The notes under the pieces were generated by a model that saw only the letters and a list, made by a program, of their open reading frames with translations, had not been told where the DNA came from and made no database searches. 58,522 bases of DNA from Eubacteriales bacterium (GTDB lineage: Bacteria > Bacillota > Clostridia > Oscillospirales > CAG-272). Each line of letters starts with the position of its first letter. Position 1 is the first letter of the stretch. Both the position numbers and the translations under genes were made by a program. The DNA lies in assembly GCA_045643725.1 (NCBI GenBank), contig JAZRFQ010000011.1, positions 1 to 58,522 of the forward strand, given 5' to 3'. This document shows positions 1 through 58,522 of the stretch, piece after piece.

Positions 1-1148
1 ACGTTTTGTGCTATATCAGGGGGTATATAAACCAGTTTGTAATTCATTACTTCATCGTGATCATAAACTTTTATTATGTTGCCGTAATCATCGTAATCGT
101 AATCATAACGATCGGATATCTCGTTTCCAAATTCATCGTAATAGTAAGTGTAGGTATATCCGTTATCTTGCGTTACAGTCCTTTCAATCAAATTTTCGTT
201 TCTGTCATATCGATATGTATAATCGTAGGTGTATGTATAGCCGGAATAATCAGTATTAACTTCTTTTATCAAAGCGCCTTTTTTGTTATAAACTTCAACA
301 TACGTAGAGATATTTTCGCTGTAATCGGTCTCGACCTTTTTAATTATAAAATTCTCGTTTTCGTCGTAATAATAGGTATAATCGTAAGTCCGATTAGATC
401 CGCTGGGACTGGTTTCAACTTCTTTAATTAAGTCACCGTTTTTATCATAAGTGTACTCGTAAGTCCAACTAACTCCGTCGGAACCGGTTTCAAGTGCTTT
501 GATTAAATAGTTATATTCGTTGTAAGTGTAAATATATGATACACTATTTCCGTCGGAGTCGAAGCCAAACTCTTCGATTAAGTTGTAATTATCATCGTAA
601 GAGTACGTAAAAGTGATGGAGTATTCACCATCAGATAAGATGTACTCTACAGGGAGATTTTTATCATTGTATCTACCGATAAAATTGATCTCTCTGCTTG
701 ACGAGATTTGAGAGCCACTTGTAATAACGTTGTGAAATCTCGATAAATATACTTTCGCATCCTTATAATCACCGAGCTCCTTGAAGAGCTCTTTTGCTGC
801 CGCATATTCAGCGGATTCAAGCAGTGCAAGAGCCTCGTTGTATTTTTCCTCTTCGGGGCTTGAGGGGGTTACATCGCTATCGTTTGTACCGTTATCTTCG
901 TCGGGGGAGACTACAACGTTGCTGTGACCGCAGGTAGTGCAGATCCCGCTAACGTAATTATGCTCTTTAGTTATGATACTTGTTGTCTGCTTCTCGCCGC
1001 AGGAGCAGTATCTTTCTTTCGTTCCTTCCTCGGTGCAAGTAGAGGCCTTCACCGCTTCCCACTCGTCAAAGTTGTGCACGTGGCTACATGAAGCGAGCGA
1101 GGTAATCAAAATAGAAGCAAGTGCAACAGTAGATAAAAACTTCTTCAT
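1..1148 (-). CDS. Lipoprotein with Cys/His-rich N-terminal module and YD-like repeats (3' end runs off the window)
   Basis: Hand-translated open frame from ATG 1148 to the window edge, with RBS AAGGAG. Signal peptide MKKFLSTVALASILITSLAS-C (lipobox), then HVHNF..ASTCTEEG..YCSCG..H..CTTCGH, then repeats such as YTYDKNGDLIKE, YRYDRNENLIER, YYYDEFGN, YDYDDYGNIIK. Absent from the ORF track because its stop lies outside the window. Confidence 0.8.
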   Translation of the reverse strand, partial: MKKFLSTVALASILITSLASCSHVHNFDEWEAVKASTCTEEGTKERYCSCGEKQTTSIITKEHNYVSGICTTCGHSNVVVSPDEDNGTNDSDVTPSSPEEEKYNEALALLESAEYAAAKELFKELGDYKDAKVYLSRFHNVITSGSQISSSREINFIGRYNDKNLPVEYILSDGEYSITFTYSYDDNYNLIEEFGFDSDGNSVSYIYTYNEYNYLIKALETGSDGVSWTYEYTYDKNGDLIKEVETSPSGSNRTYDYTYYYDENENFIIKKVETDYSENISTYVEVYNKKGALIKEVNTDYSGYTYTYDYTYRYDRNENLIERTVTQDNGYTYTYYYDEFGNEISDRYDYDYDDYGNIIKVYDHDEVMNYKLVYIPPDIAQN

Positions 1149-1222
1149 AGTTATGTTCTCCTTGATAAAATCTAATCAGCGGCATCGAATAGTGCTCGAA
1201 CTGAAATTTACTTCACATTTGT

Positions 1223-1251
1223 ATTCTAGCACAAAAATGCTTGTTTGTAAA
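1223..1251 (-). promoter_or_regulatory. Putative sigma-A promoter of the lipoprotein gene
   Basis: Minus strand TTTACA-17 bp-TAGAAT with extended TG. Confidence 0.5.
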
Positions 1252-1271
1252 CAGGAACAACGGAAAAACAT

Positions 1272-1313
1272 AAAAAAGCCACCCCACAGAGCAAAATGCC
1301 TTTGGGGTGACTT
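1272..1313 (-). terminator. Intrinsic terminator of the paaK-ior-aminotransferase operon
   Basis: Minus strand AGTCACCCCAAAGGCA..TGCTCTGTGGGGTGGCT followed by a T run, just after the aminotransferase stop. Confidence 0.75.
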
Positions 1314-1336
1314 CAATTTTAAAATTAAATCAAGCC

Positions 1337-2533
1337 TTAAAGCCCATATTCCTCCGCCAACGCCTTAAAGGCAGGGAGCGATCTCTTGATCATATCGTAA
1401 TCGGTACAGTAAGCGATTCTAATGTATCCCTCGACGCCGAAATCGTCGCAGGGAACAACGAGAAGCTCGTGAGCCTTCGTACGCTCAAAGAAGCTATATG
1501 CATCAGCCTCGGGAGCTTTCACAAAGAGATAGAACGCACCGTCGGGCTTCACACACTCAAATCCAAACTCGGTGAGATTGGTATAAAGCAGATCGCGATT
1601 CGCCTTGTAAGCGTCGATATTTACCTTCGCGTCGAGGCACTTTGCGATAACCTGCTGGAAGAGGCTGGGCGCGCAAACGTAACCGAGCGATCTTCCCGCG
1701 CCGCAAATAGCGAGATATATATTCTTGCAGTCCTCCATCTCGGGGCAAACGGCGATATAGCCGATTCGCTCACCGGGGAGCGAGAGGGACTTCGAGTAGG
1801 AATAGCATACGAGCGTGTTGGCGTAGTGATTCATAATGTAGGGAACGTCAACGTCGGAATACACAAGCTCGCGGTAGGGCTCATCGGCGATGAGGTAGAT
1901 AGGTCTGCCGTACTCCTTCGACTTTCTCGTCAGAATCTCGCAGAGCGCGTCGATGGTTTCCTTCGAGTATACAACACCGCTGGGGTTGTTGGGAGAGTTT
2001 ACGATGACCGCCTTGGTATTCTTCGTGATTTTGCTCTCGAAGTCAGCAAGATCGATCTGGAAGCTCTTTTCCTCGGGCTTGCTCACAACGATCTTTGCGC
2101 CTGCATTTGCGATAAACACACGATACTCGGTAAAGAAGGGAGCAAACGCAATGCACTCATCCTCCGCGCCCTCTTCAACGATCGCCTTCAGGCAGATGGA
2201 GAGAGAAGCGGCAGCACCGCAGGTCATATAGATGAGATCGGGAGACATATTGACGCCAAAGCGCTTGGTGATATTTTCGGAGATAGCACGGCGCACACCG
2301 AGATCGCCCTGCGCCGAGGTATATCCGTGGAGGAGCACCGAGTCAGAGGAATCGAGCAGCTCGCGAATGACGTTGTTGACCTCGTCGGGAGCAGGCACGC
2401 TGGGGTTGCCGAGGCTGAAATTAAATACGTTTTCAGCGCCGATCTCTGCCGAGCGAGTCTTGCTGTATTCAAATATTTCTCTTATAATCGAGCGCTTGTT
2501 GCCAAGCTCGAACATTTTGGTATTGTAACTCAT
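1337..2533 (-). CDS. PLP-dependent class I aminotransferase (aspartate/aromatic)
   Basis: 398 aa; motifs NSPNNPSG, DEPY and SYSKSLSLPGERIGY (PLP lysine). Confidence 0.92.
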   Translation of the reverse strand: MSYNTKMFELGNKRSIIREIFEYSKTRSAEIGAENVFNFSLGNPSVPAPDEVNNVIRELLDSSDSVLLHGYTSAQGDLGVRRAISENITKRFGVNMSPDLIYMTCGAAASLSICLKAIVEEGAEDECIAFAPFFTEYRVFIANAGAKIVVSKPEEKSFQIDLADFESKITKNTKAVIVNSPNNPSGVVYSKETIDALCEILTRKSKEYGRPIYLIADEPYRELVYSDVDVPYIMNHYANTLVCYSYSKSLSLPGERIGYIAVCPEMEDCKNIYLAICGAGRSLGYVCAPSLFQQVIAKCLDAKVNIDAYKANRDLLYTNLTEFGFECVKPDGAFYLFVKAPEADAYSFFERTKAHELLVVPCDDFGVEGYIRIAYCTDYDMIKRSLPAFKALAEEYGL

Positions 2534-2572
2534 AGCTTTCTGCCTTTGTTTTTCCCTAGAAAAAAGTAATTA

Positions 2573-3010
2573 TCAGTTGTTGCTCTCGTTGTAGAGATCC
2601 TCGCAGGTGACGGTTGTAACGCCGCTTTCGGAAAGAATCTTGTCGATCTTCTCATTATCAGACGCCTTGAGTACAACGTATGCCTCCTCGCTCTTGTAGG
2701 AGAGGCCGTACATATACTCGATGTTAACACCATTCTCGTCGATAGTCTCGAGAAGCTTCTGCAGACTTCCAACCTTGTGAGGAATCTTGATTATGCACAC
2801 GTCGGAGAGCAGAGAAGAAAATCCACACTCGGTGAGCTTCTCCTTGCCGAGAGGCGCATTGTCAACGATCAGACGGAGAAGACCGAACTCGGTAGTGTCT
2901 GCGAGACTGAGCGAAATTATATTAACGCCGCCGTTTTTGAGAGCGCCGAGCACGTCGGACAATCTTCCGGCTCTGTTTTCAATAAAAACTGTAAGTTGCT
3001 TTGCGAACAT
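2573..3010 (-). CDS. Tandem ACT-domain protein
   Basis: 145 aa; QLTVFIENRAGRL..NIISLSLADTTEFGLLRLIV..NIEYMY. Confidence 0.9.
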   Translation of the reverse strand: MFAKQLTVFIENRAGRLSDVLGALKNGGVNIISLSLADTTEFGLLRLIVDNAPLGKEKLTECGFSSLLSDVCIIKIPHKVGSLQKLLETIDENGVNIEYMYGLSYKSEEAYVVLKASDNEKIDKILSESGVTTVTCEDLYNESNN

Positions 3011-3047
3011 AGCGAACCATCCTTAATCAAAGTATTGTTTTTGATTC

Positions 3048-3620
3048 TTATTTGTTAGCGTTGTAACCGCAGGTGAAGGCCTGCTTGTTGATATCTATGG
3101 TCTTTGCAGGAACGGTATTCTCGACGATCTTCAGCCACATGTCAGCCTCAAAGCCGATGTGTGCCGCCGCAAATCCGAGAACGACCGAGTTGAGAACCTT
3201 GCTGTTTCCGAGCTCGATGGCGATCTTCTGACCGTCGATAGAGTAGACCGTGTGATCTGCCTTGAGAGTATCGAGAATGTTCTCGGGATACTCTTTAGCA
3301 CCGATCACGACCGTCATAGGATCGATTCTGCAATCGTTTACTACGATAACGCCGTCTTTCTTGAGGAAGTGCGCGTATCACAACGCCTCGAGACGCTCGA
3401 ATGCGATAATAACGTCCGCCTGACCCTCTTCAACAACGGGCTCGCTGACCTGCTCGCCGAAGCGAACGAAGGTAACTACGCTACCGCCGCGCTGTGCCAT
3501 GCCGTGAACCTCGGAGATCTTTACGTCGTAGCCCATCTCGAGAGCCGCCTTGCCTATAATACGGCTGGTGAGCAGAGTACCCTGACCGCCAACGCCGACT
3601 ATCATAATATTCTTCGTCAT
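3048..3620 (-). pseudogene. iorB: Indolepyruvate:ferredoxin oxidoreductase beta subunit, interrupted by one in-frame TGA at 3378-3380
   Basis: The two track ORFs (3378..3620 and 3048..3317) share one frame: GVGGQG..SEVHGMAQRGGSV..FERLEAL*YAHFLKKDGVIVVND..LGNSKVLNSVVLG. Could be a nonsense mutation, an assembly error or readthrough. Confidence 0.85.
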
Positions 3621-3621
3621 A

Positions 3622-5361
3622 TTATTTCACCACCGTTTCTATAGCGTCGAATTTGCAATAATTCTTGCAAAGGCCGCATCCGTTACACATAGTTGCATCG
3701 ATCTTCACGGTGCCGTCTGCCTGTTTGGTAATAGCAGGGCATCCGATCTTCAGACACATACCGCACTTGCGGCACTTCTCGGGATCGGCTACGCACACGT
3801 TCGGGAACTTCTGACCCTTGAGGAGTACGCAGGGCGACTTTGTGATAATAACGGTGAGTGTATCGCTCGCAACGCTTTCCTTGATAACCTTGGTGAGGCC
3901 TTCCACGTCGAAAGCATTGATCTCAATAACGTTTTCAACGCCGATGCTGCGGCAGAGTCCTGCGAGATCGACAGCGTATGTATCCTCGCCCTTGAGGGTC
4001 TTACCGGTAGCCGCGTGATCCTGATGTCCGGTCATGCCGGTGGTTCTGTTATCAAGGATCATAACCGTGCCGGTAGCGCGGTTGTATACCATATTAAGAA
4101 GCGAGTTGATTCCGGTGTGAAGGAAGGTAGAGTCGCCAATGACTGCTACCCAGTTTTTAACGTAATCCTTGCCTCTGCCTTTTTCCATACCGTGAAGCGA
4201 GGAAATGCTTGCACCCATACAGATCGTGGTATCAATAACACCAAGAGGAGCTACCGCACCGAGAGTATAGCATCCGATATCGCCTGCCGCGTGGATCTTG
4301 AGCTTGTTAAGAACAGAGAATACGCTTCTGTGAGGACAACCGGGGCAGAGAATGGGAGGACGTGCAGGAGCGTCGAGCTTATCGAATGCAACCTCATCCT
4401 TGCCGTACAAAACTCTGCGAAGAAGGTTTGCACTGTACTCGCCCTGACGAGTGAAGCACTCCTTGCCCTTTACCTCGAATCCCCAGGCGCGTACCTGCTC
4501 CTCGATAACGGGCTCAAGCTCCTCGAAAACGTATGCAGTCTCAACCTGCGATACAAAATCGGCAATGAGCTTCTTGGGAAGAGGATTAACGAGACCAAGC
4601 TTCAGAACGCTCGCCTCGGGGCAAACCTCTTTTACGTACTGATATGCAACGCCGCAGGTGATGAATCCGAGCTTCTTGTCCTTGATTTCCATCTTGTTGA
4701 TGGGGAAGGAGGAGGCATCCTCTGCCATACGGTTCTCCCTGTCCTCAACGACGAGATGTCTGCCGATCGCAGATGCGGGCATCATAACGTATTTCTGTAC
4801 CTGACGGCTATATTCCTTGTCCGCAACCTCGGCTCTGTCGCAGAGCTCTACGATGCTCTGGGAGTGTGCGAGCTTTGTGGTTGTGCGGAGAATTACGGGG
4901 GTGTCATACTTCTCACTGAGCTCATAACCGAACTTTACAAAGTCCTTTGCCTCCTGGCTATCAGCAGGCTCAAGAACGGGAATGTGCGCCGCACGGCCGA
5001 TCATTCTGGTGTCCTGCTCATTCTGGGAGCTTGCCATGCCGGGATCGTCGGCAACAACGATAACCGCACCGCCGTTAACTCCGGTGTAGGCGAATGTGTA
5101 GAGAGGGTCTGCAGCTACGTTAAGACCAACGTGCTTCATGCAGGCAAGGCTTCTTACACCGGAGATCGACGCTCCGATGGCAACCTCTGCCGCAACCTTC
5201 TCGTTGGGAGCCCATTCAGTATATACTTCATCATATTTTGCGAGATATTCACTGATTTCGGTGCTGGGAGTTCCGGGATATGCGCTGGAAAGCTTGACGC
5301 CCGCCTCGTATGCGCCGCGTGCTATGGCTTCATTACCAAGCATCATTGCTTTGTTTGACAT
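3622..5361 (-). CDS. iorA: Indolepyruvate:ferredoxin oxidoreductase alpha subunit
   Basis: 579 aa; GNEAIARG, YPGTPSTEI, KHVGLNVA, CPGCPHR, GDIGCY, GDSTF (TPP) and two C-terminal CxxCxxC ferredoxin motifs. Confidence 0.95.
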   Translation of the reverse strand: MSNKAMMLGNEAIARGAYEAGVKLSSAYPGTPSTEISEYLAKYDEVYTEWAPNEKVAAEVAIGASISGVRSLACMKHVGLNVAADPLYTFAYTGVNGGAVIVVADDPGMASSQNEQDTRMIGRAAHIPVLEPADSQEAKDFVKFGYELSEKYDTPVILRTTTKLAHSQSIVELCDRAEVADKEYSRQVQKYVMMPASAIGRHLVVEDRENRMAEDASSFPINKMEIKDKKLGFITCGVAYQYVKEVCPEASVLKLGLVNPLPKKLIADFVSQVETAYVFEELEPVIEEQVRAWGFEVKGKECFTRQGEYSANLLRRVLYGKDEVAFDKLDAPARPPILCPGCPHRSVFSVLNKLKIHAAGDIGCYTLGAVAPLGVIDTTICMGASISSLHGMEKGRGKDYVKNWVAVIGDSTFLHTGINSLLNMVYNRATGTVMILDNRTTGMTGHQDHAATGKTLKGEDTYAVDLAGLCRSIGVENVIEINAFDVEGLTKVIKESVASDTLTVIITKSPCVLLKGQKFPNVCVADPEKCRKCGMCLKIGCPAITKQADGTVKIDATMCNGCGLCKNYCKFDAIETVVK

Positions 5362-5387
5362 CTTATTTCAGTCCTTTCGGGGATATA

Positions 5388-6692
5388 TTACTTAATATTG
5401 CGGAGGTCCTTGACTCTCTTTGCCTTGCCTTCAAATCTCTGAAGGGTGTTAGGAGATTCGAGCATTACCTTCGCGTCGAGACCAAGAATAGTTCTGAGTC
5501 TGCTCTTGAGCGTTGTAGATATTTTCTCGAGAGTAGAGAAGGAGTCGGTTATCGTGGCAAGCTCAACCTTTATAGTCATCTTGTCGAGATAGCCGTCTCT
5601 TTCGAGCACGATCTCGTAGTGAGGACCAAGCTCCTCGATACCGAGGATAACCTCTTCGATCTGGCTCGGGAATACGTTGACTCCACGGATCTTGAGCATA
5701 TCGTCGCTTCTGCCGGAGAGATTCTCCATACGGCAGAACGTTCTGCCACACTTACACTTGTCGTAGAACAGACGGGTAATATCTCTGGTTCTGTAACGGA
5801 TAAGCGGAATGCCTTCCTTCTTAATACAAGTGATAACAAGCTCGCCCTGCTCGCCCTCGGGGAGAACCTCCTCGGTCACAGGATCGATTATCTCGGGGAT
5901 GAAGAAGTCCTCGTTGATATGCATACCGCATACCTCAAGGCACTCGCCAGAAACACCGGGACCCATAAGCTCGCTCATACCGTAGTTCGAGGTGATCTTA
6001 ACGTCAGCGCCCCAGTATTTGTGCATCTCCTCGCGCATCGCGTCGGTGAGGAGCTCACTACCTACGAGAAGGGTCTTTACGTTCAGATCCTTTACGGGAT
6101 CAAGTCCCATTTCTCTTGCCACCTCGGCAAGACGAAGAGCATAGGAGGGAGTAGCAACCACAAGAGAGGTGCCGAAATCCTTCATATACATTATCTGCTT
6201 TTCGGAGTTACCGGTAGAGGAGGGAATGATAGTCGCACCGATATTCTCAAGACCGTAGTGCAGGCCGAGCGCTCCGGTGAACATTCCGTATCCGAAGCAT
6301 ATCTGTGCAACGTCGTCTTTGGTAGCACCACCCATACAGGCAATGCGCGAAACGCATTCTGTCCAGACGTCAAGGTCACCCTGGGTGTAGCCAACTACGG
6401 TAGGCTTACCGGTGGTACCGCTGGATGCGTGTATTCTGACAAGATCGTTTTTCGGAACTGCAAAGAGACCAAAGGGATAGTTGTCCCTCATATCCTGCTT
6501 CGTTACGAAGGGGAGTCTCTTAAGATCGTCGAGCGATTTTATATCTTCAGGCTTGATGCCCGCCTCGTCCATCTTTTTTCTGTAGGGCTCGACCTTCTCA
6601 TAAACGCGAGATACCGTTTCCTGAAGCCTTTCGAGCTGTATTTTTCTTATTTCTTCACGAGGAAGAGTTTCTTCTTTTGACCAAATAGACAT
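5388..6692 (-). CDS. paaK: Phenylacetate-CoA ligase family protein (copy 1)
   Basis: 434 aa; RIHASSGTTGKP, GYGMFTGALG, YGMSE, RYRTRD, GRSDDMLKIRGVNVFPSQIE. Confidence 0.92.
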   Translation of the reverse strand: MSIWSKEETLPREEIRKIQLERLQETVSRVYEKVEPYRKKMDEAGIKPEDIKSLDDLKRLPFVTKQDMRDNYPFGLFAVPKNDLVRIHASSGTTGKPTVVGYTQGDLDVWTECVSRIACMGGATKDDVAQICFGYGMFTGALGLHYGLENIGATIIPSSTGNSEKQIMYMKDFGTSLVVATPSYALRLAEVAREMGLDPVKDLNVKTLLVGSELLTDAMREEMHKYWGADVKITSNYGMSELMGPGVSGECLEVCGMHINEDFFIPEIIDPVTEEVLPEGEQGELVITCIKKEGIPLIRYRTRDITRLFYDKCKCGRTFCRMENLSGRSDDMLKIRGVNVFPSQIEEVILGIEELGPHYEIVLERDGYLDKMTIKVELATITDSFSTLEKISTTLKSRLRTILGLDAKVMLESPNTLQRFEGKAKRVKDLRNIK

Positions 6693-6732
6693 GATAAACC
6701 TTCTATAATTTTATTTCTAAAATATAAAAGCT

Positions 6733-6761
6733 ATTATATCATACATCGAAGCCCTTGTCAA
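6733..6761 (-). promoter_or_regulatory. Sigma-A promoter of the paaK1-ior operon
   Basis: Minus strand TTGACA-17 bp-TATAAT with extended TG. Confidence 0.8.
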
Positions 6762-6892
6762 TAAGTTAAGAGTATTTTCACCGCGTTTCTTGTCGAAAAA
6801 AGTGAGAAGCTATGCGCTACCGAATTCCATCCCGCACGTGATCATCCCAAGAAAAGAATCGAAATTTAAAACAACTTTTTTCAAAAAATCCC

Positions 6893-6921
6893 TTGACAGA
6901 CTTCAAAAAAGGTGCTATAAT
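6893..6921 (+). promoter_or_regulatory. Sigma-A promoter of the T-box-paaK2 transcript
   Basis: TTGACA (6893-6898), 17 bp, TATAAT (6916-6921), with TGn extension. Confidence 0.85.
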
Positions 6922-6929
6922 CACCACAT

Positions 6930-7207
6930 AAATGCGATGAGCAGAAACCAGTAGGTTGGAAAGAACCTGGAGAGAGTTGCCGGTTGGTGCGAGGCAAAGG
7001 GGGCGTCCTTCTCGAATTCATTCTGTTAGCAGTGCGCTGAATCGGAGAGATCCGTAGTAGGATGCAACGGGTGTTCCCGTTACAGAACTAAGGTATGTTA
7101 GTACTTGAAAAGGTCGCTACCGTGAGATAGCGGCGAACTGAGGTGGTACCACGGGATTGAATTTTCTCGTCCTCTGTATTCTTTAGCGGAATGCAGAGGA
7201 CTTTTTT
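6930..7207 (+). ncRNA. T-box riboswitch (transcriptional), predicted Phe specifier UUC
   Basis: Stem I with GCGATGA, AGTA, AGAGAG and GGTG loop. Specifier loop GAA-TTC-A (7014-7020). Stem II with GAA/AGTA, CCGTTA element, stem III. T-box GAGG-TGGTACC-ACG (7140-7153) pairs with CGT-CCTC. Overlapping terminator follows. Confidence 0.92.
7169..7207 (+). terminator. T-box attenuator terminator
   Basis: GTCCTCTGTATTC / GAATGCAGAGGAC stem followed by TTTTTT; shares its 5' arm with the antiterminator. Confidence 0.9.
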
Positions 7208-7265
7208 GTCCTTTCACTCCGAGCAATTCAAAACCGAGCGAAGTCTCAAAAAGAAAGGAAAAACC

Positions 7266-8576
7266 ATGGCAGAGCAGAATTACTTCCAAAAAGAAATCGA
7301 AACAATGCCGATTGAAGAAATGAAAAAGCTTCAATCGGAAAAGATCGTAAAACAGGTTAAGCACGTTTATGATAACGTTCCTTATTATCGTGATCTTATG
7401 GATAAGAAAGGTGTCACCCCCGACGATATTCATGGTATCGACGATCTTCATAAGCTTCCGTTCATCAGTAAGGCTGACCTTCGTGACGCCTATCCTTACG
7501 GACTCCTCGCAAAGCCTCTTGAGGATTGTGTTCGTATTCAGTCGACCTCCGGCACTACCGGTCGTCGCGTAGTTGCCTTCTACACACAGCATGACATCGA
7601 CCTTTGGGAGGATTGCTGTGCTCGCGCGATTGTTGCGGTAGGCGGAACCAAGAAGGACGTTTGTCAGGTAGCATACGGATATGGTCTTTTCACTGGCGGC
7701 GCCGGTCTTCACGGTGGCTCGCATAAGGTCGGTTGTCTCACGCTTCCTCTGTCCTCGGGTAACACCGAGCGTCAGATCCAGTTCATGACAGATCTTTCTG
7801 CGACCATCCTTTGTTGCACACCCTCTTATGCCGCATATCTCGGCGAGAGTCTTAAAGAGCAGGGCTACACCCCCGATTCTATTCCCCTGAAGGCAGGCAT
7901 CTTCGGCGCAGAGCCCTGGACCGAGGAGATGCGTAAGAGCATCGAGGCAACTCTCGGCATCAAAGCGTACGATATTTACGGTCTCACCGAGACCTCCGGC
8001 CCCGGCGTTGCATTCGAGTGTAGCGAGCAGACGGGTATGCACGTTAACGAGGACCACTTCTATCCCGAGATCATCGATCCCGACACGGGCGAGGTTCTTC
8101 CCGAGGGTAGCAAGGGTGAGCTCGTGTTCACCTCTCTCGATAAGGAAGCATTCCCGCTTCTTCGTTATCGCACTCGCGACATCTGCGTTCTTTCTCGCAA
8201 GAAGTGCTCCTGCGGCAGAACTCTTATCAAGATGGCGAAGCCTATGGGCAGAACCGACGATATGCTCATCATCCGCGGAGTCAACGTATTCCCGAGCCAG
8301 ATCGAGACGGTTCTTCTGAAGGAGGGCTACGAGCCCAACTATCAGATCGTTGTTGATAGAGTTAAGAACAACGATACCTTTGATATTAACGTAGAAATCC
8401 CCGCGGAGAAATTCACCGATAAGGTGGGCGAGGTTATGGCTATGGAAAAGGCCCTTGCAGGTGCAATAAAGACCATGCTCGGTATCAACCCGGCGGTACA
8501 TCTCGTTCCGCCCAAGACCATCGCACGAAGCGAGGGCAAGGCGGTTCGCGTTGTTGATAAGCGCAAGCTGATTTAG
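7266..8576 (+). CDS. paaK: Phenylacetate-CoA ligase family protein (copy 2, T-box controlled)
   Basis: ATG 7266 after GAAAGGA; RIQSTSGTTGRR, YGYGLFTGGAG, YGLTE, GRTDDMLIIRGVNVFPSQIE. Confidence 0.92.
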   Translation: MAEQNYFQKEIETMPIEEMKKLQSEKIVKQVKHVYDNVPYYRDLMDKKGVTPDDIHGIDDLHKLPFISKADLRDAYPYGLLAKPLEDCVRIQSTSGTTGRRVVAFYTQHDIDLWEDCCARAIVAVGGTKKDVCQVAYGYGLFTGGAGLHGGSHKVGCLTLPLSSGNTERQIQFMTDLSATILCCTPSYAAYLGESLKEQGYTPDSIPLKAGIFGAEPWTEEMRKSIEATLGIKAYDIYGLTETSGPGVAFECSEQTGMHVNEDHFYPEIIDPDTGEVLPEGSKGELVFTSLDKEAFPLLRYRTRDICVLSRKKCSCGRTLIKMAKPMGRTDDMLIIRGVNVFPSQIETVLLKEGYEPNYQIVVDRVKNNDTFDINVEIPAEKFTDKVGEVMAMEKALAGAIKTMLGINPAVHLVPPKTIARSEGKAVRVVDKRKLI

Positions 8577-8597
8577 TCAAGAAAGGGAGCAACGATT

Positions 8598-9029
8598 ATG
8601 GCAATCAAGCAATTAACAGTATTCATACAGAATAAAAAGGGTACCGTTGTTTCGGTCACCGAGATCCTCGCGAAAAATAATATAAACTTGCGCGCTCTTT
8701 CCATCGCGGAGACGCAAGACTTTGGAATTCTTCGTCTGATTGTAAACGATGAGGCTGCAGCAGAAAAAGTTCTCAGAGAAAACGGATATCTTATCAAGGT
8801 CATCGATGTTGTGGGTGTCAAGATCGGCGACGCCCCCGGCAAGCTCACAGCTGCCCTCGACGTTCTTGATAAAGCAAACATCAACGTTGAGTATCTCTAT
8901 GCATTTATGGCGCGCACCGAGAAGCACGCTTACGTCGTTCTTCGCGTAGAGGATAACGCGGAAGCAGAGAGTGTTCTCATCTCCGCCGGCTTCAAGATGA
9001 TCAGCGAGGCTGACATCAATAAGCTTTAA
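8598..9029 (+). CDS. Tandem ACT-domain protein
   Basis: 143 aa, paralog of 2573..3010: QLTVFIQNKKG..NLRALSIAETQDFGILRLIV..NVEYLYAF. Confidence 0.9.
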   Translation: MAIKQLTVFIQNKKGTVVSVTEILAKNNINLRALSIAETQDFGILRLIVNDEAAAEKVLRENGYLIKVIDVVGVKIGDAPGKLTAALDVLDKANINVEYLYAFMARTEKHAYVVLRVEDNAEAESVLISAGFKMISEADINKL

Positions 9030-9051
9030 TATTCAAATTCTTCGATATAAA

Positions 9052-9082
9052 GCTCCCGAACAGTTGCGTTTGGGAGCCTTTT
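9052..9082 (+). terminator. Intrinsic terminator
   Basis: GCTCCCGAAC / GTTTGGGAGC stem plus T run. Confidence 0.75.
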
Positions 9083-9147
9083 GTTTGTGTCGCTCATCTC
9101 GCCTTCAGATATATTTTCTTTTATAGCCTAAATTTTCCGCAATTTAC

Positions 9148-9176
9148 TTGACTTTAACGCGCGCATAGTTTATAAT
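9148..9176 (+). promoter_or_regulatory. Sigma-A promoter of the sugar oxidoreductase/isomerase operon
   Basis: TTGACT-17 bp-TATAAT. Confidence 0.7.
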
Positions 9177-9211
9177 TAGAAAGTAAATATTTATTTTAAG
9201 GAGATCTTCAA

Positions 9212-10015
9212 ATGAAAGAATTTGGACTTCAGGTTTATTCTGTTCGTGACCACCTTGACACCAAGGAGAATCTTGCAGCAACCTTTAAGGAGCTCGCAGC
9301 TATGGGATATTCGAGCATTCACTCTGCTGTTATCCACCACTATCCTGCGGAGTTTTTGAAGCAGGCTGCTGATGAGGCGGGACTTATCTTCTGCGGTACT
9401 CACTATCCTTGGGACAGAGTTCTCAACGACGTTGAGCTTACCATAGCAGAGCATGAGATACTTGGTACCAAGAACATCGGTATCGGCGGTATGCCCCCCG
9501 AGGCAAGAAACGACCTTGCAGGTCTTAACAAGTTCATTGACGAGTTCAATGCAGCTGTAGAAATTTATTCTGCTCGCGGCTTCAAGCTTACCTATCACAA
9601 CCACTCCTTCGAGTTCAGAAGACTCGAGGACGGCAGAACTCTCTTCGATCACCTTATGGAGAGATTCGATCCCGAGAAGGTCTCCTTCGTTCTTGATACA
9701 TATTGGTGTCAGCACGCAGGCATCGACGTAAGAGCTATGATCGAGAAGCTTGCAGGCAGAATCGACATCCTTCACCTCAAGGATATGGAGGCTGCTTATA
9801 ACTTCAAGCTCGAGGACGGCGCGACTCTTACCGCTCCCCGTATTACCGAGGTTGGTAACGGCAACATCAACTTCAAGGACATCATTCCCCTCGCAGAGAA
9901 GTGCGGCGTTAAGTACTTCGTGGTTGAGGATGACAGAGCACCTATGACCGGCGACTCTATGGGCGCAGTTAAGAAGTCCGCAGACTACATCAAGGCTAAC
10001 CTTCTCGAGAAGTAA
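9212..10015 (+). CDS. Sugar phosphate isomerase/epimerase family TIM-barrel protein (AP_endonuc_2)
   Basis: GLQVYSVRD, YHNHSFEF, LDTYW, HLKD, VGNGNINF, VVEDD. Confidence 0.88.
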   Translation: MKEFGLQVYSVRDHLDTKENLAATFKELAAMGYSSIHSAVIHHYPAEFLKQAADEAGLIFCGTHYPWDRVLNDVELTIAEHEILGTKNIGIGGMPPEARNDLAGLNKFIDEFNAAVEIYSARGFKLTYHNHSFEFRRLEDGRTLFDHLMERFDPEKVSFVLDTYWCQHAGIDVRAMIEKLAGRIDILHLKDMEAAYNFKLEDGATLTAPRITEVGNGNINFKDIIPLAEKCGVKYFVVEDDRAPMTGDSMGAVKKSADYIKANLLEK

Positions 10016-10024
10016 TAAATAATC

Positions 10025-10057
10025 AAAAGACTATCCATTTTACGTGGGTAGTCTTTT
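10025..10057 (+). terminator. Intergenic hairpin (terminator or mRNA stabiliser)
   Basis: AAAAGACTATCCA / TGGGTAGTCTTTT inverted repeat. Confidence 0.6.
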
Positions 10058-10081
10058 AACCATAATTTCAAGGAGATAAAT

Positions 10082-11152
10082 ATGGGCAGAACTCACGTTG
10101 TTGCCGTGATCGGATGCGGCAGAATCGCCAAGCTCGCGCACTTTCCGGCACTCTCTAAAATGGATGGAGTACGCATCAAGTACGCCTGTGATATAATTCC
10201 CGAGAAGGCCGAGAAGGCGAAAGCAAAGTACCCCGAACTTATCGAGAACGTCATTACAGATTACAATATCGCTCTCGCAGATCCCGAGGTTGAGTCGGTG
10301 TTCGTTCTCACCCCCAACTTCGCTCACTATACTATAACGATGGACGCACTCCGCGCAGGTAAGCACGTTATGTGCGAGAAGCCGATTACAGTCAACTACG
10401 ACCTCTCTCTCGAAATGGCAGAGGAGGCCGACAAGCAGGGAAAGATCCTCAATATCGGCGTTTGTAACCGATATAACGCGGTAGTTGAGCGCCTTGCCGA
10501 GATGTATAAAAACGGCGACTTCGGCAACGTCTATCACGTATATTGCTCCTTTAGAAGCTTCAGATCTATTCCGGGACTTGGCGGCGATTTTACAACCAAG
10601 TCGCAGTCGGGCGGAGGTGTTCTCATAGATTGGGGTGTACACTATCTTGATCTTATACTCTATATCCTCGGCTCGCCGAAAATCAAGAACGTGACCTGCG
10701 ACGCCTACTCCGAGATGGCAAAGGATATGCAGTCCTACAAATACGCTGAAATGTGGGCAGAGGACACTAAGGATACCGAGTGCGGCACCAACGACGTTGA
10801 TGATTTTATCAGCGGATACGTCAGAACCGATACGGCATCCATCTCCTTTAACGGCGCTTGGGCCCAGAATATTGATTCCAAAGACCGATTCATCGATTTT
10901 CTCGGTGATAGGGGCGGTGCAAGACTCACGTATTGCGGTCAGTTCACTTTCACGAACGGCGAAACGCTCGAGAGCTATACGTCGGAGATCGACATTCCCG
11001 ATATGTATCTCTGCGAGGACAGAGATTTCCTTGAATGTGCCGCGAGAGGCGAGAAGAATCGCAACAACATCGACAACATACTTGAGAGTATGAAGCTCCT
11101 CGACAGACTTTATAAGTCTGCCGACGTAAGAAAAGAAATTGAGGTACAGTAA
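10082..11152 (+). CDS. Gfo/Idh/MocA family NAD(P)-dependent oxidoreductase
   Basis: IGCGRIA, TPNFAH, GKHVMCEKP, GGGVLIDWGVHYLD. Confidence 0.92.
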   Translation: MGRTHVVAVIGCGRIAKLAHFPALSKMDGVRIKYACDIIPEKAEKAKAKYPELIENVITDYNIALADPEVESVFVLTPNFAHYTITMDALRAGKHVMCEKPITVNYDLSLEMAEEADKQGKILNIGVCNRYNAVVERLAEMYKNGDFGNVYHVYCSFRSFRSIPGLGGDFTTKSQSGGGVLIDWGVHYLDLILYILGSPKIKNVTCDAYSEMAKDMQSYKYAEMWAEDTKDTECGTNDVDDFISGYVRTDTASISFNGAWAQNIDSKDRFIDFLGDRGGARLTYCGQFTFTNGETLESYTSEIDIPDMYLCEDRDFLECAARGEKNRNNIDNILESMKLLDRLYKSADVRKEIEVQ

Positions 11153-11153
11153 A

Positions 11154-11981
11154 ATGATGAAGATCGGCTTTATCGATTTCTATATGAGTGAATATCACTC
11201 CAATAATTATCCCGCCTGGATTCGTGAGGCCTCCGAGAAGCTCGGTATCGAGTGCGAGGTCGCTTACGCTTGGGCAGAGCAGGATGTTTCTCCCCGCGAC
11301 AATATGACTACTGATGAGTGGTGCGAGAAGTATGGCGTTCAGCGTTGCAATTCTATCAAGGAGGTCTGCGAGCTTTCTGATTTCGTCTTCATTTTAGCAC
11401 CCGCAGATCCCGATAAGCATCTCCCCTATGCAAAGGAGGCCTTCAAATACTGCAAGCGCCTTTACATAGATAAGACCTTCGCGCCAAATCCTACCGAGGC
11501 TGAGGAGATCTTCGCACTTGCAAAGGAGTACGGCGTAGAGTTCTTCAGCACCTCGGCTCTTCGATATGCTACCGAGCTCGATGAGTACAAGGGCGTAAAA
11601 ACGCTTACCACCACCGGCAACGGCAATAAGCTTGACGTGTATATTATTCACCAGATCGAGATGATAGTAAAGCTTCTCGGAACGGGCGCAGAGAGCGTCT
11701 CCTGCCACATGGACGGCGAGACTCACGTCTTCGATATTTCTTACGATGACGACAGACACGCGGTTATGAATTTCCACGCAAAGCTCGGTCATAGCGTAGA
11801 ATCCGACGGCAGAAAAACCGCTATCACCAGCCCCTTCTTCAAGGCCCTCGTGGTCGATGTGTTGAGATTCGCAAACGGTGGCGAGAAGAGCTTCTGTAGC
11901 TGTCAGACGATGGAAGCTATCAAGTTGATGACCGCCGCGCTCGCCGCATCCAAAAACCTCGAAACTGAAATTCCTGTATAA
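11154..11981 (+). CDS. Divergent Gfo/Idh/MocA-like protein
   Basis: KIGFID..YHSN, HLPYA, YIDKTF (variant of EKP), FSTSALRY, YIIHQIEM. Confidence 0.65.
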   Translation: MMKIGFIDFYMSEYHSNNYPAWIREASEKLGIECEVAYAWAEQDVSPRDNMTTDEWCEKYGVQRCNSIKEVCELSDFVFILAPADPDKHLPYAKEAFKYCKRLYIDKTFAPNPTEAEEIFALAKEYGVEFFSTSALRYATELDEYKGVKTLTTTGNGNKLDVYIIHQIEMIVKLLGTGAESVSCHMDGETHVFDISYDDDRHAVMNFHAKLGHSVESDGRKTAITSPFFKALVVDVLRFANGGEKSFCSCQTMEAIKLMTAALAASKNLETEIPV

Positions 11982-11997
11982 AATACAAGGCAGAACT

Positions 11998-12846
11998 ATG
12001 AAGCTTGGCGTAATTACAGATTGCTTTAAGAAGAACTTTCGCGATAGCGTAGCTCTCGCTTCTACCCTCGGTTTTGACGGGGTGCAGGTTTATGCTACTA
12101 CCGGTGATTTCTCCCCGACGTCGCTTTCGGCGAGTGATATAAACGAATATCGCGAGCATCTTAAATTGAACGGACTCTCCATCAGCGCGCTATGCGGTGA
12201 CATGGGCGGCCACGGATTCGAGATAGGCGCAGATAATCCCGATAGGATAGAGAAAACCAAGCGCATTATCGACCTCGCGGTAGCTTTTGATACGAAGGTC
12301 ATCACCACACACATCGGTGTTATTCCTGCCAACAAGGATTCGGATAAATACAAGGTTATGCTCGCGGCACTTACCGAGTGCGGTAAATACGCTTCGGCAC
12401 ACGGTGTTACGCTCGCTATCGAAACCGGTCCCGAGATGGCAGACGTTCTTTGTGATTTCGTTACCGCGGCAGGCGACGGCGTAGGCGTAAATCTCGATCC
12501 AGCGAATTTTGTTATGGTGACGGGGCAGGATCCCGCGGCGGCAGTAAGACTTCTCGGCAAGAAGATCGTACATACCCACCTCAAGGACGGAAAAATGCTC
12601 AAGAAGACCGATCCCGCGGTCATCTATAACTACTTCGCAGAGGGCGGAATCGAGGCGCTTAACATTGCCGATTTCTTCATCGAAACTCCTGTTGGCGAGG
12701 GCGACGTAAATTGGGCAGACTATATTTTGGCACTCCGTGAGATCGGATATGGCGGATACCTCACCATCGAGCGCGAAACAGGTGCCGATCCCATCGCCGA
12801 TATAAAAAAGGCCGCCGACTTTGTCAGAGAAAACGGCTATCTCTAA
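11998..12846 (+). CDS. Sugar phosphate isomerase/epimerase family TIM-barrel protein
   Basis: TTHIG, AIETGPE, NLDPAN, HTHLKD, GEGDV, TIERE. Confidence 0.88.
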   Translation: MKLGVITDCFKKNFRDSVALASTLGFDGVQVYATTGDFSPTSLSASDINEYREHLKLNGLSISALCGDMGGHGFEIGADNPDRIEKTKRIIDLAVAFDTKVITTHIGVIPANKDSDKYKVMLAALTECGKYASAHGVTLAIETGPEMADVLCDFVTAAGDGVGVNLDPANFVMVTGQDPAAAVRLLGKKIVHTHLKDGKMLKKTDPAVIYNYFAEGGIEALNIADFFIETPVGEGDVNWADYILALREIGYGGYLTIERETGADPIADIKKAADFVRENGYL

Positions 12847-12862
12847 TCGAAAGGGAACACGT

Positions 12863-13720
12863 ATGAAATTAGGCGTTTCAAGCTATAGCTTCAGAAAATA
12901 CATTTTGAGTGAGAAGTGCGACTATCTCAAGATATGCGATCTTGCAAAGGAGATCGGCTTCGACGGTATAGAGTTTATCAATCTCGATGAGCGCGAGTTC
13001 GGCATCACTACCGATTGCCTTGCCACCGCAAAGGAGATCAGAGCACGCTGTGAAAAGATTGGTCTCGAGATTATAGCCTATACCGTAGGCGCAAATCTTC
13101 TTGCAGACGATATTGACGCGATGGTCAAGTACCTCTTCGACTGCGTCGATGTGACCGAGGCTCTCGGCGCGAAGGTTATGCGCCACGACGTATGCTCGGC
13201 ACTCCCCAAGAATCATCTTTACAACTACAAGGATGCTATCGCGGATATGGTGCCCCATATTCGTCGCGTTACCGAATACGCCGCTAGCAAGGGTATCAAG
13301 ACCTGCACAGAGAACCACGGCAAGATCTTCCAGGCACCCGAACGCGTCGAGGAGCTTATCCGCGCCGTTGATCGCGAGAACTATGGCTGGCTCGTTGATA
13401 TGGGTAACTTCATCTGTGTCGATGCAGATCCCGTTCACTCGGTTACACTTGCCGCGCCTTATGCCTTCCACGTTCATGCAAAGGACTTCTTGCTCCGAAG
13501 TGGCGAGCTCATCAAGCCCCAGGGCTTCAGCTCTACAGCCGGCGGCAACTACTTCCGTGGTACGATCGTAGGACACGGCGCAATTCCGGTTACCACCTGC
13601 GTGAAAATACTGAAGGCCTCGGGTTACAACGGATGGATCTCGCTTGAGTTTGAGGGCATGGAGGAGTGCATTCCCGCACTTAAATCAGGTCTCGATTACC
13701 TAAAGAGAGTAACAGAATAA
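12863..13720 (+). CDS. Sugar phosphate isomerase/epimerase family TIM-barrel protein
   Basis: LGVSSYSF, MRHD, ENHG, DMGNF, HVHAKD, GHGAI, SLEFEG. Confidence 0.88.
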   Translation: MKLGVSSYSFRKYILSEKCDYLKICDLAKEIGFDGIEFINLDEREFGITTDCLATAKEIRARCEKIGLEIIAYTVGANLLADDIDAMVKYLFDCVDVTEALGAKVMRHDVCSALPKNHLYNYKDAIADMVPHIRRVTEYAASKGIKTCTENHGKIFQAPERVEELIRAVDRENYGWLVDMGNFICVDADPVHSVTLAAPYAFHVHAKDFLLRSGELIKPQGFSSTAGGNYFRGTIVGHGAIPVTTCVKILKASGYNGWISLEFEGMEECIPALKSGLDYLKRVTE

Positions 13721-13727
13721 AATCAGC

Positions 13728-13761
13728 GAAGCGGAGATGTGAGTTTCTCCGCTTCTTTTTT
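13728..13761 (+). terminator. Intrinsic terminator
   Basis: GAAGCGGAGA / TCTCCGCTTC stem plus TTTTTT. Confidence 0.85.
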
Positions 13762-13886
13762 ATCGAAAATCCTCATTGTTGTCATTAAATCCCATAAATA
13801 AAAATAAAATTTATAAAGTATATTTGTTTTAAACTATTGTAAAAATTGCTCGCGTGTGATATACTATAATGAATGAGGTGTGCGAT

Positions 13887-14687
13887 ATGACGAATTCAGG
13901 CTATCAAGATAAAAACAGAATAGCTTTCTCCTTCGATTCGACAGAAGCTGATGCACAAGCGCAAGTTTTCAATCATTGTCGCGATACCTATAATTTGATT
14001 TTTGTTGTTAACGGAAGCGGCAGGTGCGTACTCGAGGGCAGAGAATATCCTCTCACCACGGGAAGCGTTATAATATCGAGGCCGCTTGAATATTACTATA
14101 TTGAATCCGATCTCGATTCTCGCTTTGATCGATATAACATTGAGTTTTCGTCGCAGGATCTTACCGATTCTGCTCTTGAGATGCTCGAGAGGGTGGTAGA
14201 TAACTCTAGATGCCTTCGCTTTCCGGGGGAATCGTATGACGCGGCCCTTTCGGCGTTCGAGCGTTTTAGTTCTGCCGCGCGTCTCTTTGATTTTGGTGTA
14301 GAGACATATTGTCGCACGCTTTTATCCGAGATCATATGCTTGATCTCAATAGCGCAAGCCGCGCCGTCGATTACCAATGAGGGCGAGCTCGGCTTCAAGG
14401 CAATAAAGTACGTTGACGAGTATCTAACTCGCGACTTAACGCTCGAGTTTTTATCAAAGAAGTTTTTCGTCAGCAAGTATTACTTGTGCCGTGCCTTTAA
14501 GAAGCATAACGGCATTTCGATTCACGGCTACATCGTATACAAGCGTATCATGTTAGCAAAACAGTTGATAGAGAGCGGTGCTCGTGCGGTCGCCGCCGCA
14601 AAGCAGGTCGGCTTCCGCGATTATTCGGCGTTCTACCGCGCCTTTGTCAGGATAATCGGCAGACCGCCATTTTTAACCCGTATGTGA
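13887..14687 (+). CDS. AraC family transcriptional regulator
   Basis: N-terminal cupin-like region and C-terminal double HTH (SKYYLCRAFKK..VGFRDYSAFYRAF). ATG 13887 follows GAGGTG; alternative start 13869. Confidence 0.88.
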   Translation: MTNSGYQDKNRIAFSFDSTEADAQAQVFNHCRDTYNLIFVVNGSGRCVLEGREYPLTTGSVIISRPLEYYYIESDLDSRFDRYNIEFSSQDLTDSALEMLERVVDNSRCLRFPGESYDAALSAFERFSSAARLFDFGVETYCRTLLSEIICLISIAQAAPSITNEGELGFKAIKYVDEYLTRDLTLEFLSKKFFVSKYYLCRAFKKHNGISIHGYIVYKRIMLAKQLIESGARAVAAAKQVGFRDYSAFYRAFVRIIGRPPFLTRM

Positions 14688-14700
14688 TGGGAGATAGTTT

Positions 14701-16467
14701 ATGGAATACAGAATTTTGAATAATATAAATTCGCCCGAGGATCTGAAAGCGATTCCGGATGCTGACGTAGCCAATCTCTGCGATGAAATCAGAGCCTTTC
14801 TCGTTGAAAAGGTAGAGGCGAGTGGCGGTCATCTTGCTTCCAACCTCGGCGTGACCGAGCTTTCTGTGGCATTGCATCGCGTTTTCGATTCGCCGAGAGA
14901 TCACGTCATCTTTGACATCGGCCATCAGTCCTACGTACACAAGATTCTCACAGGTCGCAAGGGGAGATTTGACGATCTTCGCACACCGGGAGGTCTTTCA
15001 GGCTTCACCCTGATGCGTGAGAGTGAGCACGATGCATTCGGCTCAGGTCATAGCTCGACCTCGATCTCCGCGGCTCTCGGTTATGCCGAGGCGGCGGTGC
15101 TTAACGGTACTGATGAGCATACAGTATGCGTCATCGGAGACGGTGCTTTTACGGGCGGAATGGTTCACGAGGCGCTTAATAATTGCCGCTCGGATTTGAA
15201 GCTTGTTATCGTTCTGAATGAGAACGGTATGGCTATTTCGGGTAACAGAGGCGCTTATGCAGAATGCTTCTCGCAGATAGATTCGAAGAGAGAATGCAAT
15301 CGCCGCCACTATTTCGAGTGTCTCGGCTTGTCTTATATCGGACCCATCGACGGCAATGATTATCAGGCGGTTGCCACAGCACTTGAGGAGGCGAGAAATT
15401 CAGGCAAGTGCACGGTAGTCCATATAAGAACTGTAAAAGGCAAGGGATTTGCTCCTGCAGAGAGCTCGCCTACAGAGTTCCATAGCATCAGGAATGCTAA
15501 CGAAGAAGGCAAGACCTTCCATAACGTTTTGGCCGACAGATTAATAGAGAGGGCAAAAGTTGATGAGAAGATCGTGGCGGTAACTGCGGCTATGGGCGTA
15601 GGAACCGGTCTTGAAGCCTTTGGTGAAAGCTTCCCCAAGCGTTACTTCGACGTCGGAATTGCGGAAGCGCACGCGCTTACTTTTTCTGCAGGCTTCGCGG
15701 CCGCAGGCTATAAGCCTCACGTTGCGATCTACTCCACATTCCTTCAGCGCGGATACGATAATATAGTTCACGATATTGCTTTGCAAAATCTTCCCGTACG
15801 TATTATGATAGATAGAGCGGGTCTCGCGGTGGCAGACGGCGCAACGCATCACGGTATTTTCGACGTTGCGTTCTTGTCACACATTCCCGAGGTAGAGCTT
15901 TATGCTCCCGCATCCTTTAGCGCTCTTGCGCGCTTAATTGATTGTGATAACTCCGCAAAGCCCGTGGCAATCAGATATCCCAACGCCTCCGAGCTTGATT
16001 TCGTTGATAGAGTGTTCGGTGAGATCCCCGATGGGCAGATGCCGCTCGTCAGAGCCGATTTTGCAATCGGCACCGCAAAGCAGCTCGTCTTCATTACCTA
16101 CGGCAATATTCTCGCCGAGGTTTATAAGGCAAAGAGCGTCCTTTCCGCTCGCGGAATCGATGTCGGAATCATACTGGTAGAGAAGATTAAGCCCTACGCC
16201 GAGCCTTGCAGTCGAATTTACGATCTTATATCCTCCGCAGATCACGTGATCTACGTGGAAGAGGGGATCAAGAATGGCGGCGCGGCTATGATAACCGGTA
16301 ACACGCTTTGCGAAATGGGCTTTGATACAAGCAAAGCGACCTACGATATTATAGCAATCGATGATAATTTTGCAGCTCCGGAGGAGCCTACCGATATCTA
16401 TGATTACGCAGGCCTCTCGTCCGAGAAAATACTCGCCAAATGCGAGGAGATCATCGCCCGCACTTAA
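14701..16467 (+). CDS. dxs: 1-deoxy-D-xylulose-5-phosphate synthase
   Basis: GGHLASNLG, DIGHQSY, GHSSTSIS, GDGAFTGG, DVGIAEAHA, YSTFLQR, DRAG, DGATHHG. Confidence 0.93.
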   Translation: MEYRILNNINSPEDLKAIPDADVANLCDEIRAFLVEKVEASGGHLASNLGVTELSVALHRVFDSPRDHVIFDIGHQSYVHKILTGRKGRFDDLRTPGGLSGFTLMRESEHDAFGSGHSSTSISAALGYAEAAVLNGTDEHTVCVIGDGAFTGGMVHEALNNCRSDLKLVIVLNENGMAISGNRGAYAECFSQIDSKRECNRRHYFECLGLSYIGPIDGNDYQAVATALEEARNSGKCTVVHIRTVKGKGFAPAESSPTEFHSIRNANEEGKTFHNVLADRLIERAKVDEKIVAVTAAMGVGTGLEAFGESFPKRYFDVGIAEAHALTFSAGFAAAGYKPHVAIYSTFLQRGYDNIVHDIALQNLPVRIMIDRAGLAVADGATHHGIFDVAFLSHIPEVELYAPASFSALARLIDCDNSAKPVAIRYPNASELDFVDRVFGEIPDGQMPLVRADFAIGTAKQLVFITYGNILAEVYKAKSVLSARGIDVGIILVEKIKPYAEPCSRIYDLISSADHVIYVEEGIKNGGAAMITGNTLCEMGFDTSKATYDIIAIDDNFAAPEEPTDIYDYAGLSSEKILAKCEEIIART

Positions 16468-16514
16468 AAAGACCTTTAACTTATATAGTATTGGCATACG
16501 CTGAAGGGAGACTC

Positions 16515-17894
16515 ATGAGCATTCGTTCTTATCCGTCGGTTGTCGACGGTAGTGCTTGCACTTATATCAAAAATGTGAATAGTATTGAGCCTCGCTCGGC
16601 TTGTGTTCTTACCTTTGGATGTCAGCAGAATGAAGCTGACAGTGAGCGTATCAGAGGCATCCTCTCCGAGCTTGGCTTCGGATTTGAGGATGATTATACC
16701 GCCGCTGACCTTGTTATATTTAACACTTGCGCTATCCGCGCACACGCAGAGGATAAGGTTTTCTCGCTTCTTGGCAACTTGAAGGCGCGCAAGAAAGTAA
16801 ACGATAAGCTTATAGTCGGCGTTATGGGGTGTATGGCGGCGGAATCTGGTACGGTCGAGAGACTTAAAACGAAATTCCATTATGTAGATTTCACCCTTGA
16901 GCCTAATAGCATAGACCTGCTTCCCAAGCTGATCTTTGAGGCCATGTCGGACGGTCGCCGCAGATTTGCACTCGGTATTGATCGCGGTGATATTACCGAG
17001 GATGTTCCCGTGATTAGAAGAGACAGCTACAGAGCCTGGGTATCGGTAATGTATGGATGTAATAACTTTTGCACATACTGTATCGTACCCTATGTACGCG
17101 GAAGAGAGCGTAGTCGCGCAAGCGCCGACGTTCTACGCGAATGCCGTGAGCTCGTTGCCTCGGGAGTTAAGGAGATCACGCTCCTTGGTCAGAACGTCAA
17201 CTCATACAGATCCGACCTGACGTTTGCAGAGCTGATATCCGAGATAGCCGAGATTCCGGGAGATTTCGTAATACGCTTTATGACCAGTCACCCGAAGGAT
17301 GTCTCTGACGAGCTCGTTGCGGCAATGGCGAAGTACAGCGGCAAGATAGCGCCATATTTCCACCTACCGCTACAGTCGGGAAGCGACAAGATCCTTCGCG
17401 CCATGAATCGCACCTACGATAGAGAGAAGTTTCTCTCTACGGTGGACAGGCTTAGGAGAGCCGTGCCCGATATTGTCCTTTCTACCGACGTGATCGTTGG
17501 ATTTCCCGGGGAGAGCGAGGAGGACTTTCTCGATACTCTCGATATTCTCAAGCGCGTTCGCTTTGACGCCCTTTACGGCTTCATGTATTCGGAGCGAGAG
17601 GGAACTCGCGCCGCTACCTTTGACGGAAGCGTAGAGAAGAGCGTACGTAGCGAAAGACTCGCACGCCTTTTCGAGACTCAAGAGCCGATTTCGTTCGCGA
17701 TGAGTGAACGCTTTGTCGGTCGCGATCTCGACGTTCTCGTCTATTCCGTGTCGGAGGATGGTATCGCCAGCGCTACCGCGGTATGCGGCAGACTTGTGCG
17801 CTTTAAGGCACACGGCATTGCAGAAGGCGATAATGCCACGGTACACATTACAGGTGCAAGCTCGTATGAGCTCACCGGAGAAATAAGAAAATAA
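16515..17894 (+). CDS. miaB: tRNA-2-methylthio-N6-dimethylallyladenosine synthase
   Basis: TFGCQQNEADSE, NTCAIR, radical SAM GCNNFCTYCIVP, HLPLQSGS, C-terminal TRAM-like region. Confidence 0.93.
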   Translation: MSIRSYPSVVDGSACTYIKNVNSIEPRSACVLTFGCQQNEADSERIRGILSELGFGFEDDYTAADLVIFNTCAIRAHAEDKVFSLLGNLKARKKVNDKLIVGVMGCMAAESGTVERLKTKFHYVDFTLEPNSIDLLPKLIFEAMSDGRRRFALGIDRGDITEDVPVIRRDSYRAWVSVMYGCNNFCTYCIVPYVRGRERSRASADVLRECRELVASGVKEITLLGQNVNSYRSDLTFAELISEIAEIPGDFVIRFMTSHPKDVSDELVAAMAKYSGKIAPYFHLPLQSGSDKILRAMNRTYDREKFLSTVDRLRRAVPDIVLSTDVIVGFPGESEEDFLDTLDILKRVRFDALYGFMYSEREGTRAATFDGSVEKSVRSERLARLFETQEPISFAMSERFVGRDLDVLVYSVSEDGIASATAVCGRLVRFKAHGIAEGDNATVHITGASSYELTGEIRK

Positions 17895-17914
17895 AATTTC
17901 AGGAGATATAAAAA

Positions 17915-18310
17915 ATGACAAAGATTATTGAACTTGCACACATGCTCGGCGATGAGATCGCAAAGAGCGAGGAGATCCGCAATCTCGAGGCGGCGAAGAA
18001 CGCATTTCAGGCAGACGAGCCTCTTCAGAAGATGATGGAGGAGTACGACGTTGAGAGAAGAGCACTTGGTGCGGAATTCGCAAAGAGTGCCGAGGAATCC
18101 GATAAGACTGTTATCGAGACTCTCAAGAACAGACTCGAGGAGCTCTCTCGCGAAATCACCAAGAATGAGAACTACTCCAACTTTGCGGCGGCACAGCAGG
18201 CTATGGATGCTCTTATGGCTGACGTTAACGCCGAGATCAAGTTCTGTATTACCGGCGAGCGTCCTGCAACCTGCACTCACGACTGCTCCACTTGCGCAGG
18301 ATGCCATTGA
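17915..18310 (+). CDS. YlbF/YmcA (RicAF-like) regulator with Cys-rich tail
   Basis: IIELAHMLGDEIAKSEE helical protein lying between miaB and mutS; tail CTHDCSTCAGCH. Confidence 0.8.
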   Translation: MTKIIELAHMLGDEIAKSEEIRNLEAAKNAFQADEPLQKMMEEYDVERRALGAEFAKSAEESDKTVIETLKNRLEELSREITKNENYSNFAAAQQAMDALMADVNAEIKFCITGERPATCTHDCSTCAGCH

Positions 18311-18350
18311 TTTTTGACCTTAAACTTTCGACCGATGGAGGTACGCCCAC

Positions 18351-20975
18351 GTGGCAGATACTATTGAGAAAAGAAGCGATTTAAAAACCGTAACGCCGAT
18401 GATGCGTCAGTATCTCGACGTTAAGAGTAATTACGAGGGCTTCATCCTCTTTTATAGACTCGGTGATTTCTACGAGTGCTTTTTCGAGGATGCGGTTACC
18501 GCCTCGCGTGAGCTCTCCCTGACCCTGACCAGCAGGGATTGCGGAGACGGCAAGCGTGCCGCGATGTGCGGCGTCCCCTTCCATAAATCCGACGTATATA
18601 TCGGCAAGCTTGTAGAGCGCGGCTTTAAGGTAGCGATCTGCGAGCAGGTAGAGGATCCGAAGGCAGCAGTGGGTCTCGTTAAACGCGAGGTCTCTCGCGT
18701 TGTCACTCCTGGTACTATTACCGACGGAGCTCTGCTTAACGAGGGCACCAACAATTTCCTGCTCGCAGTATGTATTGGTAACGCGGGCGCAGGTCTTGCC
18801 TTTGCCGATGTGTCCACGGGTGAAGTTTCCGCAACCTTCTTCCGTCGCGACGATATGAAGGGCGCTATGCTCAACGAGATCGGCGTATATCAGCCCTCCG
18901 AGGCGATTATTAACCTGAGTGCGACCGAGGTTCCGGAGCTCGTCTCCTTCCTTCGTGATCGTACTCACACGCTCATAAACGACGGCGCGAAGCGTATGTT
19001 CGACTATGAGCGCTCGAGAGATGCTGCATCATCCGTTTTCGGCGATGAGGCGGACAAGCTCACCGAGCCCGAAATGCTTATGTCAGTCGGTGCTTTACTT
19101 TCCTACATAAAAGAGACACAAAAGAACGAGATCACCTTTGCAAAGGAGATCAAGGTCTACACGAAGGGACAGTATCTCGAGCTTGATCTTAATACAAGAC
19201 GCAACCTCGAGCTCACCGAATCTATGAGAACGAAGGAGAAGCGCGGCTCGCTTCTTTGGGTGCTCGATAAGACCAAGACCGCGATGGGCGCACGACTTCT
19301 GCGCTCTTGGCTTCTGAAGCCGCTTTTGAATCCTGCAGAGATTTCACAGCGTCAGGCCGCGGTATCCGATCTTATGACGGAGTCTGCCGTCAGAGCAGAG
19401 CTCGCAGATATCCTCGCAGATATGCTGGATATCGAGAGACTCACAGCGAAGGCGGTTTACGGCTCTGCCAACGCTAAAGATCTTCGCGCTATTTATCAGA
19501 GCATAATTAAACTGCCCGAGATTAAATCCCTTATCTCGAACTTGAAGAGTGATTCTGTCAAGAGGATCTACACACAGCTCGACACACTTGATGACATCGC
19601 AGATATACTCGGCGCGGCAATTGTAGATAACCCTCCCTTTACCGTGCGCGAGGGCGGAATGATTCGCGAGGGCTTTAACGCCGACGTAGATTATTATCGC
19701 TCCATTAAGAATAACGGTACCGATATTATGAAGTCTATCGAGGAGCGAGAGAAGGACGAGACCGGCATCCGCACCTTGAAGGTCGCTTACAACAAGGTCT
19801 TCGGCTACTATATCGAGGTCTCCAAGTCCTTCGTCAACGAGGTTCCCGACCGCTACGTTAGAAAGCAGACTCTCACCAACTGTGAGCGTTATATAACACA
19901 GGAGCTCAAGGAGATGGAGAGCACCATCTTCAGTGCTGACGAGAAGCTCGTCGCCCTCGAGTTCGAGATCTTCAACGGCCTGCGCGAGCTTATAGCCGAG
20001 TGCAACGAGCGTTTCCGTCTTACGGCATCGCTTGTCGCTGAACTTGACGTTTACCGCTCGTTTTCCGAGATCGCATCGAAGAATAATTACGTCTGCCCCG
20101 AGGTAGATCTTTCCGATACTCTCATAATTAAGGATGGACGTCACCCCGTAGTAGAGAAGTTCGTAACCGACAGCTACTTCGTTCCCAACGATACTCATCT
20201 CAATGTTACCGACAACAGACTTATGATAATCACCGGTCCTAATATGGCAGGTAAATCTACATATATGAGACAGGTTGCTATCATAACCATTATGGCACAG
20301 CTTGGCTCGTTCGTGCCCGCCAGAGAGGCGCGCATCGGCGTTGTGGACAAGGTGTTCACGCGCGTTGGCGCGTCTGACGACCTTGCATCGGGACAGTCCA
20401 CCTTCATGCTTGAGATGAACGAGGTCGCAACAATACTCAGAAACGCTACCAAGCGCTCGCTCATAATTTATGACGAGGTAGGTAGAGGAACCAGCACCTA
20501 CGACGGTATGGCTATCGCCAGAGCCGTTGTGGAATATACCCACTCGAAGAAGATCGGTGCAAAGACACTCTTTGCCACCCACTATCACGAGCTCACTGAT
20601 ATGGAGAGCGAGTTCGAGGGCATCGTTAACTACAACGTTGCCGCAAAGAAGCGCGACGATTCTGTCATATTCCTGCGTAAGATCGTAAGAGGCGGAACAG
20701 ACGATTCCTACGGTATCGAGGTTGCCAAGCTTGCAGGAATACCGAGCGAGGTCGTCAAGCGCGCAAAGCAGATTCTCGCATCCATCGAGGATGGCGCACC
20801 CGTGCGCCGCGCGGAGAAGAAGGTGGAGGACGATACTCCCGATCTCTTCTCGACGCTTATGGCCAGCAACGATAAGGAGGCGGCGGACAAGCTTCGCGCC
20901 ACTGATATCAACACGATCACGCCGATTGAGGCGATGAACCTTTTGTTCGAGCTCAAAAAGCTCGTTTCCGACTGA
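18351..20975 (+). CDS. mutS: DNA mismatch repair protein MutS
   Basis: TPMMRQY, GDFYE, TGPNMAGKSTYMRQ, DEVGRGTST, ATHYHEL. Confidence 0.97.
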   Translation: MADTIEKRSDLKTVTPMMRQYLDVKSNYEGFILFYRLGDFYECFFEDAVTASRELSLTLTSRDCGDGKRAAMCGVPFHKSDVYIGKLVERGFKVAICEQVEDPKAAVGLVKREVSRVVTPGTITDGALLNEGTNNFLLAVCIGNAGAGLAFADVSTGEVSATFFRRDDMKGAMLNEIGVYQPSEAIINLSATEVPELVSFLRDRTHTLINDGAKRMFDYERSRDAASSVFGDEADKLTEPEMLMSVGALLSYIKETQKNEITFAKEIKVYTKGQYLELDLNTRRNLELTESMRTKEKRGSLLWVLDKTKTAMGARLLRSWLLKPLLNPAEISQRQAAVSDLMTESAVRAELADILADMLDIERLTAKAVYGSANAKDLRAIYQSIIKLPEIKSLISNLKSDSVKRIYTQLDTLDDIADILGAAIVDNPPFTVREGGMIREGFNADVDYYRSIKNNGTDIMKSIEEREKDETGIRTLKVAYNKVFGYYIEVSKSFVNEVPDRYVRKQTLTNCERYITQELKEMESTIFSADEKLVALEFEIFNGLRELIAECNERFRLTASLVAELDVYRSFSEIASKNNYVCPEVDLSDTLIIKDGRHPVVEKFVTDSYFVPNDTHLNVTDNRLMIITGPNMAGKSTYMRQVAIITIMAQLGSFVPAREARIGVVDKVFTRVGASDDLASGQSTFMLEMNEVATILRNATKRSLIIYDEVGRGTSTYDGMAIARAVVEYTHSKKIGAKTLFATHYHELTDMESEFEGIVNYNVAAKKRDDSVIFLRKIVRGGTDDSYGIEVAKLAGIPSEVVKRAKQILASIEDGAPVRRAEKKVEDDTPDLFSTLMASNDKEAADKLRATDINTITPIEAMNLLFELKKLVSD

Positions 20976-20999
20976 TAATTTTTCTATACGGAGTGAAAA

Positions 21000-22952
21000 A
21001 TGGCAAAAATCAACGTACTAAGCTTTGAAATAGCCAACCTGATAGCCGCAGGAGAGGTCGTAGAACGTCCCTCCTCGGTTCTCAAGGAGCTCATAGAGAA
21101 CTCTATCGACTCGGGCGCAAAGCATATTGTCGCCGAGATCAAAAAGGGCGGAGTAGCCCTTATCCGCGTCTCTGACGACGGTTGCGGTATGGAGAAGGAG
21201 GACCTTCCCGTAGCCCTCAAAAGACACGCCACAAGTAAAATCAGCGAAAAGGACGACCTTAATCGAATTATGACTCTCGGCTTCCGTGGCGAGGCTCTCG
21301 CCGCGATCTCCTCTGTTTCCGTGATGACCATAATCACGAAGACAAAATCTGCCGAGATCGGCTCTATGCTTACCGCCGAGGCAGGCGTCGTGACCGATAT
21401 GTCCGAGGTTGGTGCAGCAGACGGAACAACCGTTGTCGTTGAGAATCTCTTCTACAACGTTCCCGCTCGCAGAAAGTTCTTGAAGAAGGATTCAACCGAG
21501 GCGATGAACGTGACCGCTCTTGTCGAGAAGGTCGCGCTCTCTCGTCCTGATATCTCCATCCAGCTTTTGATAGACGGTGAAGAGAAGTTCAAAACTCCCG
21601 GCAACTCGAGCCTAAAGGATACTATCTACGCCGTATTCGGCAAGGAGTTCGCATCCAAGCTTATTGAGGCCGACGGAACCGCTAACGGAATCCGCGTTCA
21701 CGGCTTTATCGGCAGAAGCGATAATGTCAGAAAGAACAGAAATCTGCAGAATTTCTTTATCAACGGCCGATATGTCAAGAGTCTCACGGCAATGGCGGCA
21801 ATCGAGAAGGCATATACCTCTTATATCGCCCCCGAGTGTTTCCCGACCTGCGTTCTTTTCCTCGAGATGAGTCCCGAGGCCGTGGATGTTAACGTCCATC
21901 CTGCAAAGCTCGAGGTCAAGTTCTCCGATGAGCGCCCCGTGTTCGAAACGGTTTATTATACCGTAAAGCGTGCAATCGAGGAGTACGAGTACCGTCCGGA
22001 GCTTACTCTTGCGAAAAAAGAGCAGAAATACAATCCCGCAAACGCCTATGTTCCCATCGGAGCAGATACCAAGGGCGAGCAGATCAGGATTACAACACCC
22101 ACGCCTGCAGTAAAGACTACGGAAGTAGCCCCTGCGAGCAGAGAATATACCGCGCCTCCCAGACAGCCGAGCTATAGCACTACGTTATCGGTTAGCTCGG
22201 GCATGGGACATAGCGAGAAGCGTCCCACAGAGAAGCAGAATGACCGTATGTCCTCCGCAGAGTCTATTGCATTCCTCGAGAAGTACAGAACGGCAACTCC
22301 CGTTCAGCGTCCTGTAGAAGTAAAACCTCAAGAGTCTATCCACGTAGCAGAGCCGGAACCCGAGATCCCCGAGCATAAGATTATCGGCGAAGCATTCGAC
22401 TGTTACGTTATGGTGCAGATGGAGAACACACTTCTAGTTATTGATAAGCACGCCGCTCACGAGCGCATAATTTTCGAGGATTTGAAGAAAAGTCGCGCGC
22501 AGGATGGACGTATCGCATCGCAGGCGCTTATGCTTCCCATAACCGTTATACTTCAGAGCGATGAGCTCGCCGCCGCGGCAGAGTACCGCGATGAGATTTG
22601 TTCGATAGGCTTTGAGTTTAACATCAACGAGCGCTCGGTAGATATTATGGCTATCCCTGATGCTATCAGCGCACAAGATGCCGAGGGACTCTTCGTCTCT
22701 ATGCTTGGCGAGCTTTCTTCGGGACTTGGAAATCCCGAGAACACCGAGGCTATAAGAAGAGAAAAGGCGCTCTACCAGGTAGCCTGCAAGGCCGCGATCA
22801 AAGGCGGAAGAGTCTATGACAAGAGTATTATAGAATGGCTTGTAAAGCGCATTCTCACTATCCCCGATATCACCGTTTGCCCCCATGGCAGACCTGTTGC
22901 CTATAGGCTCACAAAACACGAGCTCGATAGACAATTTGATAGAATTAAGTAG
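21000..22952 (+). CDS. mutL: DNA mismatch repair endonuclease MutL
   Basis: IAAGEVVERP, GFRGEAL, DVNVHPAK, DKHAAHER, ACK, CPHGRP. Confidence 0.97.
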   Translation: MAKINVLSFEIANLIAAGEVVERPSSVLKELIENSIDSGAKHIVAEIKKGGVALIRVSDDGCGMEKEDLPVALKRHATSKISEKDDLNRIMTLGFRGEALAAISSVSVMTIITKTKSAEIGSMLTAEAGVVTDMSEVGAADGTTVVVENLFYNVPARRKFLKKDSTEAMNVTALVEKVALSRPDISIQLLIDGEEKFKTPGNSSLKDTIYAVFGKEFASKLIEADGTANGIRVHGFIGRSDNVRKNRNLQNFFINGRYVKSLTAMAAIEKAYTSYIAPECFPTCVLFLEMSPEAVDVNVHPAKLEVKFSDERPVFETVYYTVKRAIEEYEYRPELTLAKKEQKYNPANAYVPIGADTKGEQIRITTPTPAVKTTEVAPASREYTAPPRQPSYSTTLSVSSGMGHSEKRPTEKQNDRMSSAESIAFLEKYRTATPVQRPVEVKPQESIHVAEPEPEIPEHKIIGEAFDCYVMVQMENTLLVIDKHAAHERIIFEDLKKSRAQDGRIASQALMLPITVILQSDELAAAAEYRDEICSIGFEFNINERSVDIMAIPDAISAQDAEGLFVSMLGELSSGLGNPENTEAIRREKALYQVACKAAIKGGRVYDKSIIEWLVKRILTIPDITVCPHGRPVAYRLTKHELDRQFDRIK

Positions 22953-24116
<1,164 letters not shown>

Positions 24117-24139
24117 AATTACAAAACAAGAAATAACAA

Positions 24140-24181
24140 AAAAACACCCCGACAGGCATTAAATCCTGTCGAGGTGTTTTT
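24140..24181. terminator. Bidirectional terminator between convergent operons
   Basis: AAAAACACC-CCGACAGG / CCTGTCG-AGGTGTTTTT. Confidence 0.8.
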
Positions 24182-24201
24182 ATTATAAAAGAGTAACGCT
24201 T

Positions 24202-24621
24202 TTATTTCAGCGCATCGAGGTCAACTGCGTGACCGGAGCAATGCTTTCCGTCGAACATTCCATCCATATCGCAGAAATATTCGCCGCTATCCTGCTTTTT
24301 GAATCCTATAGCGCGCAGAAGCGTCTCGTCGGTCGTCTCAGCGGATGCCTTTACGCTGTGAGCTCCGCAGAGATCAATGAAATTCATCGTCTGTCTACCG
24401 AGTATGAACATTGCCTCAAAATCATCGTAACCGACGCGAGGTACAAGATCGGCTATGTATCCTACGCCGTCTCCAATCTCGAACTGTGACATTCCCATAA
24501 GCTCGAGCGAATCCACGTCAACCATAGCATAGGCAAAGAGTCCCTCACGGCAGGGAATACCGCAGGCCTCGGCGTACTTCTTCTGAACTTCTGTATCTTG
24601 AATAGGTGAAATCTTAAACAT
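24202..24621 (-). CDS. Hypothetical protein (possibly degenerate GNAT-like fold)
   Basis: 139 aa, overlaps the rluB stop; LLRAIGF resembles the C-terminal GNAT motif. Confidence 0.65.
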   Translation of the reverse strand: MFKISPIQDTEVQKKYAEACGIPCREGLFAYAMVDVDSLELMGMSQFEIGDGVGYIADLVPRVGYDDFEAMFILGRQTMNFIDLCGAHSVKASAETTDETLLRAIGFKKQDSGEYFCDMDGMFDGKHCSGHAVDLDALK

Positions 24622-25348
24622 TCTTCACAGACCTCGTTGCGCGGCGTAGATATTCAACCTCGTCCTCGGTGAGATAACGCCACTTGCCTACCGGGAGGTT
24701 ATTGAGCTTGAGATTGCCGATAGACACACGCGCAAGACGCTTAACCGTGAGCCCCGCTTGCTCGCACATCTTACGGATCTGGCGGTTGCGTCCTTCTTGC
24801 AGAGTCATCTTGAGTACAGTGCCGCTCTCATCGGATGCTCCGATCATAACGTCCACGGGCTTTATGGTGTATCCATCGATCTCGAGTGGAGAGGTGAGGA
24901 TCTCATACTCCTCCTCGCCAACAGGCTCTGCAACCTTAACGCGATATACCTTGGGCAGAGAATGACTTGGGTGCGTCAGACGATTTTTAAGCTCGCCGTC
25001 ATCAGTAAGTAGAAGCATACCCTCGGAGATAAGGTCGAGTCTACCCACGGGATAAATACGCGCGTCAACGTCGATAAGCTCGTTAACACACTTTCTGCCT
25101 CTGTCATCTGACGTGCTACACAGATATCCACGGGGTTTATTCAGCATGATATAGGTGTACTCTCGGCGCTCGTATCTTATGCGCTTGCCTCTAACGGTAA
25201 CGACGTCAGATGCAGGATCGACCTTGGTGCCGGTTTCAGCAACGTGACCGTTGACTGCAACGTTGCCGTTTTTGATTTCTTCCTCTGCGGCGCGTCTTGA
25301 CATTACGCCCGCCTGGGATATGAATTTTTGAAGTCTGATCTTTTCCAT
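24614..25348 (-). CDS. rluB: rRNA pseudouridine synthase (RluB/RsuA family)
   Basis: S4 domain RLQKFIS..SRR, NKPRG, VGRLD, EGRNRQIRKM. Confidence 0.92.
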   Translation of the reverse strand: MEKIRLQKFISQAGVMSRRAAEEEIKNGNVAVNGHVAETGTKVDPASDVVTVRGKRIRYERREYTYIMLNKPRGYLCSTSDDRGRKCVNELIDVDARIYPVGRLDLISEGMLLLTDDGELKNRLTHPSHSLPKVYRVKVAEPVGEEEYEILTSPLEIDGYTIKPVDVMIGASDESGTVLKMTLQEGRNRQIRKMCEQAGLTVKRLARVSIGNLKLNNLPVGKWRYLTEDEVEYLRRATRSVKNV

Positions 25349-25358
25349 TGTTTGTCCT

Positions 25359-26483
25359 TTATTCAAATAGGCTGAAGAGGCCCTTTTTCTTTGCTTTCTT
25401 TACGTTTTCGAGCGCTATAACGTCGAATTCTTCTATATGTCCGTCAGGATAAGTCAATCGGATCTTGCCGACCGCATCACCGAGCTCGACGGGAGCGTTC
25501 AAAATTTGTGGCATATCAATATCGATCTTTGGTAGATCGTCCGTATTCTTCTTTATAATTGTAATATCACTATCAATTCCCAGTTTCACGTTACTTGTGA
25601 CGCCATCCTTGACGATAGCTGAACGCATAAATTCGTTTTTTGATACAACTGTGACTCTCTCGAGTTGTGAGAAGCCAAAGTCAAGCATTTTCTCGTGCTC
25701 GCGCCAATCGTCAGGGCAGGAAAGCGTAACTGCGATCAATCTTACACCATCGCGCTCTGCCGCGCTCACAAGGCATCTTCCGCTTTTCTGTGTGTATCCG
25801 GTTTTAACGCCGATACATCCGTCATAGCGCGAGAGCAGCTTGTTGTGATTGGCGAAAAGTCGCGCGAACCCCTCCTTTTCTACTCGTTTCGTCTTGGTGG
25901 AAACGATTTCACGGAATTCAGGATATTCGAGCGCCGCCGCGGTAATTTTCGCGAGCTCAAGCGCCGTTGTGTAGTGCTCGTCATCATCGAGACCATGGGG
26001 ATTTGTGAAATGCGTGTCGCATAAGCCGATCAGCGTGGCCTTTTCATTCATCAAAAAAGCGAACTCTTCTATGCTTCCGGCCACAGCATAAGCAATAGCT
26101 TCCGCCGCATCGTTGGCACTTCGGAGCATCAAAGCATACAGAAGCTCGCGTAGAGTGAATTCTTCGCCCGCGCGCAGATATGCCGAACTACCTTCAACGC
26201 CAACGGCACGAGGATCAACTTTGATTTTCTTGTTGAGATTTTCGCGCTCGATCGCAACGAGTGCGGTCATTATCTTCGTGGTGCTTGCCATAGGAAGGCG
26301 CGCATTTTCGTTCTTTGCGTACAGTATAGTGTCGCTTTCGGGCTCATAGATCACGGATGCCTTTGCATTGACAGAAAAATCGCTTGCCGCACCGACATTT
26401 ATTCGTAAAATTGGAATGACGGATGATAAGCAGAGCATGATGGCAACCGCTCTACGTAGCATACAAAACATAATCTTCTTCAT
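25359..26483 (-). CDS. D-alanyl-D-alanine carboxypeptidase (DacB/DacF-like, S11)
   Basis: MASTTKIMT (SxxK), SAND, NPHGL, KTGYT. Confidence 0.92.
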   Translation of the reverse strand: MKKIMFCMLRRAVAIMLCLSSVIPILRINVGAASDFSVNAKASVIYEPESDTILYAKNENARLPMASTTKIMTALVAIERENLNKKIKVDPRAVGVEGSSAYLRAGEEFTLRELLYALMLRSANDAAEAIAYAVAGSIEEFAFLMNEKATLIGLCDTHFTNPHGLDDDEHYTTALELAKITAAALEYPEFREIVSTKTKRVEKEGFARLFANHNKLLSRYDGCIGVKTGYTQKSGRCLVSAAERDGVRLIAVTLSCPDDWREHEKMLDFGFSQLERVTVVSKNEFMRSAIVKDGVTSNVKLGIDSDITIIKKNTDDLPKIDIDMPQILNAPVELGDAVGKIRLTYPDGHIEEFDVIALENVKKAKKKGLFSLFE

Positions 26484-26525
26484 AGGCTTATCTTAACCGT
26501 AGAAGAGAATAAAATTCAGGGCAAA

Positions 26526-26891
26526 TTATGACAATGCGCCCTTGATTTTATCGATAATCTCGGGCGAGCGCTCTATCAGCGAGACGATTCTGTCTATTGA
26601 ATCCGCGCCGCCACCCTCGATCGGTATCATGGATATTTCGGCGTTTTTGCCCACCGCAATGAAGGCAATGGGTGTCACAGTCATCGCTGTGCCGCCACCG
26701 CCACCAAAGCTCTTGTCGTTTATATTGCGCTTTCCCGAGTAGTCAAGACCGCCGCTGGCAAATCCCAGCGTGATCTTTGACACGGGTATAATAGTGACTC
26801 CGCTCGGCGTGTTTATGGCAGAGCCGAACGCCGCATCCGGAGTTGTGAAATCACGTATTCCCTCAAGCGAGGTCTTGATGATCTCGCTCAT
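26526..26891 (-). CDS. ytfJ: Sporulation/germination protein YtfJ (GerW family)
   Basis: IIPVSKITLGFASGG, FGGGGG, PIAFIAV, PEIIDKI. Start uncertain (ATG 26891 or GTG 26957). Confidence 0.85.
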   Translation of the reverse strand: MSEIIKTSLEGIRDFTTPDAAFGSAINTPSGVTIIPVSKITLGFASGGLDYSGKRNINDKSFGGGGGTAMTVTPIAFIAVGKNAEISMIPIEGGGADSIDRIVSLIERSPEIIDKIKGALS

Positions 26892-26917
26892 TTTGTTTCC
26901 ATCTGCTCCGAACTCCT

Positions 26918-27421
26918 TTATAGCCTTACCCTCGCTTTTTGTCTTGATTTCTGACACTCTTTAAGGTAGAGAACAAGGGTGAATACAAGGCGGTAAAACG
27001 AAGTTTTCAAAGTAATGTCAAAAGGGCAGCTTGATTGTTCTGCCTCACAATAACTTGCAGATACGGCTTTTCTGTCGATGTACGACAATAAGACGTTCCT
27101 AAAAATCTCGGCATATCCATATGCTATCGGATGCGCTTGATTAGATGCCGGACGCGGTATTGCGTTGATTTCTACACGCGATCCATCGAGGGCATAGTTG
27201 ATTAGTTTTATTATAGATAACACACCGATCTTATTGCCTTTCGATCCTGTGCTTTTTTGCTTTTGTTGGGGTGTCAGAGTGAAGGAAACTATAGTAAAAT
27301 CGAAATCAAAGATAAATCGGTTATCATACCTGATGCGTATCGAAACCGTCTGTGTAATTATCAAAAGAATTATCAAAATGATAAGTACTGCCTGAAGTCC
27401 CGATAGCATCCAGGTTACCAA
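26918..27421 (-). CDS. Hypothetical membrane-anchored protein (YtfI-like by position)
   Basis: N-terminal TM helix; lies between scpB and ytfJ. Confidence 0.55.
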   Translation of the reverse strand: MVTWMLSGLQAVLIILIILLIITQTVSIRIRYDNRFIFDFDFTIVSFTLTPQQKQKSTGSKGNKIGVLSIIKLINYALDGSRVEINAIPRPASNQAHPIAYGYAEIFRNVLLSYIDRKAVSASYCEAEQSSCPFDITLKTSFYRLVFTLVLYLKECQKSRQKARVRL

Positions 27422-27427
27422 TGAAGC

Positions 27428-28225
27428 TTACTCTCCGAGATCCTGATAATCGTCTGCGGAGGGCTCGCCGTCGTCTTCGATGCTTTCGACGGGCTCTGTT
27501 ACAGTCTCTGCCTCCGATTCAACTGCTATATCGCCTTCAACATCTGCGGCGTCACCGATAATCTCATCGATAAGCGACATCTGCTCGCCACCCTCGATTG
27601 TCTCCTCGGATGCCTCCTCGATCTCGTGCTTTCTAATGCGCTGGAACATAGCAGTAATCTCCTCGGTGGTCGTGGGGAGCTTTGAAAGGCTTTCAAGACC
27701 GAAGCAGCGAAGGAAATCAGACGTAGTTCCGTAGAGCATGGGACGACCGGGAACGTCAAGACGCCCCTTGCACTCGATGAGTCCGCGATCTATGAGGTTA
27801 TTCATAGCATACGAGGAATCTACACGGCGCAGGGTGTCCACAAATGCACGGGTTACGGGCTGGTTGTATGCGACGATGGCCAGAGCCTCAAGAGAGGAGG
27901 TCGAGAGCGTACCGCTCTTCTTTATTCCGAGAGCAGAGCGTATCTCCGTAAGGTAATATTCCTTCGTGCAGAGCTGGCACTCATCCTTGAAGGTGAGGAG
28001 CACGACGCCGCGGGGAATATCGGAGTTGTTGTAGAGAAGCGCATAATCTGCGACCTTATCCTTGATCTGCGAGGGTGTAACCTCAAAAACGCGCGCAAGC
28101 GTCGCGTAGGAGATTGGGTGACCTGCGGCAAAGAGAATTGCCTCCAGCGCCTCTTCGAAAACGATCTCACGCTCCGGAGCGGTATCTTTAGTTTCTTCAA
28201 CGATTACATTGACGCTATCACTCAT
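27428..28225 (-). CDS. scpB: SMC-Scp complex subunit ScpB
   Basis: EAILFAAG, LEALAIVAYNQPVTR, GRPMLYGTT..FL..FGL; acidic tail. Confidence 0.93.
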   Translation of the reverse strand: MSDSVNVIVEETKDTAPEREIVFEEALEAILFAAGHPISYATLARVFEVTPSQIKDKVADYALLYNNSDIPRGVVLLTFKDECQLCTKEYYLTEIRSALGIKKSGTLSTSSLEALAIVAYNQPVTRAFVDTLRRVDSSYAMNNLIDRGLIECKGRLDVPGRPMLYGTTSDFLRCFGLESLSKLPTTTEEITAMFQRIRKHEIEEASEETIEGGEQMSLIDEIIGDAADVEGDIAVESEAETVTEPVESIEDDGEPSADDYQDLGE

Positions 28226-29063
28226 TGTCTTCATCCTCCTTGTTTTCGTCGTTATCGTCCACTACGGGAGGGAGGTCAAATTCACTCTCCATATTCTCAG
28301 GTGGAACGTAATCGGGATTAAGCATAAATTTCATTTCAAGTCCGCACTCGTCGTATTCCACGACGTCCTCAATAACGTGCACGGTAGTAATTGTTATTCT
28401 GCGAAGCTTTATCAGCTCTAGTATACCCATAAAGCGTGCAACCAATTCAGCGCGGCTCTCCGAATCCTTGAGTAAGAAGAAGAGCGATGCCTCCTCGTGC
28501 TCCTCAAGAAGCGAGCAGATCTCTTCAATCTTTTCTTCGACCGAAACGACGTGGCGTTTGATCAGGGGATTTACAAGCTCGGAGGGCTTACGCGCGGTTT
28601 CCGCAATCTTCATACGGCGGAGCACCGAGGCGAGCGCCTTGGTCAGAAGCTCGGTATCGAGATCGAGAGGAAGCCCCTTTTCGGGCGGGATATCGTCTGT
28701 TCCTTTAGTATATCTGCCCGAGAACTGCTCGTAAAGAGGGCCAAACTCCTTTGCAACGAGCTTTGCCTGCTGATAGAGAAGAAGGGCATCTGCGATCTCA
28801 CGACGGGGATCGTTTTCGGTTCCTTCCTCGTGAGGCAGGATCATCTTGGATTTTATGAGCATCAGCTCGCTCGCCATAACGATGAACTCGCTGGCAACCT
28901 CGAGATCCATGCGCTCCGCCTCTGCGAGGTACTCCATATACTGATCGCAAATGAGCGCAATGGGAATATCGGTGATGCTCACCTTGTTTTTACTTATAAG
29001 TGTCAAAAGCAGGTCGAGAGGACCCTCAAATTGATCCAGTCGATAAGTCAATTGTTCAATCAT
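28218..29063 (-). CDS. scpA: Segregation and condensation protein ScpA
   Basis: FEGPLDLLL, ASEFIVMA..IKS, FMGILEL. Confidence 0.93.
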   Translation of the reverse strand: MIEQLTYRLDQFEGPLDLLLTLISKNKVSITDIPIALICDQYMEYLAEAERMDLEVASEFIVMASELMLIKSKMILPHEEGTENDPRREIADALLLYQQAKLVAKEFGPLYEQFSGRYTKGTDDIPPEKGLPLDLDTELLTKALASVLRRMKIAETARKPSELVNPLIKRHVVSVEEKIEEICSLLEEHEEASLFFLLKDSESRAELVARFMGILELIKLRRITITTVHVIEDVVEYDECGLEMKFMLNPDYVPPENMESEFDLPPVVDDNDENKEDEDNE

Positions 29064-29071
29064 TGTTTACC

Positions 29072-29815
29072 TCAAATAAAAGGAAATAAAGACCAGAAGC
29101 TAGTGATAAGCCAAGACATGCCTTCTATTGCAAATCCAAGAATATTGGAAAGAGAAAGACAGAACGCCGGAATGGCAAGAACGGGATTGTTTGCAATGAA
29201 AGGCAGCGAGAGTGCGGCATCCGAAATTATATTACCGATAAGCAACCAGCCGATAAGAATGTAATAAATAGTTCTCTCGTGGCGCATGATTGCAAAATAA
29301 TGCTTCGGCGGCAGCAATAAACCAAGGATTCTCGAGCCGTCAAGCGGAGGCACGGGAATCAGATTAAATATCGCGATACCCAGATTAACAACGTGGAAAA
29401 TATAGAAAAACTGCATTGCGTTGTAAGTAACGTTAAATGCAAATTCGGCAGGCGTACTGCGTGCCAATAAATTTATTAGTGCTTTTTGGAAAATTAAAAA
29501 AACAGGTGCAGCAAAGAATGAAATCATTAAATTGATTAGCGGTCCCGCAAGAGCCGATATAGCAAATCCGCGGCGCGGATTTTTGAAGTTTCTTGCATTA
29601 ATAGGAACAGGCTTCGCCCATCCAAAGTGGAAAAAGATCATGCAAATGGCGCCAACAGGATCCAGGTGCTTGAGGGGATTCAGTGAAAGTCGGCCAAGAT
29701 TCTTCGCCGTAGGGTCGCCCATCTTATATGCGGCATATGCGTGCGCATACTCATGGACGGTTAAGGTTATGAGAACTGCCAGGGCAGATAGAGCATAATA
29801 AGGTAAATCGTTCAT
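29072..29815 (-). CDS. Site-2 (M50) membrane metalloprotease
   Basis: HEYAH, GWAKPVP, AGP, FNLIPVPPLDG. Confidence 0.92.
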   Translation of the reverse strand: MNDLPYYALSALAVLITLTVHEYAHAYAAYKMGDPTAKNLGRLSLNPLKHLDPVGAICMIFFHFGWAKPVPINARNFKNPRRGFAISALAGPLINLMISFFAAPVFLIFQKALINLLARSTPAEFAFNVTYNAMQFFYIFHVVNLGIAIFNLIPVPPLDGSRILGLLLPPKHYFAIMRHERTIYYILIGWLLIGNIISDAALSLPFIANNPVLAIPAFCLSLSNILGFAIEGMSWLITSFWSLFPFI

Positions 29816-29837
29816 TTGGAGATTCCTTTTTGTAAAA

Positions 29838-30437
29838 TTATTTTATCGAGTCGAAAATTTTACTCCAAAGCTCGTCCTTGCCGTCACGTGTAACAGATGA
29901 GAAGGGAAGCACGCTTATGCCGGTTCCCTTAAAGTAGTTTTCCTCGAAAGAGTCAAGCTGGCGACGAAGCTCACTCTTGGAGAGCTTGTCAGCCTTGGTA
30001 GCAACTACGATAAACGGAACGCCGCAGTCGATAAGCCAGTTGATCATCATAATGTCGTCATCAGTAGGACCTACTCTTACGTCGATGAGCTGGATTACCA
30101 ACTTAATGGCGTCCGCCGACGGATTCTTGAGGAAATAATCCTCCGTGAGACTACTCCAGGATCGCTTGGATTCCTGAGAGCGTCTTGCATACCCGTATCC
30201 CGGAAGATCTACGAGATAGAGCTGCTTGTCGATATCGTAATAGTTAATAGTGATGGTTTTGCCGGGAGTCGAAGAAACTCTGGCAAGAGATTTTCTGCCG
30301 AGCATCGTGTTGATAAGCGAGCTTTTACCGACGTTTGATCTACCCGAGAGGGCTACCTCCGGACGCGGATCGCGAGGGAACTGCTTAGCGTTACCAACCG
30401 TCATTGCGATGTTCGAGTTGTTTATGTTGATTTTCAT
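29838..30437 (-). CDS. engB: Ribosome biogenesis GTPase YsxC/EngB
   Basis: GRSNVGKSS, DLPGYG, TKADK; downstream of lon. Confidence 0.95.
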   Translation of the reverse strand: MKININNSNIAMTVGNAKQFPRDPRPEVALSGRSNVGKSSLINTMLGRKSLARVSSTPGKTITINYYDIDKQLYLVDLPGYGYARRSQESKRSWSSLTEDYFLKNPSADAIKLVIQLIDVRVGPTDDDIMMINWLIDCGVPFIVVATKADKLSKSELRRQLDSFEENYFKGTGISVLPFSSVTRDGKDELWSKIFDSIK

Positions 30438-30438
30438 T

Positions 30439-32781
30439 TTAAATACCGTCTTTTTTGATTAAAGAATTTGCAAGCACGTCGTCTGCTGTTTTGCAGGGGA
30501 TGAACTTGAGGTTAGCACGCGCCTCGGAATCTATCTCATCAAGATCGCGCATATTATCTGCAGGGATAAGAACGGTAGAGATGCCTGCACGGTATGCCGC
30601 AAGGGTCTTTTCCTTAAGACCACCGATGGGCAACACCTTGCCACGCAGAGTGATCTCTCCTGTCATTGCAACGTCGCGTTTTACCGGAATACCTCCGAGA
30701 GCACTAACCATAGCAGTAACCATGGTCACACCGGCAGAAGGGCCGTCCTTGGGAATTGCACCTTCGGGGAAGTGAATATGAATATCCTGAGTTTTATAGA
30801 AATCAGCAGGAATACTGTATTTATCTGCAATCGTTCTTACGAGCGAGTGCGCAATCTTCGCCGACTCCTTCATAACCTCTCCGAGAGAACCGGTAAGCTC
30901 GATTTTGCCCGAGCCTTCCATTACCGCAACCTCGACCTTGAGAAGATCGCCGCCTACCTGCGTGTATGCAAGACCGTTTACTACTCCAATGGGGTCAGCG
31001 TCCTCGAGCTTTTCGTCGAGAACCTTGACTTTGCCGAGGAATTCCACGATATTTTTCTCTGTTATTCTTACCGATTTTACATCGGTTTCTGCAATCTTCT
31101 TTGCGCTTTTTCTGATGAGCGATGCGATTTCGCGCTCCAGATTACGGACACCGGCCTCACGAGTGTATCCCTTGATAAGCGCAAGAATACCGTTGTCGGT
31201 AATCTTAAAGAGCTTCTTTGTCATACCATTGCGCTTCAACTGCTTTGGAACGAGGTGGTTTTTCGCTATAGCGAGCTTCTCCGTGTCGGTGTAAGTGGAG
31301 AGCTCGATGATCTCCATTCTGTCGAGTAGAGGCGCAGGAATTCCATCATAGCTGTTTGCCGTAGCGATGAAGAGTGTTTCGGACAGATCGATGGGAATCT
31401 CCATGAAGTTGTCACGGAAGCTCTTGTTCTGCTCGGGGTCGAGAACCTCGAGAAGAGCAGAGGTGGGGTCACCTCTGAAATTATTGGACATCTTATCGAT
31501 CTCATCGAGAACTATAACGGGATTCTCCGCCTTTGCATTGATCAAAGCGGATACGATTCTTCCGGGCATAGCTCCGACGTAGGTCTTTCTGTGTCCGCGA
31601 ATCTCGGCCTCGTCATGCATACCACCAAGAGAAACCCTGGCGTATTTTCTGCCAAGCGCACGAGCGATAGAGGCCGCCACAGAGGTCTTACCAACACCGG
31701 GAGGTCCTACAAGACATATTATCTGATTCTTTACGTCGGGAGAGAACTGCTTAACTGCGACGAACTCAAGTATACGCTCCTTGACCTTTTCAAGACCGTC
31801 GTGATCCTCGTTGAGTATAGCTCTTGCCTCGTCAACGGTTACGGAATCCTGAATCTTGATACCAAAGGGAAAATCGAGACAAGTGTCGAGGTACGCACGG
31901 ATAACAGTGCCTTCCGCCGCACCAAAGGGGGTCTTCGCGAGCTTGCTGACCTCTTTGAAGAGCTTTTCCTTGATCTCGTCGGGCATTTTTGCCGCTGCTA
32001 TTTTCTCTTCGTATTCACGGATTTCATCGTCATCGTCATCGCCGAGCTCCGACTGAATGGCTTTTATCTGTTCGCGAAGGAAATAATCCTTCTGATTTCT
32101 GTCAATCTTATCGCGAACCTGCATCTGAATGTCGTGCTCGCATTCAAGGAGCATGAACTCTTCTTCAAGCGCAACGAGGAGCTTCTCGAGTCTGGGCTTG
32201 ACACGCATCGATTCAAGGACGGTCTGTTTGTTCTTGTAGTCGATTATAGCAGAGGACGCTACAAAGTCCGCCAAATATCCGGGAGCAGAGATTGATTCTG
32301 CCGCGAGACGCATCTCCTCCGTAAAGGTGGGATGGTAATTCTTCAGATTCGCGAGGTGGGATTTGACCTCCATAACCAGAGCGTCGCATACATTGTCGTT
32401 CTTGGTTACCGAATTCTCCTTTTTTGCTGTGCCGCTGACAACCATAAACCCAGGCTCGAAGTCAAAGGAATCAATTTTGACTCTCGCAATGCCCTCGAAG
32501 ACAACGGAGAGATTGCCCTGTGGATTCTTTACCACGTGTACAATTTTCGCAAGCGTTCCGACGCGATACATATCTTGTTCTTTGGGATCCTCAACAGCGA
32601 GATCCTTCTGTGCAACAAGTATGATTTTTGCATCGTGAACGGTTGCCGCCGCGGTGAATGCCTTCAGCGAGATATTACGCACGATCTCTATGCTGGTCTG
32701 AACACCGGGGAAGGCGACTATGCCGCGCAGTGCTATGGCAGGAAGCGAAACTTCCTTGTATATATCAATTGTATCTGACAT
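30439..32781 (-). CDS. lon: ATP-dependent protease La
   Basis: GPPGVGKTS, HRKTYVGAMPG, PKDGPSAG, GGLKEK. Confidence 0.97.
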   Translation of the reverse strand: MSDTIDIYKEVSLPAIALRGIVAFPGVQTSIEIVRNISLKAFTAAATVHDAKIILVAQKDLAVEDPKEQDMYRVGTLAKIVHVVKNPQGNLSVVFEGIARVKIDSFDFEPGFMVVSGTAKKENSVTKNDNVCDALVMEVKSHLANLKNYHPTFTEEMRLAAESISAPGYLADFVASSAIIDYKNKQTVLESMRVKPRLEKLLVALEEEFMLLECEHDIQMQVRDKIDRNQKDYFLREQIKAIQSELGDDDDDEIREYEEKIAAAKMPDEIKEKLFKEVSKLAKTPFGAAEGTVIRAYLDTCLDFPFGIKIQDSVTVDEARAILNEDHDGLEKVKERILEFVAVKQFSPDVKNQIICLVGPPGVGKTSVAASIARALGRKYARVSLGGMHDEAEIRGHRKTYVGAMPGRIVSALINAKAENPVIVLDEIDKMSNNFRGDPTSALLEVLDPEQNKSFRDNFMEIPIDLSETLFIATANSYDGIPAPLLDRMEIIELSTYTDTEKLAIAKNHLVPKQLKRNGMTKKLFKITDNGILALIKGYTREAGVRNLEREIASLIRKSAKKIAETDVKSVRITEKNIVEFLGKVKVLDEKLEDADPIGVVNGLAYTQVGGDLLKVEVAVMEGSGKIELTGSLGEVMKESAKIAHSLVRTIADKYSIPADFYKTQDIHIHFPEGAIPKDGPSAGVTMVTAMVSALGGIPVKRDVAMTGEITLRGKVLPIGGLKEKTLAAYRAGISTVLIPADNMRDLDEIDSEARANLKFIPCKTADDVLANSLIKKDGI

Positions 32782-33026
32782 TTGCTAACTCCAATCAGCC
32801 GATAAAACGGCAGTTTACATAATAATTCATACTATTATATCACACCTTGCCGGAAAAATCTAGCAATTTTTAAAATATTTCGCACATTTTACAAAAAATA
32901 AACAAATAATCGTATTTAGAGAGATTTAAAGTAAATATTTTAGGGAAATTTCGCACTTTTCATTGACTAAAAGTTAAAAGTGTGCTATCATATTATGTTG
33001 AGATAGTATGAGAAAAGGAGGCTTGT

Positions 33027-33527
33027 ATGCGAATACTCGGAATAGACCCCGGTTTTGCCATTGTAGGTTGGGGCATAATAGATAGTGAACGCGGTAATAT
33101 TCGCCCTGTTGCTTATGGTGCGATTACCACACCTGCACATACCAGCCTTGAATCAAGATTGCTAACGATTCAGCGCGACCTTGAGTCGCTCATAGAAAAA
33201 TATAAGCCCGACGAAATGGCAATTGAGGAGCTCTTTTTCAATACCAACATTACAACGGGTATTGCAGTTGCAGAGGCGCGAGGCGTTATTCTTTGCACGG
33301 CGCATCGCCTAGGTCTCAGAATTAGTGAATACACACCGCTTCAGGTCAAGCAGGCTGTTGTCGGATACGGAAAAGCAGAGAAGCACCAGGTAATTTCAAT
33401 GGTTGCCTCGCTTCTTAAACTGCCTAAACCGCCGAAGCCCGATGACGCGGCGGACGCAGTAGCAATAGCAATTTGTCATTCAAACTCAAATGGCTCGGCA
33501 ATGAGCAAATATTTCAATCAAAGGTAA
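33027..33527 (+). CDS. ruvC: Holliday junction resolvase RuvC
   Basis: ILGIDPG, AIEELFF, YTPLQVKQAVVGYG, DDAADA. Confidence 0.96.
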   Translation: MRILGIDPGFAIVGWGIIDSERGNIRPVAYGAITTPAHTSLESRLLTIQRDLESLIEKYKPDEMAIEELFFNTNITTGIAVAEARGVILCTAHRLGLRISEYTPLQVKQAVVGYGKAEKHQVISMVASLLKLPKPPKPDDAADAVAIAICHSNSNGSAMSKYFNQR

Positions 33528-33533
33528 CAGGTT

Positions 33534-34403
33534 ATGTGGCTTGCAGATAAATGGAAAGATTATCAGATAATAGATACCTCCGATGGAGAAAAGCTTGAAT
33601 ACTGGGGTAATTATAGCCTCATTCGTCCCGATCCTCAGGTAATATGGAAGTCGGACAAGCGTGATACTCTTTGGACGCGTGCCGATGCCAGTTATAAAAG
33701 AAGCCATTCGGGCGGTGGTGCTTGGAGCGAGAACAGACTCCCGGAGTGCTGGAATATCAACTACGGTGATCTTCGCTTTAAGATAAAGCCCATGGGATTC
33801 AAGCACACCGGCCTTTTTCCCGAGCAGGCAACGAACTGGGATTGGATGCGTGAGCTTATTACCTCGGCGGGAAGACCTATTAAGGTCCTCAATCTTTTTG
33901 CATATACGGGCGGTGCTACGGTTGCTTGCGCTAAGGCGGGTGCAGCAGTTTGTCACGTTGATGCATCGAAAGGAATGGTAGCAGCGGCGAAAGAGAACGC
34001 TGCGTTGTCGGGTCTTTCCGATGCGCCTATCCGATACATAGTTGACGATTGCAAGAAGTTCGTTGAGCGCGAGATCAGACGCGGTAATAAGTACGATGGC
34101 ATCATTATGGATCCTCCCTCCTACGGAAGAGGTCCGACAGGCGAGGTTTGGAAGATCGAGGAAGCTATCGATGACTTCGTTAAGCTTGTCTCGGAGGTCC
34201 TTTCTGATGATCCGCTGTTCTTCTTGCTGAACTCATATACCACGGGACTTTCGGCTTCTGCCATGAAATATATCACGGATATAAGACTTTTAACGAAAAG
34301 AAATGGAAAGAGCATCGCAGATGAAATCGGCCTTCCTGTTAAGAGAACGGGCCTTGCCTTGCCCTGCGGCTCCAGTGTAAGAGTTACGTTTAATAAGGAA
34401 TAA
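33534..34403 (+). CDS. Class I SAM-dependent methyltransferase (RlmI/RlmK-related)
   Basis: KHTGLFPEQ, LNLFAYTG, DPPSY. Confidence 0.85.
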   Translation: MWLADKWKDYQIIDTSDGEKLEYWGNYSLIRPDPQVIWKSDKRDTLWTRADASYKRSHSGGGAWSENRLPECWNINYGDLRFKIKPMGFKHTGLFPEQATNWDWMRELITSAGRPIKVLNLFAYTGGATVACAKAGAAVCHVDASKGMVAAAKENAALSGLSDAPIRYIVDDCKKFVEREIRRGNKYDGIIMDPPSYGRGPTGEVWKIEEAIDDFVKLVSEVLSDDPLFFLLNSYTTGLSASAMKYITDIRLLTKRNGKSIADEIGLPVKRTGLALPCGSSVRVTFNKE

Positions 34404-34406
34404 ACG

Positions 34407-35291
34407 ATGAGCAATGAAATTATCAGAACCGAGGGGCTCGGATTCGTATACGATGATGACGACTCGGTGAAACGAGAGGCAATACCTGCACTTGACAGTG
34501 TAAGTATTTCTATTGCAAGGGGAGAATACGTCGCGGTCCTTGGTCATAACGGATCGGGCAAGTCTACCTTTGCAAAATTACTCAATTTAATACTAACTCC
34601 AACGGTTGGAAAGATATATATCGACGGTCGTGACGTAACGGAAGAGAACTTTACCGAGGATGACGTTTTCGAGATTCGTAAGAAGATAGGTATGGTCTTT
34701 CAGAATCCCGACAACCAGCTCGTTGCAACTGTTGTAGAAGAAGACGTGGCTTTCGGTCCGGAAAATCTTGGATTGCCTCGTGAGGAAATCCGCCGTCGAG
34801 TAACCGAGGCTCTTTGCCTTGTCGATATGCAGGAGTATACTCATCATGCACCTCATAAGCTTTCCGGCGGTCAGAAGCAGCGAGTTGCTATTGCCGGTAT
34901 AATCGCTATGAAGCCTGATGTAATTATCTTTGACGAGTCTACCGCTATGCTCGATCCTATGGGCAGACGCGAGGTCGTCGGCATTATGGAGCGCCTCAAT
35001 CGTGAGGAAGGAATCACAGTTATCAATATCACTCACTATATGGAAGAGGCTGCGAGAGCCGACCGTGTCATCGTTATAAACGATGGAAAAATAGCGCTTG
35101 ATGGTACAGCGCGCGAAGTTTTCGCGCGTACAGAGGAGCTTCACTCCATGGGACTCGAATCACCGCAGGGCGTTGAGCTTATTGCAGAGCTTCGTGCCTC
35201 CGGCATCGCTTTAGATTTCAACGCGCTGACCGCGGAGGAGTGCGAGGAAGCGATTGCTAAGCTTCTTGAAGGAGGTGTCGTTAATGGATGA
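34407..35291 (+). CDS. ecfA1: ECF transporter ATPase A1
   Basis: GHNGSGKS, FQNPDNQ, LSGGQKQR. Confidence 0.93.
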   Translation: MSNEIIRTEGLGFVYDDDDSVKREAIPALDSVSISIARGEYVAVLGHNGSGKSTFAKLLNLILTPTVGKIYIDGRDVTEENFTEDDVFEIRKKIGMVFQNPDNQLVATVVEEDVAFGPENLGLPREEIRRRVTEALCLVDMQEYTHHAPHKLSGGQKQRVAIAGIIAMKPDVIIFDESTAMLDPMGRREVVGIMERLNREEGITVINITHYMEEAARADRVIVINDGKIALDGTAREVFARTEELHSMGLESPQGVELIAELRASGIALDFNALTAEECEEAIAKLLEGGVVNG

Positions 35292-36147
35292 AGTGTTAAG
35301 ACTTGACGGCGTTTCTTTTGTGTACGGCGAGGGTACGCCTTTTAGAAAGGTTGCACTTGATAACCTATCGGTTTCCTTTGAGCGCGGTAAGATAACCGGT
35401 CTTATCGGTCATACCGGTTCAGGAAAATCCACACTTGTCAATCTCCTTAACGGCATCAATAAACCCACCGAAGGTCATGTGTATCTTTCGGGCGAGGATA
35501 TTTGGGCAAAACCTAAGGAGATATCTAAAATCAGAGACCGTGTAGGTCTTGTTATGCAGTATCCCGAATATCAGCTCTTTGACGAGACTGTACGCGAGGA
35601 TATTGCCTTTGCGCCCAAGAATCTCGGACTTTCGGAGGAAGAGATCGCCGAGCGCGTAAATGAGGCGGCGAAGCTTACAGGCTTAACCGAAGATCTGCTC
35701 GATAAATCTCCGTTTGAGCTTTCCGGCGGACAGAAGCGTCGCGCGGCTATAGCAGGTATTCTTGCTATGCGCCCCGAGGTTCTTGTTCTTGATGAGCCTG
35801 CGGCAGGTCTTGATCCTCGCGGAAGACGTGAGATCCTCGGTTCGCTTCGCGAATACGTTAATAAGAATAATGCGTCCATTATACTCGTCAGTCACTCTAT
35901 GGAGGACATGGCGTACTACTGTGACAACGTAGTTGTAATGAGCAAGGCGAAAATCTTCGCCGAAGGCGCGGTAGATGAAATCTTCTCAAGAGGTGACGAG
36001 CTCTCTGAAATCGGACTGGACGTTCCTATGATTTCGAAGATAGCTACAAATCTTAAAAAGCGCGGATTCAATCTCGATGGCAGACTTTACACCGTCGAGG
36101 GTGTGCGCGATGCGATCCTTTCGTATAGAAAGGGGGCAGAGAAATGA
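35284..36147 (+). CDS. ecfA2: ECF transporter ATPase A2
   Basis: GHTGSGKS, QYPEYQLF, SPFELSGGQKRR. Confidence 0.93.
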   Translation: MDEVLRLDGVSFVYGEGTPFRKVALDNLSVSFERGKITGLIGHTGSGKSTLVNLLNGINKPTEGHVYLSGEDIWAKPKEISKIRDRVGLVMQYPEYQLFDETVREDIAFAPKNLGLSEEEIAERVNEAAKLTGLTEDLLDKSPFELSGGQKRRAAIAGILAMRPEVLVLDEPAAGLDPRGRREILGSLREYVNKNNASIILVSHSMEDMAYYCDNVVVMSKAKIFAEGAVDEIFSRGDELSEIGLDVPMISKIATNLKKRGFNLDGRLYTVEGVRDAILSYRKGAEK

Positions 36148-36992
36148 TTTCAGATATTACTCTTGGCCAATTCTTCCCGGGATTTTCTGTGATCCATAAG
36201 CTGGATCCGAGAACAAAAATCATTTTGTCGGTTCTTTTTATCGTTGCAATCTTTGTTGCTAATAACGTTGCGGCGTTCCTTCTTTTGACCTTAGCCGTGA
36301 TTGTTACTATCGCGTTGAGCCGTATATCCTTTAAGGTGATTTTCAAGGGAATAAAGCCTATAATTTTCATCTTGATTTTTACTGCGCTTCTTAATCTCTT
36401 TCTCACTACGGGAGAAGGTGAGCCGCTCGTTCAGTTTTGGGTGATCAAGATTTACAAAGAGGGAATAGTTCGCGCCTTCTTTATGGCATACAGAGTTATT
36501 CTTCTTATCGTAGGCACCAGCATACTCTTGACGTATACGACCTCGCCTATCTCGCTTACCGATGGACTCGAGTCGCTTCTCTCACCGTTGAAAGCGATAA
36601 AAGTTCCTGTGCATCTTTTTGCAATGATGATGTCTATAGCCCTTCGTTTTATTCCTACCTTGGTCGAGGAGACCGAGAAGATAATGAACGCGCAGAAATC
36701 GCGCGGCGCAGATTTCTCGAGTGGCGGACTTATCAAGCGCGCTAAGGCGCTAATACCCATTCTTATTCCGTTGTTCGTCTCATCCTTCAAGCGTGCAGAC
36801 GAGCTCGCAACCGCCATGGAATGCAGGTGCTATAGAGGCGACAAGAATCGAACAAAGCTCGTAAAGCTGACCTTCAAAGTACGTGATTTTGTTTGGATTT
36901 TAGTCTATGTAGCAGTTTTGGCATCAATGGTGGCTTTTGGGTATCTCTCTCGTCAGGTTGGTGGTAACTTCTTTATCCTTGGATTGATTTGA
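36144..36992 (+). CDS. ecfT: ECF transporter transmembrane subunit T
   Basis: LDPRTK, ALRFIP, AQKSRG, AMECR. Confidence 0.93.
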   Translation: MISDITLGQFFPGFSVIHKLDPRTKIILSVLFIVAIFVANNVAAFLLLTLAVIVTIALSRISFKVIFKGIKPIIFILIFTALLNLFLTTGEGEPLVQFWVIKIYKEGIVRAFFMAYRVILLIVGTSILLTYTTSPISLTDGLESLLSPLKAIKVPVHLFAMMMSIALRFIPTLVEETEKIMNAQKSRGADFSSGGLIKRAKALIPILIPLFVSSFKRADELATAMECRCYRGDKNRTKLVKLTFKVRDFVWILVYVAVLASMVAFGYLSRQVGGNFFILGLI

Positions 36993-37010
36993 TTTATTAT
37001 TGGAGGCACT

Positions 37011-37754
37011 ATGAAGTATTTTGCTAAAATCAAATATCTTGGCAGTGCCTTCCACGGCTTTCAGGTTCAACCGGAGAAGCGGACGGTGCAAGGAGAACTG
37101 TGCCAGGCGCTGAAGCTCGCTACAGGTGTGCCCTGTAAGGTTACAGGATGCAGTCGAACCGATGCGGGAGTTCATGCAAACGAGTTCTGCATTACGGTCG
37201 ACGCCGATGGCGCAACCGTTCCTCCTGATAAGCTGCCGATAGCAGTTTCTCGGTTTCTGCCTGATGATTTATCACTGTTTTGGGCAAAAGAGTGTGATGC
37301 AGATTTTCATCCGCGTTACGATGTAAAGTCAAAAGAGTATCTCTACCGTATAATCAATCAGAAGATATACGATCCTTTTGAGGTAGGCAGAGCCTGGTTC
37401 CCTCAGCGCACAGTCTCCACTGAAGGCATAGCCAGAATGCAGAAAGCGGCAGACTATTTTATAGGTAAACACGATTTTTCAACCTTTATGTCCGAGGGCT
37501 CGGATGTCACCGATTGTGTCAGAACTGTGTTCTATCTTTTGGTAGAGGAGAAGGACGGCCTTATTGAAATTCGCATTTCCGCCGACGGTTTCCTTTATAA
37601 CATGGTCAGAATTATAGTTGGAACACTTATGGAGATCGCATACGGTAGATTTTCTCCCGAGGATGTCCCTGTTATGATCGAGGCTTGTGACAGATCGAGA
37701 GCCGGTATGACGGCACCTCCGTTTGGACTTTATCTAAACAAGGTCGTTTACTGA
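37011..37754 (+). CDS. truA: tRNA pseudouridine(38-40) synthase
   Basis: GFQVQ, SRTDAGVHA, FLYNMVR, TAPPFGLYL. Confidence 0.95.
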   Translation: MKYFAKIKYLGSAFHGFQVQPEKRTVQGELCQALKLATGVPCKVTGCSRTDAGVHANEFCITVDADGATVPPDKLPIAVSRFLPDDLSLFWAKECDADFHPRYDVKSKEYLYRIINQKIYDPFEVGRAWFPQRTVSTEGIARMQKAADYFIGKHDFSTFMSEGSDVTDCVRTVFYLLVEEKDGLIEIRISADGFLYNMVRIIVGTLMEIAYGRFSPEDVPVMIEACDRSRAGMTAPPFGLYLNKVVY

Positions 37755-37782
37755 TGCGCCTTATTTTTACAGTTTAAAAATC

Positions 37783-37827
37783 ACTCCCGCGAGGCAAAAT
37801 GTAAAAAAGCCTTTGCGGGAGTTTTTT
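37783..37827 (+). terminator. Terminator-like hairpin after truA that overlaps the PBP ribosome-binding site
   Basis: ACTCCCGCGAGGC / GCCTTTGCGGGAGT plus TTTTTT ending directly at ATG 37828. Confidence 0.65.
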
Positions 37828-40200
37828 ATGCAAAAGAAAATCATAATTGGCATAGCGGCAGGAATTTTGATAGTCACAATACTGTCTTTTATCGTTGTTG
37901 TATGCGCATCAATATATATCGGTCGAACGGTTAGCTTCGATGAAGACGAGCGCCTTTTTAACGCGGCTAAAAGCGACACGTTGACGCGATTTTACGCTAA
38001 TGCAGGCGAATATGGAGAGAAATATACTCCTGTTGAAATCAGCGCGATTACAATGGGCGAAAACTTGAAAAGCTACTATTCGCTTGAAGAAATATCAGAA
38101 TCCCTCACTTGCGGAATTGTTGCCGTGGAGGATAAAGAGTTTTACGATCACGGAGGCGTTAATTTTAGGCGCACCGTGATGGCGGCGTTTAATCAAATAT
38201 TCAAGGTGAGCGATAGCTTTGGCGCATCTACTATAACACAGCAGGTAATTAAGAACATAAGCGGTGATAACGAGCACACCGTGAAAAGAAAGTTGTCGGA
38301 AATTTTTAGGGCCATTCGCATCGAGGAGAGTCACAGTAAGGACGAGATATTAGAGCTGTATCTAAATATCCTGCCCCTCGGCGATAACGTTATCGGTGTT
38401 GGCATGGGCGCGCTTCATTATTTCGGCAAAGAGCCGTCGGAGCTTTTGCCCGAGGAGGCGGCAGTATTGATCGCGCTGGCGAACGCACCATCGCTATATA
38501 GCCCGTACAACAATCCCGAAAAGTGCACGGCAAAGCGAAATACCGTTCTTCGTGTTATGGCAGAGGAGGAGGTAATAAGCACAGAGGGATACGAAAGTGC
38601 CGTAAAAGCAGAGATCAAGGTTTTGCCGCGCGATGGTGTGAGCGAGAATGTGTATTCTTGGTTCGTTGAAACGGTCATCGCAGAAGCGTCGCATGATTAT
38701 GCAAAAGCGCATGGTGTTTCAGAACAAGCCGCGCGTCTTATATTACTTGCTAGCGGATATAGCATTTATACAACGCAGAATCTTAACGTCCAGAGCGAGC
38801 TTGATAGGTATTTTCATAATCTTGACCATTTTCCTAATGAGGCGCAACAAGGGTTGGATTTCAGTATGGTAATTTCTGATTCTCAGACGGCAGATCTTCT
38901 CGCAATCGTCGGCTCGGTAGGCAACAAACAAGCAAATCTAATTACCAATCACGCGACAGTACCACATACTCCCGCGTCGACTTTAAAGCCGCTCGCGCTT
39001 TACGCCTCACTTATCGATAGTGGTGAGATCTCATGGTCCACCGTTTTCGATGACGTACCGCTTGAATTTATAGATGGTACGCGCCCATATCCTGCCAATT
39101 CGCCGAACGTCTATAATGGCTTAATCACGGTTAAAGAGGCACTTTGCACGTCAAAAAATACTATAGCAATGCGATTATATCAAATGCTGGGAGCAGAGCG
39201 GATATATAACAATTTGACAAATAACTTTGGGTTCAACATCGTCCGTAGCGAGTATAATACTAAAGGCGATAAGATCACAGATCTTGCCCCGGCACCTTTG
39301 GCACTAGGACAGTTATCACGAGGTATCAGTCTGCGTGAGCTTACCGAGGCCTACACAGTATTTCCATCGGAAGGCACTTTGAATGAAGGCAGAAGCTATA
39401 CACGCATCGTTGATTCGTCCGGCGAGATCGTTTTAGAAAAAGAATTAAAATCGAAGCAAGTATATAAGGCTGAAACCGCCGCAATAATGAATCAGCTTCT
39501 TATGAATGTAACCGATCATGGCACGGCTAAGACCATCACACTCGGCAATTTCATTGATACCGCAGGCAAGACGGGTACTTCTGGAGGCAATCTTGAGAAG
39601 CTTTTTGTTGGATACACACCGTATTTGACCGCCGGAATTCGAGTAAGCTACAACGATTCCAAAACTGCGGTTGGAGCGCTTGAAAAGACCCATCTTGAAA
39701 TTTGGGACGAGGTTATGACGGAAATACACGAAGAAATGCTTGACAAATATAGCGAGTGGAGTAAGAGCTTTTCTGTGGCAGAACTTGAATATCTGCCGTA
39801 TTGCAAGGACTCGGGACAACTATTTTCCGAAAGCTGTATGCTTGATCCGCGCGGCAGCAGAATAGAATACGGATATTTCACCGATAGTAACAAGCCACGC
39901 GAATTCTGCAACACTCACATCGAGGTTTACTATGATATAGAGACAGAGGCAATCGCTCATGAAGGGTGTCCCTCGGATTCGCTGATTAAAATAGCGCTTC
40001 TTGATGTGCCGTGGCGCGCTTTTCCTACAGAGATCTTAGTTGCTGATGCCGAGTACGTTTATCGCAGGGGAGATGATAATACGCCGCTTGCGAATAGCTT
40101 TGATTTGCCATATTTCCAAAACGCTCTGCCGCCTGATGTTTATGTAGGTAGGGGCGTGAAGAAAAAACAGTTTAATCACGCATGTTATCTTCACGATTAG
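37828..40200 (+). CDS. Class A penicillin-binding protein (transglycosylase + transpeptidase)
   Basis: N-terminal TM; EDKEFYDHGG, GASTITQQ, RKLSE; STLK (SxxK), SKN, KTG. Confidence 0.9.
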   Translation: MQKKIIIGIAAGILIVTILSFIVVVCASIYIGRTVSFDEDERLFNAAKSDTLTRFYANAGEYGEKYTPVEISAITMGENLKSYYSLEEISESLTCGIVAVEDKEFYDHGGVNFRRTVMAAFNQIFKVSDSFGASTITQQVIKNISGDNEHTVKRKLSEIFRAIRIEESHSKDEILELYLNILPLGDNVIGVGMGALHYFGKEPSELLPEEAAVLIALANAPSLYSPYNNPEKCTAKRNTVLRVMAEEEVISTEGYESAVKAEIKVLPRDGVSENVYSWFVETVIAEASHDYAKAHGVSEQAARLILLASGYSIYTTQNLNVQSELDRYFHNLDHFPNEAQQGLDFSMVISDSQTADLLAIVGSVGNKQANLITNHATVPHTPASTLKPLALYASLIDSGEISWSTVFDDVPLEFIDGTRPYPANSPNVYNGLITVKEALCTSKNTIAMRLYQMLGAERIYNNLTNNFGFNIVRSEYNTKGDKITDLAPAPLALGQLSRGISLRELTEAYTVFPSEGTLNEGRSYTRIVDSSGEIVLEKELKSKQVYKAETAAIMNQLLMNVTDHGTAKTITLGNFIDTAGKTGTSGGNLEKLFVGYTPYLTAGIRVSYNDSKTAVGALEKTHLEIWDEVMTEIHEEMLDKYSEWSKSFSVAELEYLPYCKDSGQLFSESCMLDPRGSRIEYGYFTDSNKPREFCNTHIEVYYDIETEAIAHEGCPSDSLIKIALLDVPWRAFPTEILVADAEYVYRRGDDNTPLANSFDLPYFQNALPPDVYVGRGVKKKQFNHACYLHD

Positions 40201-40251
40201 CCTTTACTTTTTTTCGCCATTATGATATAATCTACACGCGGAGGCTTGTTT

Positions 40252-40761
40252 ATGGATCTTGAAATAATTTACAGTAATAGAAAAACGATCTCCATCACCG
40301 TGAAAGAGGGGAGAGTGATCGTCCGTGCGCCGAGGGGTATCTCTCAAGCGCGCATCGATTCGTTCATTAATAAAAATCTCGCGTGGATAGAAAAACGAAT
40401 AGAAATAACCAAGAATCAGCACGATCCGATAGCTTCGATGACCGATGCGCAGATCAAGCGACTTCGTGAATTGGCGCGAACTTATCTGACGGCAAAAACG
40501 GAAGAATACTCCGAAATTATGGGTTTAAAATTTGGCAGAATAACGATAACGGGAGCAAAAACTCGCTTCGGTTCCTGCTCGTCAAAGGGTAACATCTCCT
40601 ATTCTTATCGTTTGATGCTATATCCCGAGGCGGCAATAGACTATGTTGTTGTGCATGAGCTTGCACACCTTGTGGAGATGAATCACTCGCGTCGTTTCTA
40701 TGCGATAGTTGAGAAGGTTCTGCCGGATTACAAGGAGCGAGTTAAGCTGCTGAAAAAATAA
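40252..40761 (+). CDS. YgjP/DUF45-like (M48 family) metal-dependent hydrolase
   Basis: TRFGSCS, DYVVVHELAHL..NHS..F. Confidence 0.85.
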   Translation: MDLEIIYSNRKTISITVKEGRVIVRAPRGISQARIDSFINKNLAWIEKRIEITKNQHDPIASMTDAQIKRLRELARTYLTAKTEEYSEIMGLKFGRITITGAKTRFGSCSSKGNISYSYRLMLYPEAAIDYVVVHELAHLVEMNHSRRFYAIVEKVLPDYKERVKLLKK

Positions 40762-40788
40762 AAAGGATGCAAAAACTGCATCCTTTTT
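40760..40788. terminator. Bidirectional terminator
   Basis: AAAAAGGATGCA / TGCATCCTTTTT between convergent genes. Confidence 0.8.
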
Positions 40789-40789
40789 G

Positions 40790-41248
40790 TCATATTTCAA
40801 GAGTGTGCGATACAAGCTTGTCTCCCTCGTAGACGAGCTTAAGAGAGAAAAATCGTTTTTCGGTGTCGAGCAGCTTCAGGAAGATCTTATCTCCCTCCCA
40901 CATAGGAAGCGACAATAATTCTTCTTTTTTGATCCACTCCAGCACGCCTTCATTACAATCTTGCTTTATATCGCCGGTATATTCGGTTGCGGAGAACAAA
41001 TGCATATATTCAGTGCCATAAAGATCAGATACGAATGTTATTATTCCACGGTAATGCGGTGAGGGGAGTGTAAGCCCGGTCTCCTCGATGACCTCACGGC
41101 GTACACAATCAAATGGGGATTCGCCCTCTTCGAGTTTTCCTCCGATTCCTATCCATTTATCCTTATTCATATCATATTCTTTCTTGATACGGTGCAGCAT
41201 AAGGTATGCACAGTCTTTTTCTATATAGCAAAGAGTAGTATTAAACAT
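40790..41248 (-). CDS. NUDIX hydrolase (MutT/MutX-like 8-oxo-dGTP diphosphatase)
   Basis: GGKLEEGESPFDCVRREVIEETG Nudix box; ATG 41248 after GAAAGGA. Confidence 0.9.
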   Translation of the reverse strand: MFNTTLCYIEKDCAYLMLHRIKKEYDMNKDKWIGIGGKLEEGESPFDCVRREVIEETGLTLPSPHYRGIITFVSDLYGTEYMHLFSATEYTGDIKQDCNEGVLEWIKKEELLSLPMWEGDKIFLKLLDTEKRFFSLKLVYEGDKLVSHTLEI

Positions 41249-41352
41249 CAGCGACTTCCTTTCTTGTAACACTAGTATTTTATCACAAACAAAAGACTTT
41301 TTCAAGCGGTTAAAAATATTTGTAAATAAAATGTTATATTTAATAAAATGTC

Positions 41353-41397
41353 TTGACATTTTCGAACTTTCTGTTATAATAGTTAAGTGTTTAATTA
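41353..41397 (+). promoter_or_regulatory. Sigma-A promoter with putative MarR operator
   Basis: TTGACA-16 bp-TATAAT followed by near-palindrome TAGTTAA-GTGT-TTAATTA (41380-41397). Confidence 0.6.
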
Positions 41398-41424
41398 TTA
41401 ACGTCTAAATGAAGGAAGGGCAAG

Positions 41425-41880
41425 ATGTCAGAAAATAAGATATTTACCGCGGTAAATATGATGATGCAGACAGATAAGATGCATCGCTGTCTTTTAGAGT
41501 TCAAGGCTAAAGATTTTGGTATGCACGTCACGAGCCATAGAGTTCTTATGCATTTGGCGCGATTTGATAAGCTACCGTCGCAAAAGGAGCTCGCCGATAG
41601 GCTATCTATAACGCCTGCGGCGGTGACGGGAATCTTGAAACGTCTTGAGGCGGAGCAGTACATTGAGCGTACTCTTGGCACAGACAATAGGTATAATGAG
41701 ATTTCCATAACCGATAAGGGAAGAGCTGTGGTCGATGATACACGCTTGACCTTTGGCAATGCCGATAGAGCACTTTTTGAGGACTTCTCGGATGAGGAAC
41801 TTGATGTTTACGTTAGGTGCCTTGAGAAGATGCAAGCAAATATTAGAAAGCAATTACCCGAAGAAAGGAAAAAGCAATGA
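41425..41880 (+). CDS. MarR family transcriptional regulator
   Basis: SQKELADRLSITPAAVTGILKRLE..DNR..ITDKG. Confidence 0.92.
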   Translation: MSENKIFTAVNMMMQTDKMHRCLLEFKAKDFGMHVTSHRVLMHLARFDKLPSQKELADRLSITPAAVTGILKRLEAEQYIERTLGTDNRYNEISITDKGRAVVDDTRLTFGNADRALFEDFSDEELDVYVRCLEKMQANIRKQLPEERKKQ

Positions 41881-43610
41881 AAAGATGGATGAAATACGTA
41901 AAGCCGTACCTTAAATCCTTCATACTAGGTCCTCTTGGTATGATTATAGAGGTTATAGGCGAGATGTTCATGCCGCTTCTCTTGGCGGTAATGATAAATA
42001 AAGGCGAGGAAGGCACGCTCGATGAGGCAACAAGCATAGGTATCGCCGCTGTTCTTATCGGCATCGTGCTTCTTATGATGGCAGGCGGTGTTGCGGGCGC
42101 ATACTTCGGCGCGAAGGCGTCGGTCAACTTTGCCGCTGACCTCAGGCGCGACGTATATGCAAAGGTGCAGAAATACTCGTTTGCCAATATTGATAAGTTT
42201 TCTGCCAGCTCGCTCGTTACTCGTATGACTAACGACGTAACTCAGCTTCAGAACTTCGTCAATATGTTACTTAGAATGGCCCTCCGTTCCCCCGGAATGC
42301 TGATCGGTGGTATAGTTATGGCAATAATGCTCAAGCCTACGCTGTCAGTCGTTCTTGCGGTCACAATTCCTCTTATGATAATCGTTATCGCTCTGCTTAT
42401 TAAGATAAGCTTCCCGCGCTTTAACGTGATGCAGAAGAAGATTGATAAGCTTAACTCCACGGTAAGAGAGAACGTTACGAATGTCAGAGTCGTTAAGTCT
42501 TTTGTTAGAGAAGACTTCGAGACCGAGAAATTCGAGCGCGATAATAAGGATCTCAAGGACGCAGGAATGAGAGCTATCAAGCTCGTCGTTATGATGTTCC
42601 CCGTGATGAATTTCTTTATGTATGCCACAGTTATTGCGGTAATTTGGACAGGACACGGTATCGTTCTTGATGGCGGTATGGAGGTTGGAGATCTTAGCGC
42701 ATTTGTTAGCTATACAACCATGATACTTTCTTCCTTGATGATGGTTACTATGCTTCTTATGACTGCGTCTCGTGCTATGGCTTCTGCTCGCAGAATCAGC
42801 GAGGTTCTTGATGAGAAAGTTGATATTGCCGATACAGAATATGCTGATTTTGGCAGAAAAGTTGAGGTAGGAAACATCGAGTTCAAGAACGTTAGCTTTA
42901 GATATTACAAGAATAGCGAAGAGGCCGTTCTTGATAATATCAACCTTAATATCAAGGCGGGCTCGACTGTAGGAATTATTGGATCTACCGGATGCGGGAA
43001 AACGACACTCATATCTATGATCCCCCGTCTCTATGATGTCGATGCCGGTGAGGTTTTGATTGATGGAGTTAACGTAAAGGATTATTCTCTTGAGAACCTT
43101 CGCGACGGTATTGGAATAGTTCTTCAGAAGAATCTTCTTTTCTCCGGAAGTATAGAGTACAACCTCCGTTGGGGCGACGCTAATGCTAGCGAGGAAGAGG
43201 TCGTAAGAGCTGCAAAGCATTCCGCCGCAGATAAGTTTGTGACTTCCTTTAGCGATGGATATGATACACTTCTTGATAAGGGCGGTATGAATCTGTCCGG
43301 AGGTCAGAAGCAGAGACTCTGTATCGCAAGAGCGCTTCTCAAGAAGCCGAAGATCCTTATTCTTGATGATTCGACAAGTGCTGTTGATACAGCAACCGAG
43401 GCACAGATTCGCGAGGCGTTTGCTACCGATCTTCCCGATTGCACCAAGATTATTATTGCGCAGAGAATAAGCTCTGTTAAATATGCGGATACCATCGTAG
43501 TTATGAATGACGGCAGAATTACCGGAATAGGCACTCACGATGAGTTGCTTGAATCTAACGAAGAATACAGCGAGATATACTACTCGCAGATGGACAAGAA
43601 GGGTGCGTGA
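41877..43610 (+). CDS. Heterodimeric ABC exporter subunit (TMD+NBD, degenerate site)
   Basis: GSTGCGKT, LSGGQKQR, ILDDS (non-canonical Walker B), AQR. Confidence 0.92.
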   Translation: MKRWMKYVKPYLKSFILGPLGMIIEVIGEMFMPLLLAVMINKGEEGTLDEATSIGIAAVLIGIVLLMMAGGVAGAYFGAKASVNFAADLRRDVYAKVQKYSFANIDKFSASSLVTRMTNDVTQLQNFVNMLLRMALRSPGMLIGGIVMAIMLKPTLSVVLAVTIPLMIIVIALLIKISFPRFNVMQKKIDKLNSTVRENVTNVRVVKSFVREDFETEKFERDNKDLKDAGMRAIKLVVMMFPVMNFFMYATVIAVIWTGHGIVLDGGMEVGDLSAFVSYTTMILSSLMMVTMLLMTASRAMASARRISEVLDEKVDIADTEYADFGRKVEVGNIEFKNVSFRYYKNSEEAVLDNINLNIKAGSTVGIIGSTGCGKTTLISMIPRLYDVDAGEVLIDGVNVKDYSLENLRDGIGIVLQKNLLFSGSIEYNLRWGDANASEEEVVRAAKHSAADKFVTSFSDGYDTLLDKGGMNLSGGQKQRLCIARALLKKPKILILDDSTSAVDTATEAQIREAFATDLPDCTKIIIAQRISSVKYADTIVVMNDGRITGIGTHDELLESNEEYSEIYYSQMDKKGA

Positions 43611-43614
43611 GAGT

Positions 43615-45573
43615 ATGGCAAGAACACTCGAAGAACTTAAAAAGCAATACAATAGCGTCTCTCACGGCGAGTCGCTTCGAGGACCCGGCCCCGGAAGAGG
43701 TCCCGGTCCGCGCGCGAAAGGAAAGCCCAAGAATATTGGCAAGACGGTAGGTCGTCTCCTTTCTTACGTTGGAAAGTATAAGTTTAGACTGATTTTGGTC
43801 TTCCTTTGTATGCTTTTGACAACGGTATCATCGCTTTGCGGAGGATATCTTATTGCTCCAATAATTAACAGAATCACCTTGGCGGTTAGCCCTGATACAG
43901 TATTGAAGCCCAGTGCGATCGCTGAGTTTGCCGACAAAATAATCGAGGCTTTCATATCCACGCCTTTCATATCCTCGCTTATGGGCAGTACGGCGAGGGA
44001 AATCACCGTTTACGTTTTTGGCGCATTGATTATTCTTGCGTCGGTATATGGTATATCGGCCTTTGGTAGCTACCTTCAGGCACGTCTGATGGTATCTGTA
44101 TCGCAGAATTCCATCAAAGCAATACGTGATGATCTGTTTGCAAAGCTTCAGACTCTCCCCGTGAGATATTTTGATTCACATCCCACCGGAGAGATCATGA
44201 GCCGCTTTACCAATGATGTCGATAACATCGACGTTATGCTTAACAACTCGTTGACGTCTATCGTGAGCGGTGTTATCAGCCTTCTTGGTACGTTTGTATT
44301 TATGCTTACTACAAACATTTGGCTTACAATTATCACTATCGTTTTCATTCCGATCCTTATTTATGCCGCAGGTGTAATAGGCAAAAACTCCGCCAAGTAC
44401 TACGGCGCACAGCAGGCAGCTATCGGTGCAGTAAATGGTTACATTGAAGAAACCATCAGCGGTCAAAAGGTAATTAAGGTATTCAACCACGAGGATGAGT
44501 GCATCGATGAGATGCATACACTTAACGAGGATCTTCGTGACAAGCAGGAGAAGGCGCAGTTCTGGGGAGGCGTAACCGGTCCCATTATGCATAACATCAG
44601 CTTGATTTGTTATGCAATAACTCTCGGCATTGGTGGTCTTCTTATCGTATGGAAAGGATTTACTCCCGGCGAGTTGACCGTTTTCGCAGATTACTCCAAA
44701 CGTTTCTCAATGCCTATAAGTCAGCTTTCTATGCAGGTCTCTACGCTCTTTGCGGCACTTGCGGGAGCAGAGCGAGTATTCAAGGTTATGGATGCAGATC
44801 CCGAAGAAGCGGATGCTCTCGATGCTACCGTAGATGAGATTCAGGGACACGTTATTCTCAATGACGTTACCTTCGGATATAATCCTGATAAGGTAGTTCT
44901 CAAGAACATTTCTCTCTATGCAAAGCCTGGACAGAAGATTGCGTTTGTTGGATCTACCGGTGCTGGTAAGACTACCATTACCAACCTTCTCAACCGTTTC
45001 TATGATATTCAGTCGGGTGAGATAACTATTGATGGTAAGCCGCTCAAATCCTATAGCAAAGACCATTTGCGTCGTAATATTGCTATGGTGCTTCAGGACA
45101 CGCATTTGTTTACTGGCACCGTACGCGAGAATATTCGTTACGGTAGACTTGATGCAACCGATGAGGAGGTAATTGCGGCGGCAAAGACCGCAAGTGCTCA
45201 CAGCTTCATTATGAGGCTTGAGAATGGCTATGACACCATTCTTGAGGGCGACGGTGCAAATCTTTCGCAGGGACAGCGTCAGCTCCTTAACATCGCTAGA
45301 GCCGCACTTTCCAAAGCACCTATTCTCGTTCTTGACGAGGCGACTTCTTCGGTCGACACCAGAACCGAGCGCCATATTGAGCACGGTATGGATAGGCTTA
45401 TGAAGGACAGAACAACCTTCGTTATTGCGCATCGTCTTTCTACCGTCAGAAACGCCAACGCCATTATGGTCCTTGAAAAAGGTGAAATAATTGAGCGAGG
45501 CGATCACAACGATCTTCTTGCACAGAAGGGAAGATATTACGAGCTCTACACAGGCTTGAAGGAATTAGATTAA
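43615..45573 (+). CDS. Heterodimeric ABC exporter subunit (TMD+NBD)
   Basis: GSTGAGKT, LSQGQRQ, LDEATS, AHRL. Confidence 0.92.
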   Translation: MARTLEELKKQYNSVSHGESLRGPGPGRGPGPRAKGKPKNIGKTVGRLLSYVGKYKFRLILVFLCMLLTTVSSLCGGYLIAPIINRITLAVSPDTVLKPSAIAEFADKIIEAFISTPFISSLMGSTAREITVYVFGALIILASVYGISAFGSYLQARLMVSVSQNSIKAIRDDLFAKLQTLPVRYFDSHPTGEIMSRFTNDVDNIDVMLNNSLTSIVSGVISLLGTFVFMLTTNIWLTIITIVFIPILIYAAGVIGKNSAKYYGAQQAAIGAVNGYIEETISGQKVIKVFNHEDECIDEMHTLNEDLRDKQEKAQFWGGVTGPIMHNISLICYAITLGIGGLLIVWKGFTPGELTVFADYSKRFSMPISQLSMQVSTLFAALAGAERVFKVMDADPEEADALDATVDEIQGHVILNDVTFGYNPDKVVLKNISLYAKPGQKIAFVGSTGAGKTTITNLLNRFYDIQSGEITIDGKPLKSYSKDHLRRNIAMVLQDTHLFTGTVRENIRYGRLDATDEEVIAAAKTASAHSFIMRLENGYDTILEGDGANLSQGQRQLLNIARAALSKAPILVLDEATSSVDTRTERHIEHGMDRLMKDRTTFVIAHRLSTVRNANAIMVLEKGEIIERGDHNDLLAQKGRYYELYTGLKELD

Positions 45574-45578
45574 CAAAA

Positions 45579-45610
45579 AGGCGAGTCCGAACGGACTCGC
45601 CTGATTTTTT
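45579..45610. terminator. Terminator between the ABC operon and gltX
   Basis: AGGCGAGTCCG / CGGACTCGCCT perfect stem flanked by A and T runs. Confidence 0.8.
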
Positions 45611-45641
45611 AATATTGAGTTTTATTTTGGGGCAGAAGTCT

Positions 45642-47087
45642 TTAAGCGAGCTTTGCAAGTGCTACATCGATTCTCGAAAGAGACTCTTCCTTACCGATAA
45701 CCTCCATGATTTCGGTAGCTCCGCCGGGAGTGGCCGAGAGGCCGGAAACTGCAATACGGATGCACCACATAAGGGTGCCGGTCTTGATTGCAAGCTTTTC
45801 AGCGATGGGCATAAGTGCCGCGAAGAGAGTGTCGTTATCAAAGCTATCAACACCGGTGAGCACATCCTTTGCCTCACAAAGAACGGTCTTAACGATCTCG
45901 AAGTCGGCAATCTTGTTCTTCTTGTTGAGGAAGAGCTCCTTGTCATACTCGGGAAGCGCGAGGAAGAATGCCATCTTCTCATCCATATCGGAGAGCTTTG
46001 CGATTCTGGTCTTGAGAAGAGCGAACATCTTATCCTTGTTAATGCTTGCGGGAATGTCGGATTTAATAAATCCGGCTACTTTCTCGTTGAAATCTGCATC
46101 ATCGAGCTTGTGAATATACTCACCGTTGAACCACAGAAGCTTCTCAAAGTCGAATACTGAAGGGGATTTAGAGACACCGTCAATGGTGAAAGCATCCTTC
46201 AGCTCATCAAGGTTGAAGAACTCCTGCTCGCCACCCTTGGGGCACCAACCGAGAAGGGAGATGTAGTTGATTATAGCCTCGGGAAGATAACCGTCCGCTA
46301 CGAGATCCTGGAAAGAAACCGCACCGTGACGCTTGGAGAGCTTGGAAATGTTGCCCTCCGCATCTTTACCCATAAGCAGGGGGAGGTGAACGTATACAGG
46401 TCTTTCCCATCCGAAAGCATCGTAGAGAAGAACGTACTTAGGAGTAGATGTAAGATATTCAGATCCACGTACAACGTGAGTAACACCCATAAGATGATCG
46501 TCTATTACGTGGCAGAAATTGTATGTAGGATAGCCGTCAGCCTTCATAAGAATCTGATCCTGCAGTTCCTCGTTGTTCATCGAAATGTCGCCGAAGACCT
46601 CATCGTGATAGGAGGTAACGCCTTCGGTAGGCATCTTCTGACGGATAACAAAGGGGATGCCGGCCTTGAGATTAGCCTCGACCTCTTCTTTGGAAAGGTT
46701 ACGGCAATGACGGTCGTATCCACCGAGTGCATCATCCTCGTGAAGCTGTTCAAGTCTTTCCTTGGTACAGAAGCAATAGTATGCCGCGCCCATATCAACG
46801 AGCTTTTTTGCATACTCCATATATATTTCCTTACGCTCAGACTGAACGTAAGGGCCGTGATCGCCGCCAACGTCAGGACCTTCGTCATAGTTGAGTCCGG
46901 TGAGTTTGAGAGTAGACTTGATTACGTCAACCGCTCCTTCAACGAGTCTCTCACGATCGGTGTCTTCAATACGAAGAATGAATGTACCTGCGTCATGCTT
47001 TGCGATAAGGTAGGCATAGAGCGCCGTTCTGAGGTTTCCGATATGCATATAGCCCGTAGGACTGGGGGCAAATCTGGTTACTGTCAT
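45642..47087 (-). CDS. gltX: Glutamate-tRNA ligase
   Basis: RFAPSPTG, HIGN, RIEDTD, KLSKR. Confidence 0.96.
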   Translation of the reverse strand: MTVTRFAPSPTGYMHIGNLRTALYAYLIAKHDAGTFILRIEDTDRERLVEGAVDVIKSTLKLTGLNYDEGPDVGGDHGPYVQSERKEIYMEYAKKLVDMGAAYYCFCTKERLEQLHEDDALGGYDRHCRNLSKEEVEANLKAGIPFVIRQKMPTEGVTSYHDEVFGDISMNNEELQDQILMKADGYPTYNFCHVIDDHLMGVTHVVRGSEYLTSTPKYVLLYDAFGWERPVYVHLPLLMGKDAEGNISKLSKRHGAVSFQDLVADGYLPEAIINYISLLGWCPKGGEQEFFNLDELKDAFTIDGVSKSPSVFDFEKLLWFNGEYIHKLDDADFNEKVAGFIKSDIPASINKDKMFALLKTRIAKLSDMDEKMAFFLALPEYDKELFLNKKNKIADFEIVKTVLCEAKDVLTGVDSFDNDTLFAALMPIAEKLAIKTGTLMWCIRIAVSGLSATPGGATEIMEVIGKEESLSRIDVALAKLA

Positions 47088-47238
47088 TTTATAGTCCTCT
47101 TTTCAAAAATTCTTTTATTATTTTAACACAAATTTAAAAAATAGTCAATCACATAAACAAAAAATATTTGACAGTTTATGATAAAATATAGTATAATATA
47201 TCTGAAAAATGCTATTTTACTGCACGGGAGAGAATTTT

Positions 47239-48726
47239 ATGTTCAAGTCCTCGTTTTCAAAATATTTGCTTGCCTTCGTCGCAATAATTCTTATCAGCTT
47301 TCTGATGCTTTCAGGCATCGTTACGTCTATGATAAGAAATTACTCTACAGAGGAAAAACGCCGCGAGCTTGAATCTTCTTCGAGCTTCATAGCTAATCGA
47401 ATCGAAGCAATGGGCGTCAGCGACATCTTCGATTATCTGACTTCACCGGAAGCAAGGTATCTTGTAACCTCTATTGTATATCTGGATTCCAAGGTCGAGA
47501 TTCTAATTCTCGATGAAACCGGTAGAGTGCTGATTCACGTTGATAATCCGGAGGTGTGGTCTCCGAGCAGGGACGATGAGTACGTCAGTATAAATATTAC
47601 CGCACTTCCGTCAATAGACGAGAAGGGCAACACTTCGATGTATAGCGGCGACCTTGAAGGACATCTAAAGGAGCACTCGCTTGTTTATTCTACGAAGGTT
47701 GAAAAGGATGCTATTCCTATAGGCTATGTTCTTGCGGTTTCCTCTACTTACGCCGAGGATAATCTTATCAGCACGGCTCGACGAGCCGTAGTTAATAGTT
47801 CTTTATGGGTAATGCTCGCGGCTGTTATTGCGGCGTATTTCATTACTGAAAGACTCGTTAATCCTCTTAGAAATATGACTAAGGCGGTACGTCAGTTCGG
47901 TAAAGGCGAGCTTGACATAAGAGTTGTTGTCTCCGGTAAAGATGAAGTGGCAGAGCTCGGATACGCCTTCAACAGCATGGCAGAGTCGCTTCAAAATCTT
48001 GAAAAAATGCGTAACTCCTTCCTTGCCAACGTATCACACGACTTGAGAACTCCCATGACTACGATCGCGGGATTTATTGAGGGCATAAATTCCGGCGCTA
48101 TCCCTCCGGAAAAGCACGAGTATTATCTGGGCATAATTTCAAGCGAAATTCATAGGCTTTCTCGTCTTGTCTCACAGCTTTTGGACGTTTCGCGCCTTGA
48201 ATCAGGCGACAAGAAATTCGTTTTCGCAGATTTTGATATTGCGGAAATGGCGAGAATCATTCTTATTTCTTTTGAGCAGAAAATAGAAGAAAAGCGGCTT
48301 GATGTTGAATTTATAGCCGAGCAGGATAAAATGATGGCTAATGGTGATGTAGATGCTATCCATCAGGTTTTGTACAATCTTTGCCATAATGCCATAAAAT
48401 TCGCCAATGAAGGCGGTAGGTTTATAATCAGAATAGAACACGCCGGGGCTAAAAAAATCAAGGTATCTGTATTGGATGACGGCGAATGTCTCACTGGTGA
48501 GGACAAAGAGAGAGTATTCGATAGATTCTATAAGAGTGATCAGAGCCGAGGACTTGATAAGAACGGTGTTGGCCTTGGTTTGTATATTTGCAAAACCATC
48601 GTGGAGGCACATGGTGAGAAAATCGGAGTAATTTCCGAAACCGAAGGCTGCGAGTTCTGGTTTACCCTTAAGGAAGGCGAGCCCGCGGAGCGCCGCGCGC
48701 TAAAGCCGGTGGCTGACGATGAATAA
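47239..48726 (+). CDS. Membrane sensor histidine kinase (HAMP-HisKA-HATPase)
   Basis: Two TM helices, DEVAEL..FNSM, SHDLRTPMT, NAIKF, FDRFYK, GVGLGL. Confidence 0.92.
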   Translation: MFKSSFSKYLLAFVAIILISFLMLSGIVTSMIRNYSTEEKRRELESSSSFIANRIEAMGVSDIFDYLTSPEARYLVTSIVYLDSKVEILILDETGRVLIHVDNPEVWSPSRDDEYVSINITALPSIDEKGNTSMYSGDLEGHLKEHSLVYSTKVEKDAIPIGYVLAVSSTYAEDNLISTARRAVVNSSLWVMLAAVIAAYFITERLVNPLRNMTKAVRQFGKGELDIRVVVSGKDEVAELGYAFNSMAESLQNLEKMRNSFLANVSHDLRTPMTTIAGFIEGINSGAIPPEKHEYYLGIISSEIHRLSRLVSQLLDVSRLESGDKKFVFADFDIAEMARIILISFEQKIEEKRLDVEFIAEQDKMMANGDVDAIHQVLYNLCHNAIKFANEGGRFIIRIEHAGAKKIKVSVLDDGECLTGEDKERVFDRFYKSDQSRGLDKNGVGLGLYICKTIVEAHGEKIGVISETEGCEFWFTLKEGEPAERRALKPVADDE

Positions 48727-49960
48727 CGACGGCAAGCGTGTAATTTTGCACTGTGATTGTAATAGTTTTTTCGCTTCGGTAGAAACCGCCCTTAATCCCG
48801 AATACATTGGTGTACCGATGGCGGTGTGCGGAAGCACGGAGGATCGCCATGGCATAGTTTTGGCGAAAAATGAGCTCGCGAAGAAATATGGTGTTAAAAC
48901 CGCTGAAACTGTATATTCTGCAAAGAAAAAATGTCCGGGCCTTGTCATTGCCTCGCCGCATTACGATAAATACTCGGAGTATTCGGCAAGAGTCAATGCG
49001 ATCTATGCCAAATACACGGATATGGTTGAGCCATTTGGAATTGACGAGAGCTGGCTGGATGTCACGGCATCTAGAAAGCTTTTCGGCACGGGCGAGCAGA
49101 TAGCCGAAATGATACGGTCCGAGGTCAAGGAAAAGGTTGGCATAACCGTTTCGATCGGAGTTTCCTTTAATAAGGTTTTTGCGAAACTCGGAAGCGACTA
49201 CAAAAAGCCGGATGCAATTACGGTCATAAGTGAAGATAATTTTCGAGATATAGTTTTTCCTTTGCCGGTCGGAGACTTGCTTTTCATAGGCAAAAAGACC
49301 GAAGTTGTCCTTGCTTCTATGGGAATAAGAACTATAGGCGATCTCGCGAACAGCAGTCCTGATATGCTTCGAATGAGAATTGGAAAAGCGGGTGAAATGA
49401 TTTACCGTTATGCCAGGGGAGAGGACGATAGCCCTGTTTCACCGAGGCACGAGGACGCAAAAAGCATAGGTAATGGCTTCACGTTCCGACATAATCTGGT
49501 TAGTAAAGAGGAGTGTAGAGTCGGCATTGACTTTCTCGCCGAGGAGATCGGCAGACGTCTTCGCGCCGAGGGCATGAAGTGTGCTACGGTCCAGCTCACG
49601 ATAAAAGATGAGTATTTGCGATCTATACAAAGGCAGAGAACAATTAGACCTCCAACGGACATTTCCAGAGAGATCGCGGCGCTCGCCTATGATATACTTA
49701 TGGATGAGTGGAGCGAGGGGAAGCCTATTCGTATGATAACGGTTACGGCATCAAATCTCGTGCGATCGGAGATGGTATGCGAGCAGATAGATATGTTCGC
49801 ACCTGCGGCAAATATTACTCGCGATAAAAGCAAAAAACGCGAAGAAACTATAGATAAAATAAGGCAGAAACACGGAATCGCCTCCATAGTCACGGGCTCT
49901 GTGATGGACAGCGACATCGGAGTTTTCGACTCTGATAAGGATAAAAATAAAAACGGCTAA
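48719..49960 (+). CDS. dinB: DNA polymerase IV (Y family)
   Basis: HCDCNSFFAS, AKKYGV, GIDESWLD, AKLGSDYKKP. Confidence 0.92.
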   Translation: MNNDGKRVILHCDCNSFFASVETALNPEYIGVPMAVCGSTEDRHGIVLAKNELAKKYGVKTAETVYSAKKKCPGLVIASPHYDKYSEYSARVNAIYAKYTDMVEPFGIDESWLDVTASRKLFGTGEQIAEMIRSEVKEKVGITVSIGVSFNKVFAKLGSDYKKPDAITVISEDNFRDIVFPLPVGDLLFIGKKTEVVLASMGIRTIGDLANSSPDMLRMRIGKAGEMIYRYARGEDDSPVSPRHEDAKSIGNGFTFRHNLVSKEECRVGIDFLAEEIGRRLRAEGMKCATVQLTIKDEYLRSIQRQRTIRPPTDISREIAALAYDILMDEWSEGKPIRMITVTASNLVRSEMVCEQIDMFAPAANITRDKSKKREETIDKIRQKHGIASIVTGSVMDSDIGVFDSDKDKNKNG

Positions 49961-49981
49961 GACAAGTCTTAGCCGTTTTTT
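49950..49981. terminator. Bidirectional terminator overlapping the dinB stop
   Basis: AAAACGGCTAAGAC / GTCTTAGCCGTTTT. Confidence 0.8.
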
Positions 49982-49992
49982 GATTGCTCATA

Positions 49993-51393
49993 TCAAATGG
50001 TATGAATTCCGTTTTGGGGATCTGCATTGGTATCGAGCTTGTACTTCTGCTGCTTTCTCCACTCGAAGAATTTAATAGCAACCTGCTCGAACAGTGCCAG
50101 GGAAAGGAGATCCTCATCCTGCTCCTGATAGGGAGCAACTCTCTGACGAAGAGAATCGATCTCGGGAGCAATCTTGTCTGCGGGTCTATAGTCTACGATC
50201 TCGGCATCACCGATGATCTTCTTGCGGAAGTTGTCTGCAATAGGTGCAGGACACTTACCGTACTCGCCTCTTACAAGACCGCGGAACTCTTTGGTAACTC
50301 TTGCATATCGTCCCTCATCAGCGAAAAGCACGTTATTTACTGCCTGGGTGCCTACTATCTGCGAGGAAGGAGTTACGAGAGGAGGGAAACCGGCATCGGC
50401 TCTGACGTTAGCAACCTCTTCGAGAACCTCGTTGAGCTTGTCGGATTTGCCTGCCATCTTGAGCTGCGAAATGAGGTTGGAGAGCATGCCACCGGGTACT
50501 TGGTAACGAAGGGCATTAACGTCAACCTTGAGAACCTTGGGATCAATAAGTCCGGATGCGAGATAGTCCTCTCGGATCTTGTTGAAGTGCTTGGCAATTA
50601 CGTCAAGTGCCGCAAGATCGAGCTCGGTATCGTAGGGAGTGCCCTGCAGGGTAGCAACGAGAGACTCGGTGGGAGTGTGCGACGTGCCCATAGCAAGAGG
50701 AGAAATTGCGGTATCTACGCCGTCAACACCGGCTTCAATAGCCTTGAGAAGTGTCATCGAGCCAAGACCTGCGGTGTAGTGGGTGTGCAGATGAACGGGA
50801 ACCTTAACGCTGTTCTTTAAGGTTTTTACAAGCTGATATGCTTCATAGGGCTTGAGAAGTCCCGACATATCCTTGATGCATATGGAGTGTGCGCCCATGC
50901 TCTCGAGCTGCTTTGCATATTGAGCGAAGCCCTCGTTGGTGTGGAAAGGCGATGTGGTGTAGGAGATTGCCGCCTGAACGTGACCGCCTTCTTTTATCGT
51001 CGCCTTAATTGCGGTCTCAAGGTTTCTTGCATCGTTGAGAGCGTCGAATATACGGATTATATCAATACCATTTGCGATGGATTTCTGTACGAAATACTCA
51101 ACTACGTCGTCCGCATAATGACGGTAGCCAAGAATGTTCTGGCCGCGGAAGAGCATCTGGAGCTTCGTGTTTTTGCAATGACTCTTTATAGTGCGGAGTC
51201 TTTCCCAAGGATCCTCATTAAGGAAACGGAGACAGGCATCGAAGGTTGCGCCGCCCCAAGCCTCAAGGGAATAATATCCGACTTTGTCCATCTCATCAAG
51301 AATGGGGAGCATCTCGTTCGTCGTCATACGAGTTGCGGCTAACGACTGGTGCGCATCACGCAGGACGGTTTCGGTTATCAATATTTTTGACAT
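49993..51393 (-). CDS. oadA: Oxaloacetate decarboxylase alpha / transcarboxylase 5S-like carboxyltransferase (no fused biotin domain)
   Basis: LRDAHQSL, WGGATFD, IKDMSG, HTH, VPGGMLSN, LVTPSSQIVG; 466 aa. Confidence 0.9.
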   Translation of the reverse strand: MSKILITETVLRDAHQSLAATRMTTNEMLPILDEMDKVGYYSLEAWGGATFDACLRFLNEDPWERLRTIKSHCKNTKLQMLFRGQNILGYRHYADDVVEYFVQKSIANGIDIIRIFDALNDARNLETAIKATIKEGGHVQAAISYTTSPFHTNEGFAQYAKQLESMGAHSICIKDMSGLLKPYEAYQLVKTLKNSVKVPVHLHTHYTAGLGSMTLLKAIEAGVDGVDTAISPLAMGTSHTPTESLVATLQGTPYDTELDLAALDVIAKHFNKIREDYLASGLIDPKVLKVDVNALRYQVPGGMLSNLISQLKMAGKSDKLNEVLEEVANVRADAGFPPLVTPSSQIVGTQAVNNVLFADEGRYARVTKEFRGLVRGEYGKCPAPIADNFRKKIIGDAEIVDYRPADKIAPEIDSLRQRVAPYQEQDEDLLSLALFEQVAIKFFEWRKQQKYKLDTNADPQNGIHTI

Positions 51394-51422
51394 TTTAGTT
51401 ATCCTTTCTGATTCAGCTTGAA

Positions 51423-52940
51423 TTATGCAAACAAGCTAAGGAATACGCCTGCGGCAACCGCAGAGCCGATAACACCGGCAACGTTGGGGCCCATGGCATG
51501 CATAAGAAGGAAGTTGGATGGGTCTGCCTTGCGGCCGACGTCCTGAGCAACACGCGCCGCCATAGGAACCGCAGAAACACCTGCAGAGCCGATAAGAGGA
51601 TTGATCTTACCGCCGGTGAGCTTGCACATTATCTTACCGGTGATAAGGCCACCGCAAGTGGATACTGCAAAGGCACAAAGTCCGAGACCGATGATAAGAA
51701 GTGTCTCTGCTTTAAGGAAGTTCTCCGCATTTGCCGTTGCACCAACCGATACACCAAGGCAAATGGTAACGATGTTGATAAGCTCGTTTTGGGCTGTTTT
51801 AGAGAGTCTGTCTGCAACGCCGGAAACGTTAAAGAGATTGCCGAGCATGAGGAAACCTACGAGAGGCGCCGCATCGGGAACGAGCAAGCAAACTATGAGA
51901 GTTACGAGAATGGGGAAGAGCACCTTTTCAACCTTAGATACAGGTCTCAAGTTGGTCATCTTGATCTCGCGCTCCTTCTTTGTAGTAAGAAGCTTCATAA
52001 ATGGAGGCTGAATAATGGGAATCAGCGCCATATACGAGTACGCCGCAATAGCGATAGCACCAAGAAGATGAGGCGCAAGCTCCTTTGTTACAAGAATTGC
52101 GGTAGGACCATCAGCACCTCCGATGATACCGATTGCTCCGGCTTCTGCGGGAGTGAATACTCCGGAAAGAATCGCACCGAAGAATGCGATGAAAACGCCC
52201 AGCTGCGCGCCGGCACCCATAAGAAGCGATTTGGGATTCGCAATAAGAGGAGAAAAATCAGTCATAGCACCAACGCCGAGGAATATCAGCGAAGGATAGA
52301 TGCCGAGTTTAACTCCAAGATAAAGAATATCAATGAGTCCGCCGTGGTTTATGACTTCATTTATCATCGTGGTCATCTTGACGTGTATAATACCTTCTGC
52401 ATCAAGATACGCTGCGCCTTGTACGTAAGACGAGAATACGTTTTGTATAGCGGCGATCTCGTCAGAAATAAGCTGCTCAATCTCTGCCGCAGAAAGGGCC
52501 TGTTCTGCTGGAAGACTAGCGGCGTAGTTGTAAAGAAGCTCTCTGATTGACTCGATGCTAAGCGAAAAGCTATTGCCGTTTTCGCCAAATGAATAAAGAG
52601 CGGGGTTAAGGTCATCAAGGAACGAATTGAGAGATGGCGCGAGGGCGCCTACAAATTTGTTACCTTCCGCCGCTATATAATAGTCGTCAAAGAAATACTC
52701 AAGGTGTATCAAATTCGCACCGGGGAGATTCGCAAGCAACATACCAAAGGCGATGGGCATAAGGAGGAGTGGCTCGAACTTCTTGACTATAGCAAGATAG
52801 AAGAGAACACCTACGATTAAGTACATCGCGAGATACTGCAGAATCGGGACGATGTCAGCCGTTGTTACGACTCCGTCCGTACCGGCAATCATTTTGAAAA
52901 CACCCGTGGTTTTCAAAAAGGTTGTGATTGTATCAAGCAT
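51423..52940 (-). CDS. oadB: Na+-translocating decarboxylase beta subunit with large insertion
   Basis: EPLLL, GAMTDF, IIGGADGPT, AAYSYMAL, SAVPMAARV, GPNVAGVIGS. Confidence 0.93.
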   Translation of the reverse strand: MLDTITTFLKTTGVFKMIAGTDGVVTTADIVPILQYLAMYLIVGVLFYLAIVKKFEPLLLMPIAFGMLLANLPGANLIHLEYFFDDYYIAAEGNKFVGALAPSLNSFLDDLNPALYSFGENGNSFSLSIESIRELLYNYAASLPAEQALSAAEIEQLISDEIAAIQNVFSSYVQGAAYLDAEGIIHVKMTTMINEVINHGGLIDILYLGVKLGIYPSLIFLGVGAMTDFSPLIANPKSLLMGAGAQLGVFIAFFGAILSGVFTPAEAGAIGIIGGADGPTAILVTKELAPHLLGAIAIAAYSYMALIPIIQPPFMKLLTTKKEREIKMTNLRPVSKVEKVLFPILVTLIVCLLVPDAAPLVGFLMLGNLFNVSGVADRLSKTAQNELINIVTICLGVSVGATANAENFLKAETLLIIGLGLCAFAVSTCGGLITGKIMCKLTGGKINPLIGSAGVSAVPMAARVAQDVGRKADPSNFLLMHAMGPNVAGVIGSAVAAGVFLSLFA

Positions 52941-52966
52941 TGCTGTTTACCTATGCCTTTGGTGAA

Positions 52967-53347
52967 TTATTTAAGAGTTGCAATAACGTCGCCTGCGCCA
53001 ACAGAAGCGCCCTTCTGAACGTTGATGGAAGAAACGACACCGTCGCAGGGCGCGGGAATATCGTTTTCCATTTTCATAGCCTCAAGAACGCAGATAACGT
53101 CGCCCTTCTTTACTGCTTGACCCGCGGATACCTTTACTTCAAGAATGGTTCCGGGCATCGGAGACGTAACGGCGGTAGCATCTGCTGCTACAGGTGCTGC
53201 TGTAGCCTTGGGAGCTGCCGAAGGAGTAACCACGGGGGCCTGAACTACGGGAACGGAATATACGGGAGCTGCGGCAACCTCGCCGACCTCCTCTACGACT
53301 ACCTCATATGTAGTGCCGTTTACGGTAATATTATACTTTTTCATCAT
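52967..53347 (-). CDS. Biotin carboxyl carrier protein
   Basis: Ala/Pro linker; EAMKMEN. Confidence 0.93.
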   Translation of the reverse strand: MMKKYNITVNGTTYEVVVEEVGEVAAAPVYSVPVVQAPVVTPSAAPKATAAPVAADATAVTSPMPGTILEVKVSAGQAVKKGDVICVLEAMKMENDIPAPCDGVVSSINVQKGASVGAGDVIATLK

Positions 53348-53365
53348 TTTATTCCTTTCGAATCG

Positions 53366-53704
53366 TTAATGTTTTCTTCTAAAAGCCACAACTTTGAACT
53401 TTGCGCCGTTGCTATCAGCTTCCGCGGCGGCAATAGCGGCTGCTATTACAGCGACTATTTCGGAGTTGTCGCTTTTTACGTCATTGACGGGCTGGGCTTT
53501 GGTCTCTACAACAACAGGCTCTTCGTTTTTTTTCTTATTCGGGATGTCGTAGAGAAAGAGTTTAAATATCGAGAGTGCGCCCCAAATAATGATCAGAACC
53601 GAGAAGACCGTAGCCATACCGATGAGAGCGGTTTGACCACCGAATGAAAAAGCATCGAGGAACCCCATCGTTTCATTGGGGTTTACTTCAAGCAAAAAAT
53701 TCAT
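53366..53704 (-). CDS. oadG: Decarboxylase gamma/delta subunit (OadG family)
   Basis: GMATVFSVL TM helix; EIVAVIAAAIAA. Confidence 0.85.
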   Translation of the reverse strand: MNFLLEVNPNETMGFLDAFSFGGQTALIGMATVFSVLIIIWGALSIFKLFLYDIPNKKKNEEPVVVETKAQPVNDVKSDNSEIVAVIAAAIAAAEADSNGAKFKVVAFRRKH

Positions 53705-53718
53705 ATCAGACCTCCGGA

Positions 53719-55155
53719 TTAAAGAGGAAGAACCATACGACCGCTAACCGAAGAGGCACCCTTTGCACCGAGCATAAGGAGGGCGGAGCAGAGACGAAGT
53801 CTGAGCTCGTTAGTGGAGATGATATCGTCAATATCTCCGCTTTCTGCCGCGTGAACGGGAGAGGAAATATTGCTCTTCCAATCAAGAATGAGATCGTCAC
53901 GTGTGTTTTCTTCATTAATGTACTTATCCCAAGCAAACGCTACGCTTGCTTCTGCGGTAAGTGCACCGATCTCGGAATTGTCAATCGCATAAACGATGTC
54001 TGCACCGAGAGACTTTGAGCCGAGAAGAACGAACGCCGCACCAATTGCATGTCCTACGATAACCGTAACCTTGGGAACTTTGGCGCTTGCATAAGCGAAG
54101 GCCAACTTCGCGAGCTCGGATGAGAACAGGGCACTCTCGCTATCCTTATCAACGGACAAACCGTCCGAGTCAACAAGCGTGACTAAGGGGAGAGAGAAGC
54201 TATTGCAGAAGTTGATAAACTTGGAGGCCTTTCTGGCTCCGGATGCGGTAATTCTGCCGTCGCCTATCGCGTAGGAGCTTGCAATAACGCCGCATCTTAC
54301 GCCGCCGATAGAGGTGAAAGCGACAGTAATTTCGGGAGCGTAATCTTTGGAATACTCATAGAAGAGTGCATTGTCAGAGATTGCCGAAATGATCGAGAGC
54401 GCGTTGCCTGCAAAGTCGAGGTCACCCAGCTTTCTATTAAGGTTATCTGTGCACATATCGGTTACGATGCCAACCGAGGCGTTATCGGGGAGATACGAAA
54501 CCACGCTTCTAATGTAAGAGATACATTTTGTAGGTTCTGCAGAGTAAGCAATGATAGAATCCTGCGCGTTTTTCACGCCGGTAAGTGCAGGAGTCGCTAC
54601 ATAAAGCTCGGCAGAATCATCTTTGACAACTATGTCGAACATCGCGGCAATAGCAGCAGACGTACCAATGCATTTGCCGGTTACAAAAGCAATTTGGGGT
54701 ATTGTGCCGGATGCTTCGGCCACCGCGGACATGATTTTACCGTAGGCGGAAAGGGCGGAAGTTCCGGAGAAAATATCGGCACCGTTTGAGTTAAAAATGC
54801 CGAGGACAACCGCTCCGTTGTCTATTGCCAATCTGTAAAGATCTACTATCTTCTTCGCATGGCGATCATCAATTACGCCCCCCATTCTTGTAGCGTCCTC
54901 CGCGAATGCGAACGCCAGCTTGCCTTCAACAGCACCGTATCCGCATATAACGCTTTCAAACTCACCGGACTTTTCAGTGTTGATAAAGTCAGAGCTTGCG
55001 CGCTTGGTATATGCACCTAGCTCGACGAAGGTTCCTGCATCGAAAATCATATTAAGCTGATTTCTGACTTCGGATCCGCTGCTAGCGTTGAGAGAAGTGC
55101 GAAGCTCGGCCGCCGTGGGAAGTTTGCAGAATTTAGTTTCTTTGTATTTGTTCAA
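53719..55155 (-). CDS. Acyl-CoA carboxyltransferase-like protein (MmdA/PccB fold, degenerate motifs)
   Basis: FDAGTFVE, VICGYG, SGTIPQI, KASKFINFCN, LVTLVD, VPKVTVI, GADIVYA, IDDII; start codon uncertain. Confidence 0.85.
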   Translation of the reverse strand: MNKYKETKFCKLPTAAELRTSLNASSGSEVRNQLNMIFDAGTFVELGAYTKRASSDFINTEKSGEFESVICGYGAVEGKLAFAFAEDATRMGGVIDDRHAKKIVDLYRLAIDNGAVVLGIFNSNGADIFSGTSALSAYGKIMSAVAEASGTIPQIAFVTGKCIGTSAAIAAMFDIVVKDDSAELYVATPALTGVKNAQDSIIAYSAEPTKCISYIRSVVSYLPDNASVGIVTDMCTDNLNRKLGDLDFAGNALSIISAISDNALFYEYSKDYAPEITVAFTSIGGVRCGVIASSYAIGDGRITASGARKASKFINFCNSFSLPLVTLVDSDGLSVDKDSESALFSSELAKLAFAYASAKVPKVTVIVGHAIGAAFVLLGSKSLGADIVYAIDNSEIGALTAEASVAFAWDKYINEENTRDDLILDWKSNISSPVHAAESGDIDDIISTNELRLRLCSALLMLGAKGASSVSGRMVLPL

Positions 55156-55387
55156 AACGAATTCTCGATTTGCAAATAAGCAAATCTCTCCTTCCTAAAA
55201 ATTTACGAATAAACAAATGAAACAGAACTCACTTATTCAAGTAAGTATTCTTTCACAAGATATACTATAACACGGAAATTGCTTCAAGTCAAGCGTTTTT
55301 TAGGAAAAACATTACATTTATAACATTAAATATAGTTGCAAATTCCGTAAGGATTCACCGAAGTCGGAAATTTCAGTTGATGCGGTG

Positions 55388-56224
55388 CTAGTTGGTGTTT
55401 TTTCTGTAATACGAGGGGGTGTTTCCTGTGGTGTCTTTGCATCTTTTTGAAAAATGTGCAGCAGAGCAGAAGCAACAACGCTCAGCGATTTCTTCAAGCG
55501 TCAGATCCGTAGATATCAAGAGCTTTATCCCCTCATCAACTCGTTTTTTGAGCAGTAATTTATGTATTGAAAGCCCGGTATACTGTTTTACGATTCTGTT
55601 TAGATAGCAAGCATCATGACCGAACTCTTTAGCAAGAGTCAGATTTGTGATAGGCTCAAGGCAGTGGTCGGAAAGATATTCGTTGACCTTTGCCGCTGTA
55701 CGCTCGCTTTTTCCCACGGGAGAAAAACGTCTGGCTAGATCAAGGATAACGCCCGCCAACATCAGTTCCGCACGGGTTTTGCAGAACATTTTCTCGGATT
55801 TGTGTTCCTCGACTAGCATACGTATGTTTTCTGCAACTCGAGGACGAACAATTTCCATAAAGGGTACAGACAGCAGTTCGCTGTTTTCAAAAACTGCGTG
55901 AGCATGTTTCTTGTTTTCGTCGAAAAAGTGCGGTGCGACCGGAGTGTAAAAACCATTGCCTGTTCCGTATTCGCCAACCGGATCAAAGTCAATAGCAAAT
56001 GCGGAAAAACTGGGGTTTGGTGCGAATTCATAGGGAATACCGCTCTGGAATATGACGAGAAGCCCCCTTTCAATTTTTACCTCTGTGCCGTCGACGATTA
56101 TTTTTCCACTTCCATCGATTACATATATCATTCGGGCGTCATAAGTTTTAGATAATCGTCTTTGTGCGGTGTATTCGAATTTATCGGCAAATCTGATCCT
56201 GGGACGTATTTCTTCTATAAGCAT
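55388..56224 (-). CDS. AraC family transcriptional regulator
   Basis: N-terminal cupin-like region; C-terminal YLNRIVK..LEEIAERCCFCSAAHFSKRCK..TPSYYR. Confidence 0.88.
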   Translation of the reverse strand: MLIEEIRPRIRFADKFEYTAQRRLSKTYDARMIYVIDGSGKIIVDGTEVKIERGLLVIFQSGIPYEFAPNPSFSAFAIDFDPVGEYGTGNGFYTPVAPHFFDENKKHAHAVFENSELLSVPFMEIVRPRVAENIRMLVEEHKSEKMFCKTRAELMLAGVILDLARRFSPVGKSERTAAKVNEYLSDHCLEPITNLTLAKEFGHDACYLNRIVKQYTGLSIHKLLLKKRVDEGIKLLISTDLTLEEIAERCCFCSAAHFSKRCKDTTGNTPSYYRKNTN

Positions 56225-56244
56225 ATCAAAATCTCCAAAAAGTC

Positions 56245-56305
56245 TGTTTTGTGCAAAAAATAGCTTGTTTTATGCATTGATTATAACATATAAATCTATT
56301 ATAAT
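56245..56305 (+). promoter_or_regulatory. Promoter with tandem direct repeats (putative AraC sites)
   Basis: TGTTTTGTGCA (56245) and TGTTTTATGCA (56266), 21 bp apart, abutting TTGATT-17 bp-TATAAT. Confidence 0.6.
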
Positions 56306-56336
56306 CAAGATGTAAAATAAAAAAGGAGGACTGATT

Positions 56337-57203
56337 TTGCATAAATTTGAAAAAATCATTGACGGTATCTATATTTTGAAAATGCCTTTCTCAATAGTTT
56401 GGACTGGCGTTATACTCGTTACCGGAGAGAAAAACTTTCTCATCGATAGCGGTTGCGAGGCCCCCGAGAAGTATTTGATACCCGCTCTTGAAGAGCTCGG
56501 AATGAGCCTTAATGACATCGATTGGCTCCTTAACACCCACTGTCACGGCGACCATATTACCGGTCACTATGATCTCGTTGCAAAGTATGGCTTAAAGGTA
56601 GCAACTTTTGAGGGCGGCGCCGGTGCGCTCACCGATCCCGCAAGCAACGCTGTTAGAATTAGAACCAAGTTCCCGGAGAACAGCCCTGCGCCGCAGAGTT
56701 GGCTTCGTGGCGTAAACCCCGACAAGCTTCTCGCCGACGGTGAGATCCTTGAGGGACGTCTTCAGGTTATCCATACTCCCGGCCACGACCACGATTGTGT
56801 TTGTTGGTATGATGTTCCTACAAAAACCATCATTACCGGTGACTCGCTTCAGGGCAACGGTACTCCCACTCAGGGCGTTGGATTCTATCAGTCGCTCTCC
56901 GAGTATCTTTACTCGCTTGATAAGCTCGCATCGATGGATGTAGAGAATATCATTCTCGGTCACGATTACGACGGAATCGGCGGCGTGGTCTTCGGTGCGG
57001 ATAACGTCCGCAAGACGCTTGCGTATTGCAGCGAGATGGTGGAAAAATACGAGTCTCTTATCAAACAGTATCTTGATGAGGGAATGACCGATCCTGCCAA
57101 GATGGCAGTACGTCTTATTAATGAGGTTGGCTGTGGAATGCCCGAGAAACTCTTCCTCGCTCTCTACACGGTTACCAATCACTTGGCCAGAATAATCAAA
57201 TAA
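56337..57203 (+). CDS. Metallo-beta-lactamase-fold hydrolase
   Basis: THCHGDH, HTPGH, TGDS, LGHD; TTG start after GGAGG. Confidence 0.88.
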   Translation: MHKFEKIIDGIYILKMPFSIVWTGVILVTGEKNFLIDSGCEAPEKYLIPALEELGMSLNDIDWLLNTHCHGDHITGHYDLVAKYGLKVATFEGGAGALTDPASNAVRIRTKFPENSPAPQSWLRGVNPDKLLADGEILEGRLQVIHTPGHDHDCVCWYDVPTKTIITGDSLQGNGTPTQGVGFYQSLSEYLYSLDKLASMDVENIILGHDYDGIGGVVFGADNVRKTLAYCSEMVEKYESLIKQYLDEGMTDPAKMAVRLINEVGCGMPEKLFLALYTVTNHLARIIK

Positions 57204-57233
57204 ATAAATTTTACATAACGAAAGGATTTAATT

Positions 57234-58019
57234 ATGAGAAACGTACTTGTAACTGGTTCGTCGCACGGTATTGGTGCGGCAGCGGCAATCGCATTTGCAA
57301 AGGAGGGCTGCAACGTAGGTATCAACTGCAACAAGAATCCCGAGGGTGCTATGGAAGTAGCAAAGCAGTGTGAAGCTTACGGTGTTAAGACCAAGATATA
57401 CGTAGCGGACGTATCCAAGCACGACGATTGCAAGAATATGGTAGAGGACTTCATCAAGACCTTTGGTAAGATCGACGTTCTCGTTAACAATGCAGGCGGA
57501 GCACTCAAGATTCCCGATGGCGAGTTCAAGGACATGCCAATGGAGTACTGGGATTCCCAGATCGACCTCAACCTTAACTCTGCAGCATACTGCTCCAGAT
57601 ATGCAGTTGCTGACATGGTAGAGAAGGGCACCAAGGGTAAGATCATCAACATTTCTTCTATCCACAGCCAGGTTACCTGGGTTAAGCGTAAGATGCTTCC
57701 TTACTCCGCGGGTAAGGGCGGCCTTAACATGTTCACCAAGGCTCTCGGCGTTGAGGTAGCAAAGTATGGCATCAACGTTAACTGCATCGCTCCCGGTCTC
57801 ATCTTCACTAAGCTTGCAGAGCGTTATTCTCCCGAGGATCTCGCATCCTTCTCCAGAAAGATCCCCTACGGTAACGGCGGTACTACCGACGATATCGTTC
57901 CTATGATCCTCTTCCTTGCAGATCACGAGAAGTGCAAGTTCATCGTAGGTCAGACCATCTTTGTTGACGGCGGTCAGTCCATCGACGGCTCTATCGAGAG
58001 CATGAACTTCAAGTTCTAA
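57234..58019 (+). CDS. Short-chain dehydrogenase/reductase
   Basis: TGSSHGIG, NNAG, YSAGK, VNCIAPG, VDGG. Confidence 0.92.
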   Translation: MRNVLVTGSSHGIGAAAAIAFAKEGCNVGINCNKNPEGAMEVAKQCEAYGVKTKIYVADVSKHDDCKNMVEDFIKTFGKIDVLVNNAGGALKIPDGEFKDMPMEYWDSQIDLNLNSAAYCSRYAVADMVEKGTKGKIINISSIHSQVTWVKRKMLPYSAGKGGLNMFTKALGVEVAKYGINVNCIAPGLIFTKLAERYSPEDLASFSRKIPYGNGGTTDDIVPMILFLADHEKCKFIVGQTIFVDGGQSIDGSIESMNFKF

Positions 58020-58037
58020 TTTTTAAGAGGTACTAAA

Positions 58038-58522
58038 ATGAAAAAGACAAAGGATCTGCGCAGCTATTTTGAATTCGGCGAAGCGTCCGAGTGCAGACGC
58101 GGCCTTCTTTGCGGTATGGGTATCACCCCCGAGGAGCAGGACAGACCTCTTATCGGTATTATTAACTCCTGGAACGAGTACAATCCCGGCCACGTTCACC
58201 TGAAGGCTCTTGCAGAGAGAGTAAAGCAGGGTGTTCGTGAGGCAGGCGGATTCCCCGTAGAGGTTATGACTACGGGTATCTGCGACGGTATGGTGCTCAA
58301 GGATCCCAAGTACGTTGAGATCCCCTCCAGAAACTCTATTGCAGACCAGGTTGAGATTACTGTCGAGGGTAACTTCTTCGACGGTATGGTTATGCTTTCT
58401 ACCTGTGACTCCATCGTTCCCGGCCATCTTATGGCTGCAGCAAGACTTGACATTCCCACCATTCTCGTTACCGGCGGATATATGCCTCTCGGTCAGTTCC
58501 GCGGTAAGGAGGTTCTTCACAT
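58038..58522 (+). CDS. IlvD/Edd family dehydratase (5' part; runs off the window)
   Basis: Hand translation MKKTKDLRS..RPLIGIINSWNEYNPGHVHL..GICDG..SRNSIAD..FDGMVMLSTCDSIVPGHLMAAARLDIP; not in the ORF track. Confidence 0.9.
   Translation, partial: MKKTKDLRSYFEFGEASECRRGLLCGMGITPEEQDRPLIGIINSWNEYNPGHVHLKALAERVKQGVREAGGFPVEVMTTGICDGMVLKDPKYVEIPSRNSIADQVEITVEGNFFDGMVMLSTCDSIVPGHLMAAARLDIPTILVTGGYMPLGQFRGKEVLH

Follow-up and report, generated by a model that had tools for sequence, protein, structure and literature searches.

A T-box leader with a phenylalanine specifier precedes a PaaK-family ligase operon in ruminant-gut Clostridia and argues for a role in phenylalanine supply

We analyzed a 58,522-nucleotide stretch of DNA from a ruminant-gut Clostridia genome (the window), which contains two divergent operons that each begin with a PaaK-family ligase (Table 1). 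On the forward strand, a T-box leader sits between a perfect promoter and the genes for the ligase PaaK2 and an ACT-pair protein; within the window, these two genes are all that the T-box reaches. The other operon encodes a second ligase (PaaK1), both subunits of indolepyruvate:ferredoxin oxidoreductase (IOR), a second ACT-pair protein, and an aminotransferase. Together, the two operons encode the gene set of the anabolic route from aryl acids (paaK1-iorA-iorB-ACT-aminotransferase and paaK2-ACT), with a TGA codon inside iorB. We found no paa ring-oxidation genes among the open reading frames that were scanned (positions 1-11,152 of the window).

Table 1. Features of the two divergent operons (positions within the window).
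Feature	Position	Strand	Details
Aminotransferase, class I/II (PRK06836 family)	1337..2533	-	550 bits, cut-off 376
Second ACT-pair protein	2573..3010	-	
iorB, IOR beta subunit	3048..3620	-	in-frame TGA at 3378-3380
iorA, IOR alpha subunit	3622..5361	-	TIGR03336, 685 bits, cut-off 651
paaK1, second PaaK-family ligase	5388..6692	-	47% identical to paaK2
Promoter of the paaK1-ior operon, divergent	6733..6761	-	12/12 matches; no leader RNA
Promoter of the T-box operon, sigma-70-type	6893..6921	+	TTGACA-17-TATAAT, 12/12 matches; TG upstream
T-box leader	6928..7177	+	RF00230; Stem I, Stem II, IIA/B, Stem III, antiterminator
Specifier loop, 3' side	7014..7020	+	GAA 7014-7016, UUC (Phe codon) 7017-7019, A 7020; from the Rfam alignment and the sequence
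Antiterminator helix	7140..7174	+	4 bp + 7-nt bulge + 6 bp, -10.2 kcal/mol
T-box bulge UGGUACC	7144..7150	+	variable base is U at 7147
Intrinsic terminator	7169..7207	+	14-bp stem (7169-7201), 5-nt loop, then T6
paaK2, PaaK-family aryl-acetate-CoA ligase	7266..8576	+	436 aa; PF00501 (E 6.8e-15), PF14535 (E 7.1e-29)
ACT-pair protein	8598..9029	+	143 aa; PF19571; 2f06 match, E 5.5e-27
Terminator-like hairpin closing the two-gene operon	9052..9077	+	

The domain plan of PaaK2 (an AMP-binding core and a short AMP-binding_C_2 domain, in about 435 amino acids) fits PaaK. The nearest solved enzymes are phenylacetate-CoA ligases (E of about 1e-125): PaaK2 matches the solved PaaK 2y4o over residues 10-434 (E 1.5e-125) and the Bacteroides enzyme 4r1l (E 1.4e-122). 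Against TIGR02155, PaaK2 scores 528.4 bits, which is under the equivalog cut-off of 646.3, so we filed it as a member of the PaaK family whose substrate is unproven. (Its start codon is at 7266, not at 7267 as in the preliminary description.) In nearly all of the related loci that we listed, a gene for an ACT-pair protein directly follows the ligase gene. This protein may be an amino-acid sensor.

A scan of the 58.5-kb window with Rfam models gave the T-box as its sole match. The match to RF00230 is full length (model positions 1-219 of 219) with 109.6 bits and E = 2.4e-23, and the gathering score for this family is 93 bits. Stem I has the distal motifs AGAGA and GGUUGGUG, and the AGUA motif of the specifier loop is at 6952-6955. 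Rfam's alignment places UUC on the 3' side of the specifier loop, and the codon is followed by just one base and then by the closing helix (GCAGAA/UUCUGU). The conserved T-box sequence AACUGAGGUGGUACCACGGG is at 7136-7155. In the antiterminator, GAGG (7140-7143) pairs with CCUC (7171-7174). The 3' domain of the leader as a whole folds with -27.4 kcal/mol (z = -4.0). The terminator takes up nucleotides 7169-7176 that the 3' strand of the antiterminator requires as well (7169-7174 belong to both), so the two folds are mutually exclusive. Overall, the leader belongs to the canonical T-boxes that act on transcription, and its specifier codon is UUC. The preliminary description, which was made from the sequence alone, had reported a complete leader between a perfect promoter and paaK2, the specifier GAA-UUC-A, the UGGUACC bulge, and two competing folds, and all of these held up.

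As a separate observation, two public RNA-library runs contain stretches of the leader (from 6930-7140) with 0-3 differences; these are contigs only, and the libraries may include DNA. In the best public DNA runs, the share of sampled words is no higher than 0.49, and over positions 3000-9100 these runs contain only fragments from relatives.

The leader is found in many related loci. We examined the best 80 ligase loci (82-91% identity), of which 77 could be assessed. The leader is present in 59 of these and absent from the other 18, and the promoter before it is kept in the aligned related leaders. The specifier is UUC in 58 of the 59 leaders; the odd one out (L015) has UGC, and none has a Tyr or Trp specifier. 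Across 58 aligned leaders, the specifier column is invariant in 57, while 31 of the 60 predicted base pairs have compensatory changes. This includes the closing helix of the specifier loop, where 3 of the 6 pairs switch between AU and GC. Judging from this alignment, purifying selection acts on the leader, whose stems covary, and hence it is no relic. The base on the 3' side of the codon is less regular: of 56 leaders that were counted, 22 have C here, where a purine is usual.

In an independent, class-wide sample of Clostridia, the leader precedes 20 of the 24 assessable ligase genes with at least 83% identity, and all 20 leaders have UUC. The preliminary description had pointed to a survey of paaK leaders for Phe, Tyr, and Trp codons, and in both samples the survey favors Phe. 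Farther away, the leader disappears. Within the genus, it is found at 8 of 8 ligase genes with at least 88% identity and at 0 of 6 with 75-78% identity. Searches with nhmmer found no T-box beside more distant ligase loci (0 of 40 at 71-81% identity and 0 of 40 at 58-63%), and checking 20 loci from the 71-81% group against Rfam found none either. As far as these comparisons reach, the leader is confined to a clade of ligases with at least 82% identity, and it is a feature of that clade rather than of these gene clusters in general. The cassette of Phe T-box, ligase, and ACT gene also looks mobile from the sequence comparisons: the 20 leader-bearing genes in the class-wide sample span 10 family codes, with 83-91% identity among cassettes from these families, and the 75-78% versions in the same genus have no leader.

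Does the leader recognize tRNA-Phe? Besides the specifier, T-boxes contact the tRNA through the bulge, and a U at the variable base of the bulge requires A73 in the tRNA (or G73, by wobble). A73 is generally the discriminator of bacterial tRNA-Phe. Since this U suits every tRNA that has A73, it is no specific mark of tRNA-Phe. As an internal control, in the genome's own T-boxes for Thr, Tyr, Val, Leu, and Ser, the bulge base agrees with the discriminator of the cognate tRNA. ARAGORN found 26 tRNAs in the source assembly (which is 65.7% complete), and none of them is tRNA-Phe; nor is tRNA-Phe among the 24 tRNA loci that were scanned in a relative (G417), from a set of 30 retrieved for its 40 tRNA matches.

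The gene neighborhoods of relatives also link the ligase to Phe. In another genome of the same genus (G449), a T-box with a UUC (Phe) specifier heads an operon of ligase, iorA, iorB, ACT, and symporter genes, and this ligase is 56% identical. (The 30 relatives that best match the G449 ligase gave only one weak T-box match, in L243, of 66 nt and with a score of 16.) And in five loci, the gene for prephenate dehydratase directly follows the cassette (L012, which is the same place as L194, and L017, L069, L197, and L059). We scanned the gap between the ACT and prephenate dehydratase genes in L012, L017, and L069. None of the three has a terminator-like site on the coding strand or a strong promoter; L012 has one promoter-like match (9/12). 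The G449 operon and the five prephenate dehydratase loci give independent support for a biosynthetic role.

In the window, the IOR genes and the aminotransferase gene lie outside the T-box's control. In five of five relatives with a contiguous iorAB-ligase operon, there is no T-box at the expected place before iorA. Similarly, of five relatives in which ior lies upstream of the leader, four have a matchable contig and no T-box before ior, and the fifth (L042) is ambiguous.

We also noticed T-boxes of other specificities in apparently analogous positions. Tyr T-boxes precede a sodium:solute symporter that adjoins the cassette, and Leu, Ile, and Val T-boxes precede unusual acyl-CoA-ligase fusions and branched-chain aminotransferase.

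We also considered whether aryl acids could be the sole source of Phe, and we rejected this idea. All 12 same-genus genomes and the source genome encode chorismate synthase, and 9 of the 12 also encode prephenate dehydratase. (We did not find prephenate dehydratase in the 65.7%-complete source assembly or at the syntenic place.) Since the genus keeps the shikimate route, a route from phenylacetate would be for salvage and would not be essential in the genus.

T-box genes are switched on when their cognate tRNA is uncharged. Being switched on by uncharged tRNA-Phe fits a role in supplying Phe, not in disposing of it. The explanation that we prefer, and that we consider probable, is that a transcriptional T-box specific for tRNA-Phe gates an operon for an aryl-acetate-CoA ligase (most likely acting on phenylacetate) and an ACT-pair protein, for salvage of Phe upon starvation. 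When Phe is plentiful, charged tRNA-Phe would not stabilize the antiterminator, so the 14-bp terminator would form and transcription would end at around 7207. When Phe is short, the GAA anticodon of uncharged tRNA-Phe would pair with the UUC at 7017-7019 and its free NCCA end would pair with UGGU in the bulge, so that the antiterminator would hold and the ligase would be made. The ligase would then activate phenylacetate from gut fluid; the IOR of the divergent operon would convert phenylacetyl-CoA to phenylpyruvate by reductive carboxylation, presumably fixing CO2; and the aminotransferase would convert phenylpyruvate to Phe. Flux through this route would be induced by Phe starvation and would run beside the shikimate route. 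The preliminary description had proposed that the whole set runs biosynthetically. The conserved UUC leader, the G449 operon, and the adjacency to prephenate dehydratase support this. In the window, the operon with the IOR and aminotransferase genes has its own promoter and no T-box.

The ligase might instead act on another aryl or acyl acid, such as 4-hydroxyphenylacetate, indoleacetate, or phenylpropionate, or on aryl-acetates broadly. The T-box would still be real and specific for Phe, and Phe starvation would induce a less specific salvage step. Several observations fit with this: the TIGR02155 score is below the equivalog cut-off, PaaK1 and PaaK2 differ at more than half of their positions, and genomes in the genus carry as many as three paralogous ligases (with identities of about 50%, 56-62%, 75-78%, or at least 88%). 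Also, a passage in PMC13285125 states that IOR enzymes accept all three arylpyruvates. However, a Phe specifier in all but one of the leaders, and never a Tyr or Trp specifier, would be odd if the ligase served another amino acid. The similarity to solved phenylacetate-CoA ligases and the five loci where Phe-specific prephenate dehydratase is encoded next to the cassette also argue against another substrate, which we consider unlikely.

Or, in the source genome, the module might be a remnant, with an intact T-box and ligase and a pathway that died through the stop codon in iorB. If the TGA is real, then the local pathway is broken. Contigs from related strains have GCG here on the forward strand, so that the gene reads CGC (Arg). 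But these contigs differ from the window at many other sites, so they are uninformative about the source strain, and in an incomplete metagenome bin, the TGA could be a consensus error. Furthermore, the remaining genes of both operons are intact, and if the genome lacks prephenate dehydratase, then losing the salvage pathway would be costly. We think that a remnant is quite improbable. Finally, the ligase might serve to degrade or detoxify phenylacetate, on the model of the aerobic paa pathway, with an incidental or relic T-box. This would match the family's name, the source of the nearest solved structures (the catabolic paa pathway of Burkholderia), and the placement of the gene under phenylalanine degradation in databases (a table in PMC6167468). 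But this reading is very hard to credit, because a T-box activates on scarcity of the amino acid, whereas breaking down a product of Phe calls for the reverse, because the leader is selectively maintained, and because the adjacent genes encode IOR, an aminotransferase, ACT proteins, and, in relatives, prephenate dehydratase.

Starvation-induced salvage of Phe would matter beyond this locus. Sampling 400 Clostridia genomes gave 271 with PaaK-like genes, and it is very common for IOR to cluster with an AMP-forming aryl-acetate ligase. PaaK-like genes are usually classed with phenylalanine degradation, for example in a KEGG-style table (PMC6167468), and according to a passage in PMC13285125, whether gut bacteria use these clusters to make or to consume aromatic amino acids is openly debated. 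The debate bears on the amounts of phenylacetate, a precursor of host-relevant metabolites, that gut communities release or take up. A T-box names the amino acid that the cell wants more of, and here that is Phe. From the sequence, a Phe T-box before a "degradation" enzyme argues that the enzyme is used to make Phe from scavenged phenylacetate; for one large clade of ruminant-gut Clostridia, this is direct and testable evidence that the route runs anabolically. It would also tie the old physiology of rumen bacteria, which incorporate carbon from phenylacetate into Phe, to specific genes.

More speculatively, ruminant-gut Clostridia may have a wider network in which sensors for uncharged tRNAs control how fermentation acids are salvaged to make amino acids. 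We view this as possible rather than likely. Rumen bacteria classically depend on phenylacetate and on branched-chain volatile fatty acids, and such a network, if it exists, would be the regulatory side of that dependence.

How does this system compare to known ones? Its full architecture, with AGUA and GAA in the specifier loop, a UGGNACC bulge, and a competing terminator, is like that of the class I transcriptional T-boxes (RF00230) that regulate aminoacyl-tRNA synthetase, biosynthesis, and transporter genes in Firmicutes. It differs from them in the frequent C after the codon and in what it regulates, an AMP-forming aryl-acetate-CoA ligase and an ACT-pair protein, which would add an acid-activating enzyme to the targets known for T-boxes. 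The word stems "phenylacet" and "paa" are absent from the main texts of two surveys of T-box regulons (PMC2494555 and PMC3766115), and we found no link between T-boxes and aryl-acetate ligases in the literature that we searched; the supplementary tables of PMC3766115, TBDB, or RegPrecise may list the pairing.

Compared to PaaK from the aerobic phenylacetate catabolon of Burkholderia cenocepacia (2y4o and 2y27), PaaK2 has the same fold family and pair of domains, but it differs in its context, in its score below the TIGR02155 cut-off, and in its regulation, as it is predicted to be switched on by a shortage of Phe.

Genetics in Methanococcus maripaludis reportedly support the aryl-acid route to aromatic amino acids. 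In rumen bacteria and methanogens, this route comprises activation, reductive carboxylation by IOR, and transamination, and the window encodes the same three types of enzymes; here, the ligase step is under a predicted sensor of tRNA-Phe. Synthesis of Phe from phenylacetate by rumen organisms is described in a passage of PMC7356843, and parts of PMC13285125 describe anabolic 2-oxoacid oxidoreductases in methanogens and argue that an AMP-forming arylacetate ligase beside IOR is a sign of biosynthesis. The same source presents the direction of the pathway as debated for the IOR cluster of Bacteroides that includes an AMP-forming arylacetate-CoA ligase. That cluster and ours have the ligase (4r1l), IOR, and the ACT-pair family (2f06) in common. 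We know of no T-boxes in the Bacteroidota, whereas in the clade of Clostridia that we studied, the regulation itself indicates the direction.

Every element that the preliminary description gave for the paaK2 leader (a T-box, its promoter, a UUC specifier, the UGGUACC bulge, mutually exclusive stems, and paaK2 downstream) was confirmed by Rfam, a promoter scan, and folding. The T-box is the only RNA family that the Rfam scan found in the 58.5-kb window, which is contig C11 of a metagenome bin (1.35 Mb in 53 contigs; 65.7% complete). In the model alignment, the Stem I motif AGUA is present, along with the distal motifs AGAGA and GGUUGGUG. When folded in isolation, the 3' domain adopts the antiterminator structure (4 base pairs, a 7-nt bulge, and 6 base pairs; -10.2 kcal/mol); extending it by 35 bases yields instead a 14-bp terminator that is followed by T6 (-27.4 kcal/mol, z = -4.0 versus shuffled sequences). 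Both structures need 7169-7174, so they are mutually exclusive. The U of the bulge is compatible with A73, and it adds nothing to specificity, because it fits the tRNAs for Tyr, Val, and Leu in the same genome equally. A tRNA search of this incomplete assembly found no gene for tRNA-Phe. The leader itself is an ordinary, canonical T-box; what is new is the kind of cargo.

Features of the T-box operon, its divergent neighbor, and related loci (locus or contig handles precede positions outside the window)
Feature	Position	Strand	Basis or content
Divergent promoter, 12/12	6761-6733	-	promoter scan
Promoter, 12/12, extended -10 TG	6893-6921	+	promoter scan
T-box leader, full length	6928-7177	+	Rfam, 109.6 bits (gathering score 93), E = 2.4e-23
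Specifier loop, 3' side (closing helix directly after)	GAA 7014-7016, UUC 7017-7019, A 7020	+	model alignment
Bulge UGGUACC within the T-box sequence	7144-7150	+	sequence
paaK2, PaaK-family ligase, first ORF of the operon	ATG 7266, stop 8576	+	family match
ACT-domain pair protein, second ORF	8598-9029	+	family match
Terminator-like hairpin after the ACT gene	9052-9077	+	scan
Downstream prephenate dehydratase genes	L012 3016-4131; L017 4467-5579; L069 1790-2878		
aro operon, same genome (L253)	C32:7309-13836		EPSP synthase, shikimate dehydrogenase-kinase fusion, chorismate synthase, chorismate mutase-dehydroquinate synthase fusion

We took the 80 closest ligase loci from species-representative genomes (82-91% protein identity). 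Three of these had too little upstream DNA. In 58 of the other 77, the T-box core motif lies 93-170 nt ahead of the ligase match, and Rfam found one more (in L086), for a total of 59/77. The specifier column is UUC in 56 rows of the leader alignment, and by eye, the leaders of L066, L048, and L086 have GAA-UUC as well. A single orthologue, L015 (leader at 2139-2426), has GAA-UGC (Cys) at the specifier and is otherwise close to the other leaders; the UGC may be genuine or stem from a sequencing error. Of the 56 rows, the window's own among them, 34 have A immediately 3' of the codon and 22 have C; T-boxes do not usually have a C there. Across 58 aligned sequences, 31 of the 60 predicted pairs are maintained via two-sided changes, with the closing helix of the specifier loop among them, and GAA-UUC is fixed while the strand immediately 5' varies freely. 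The preliminary description had also proposed a survey of paaK leaders across Clostridia. A second, independent draw of 400 genomes, spread evenly over the class, contained 26 ligase matches with at least 83% identity (25 genomes, 13 family codes). The leader was present at 20 of the 24 ligase genes with enough upstream DNA, representing 10 family codes, and all 20 specifiers were UUC.

Judging from these sequences, the link between the T-box and the ligase is a clade feature. In the class sample, an nhmmer profile of the leaders found no adjacent T-box at 40 ligase loci with 71-81% identity or at 40 with 58-63% identity, and Rfam found no T-box in 20 of the former. Within the window's own genus, the leader precedes 8/8 ligase genes at 88% identity or above and 0/6 at 75-78%; those six lie within iorA-iorB-ligase-ACT operons. 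Among the 18 of 77 close loci without a leader, the ligase is directly behind iorB in 15 cases and directly behind a sodium:solute symporter gene (truncated by the contig end) in L038, and it has other neighbors in 2 cases. In 13 close loci, the order is iorA-iorB, promoter and T-box, and then ligase-ACT. No T-box was found ahead of iorA in 5 genomes with the contiguous iorAB-ligase type or in the 4 split-type genomes (ior 5' of the leader) with a matchable contig. In a FastTree tree of 192 ligase sequences, most T-box rows are in one crown clade, with the ior-linked loci as a mixed grade below; on this quick tree, which has a midpoint root only, the 69 T-box rows require at least 12 state changes. 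Because 10 family codes share versions of the T-box/ligase/ACT cassette that are 83-91% identical (protein), while the same-genus versions at 75-78% lack the leader, the comparison suggests that the cassette moves between lineages by horizontal spread. The closest public records are labeled as bins of Acutalibacteraceae, Oscillospiraceae, and Clostridia, with gut samples of cattle, sheep, goat, yak, deer, and buffalo as their sources.

The divergent promoter drives paaK1 (47% identical to paaK2), iorA, iorB, a second ACT-pair protein, and a class I/II aminotransferase. The leader of this operon is only about 40 nt, without an Rfam match, so in this genome only paaK2 and the ACT gene next to it are under T-box control. 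iorB (3048-3620, minus strand) has an in-frame TGA (3378-3380; context LEAL*YAHF), and the IOR beta subunit is otherwise intact. Contigs of related strains from two public DNA runs have GCG on the plus strand at these positions, or CGC (Arg) in iorB; these contigs are not from the same strain, because many other sites differ. The TGA may be a real lesion (a pseudogene) or a bin error. An open-ended 382-aa ORF in the window (3-1148, minus strand) has one weak match to RHS repeats (E = 1.3e-4, around the Pfam cut-off) and no relation to the T-box.

A T-box turns its gene on when its tRNA is uncharged; a gene for clearing a product of Phe breakdown would need the opposite response. In another genome from the genus (G449), a T-box (91.3 bits; specifier loop GAA-UUC-C) precedes a different ligase paralog (56% identical), which is followed by tightly spaced iorA, iorB, an ACT-pair gene, and a sodium:solute symporter gene; there, a single Phe sensor would control uptake as well as activation and the IOR step. 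At five loci (L012, which is the same place as L194, in genome G417; L017; L069; L197; and L059), paaK2-ACT is directly followed by the gene for prephenate dehydratase, which is the enzyme specific to Phe in de novo synthesis. The measured gaps are 73 to 213 nt, and in the three loci that were scanned (L012, L017, and L069), the coding strand of the gap shows no terminator-like site, and no promoter in the gap exceeds 9/12. At these loci, one Phe-controlled transcript probably covers both routes to phenylpyruvate. The proposal that the T-box marks a biosynthetic ligase is supported as far as sequence goes, and salvage, not sole supply, fits best.

The genus does not rely on salvage: chorismate synthase is present in 12/12 same-genus genomes (and in the window's own genome) and prephenate dehydratase in 9/12. 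We found no prephenate dehydratase (PDT domain) anywhere in the window's own assembly, and ABC transporter genes lie upstream of the mutase fusion, where relatives have it. At 65.7% completeness, this result is a lead rather than an absence. As for the substrate, paaK2 scores 528 against TIGR02155, below the equivalog cut-off of 646, and it matches solved phenylacetate ligases with E = 1.5e-125 (2y4o) and 1.4e-122 (4r1l, from Bacteroides). Based on these matches, the substrate is likely phenylacetate.

Nearly every locus examined has an ACT-pair gene 3' of the ligase, and the closest solved relative of the protein next to paaK2 is 2f06 (E = 5.5e-27). Using custom 19-row alignments, the predicted complex of the two proteins scored just short of the middle of the scale, while the best of 3 controls scored nil. 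The runs shared at least 95% of contacts, with a pLDDT of 86 or more for the partner. In calibration, the mark was reached by 58/80 solved complexes and 2/110 mismatched pairs; in the lower score range, which includes this pair, it was reached by only 7/80 solved complexes and by both passing mismatches, so the prediction is weak support. Hypothetically, the ACT protein could be an amino-acid-sensing partner of the ligase.

We also noticed other T-boxes. A Tyr T-box (GAA-UAC-A) precedes a sodium:solute symporter gene, with unassigned substrate, in L014 (160-407; gene at 478-2034), L033, and L176 (G420:C42). In L014 and L033, the Phe T-box/ligase cassette comes directly after this gene. A symporter gene is also present just 5' of the leader in L293 and L298. 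The last gene of the G449 operon encodes a 41%-identical symporter. These symporters may be importers of aryl acids. In L093 (G003:C30), 730-11230 has three consecutive T-boxes: Leu (CUC), ahead of a LeuA-like gene and a TIM-barrel/AMP-binding fusion; Ile (AUC), ahead of a 755-aa HTH-cupin-AMP-binding fusion; and Val (GUA), ahead of a second such fusion and a class IV aminotransferase. Of these, the Leu and Ile members also occur in the window's own genome, where they are divergently oriented (L001; C44:19413-23849). The arrangement looks as if tRNAs gate the activation of branched-chain fatty acids. The same genome has a weak T-box match (37.9 bits) ahead of thrS (C41:15611-15891; L010 1501-1781), with a Gut-1 RNA match (RF01706; 53.2 bits, cut-off 50) embedded at L010 1620-1693, the expected position of Stem II/III. 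The Tyr, Leu, Ile, and Val cases hint that tRNA-gated modules for acid salvage form a wider set.

The literature we searched does not link a T-box to phenylacetate-CoA ligase, or a T-box and tRNA together to indolepyruvate; the only co-mention of T-box riboswitches and phenylacetate, in the text available, was in work on T-box inhibitors. Two surveys of T-box regulons (PMC2494555, PMC3766115) mention neither phenylacetate nor paa in their main texts. TBDB annotates downstream genes automatically, and the accessible part of its description names no T-box with a phenylacetate ligase (PMC7778990). The pairing may already be unremarked in some table, in a supplement or a database. The leader is of interest for what it implies about which way a very common gut pathway runs. 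According to the available portion of a study of a Bacteroides IOR-ligase cluster, AMP-forming ligases favor acyl-CoA formation, and its authors suggest a biosynthetic role but also mention evidence that points the other way (PMC13285125). That rumen organisms make Phe from phenylacetate has long been known, as stated in the accessible text of PMC7356843.
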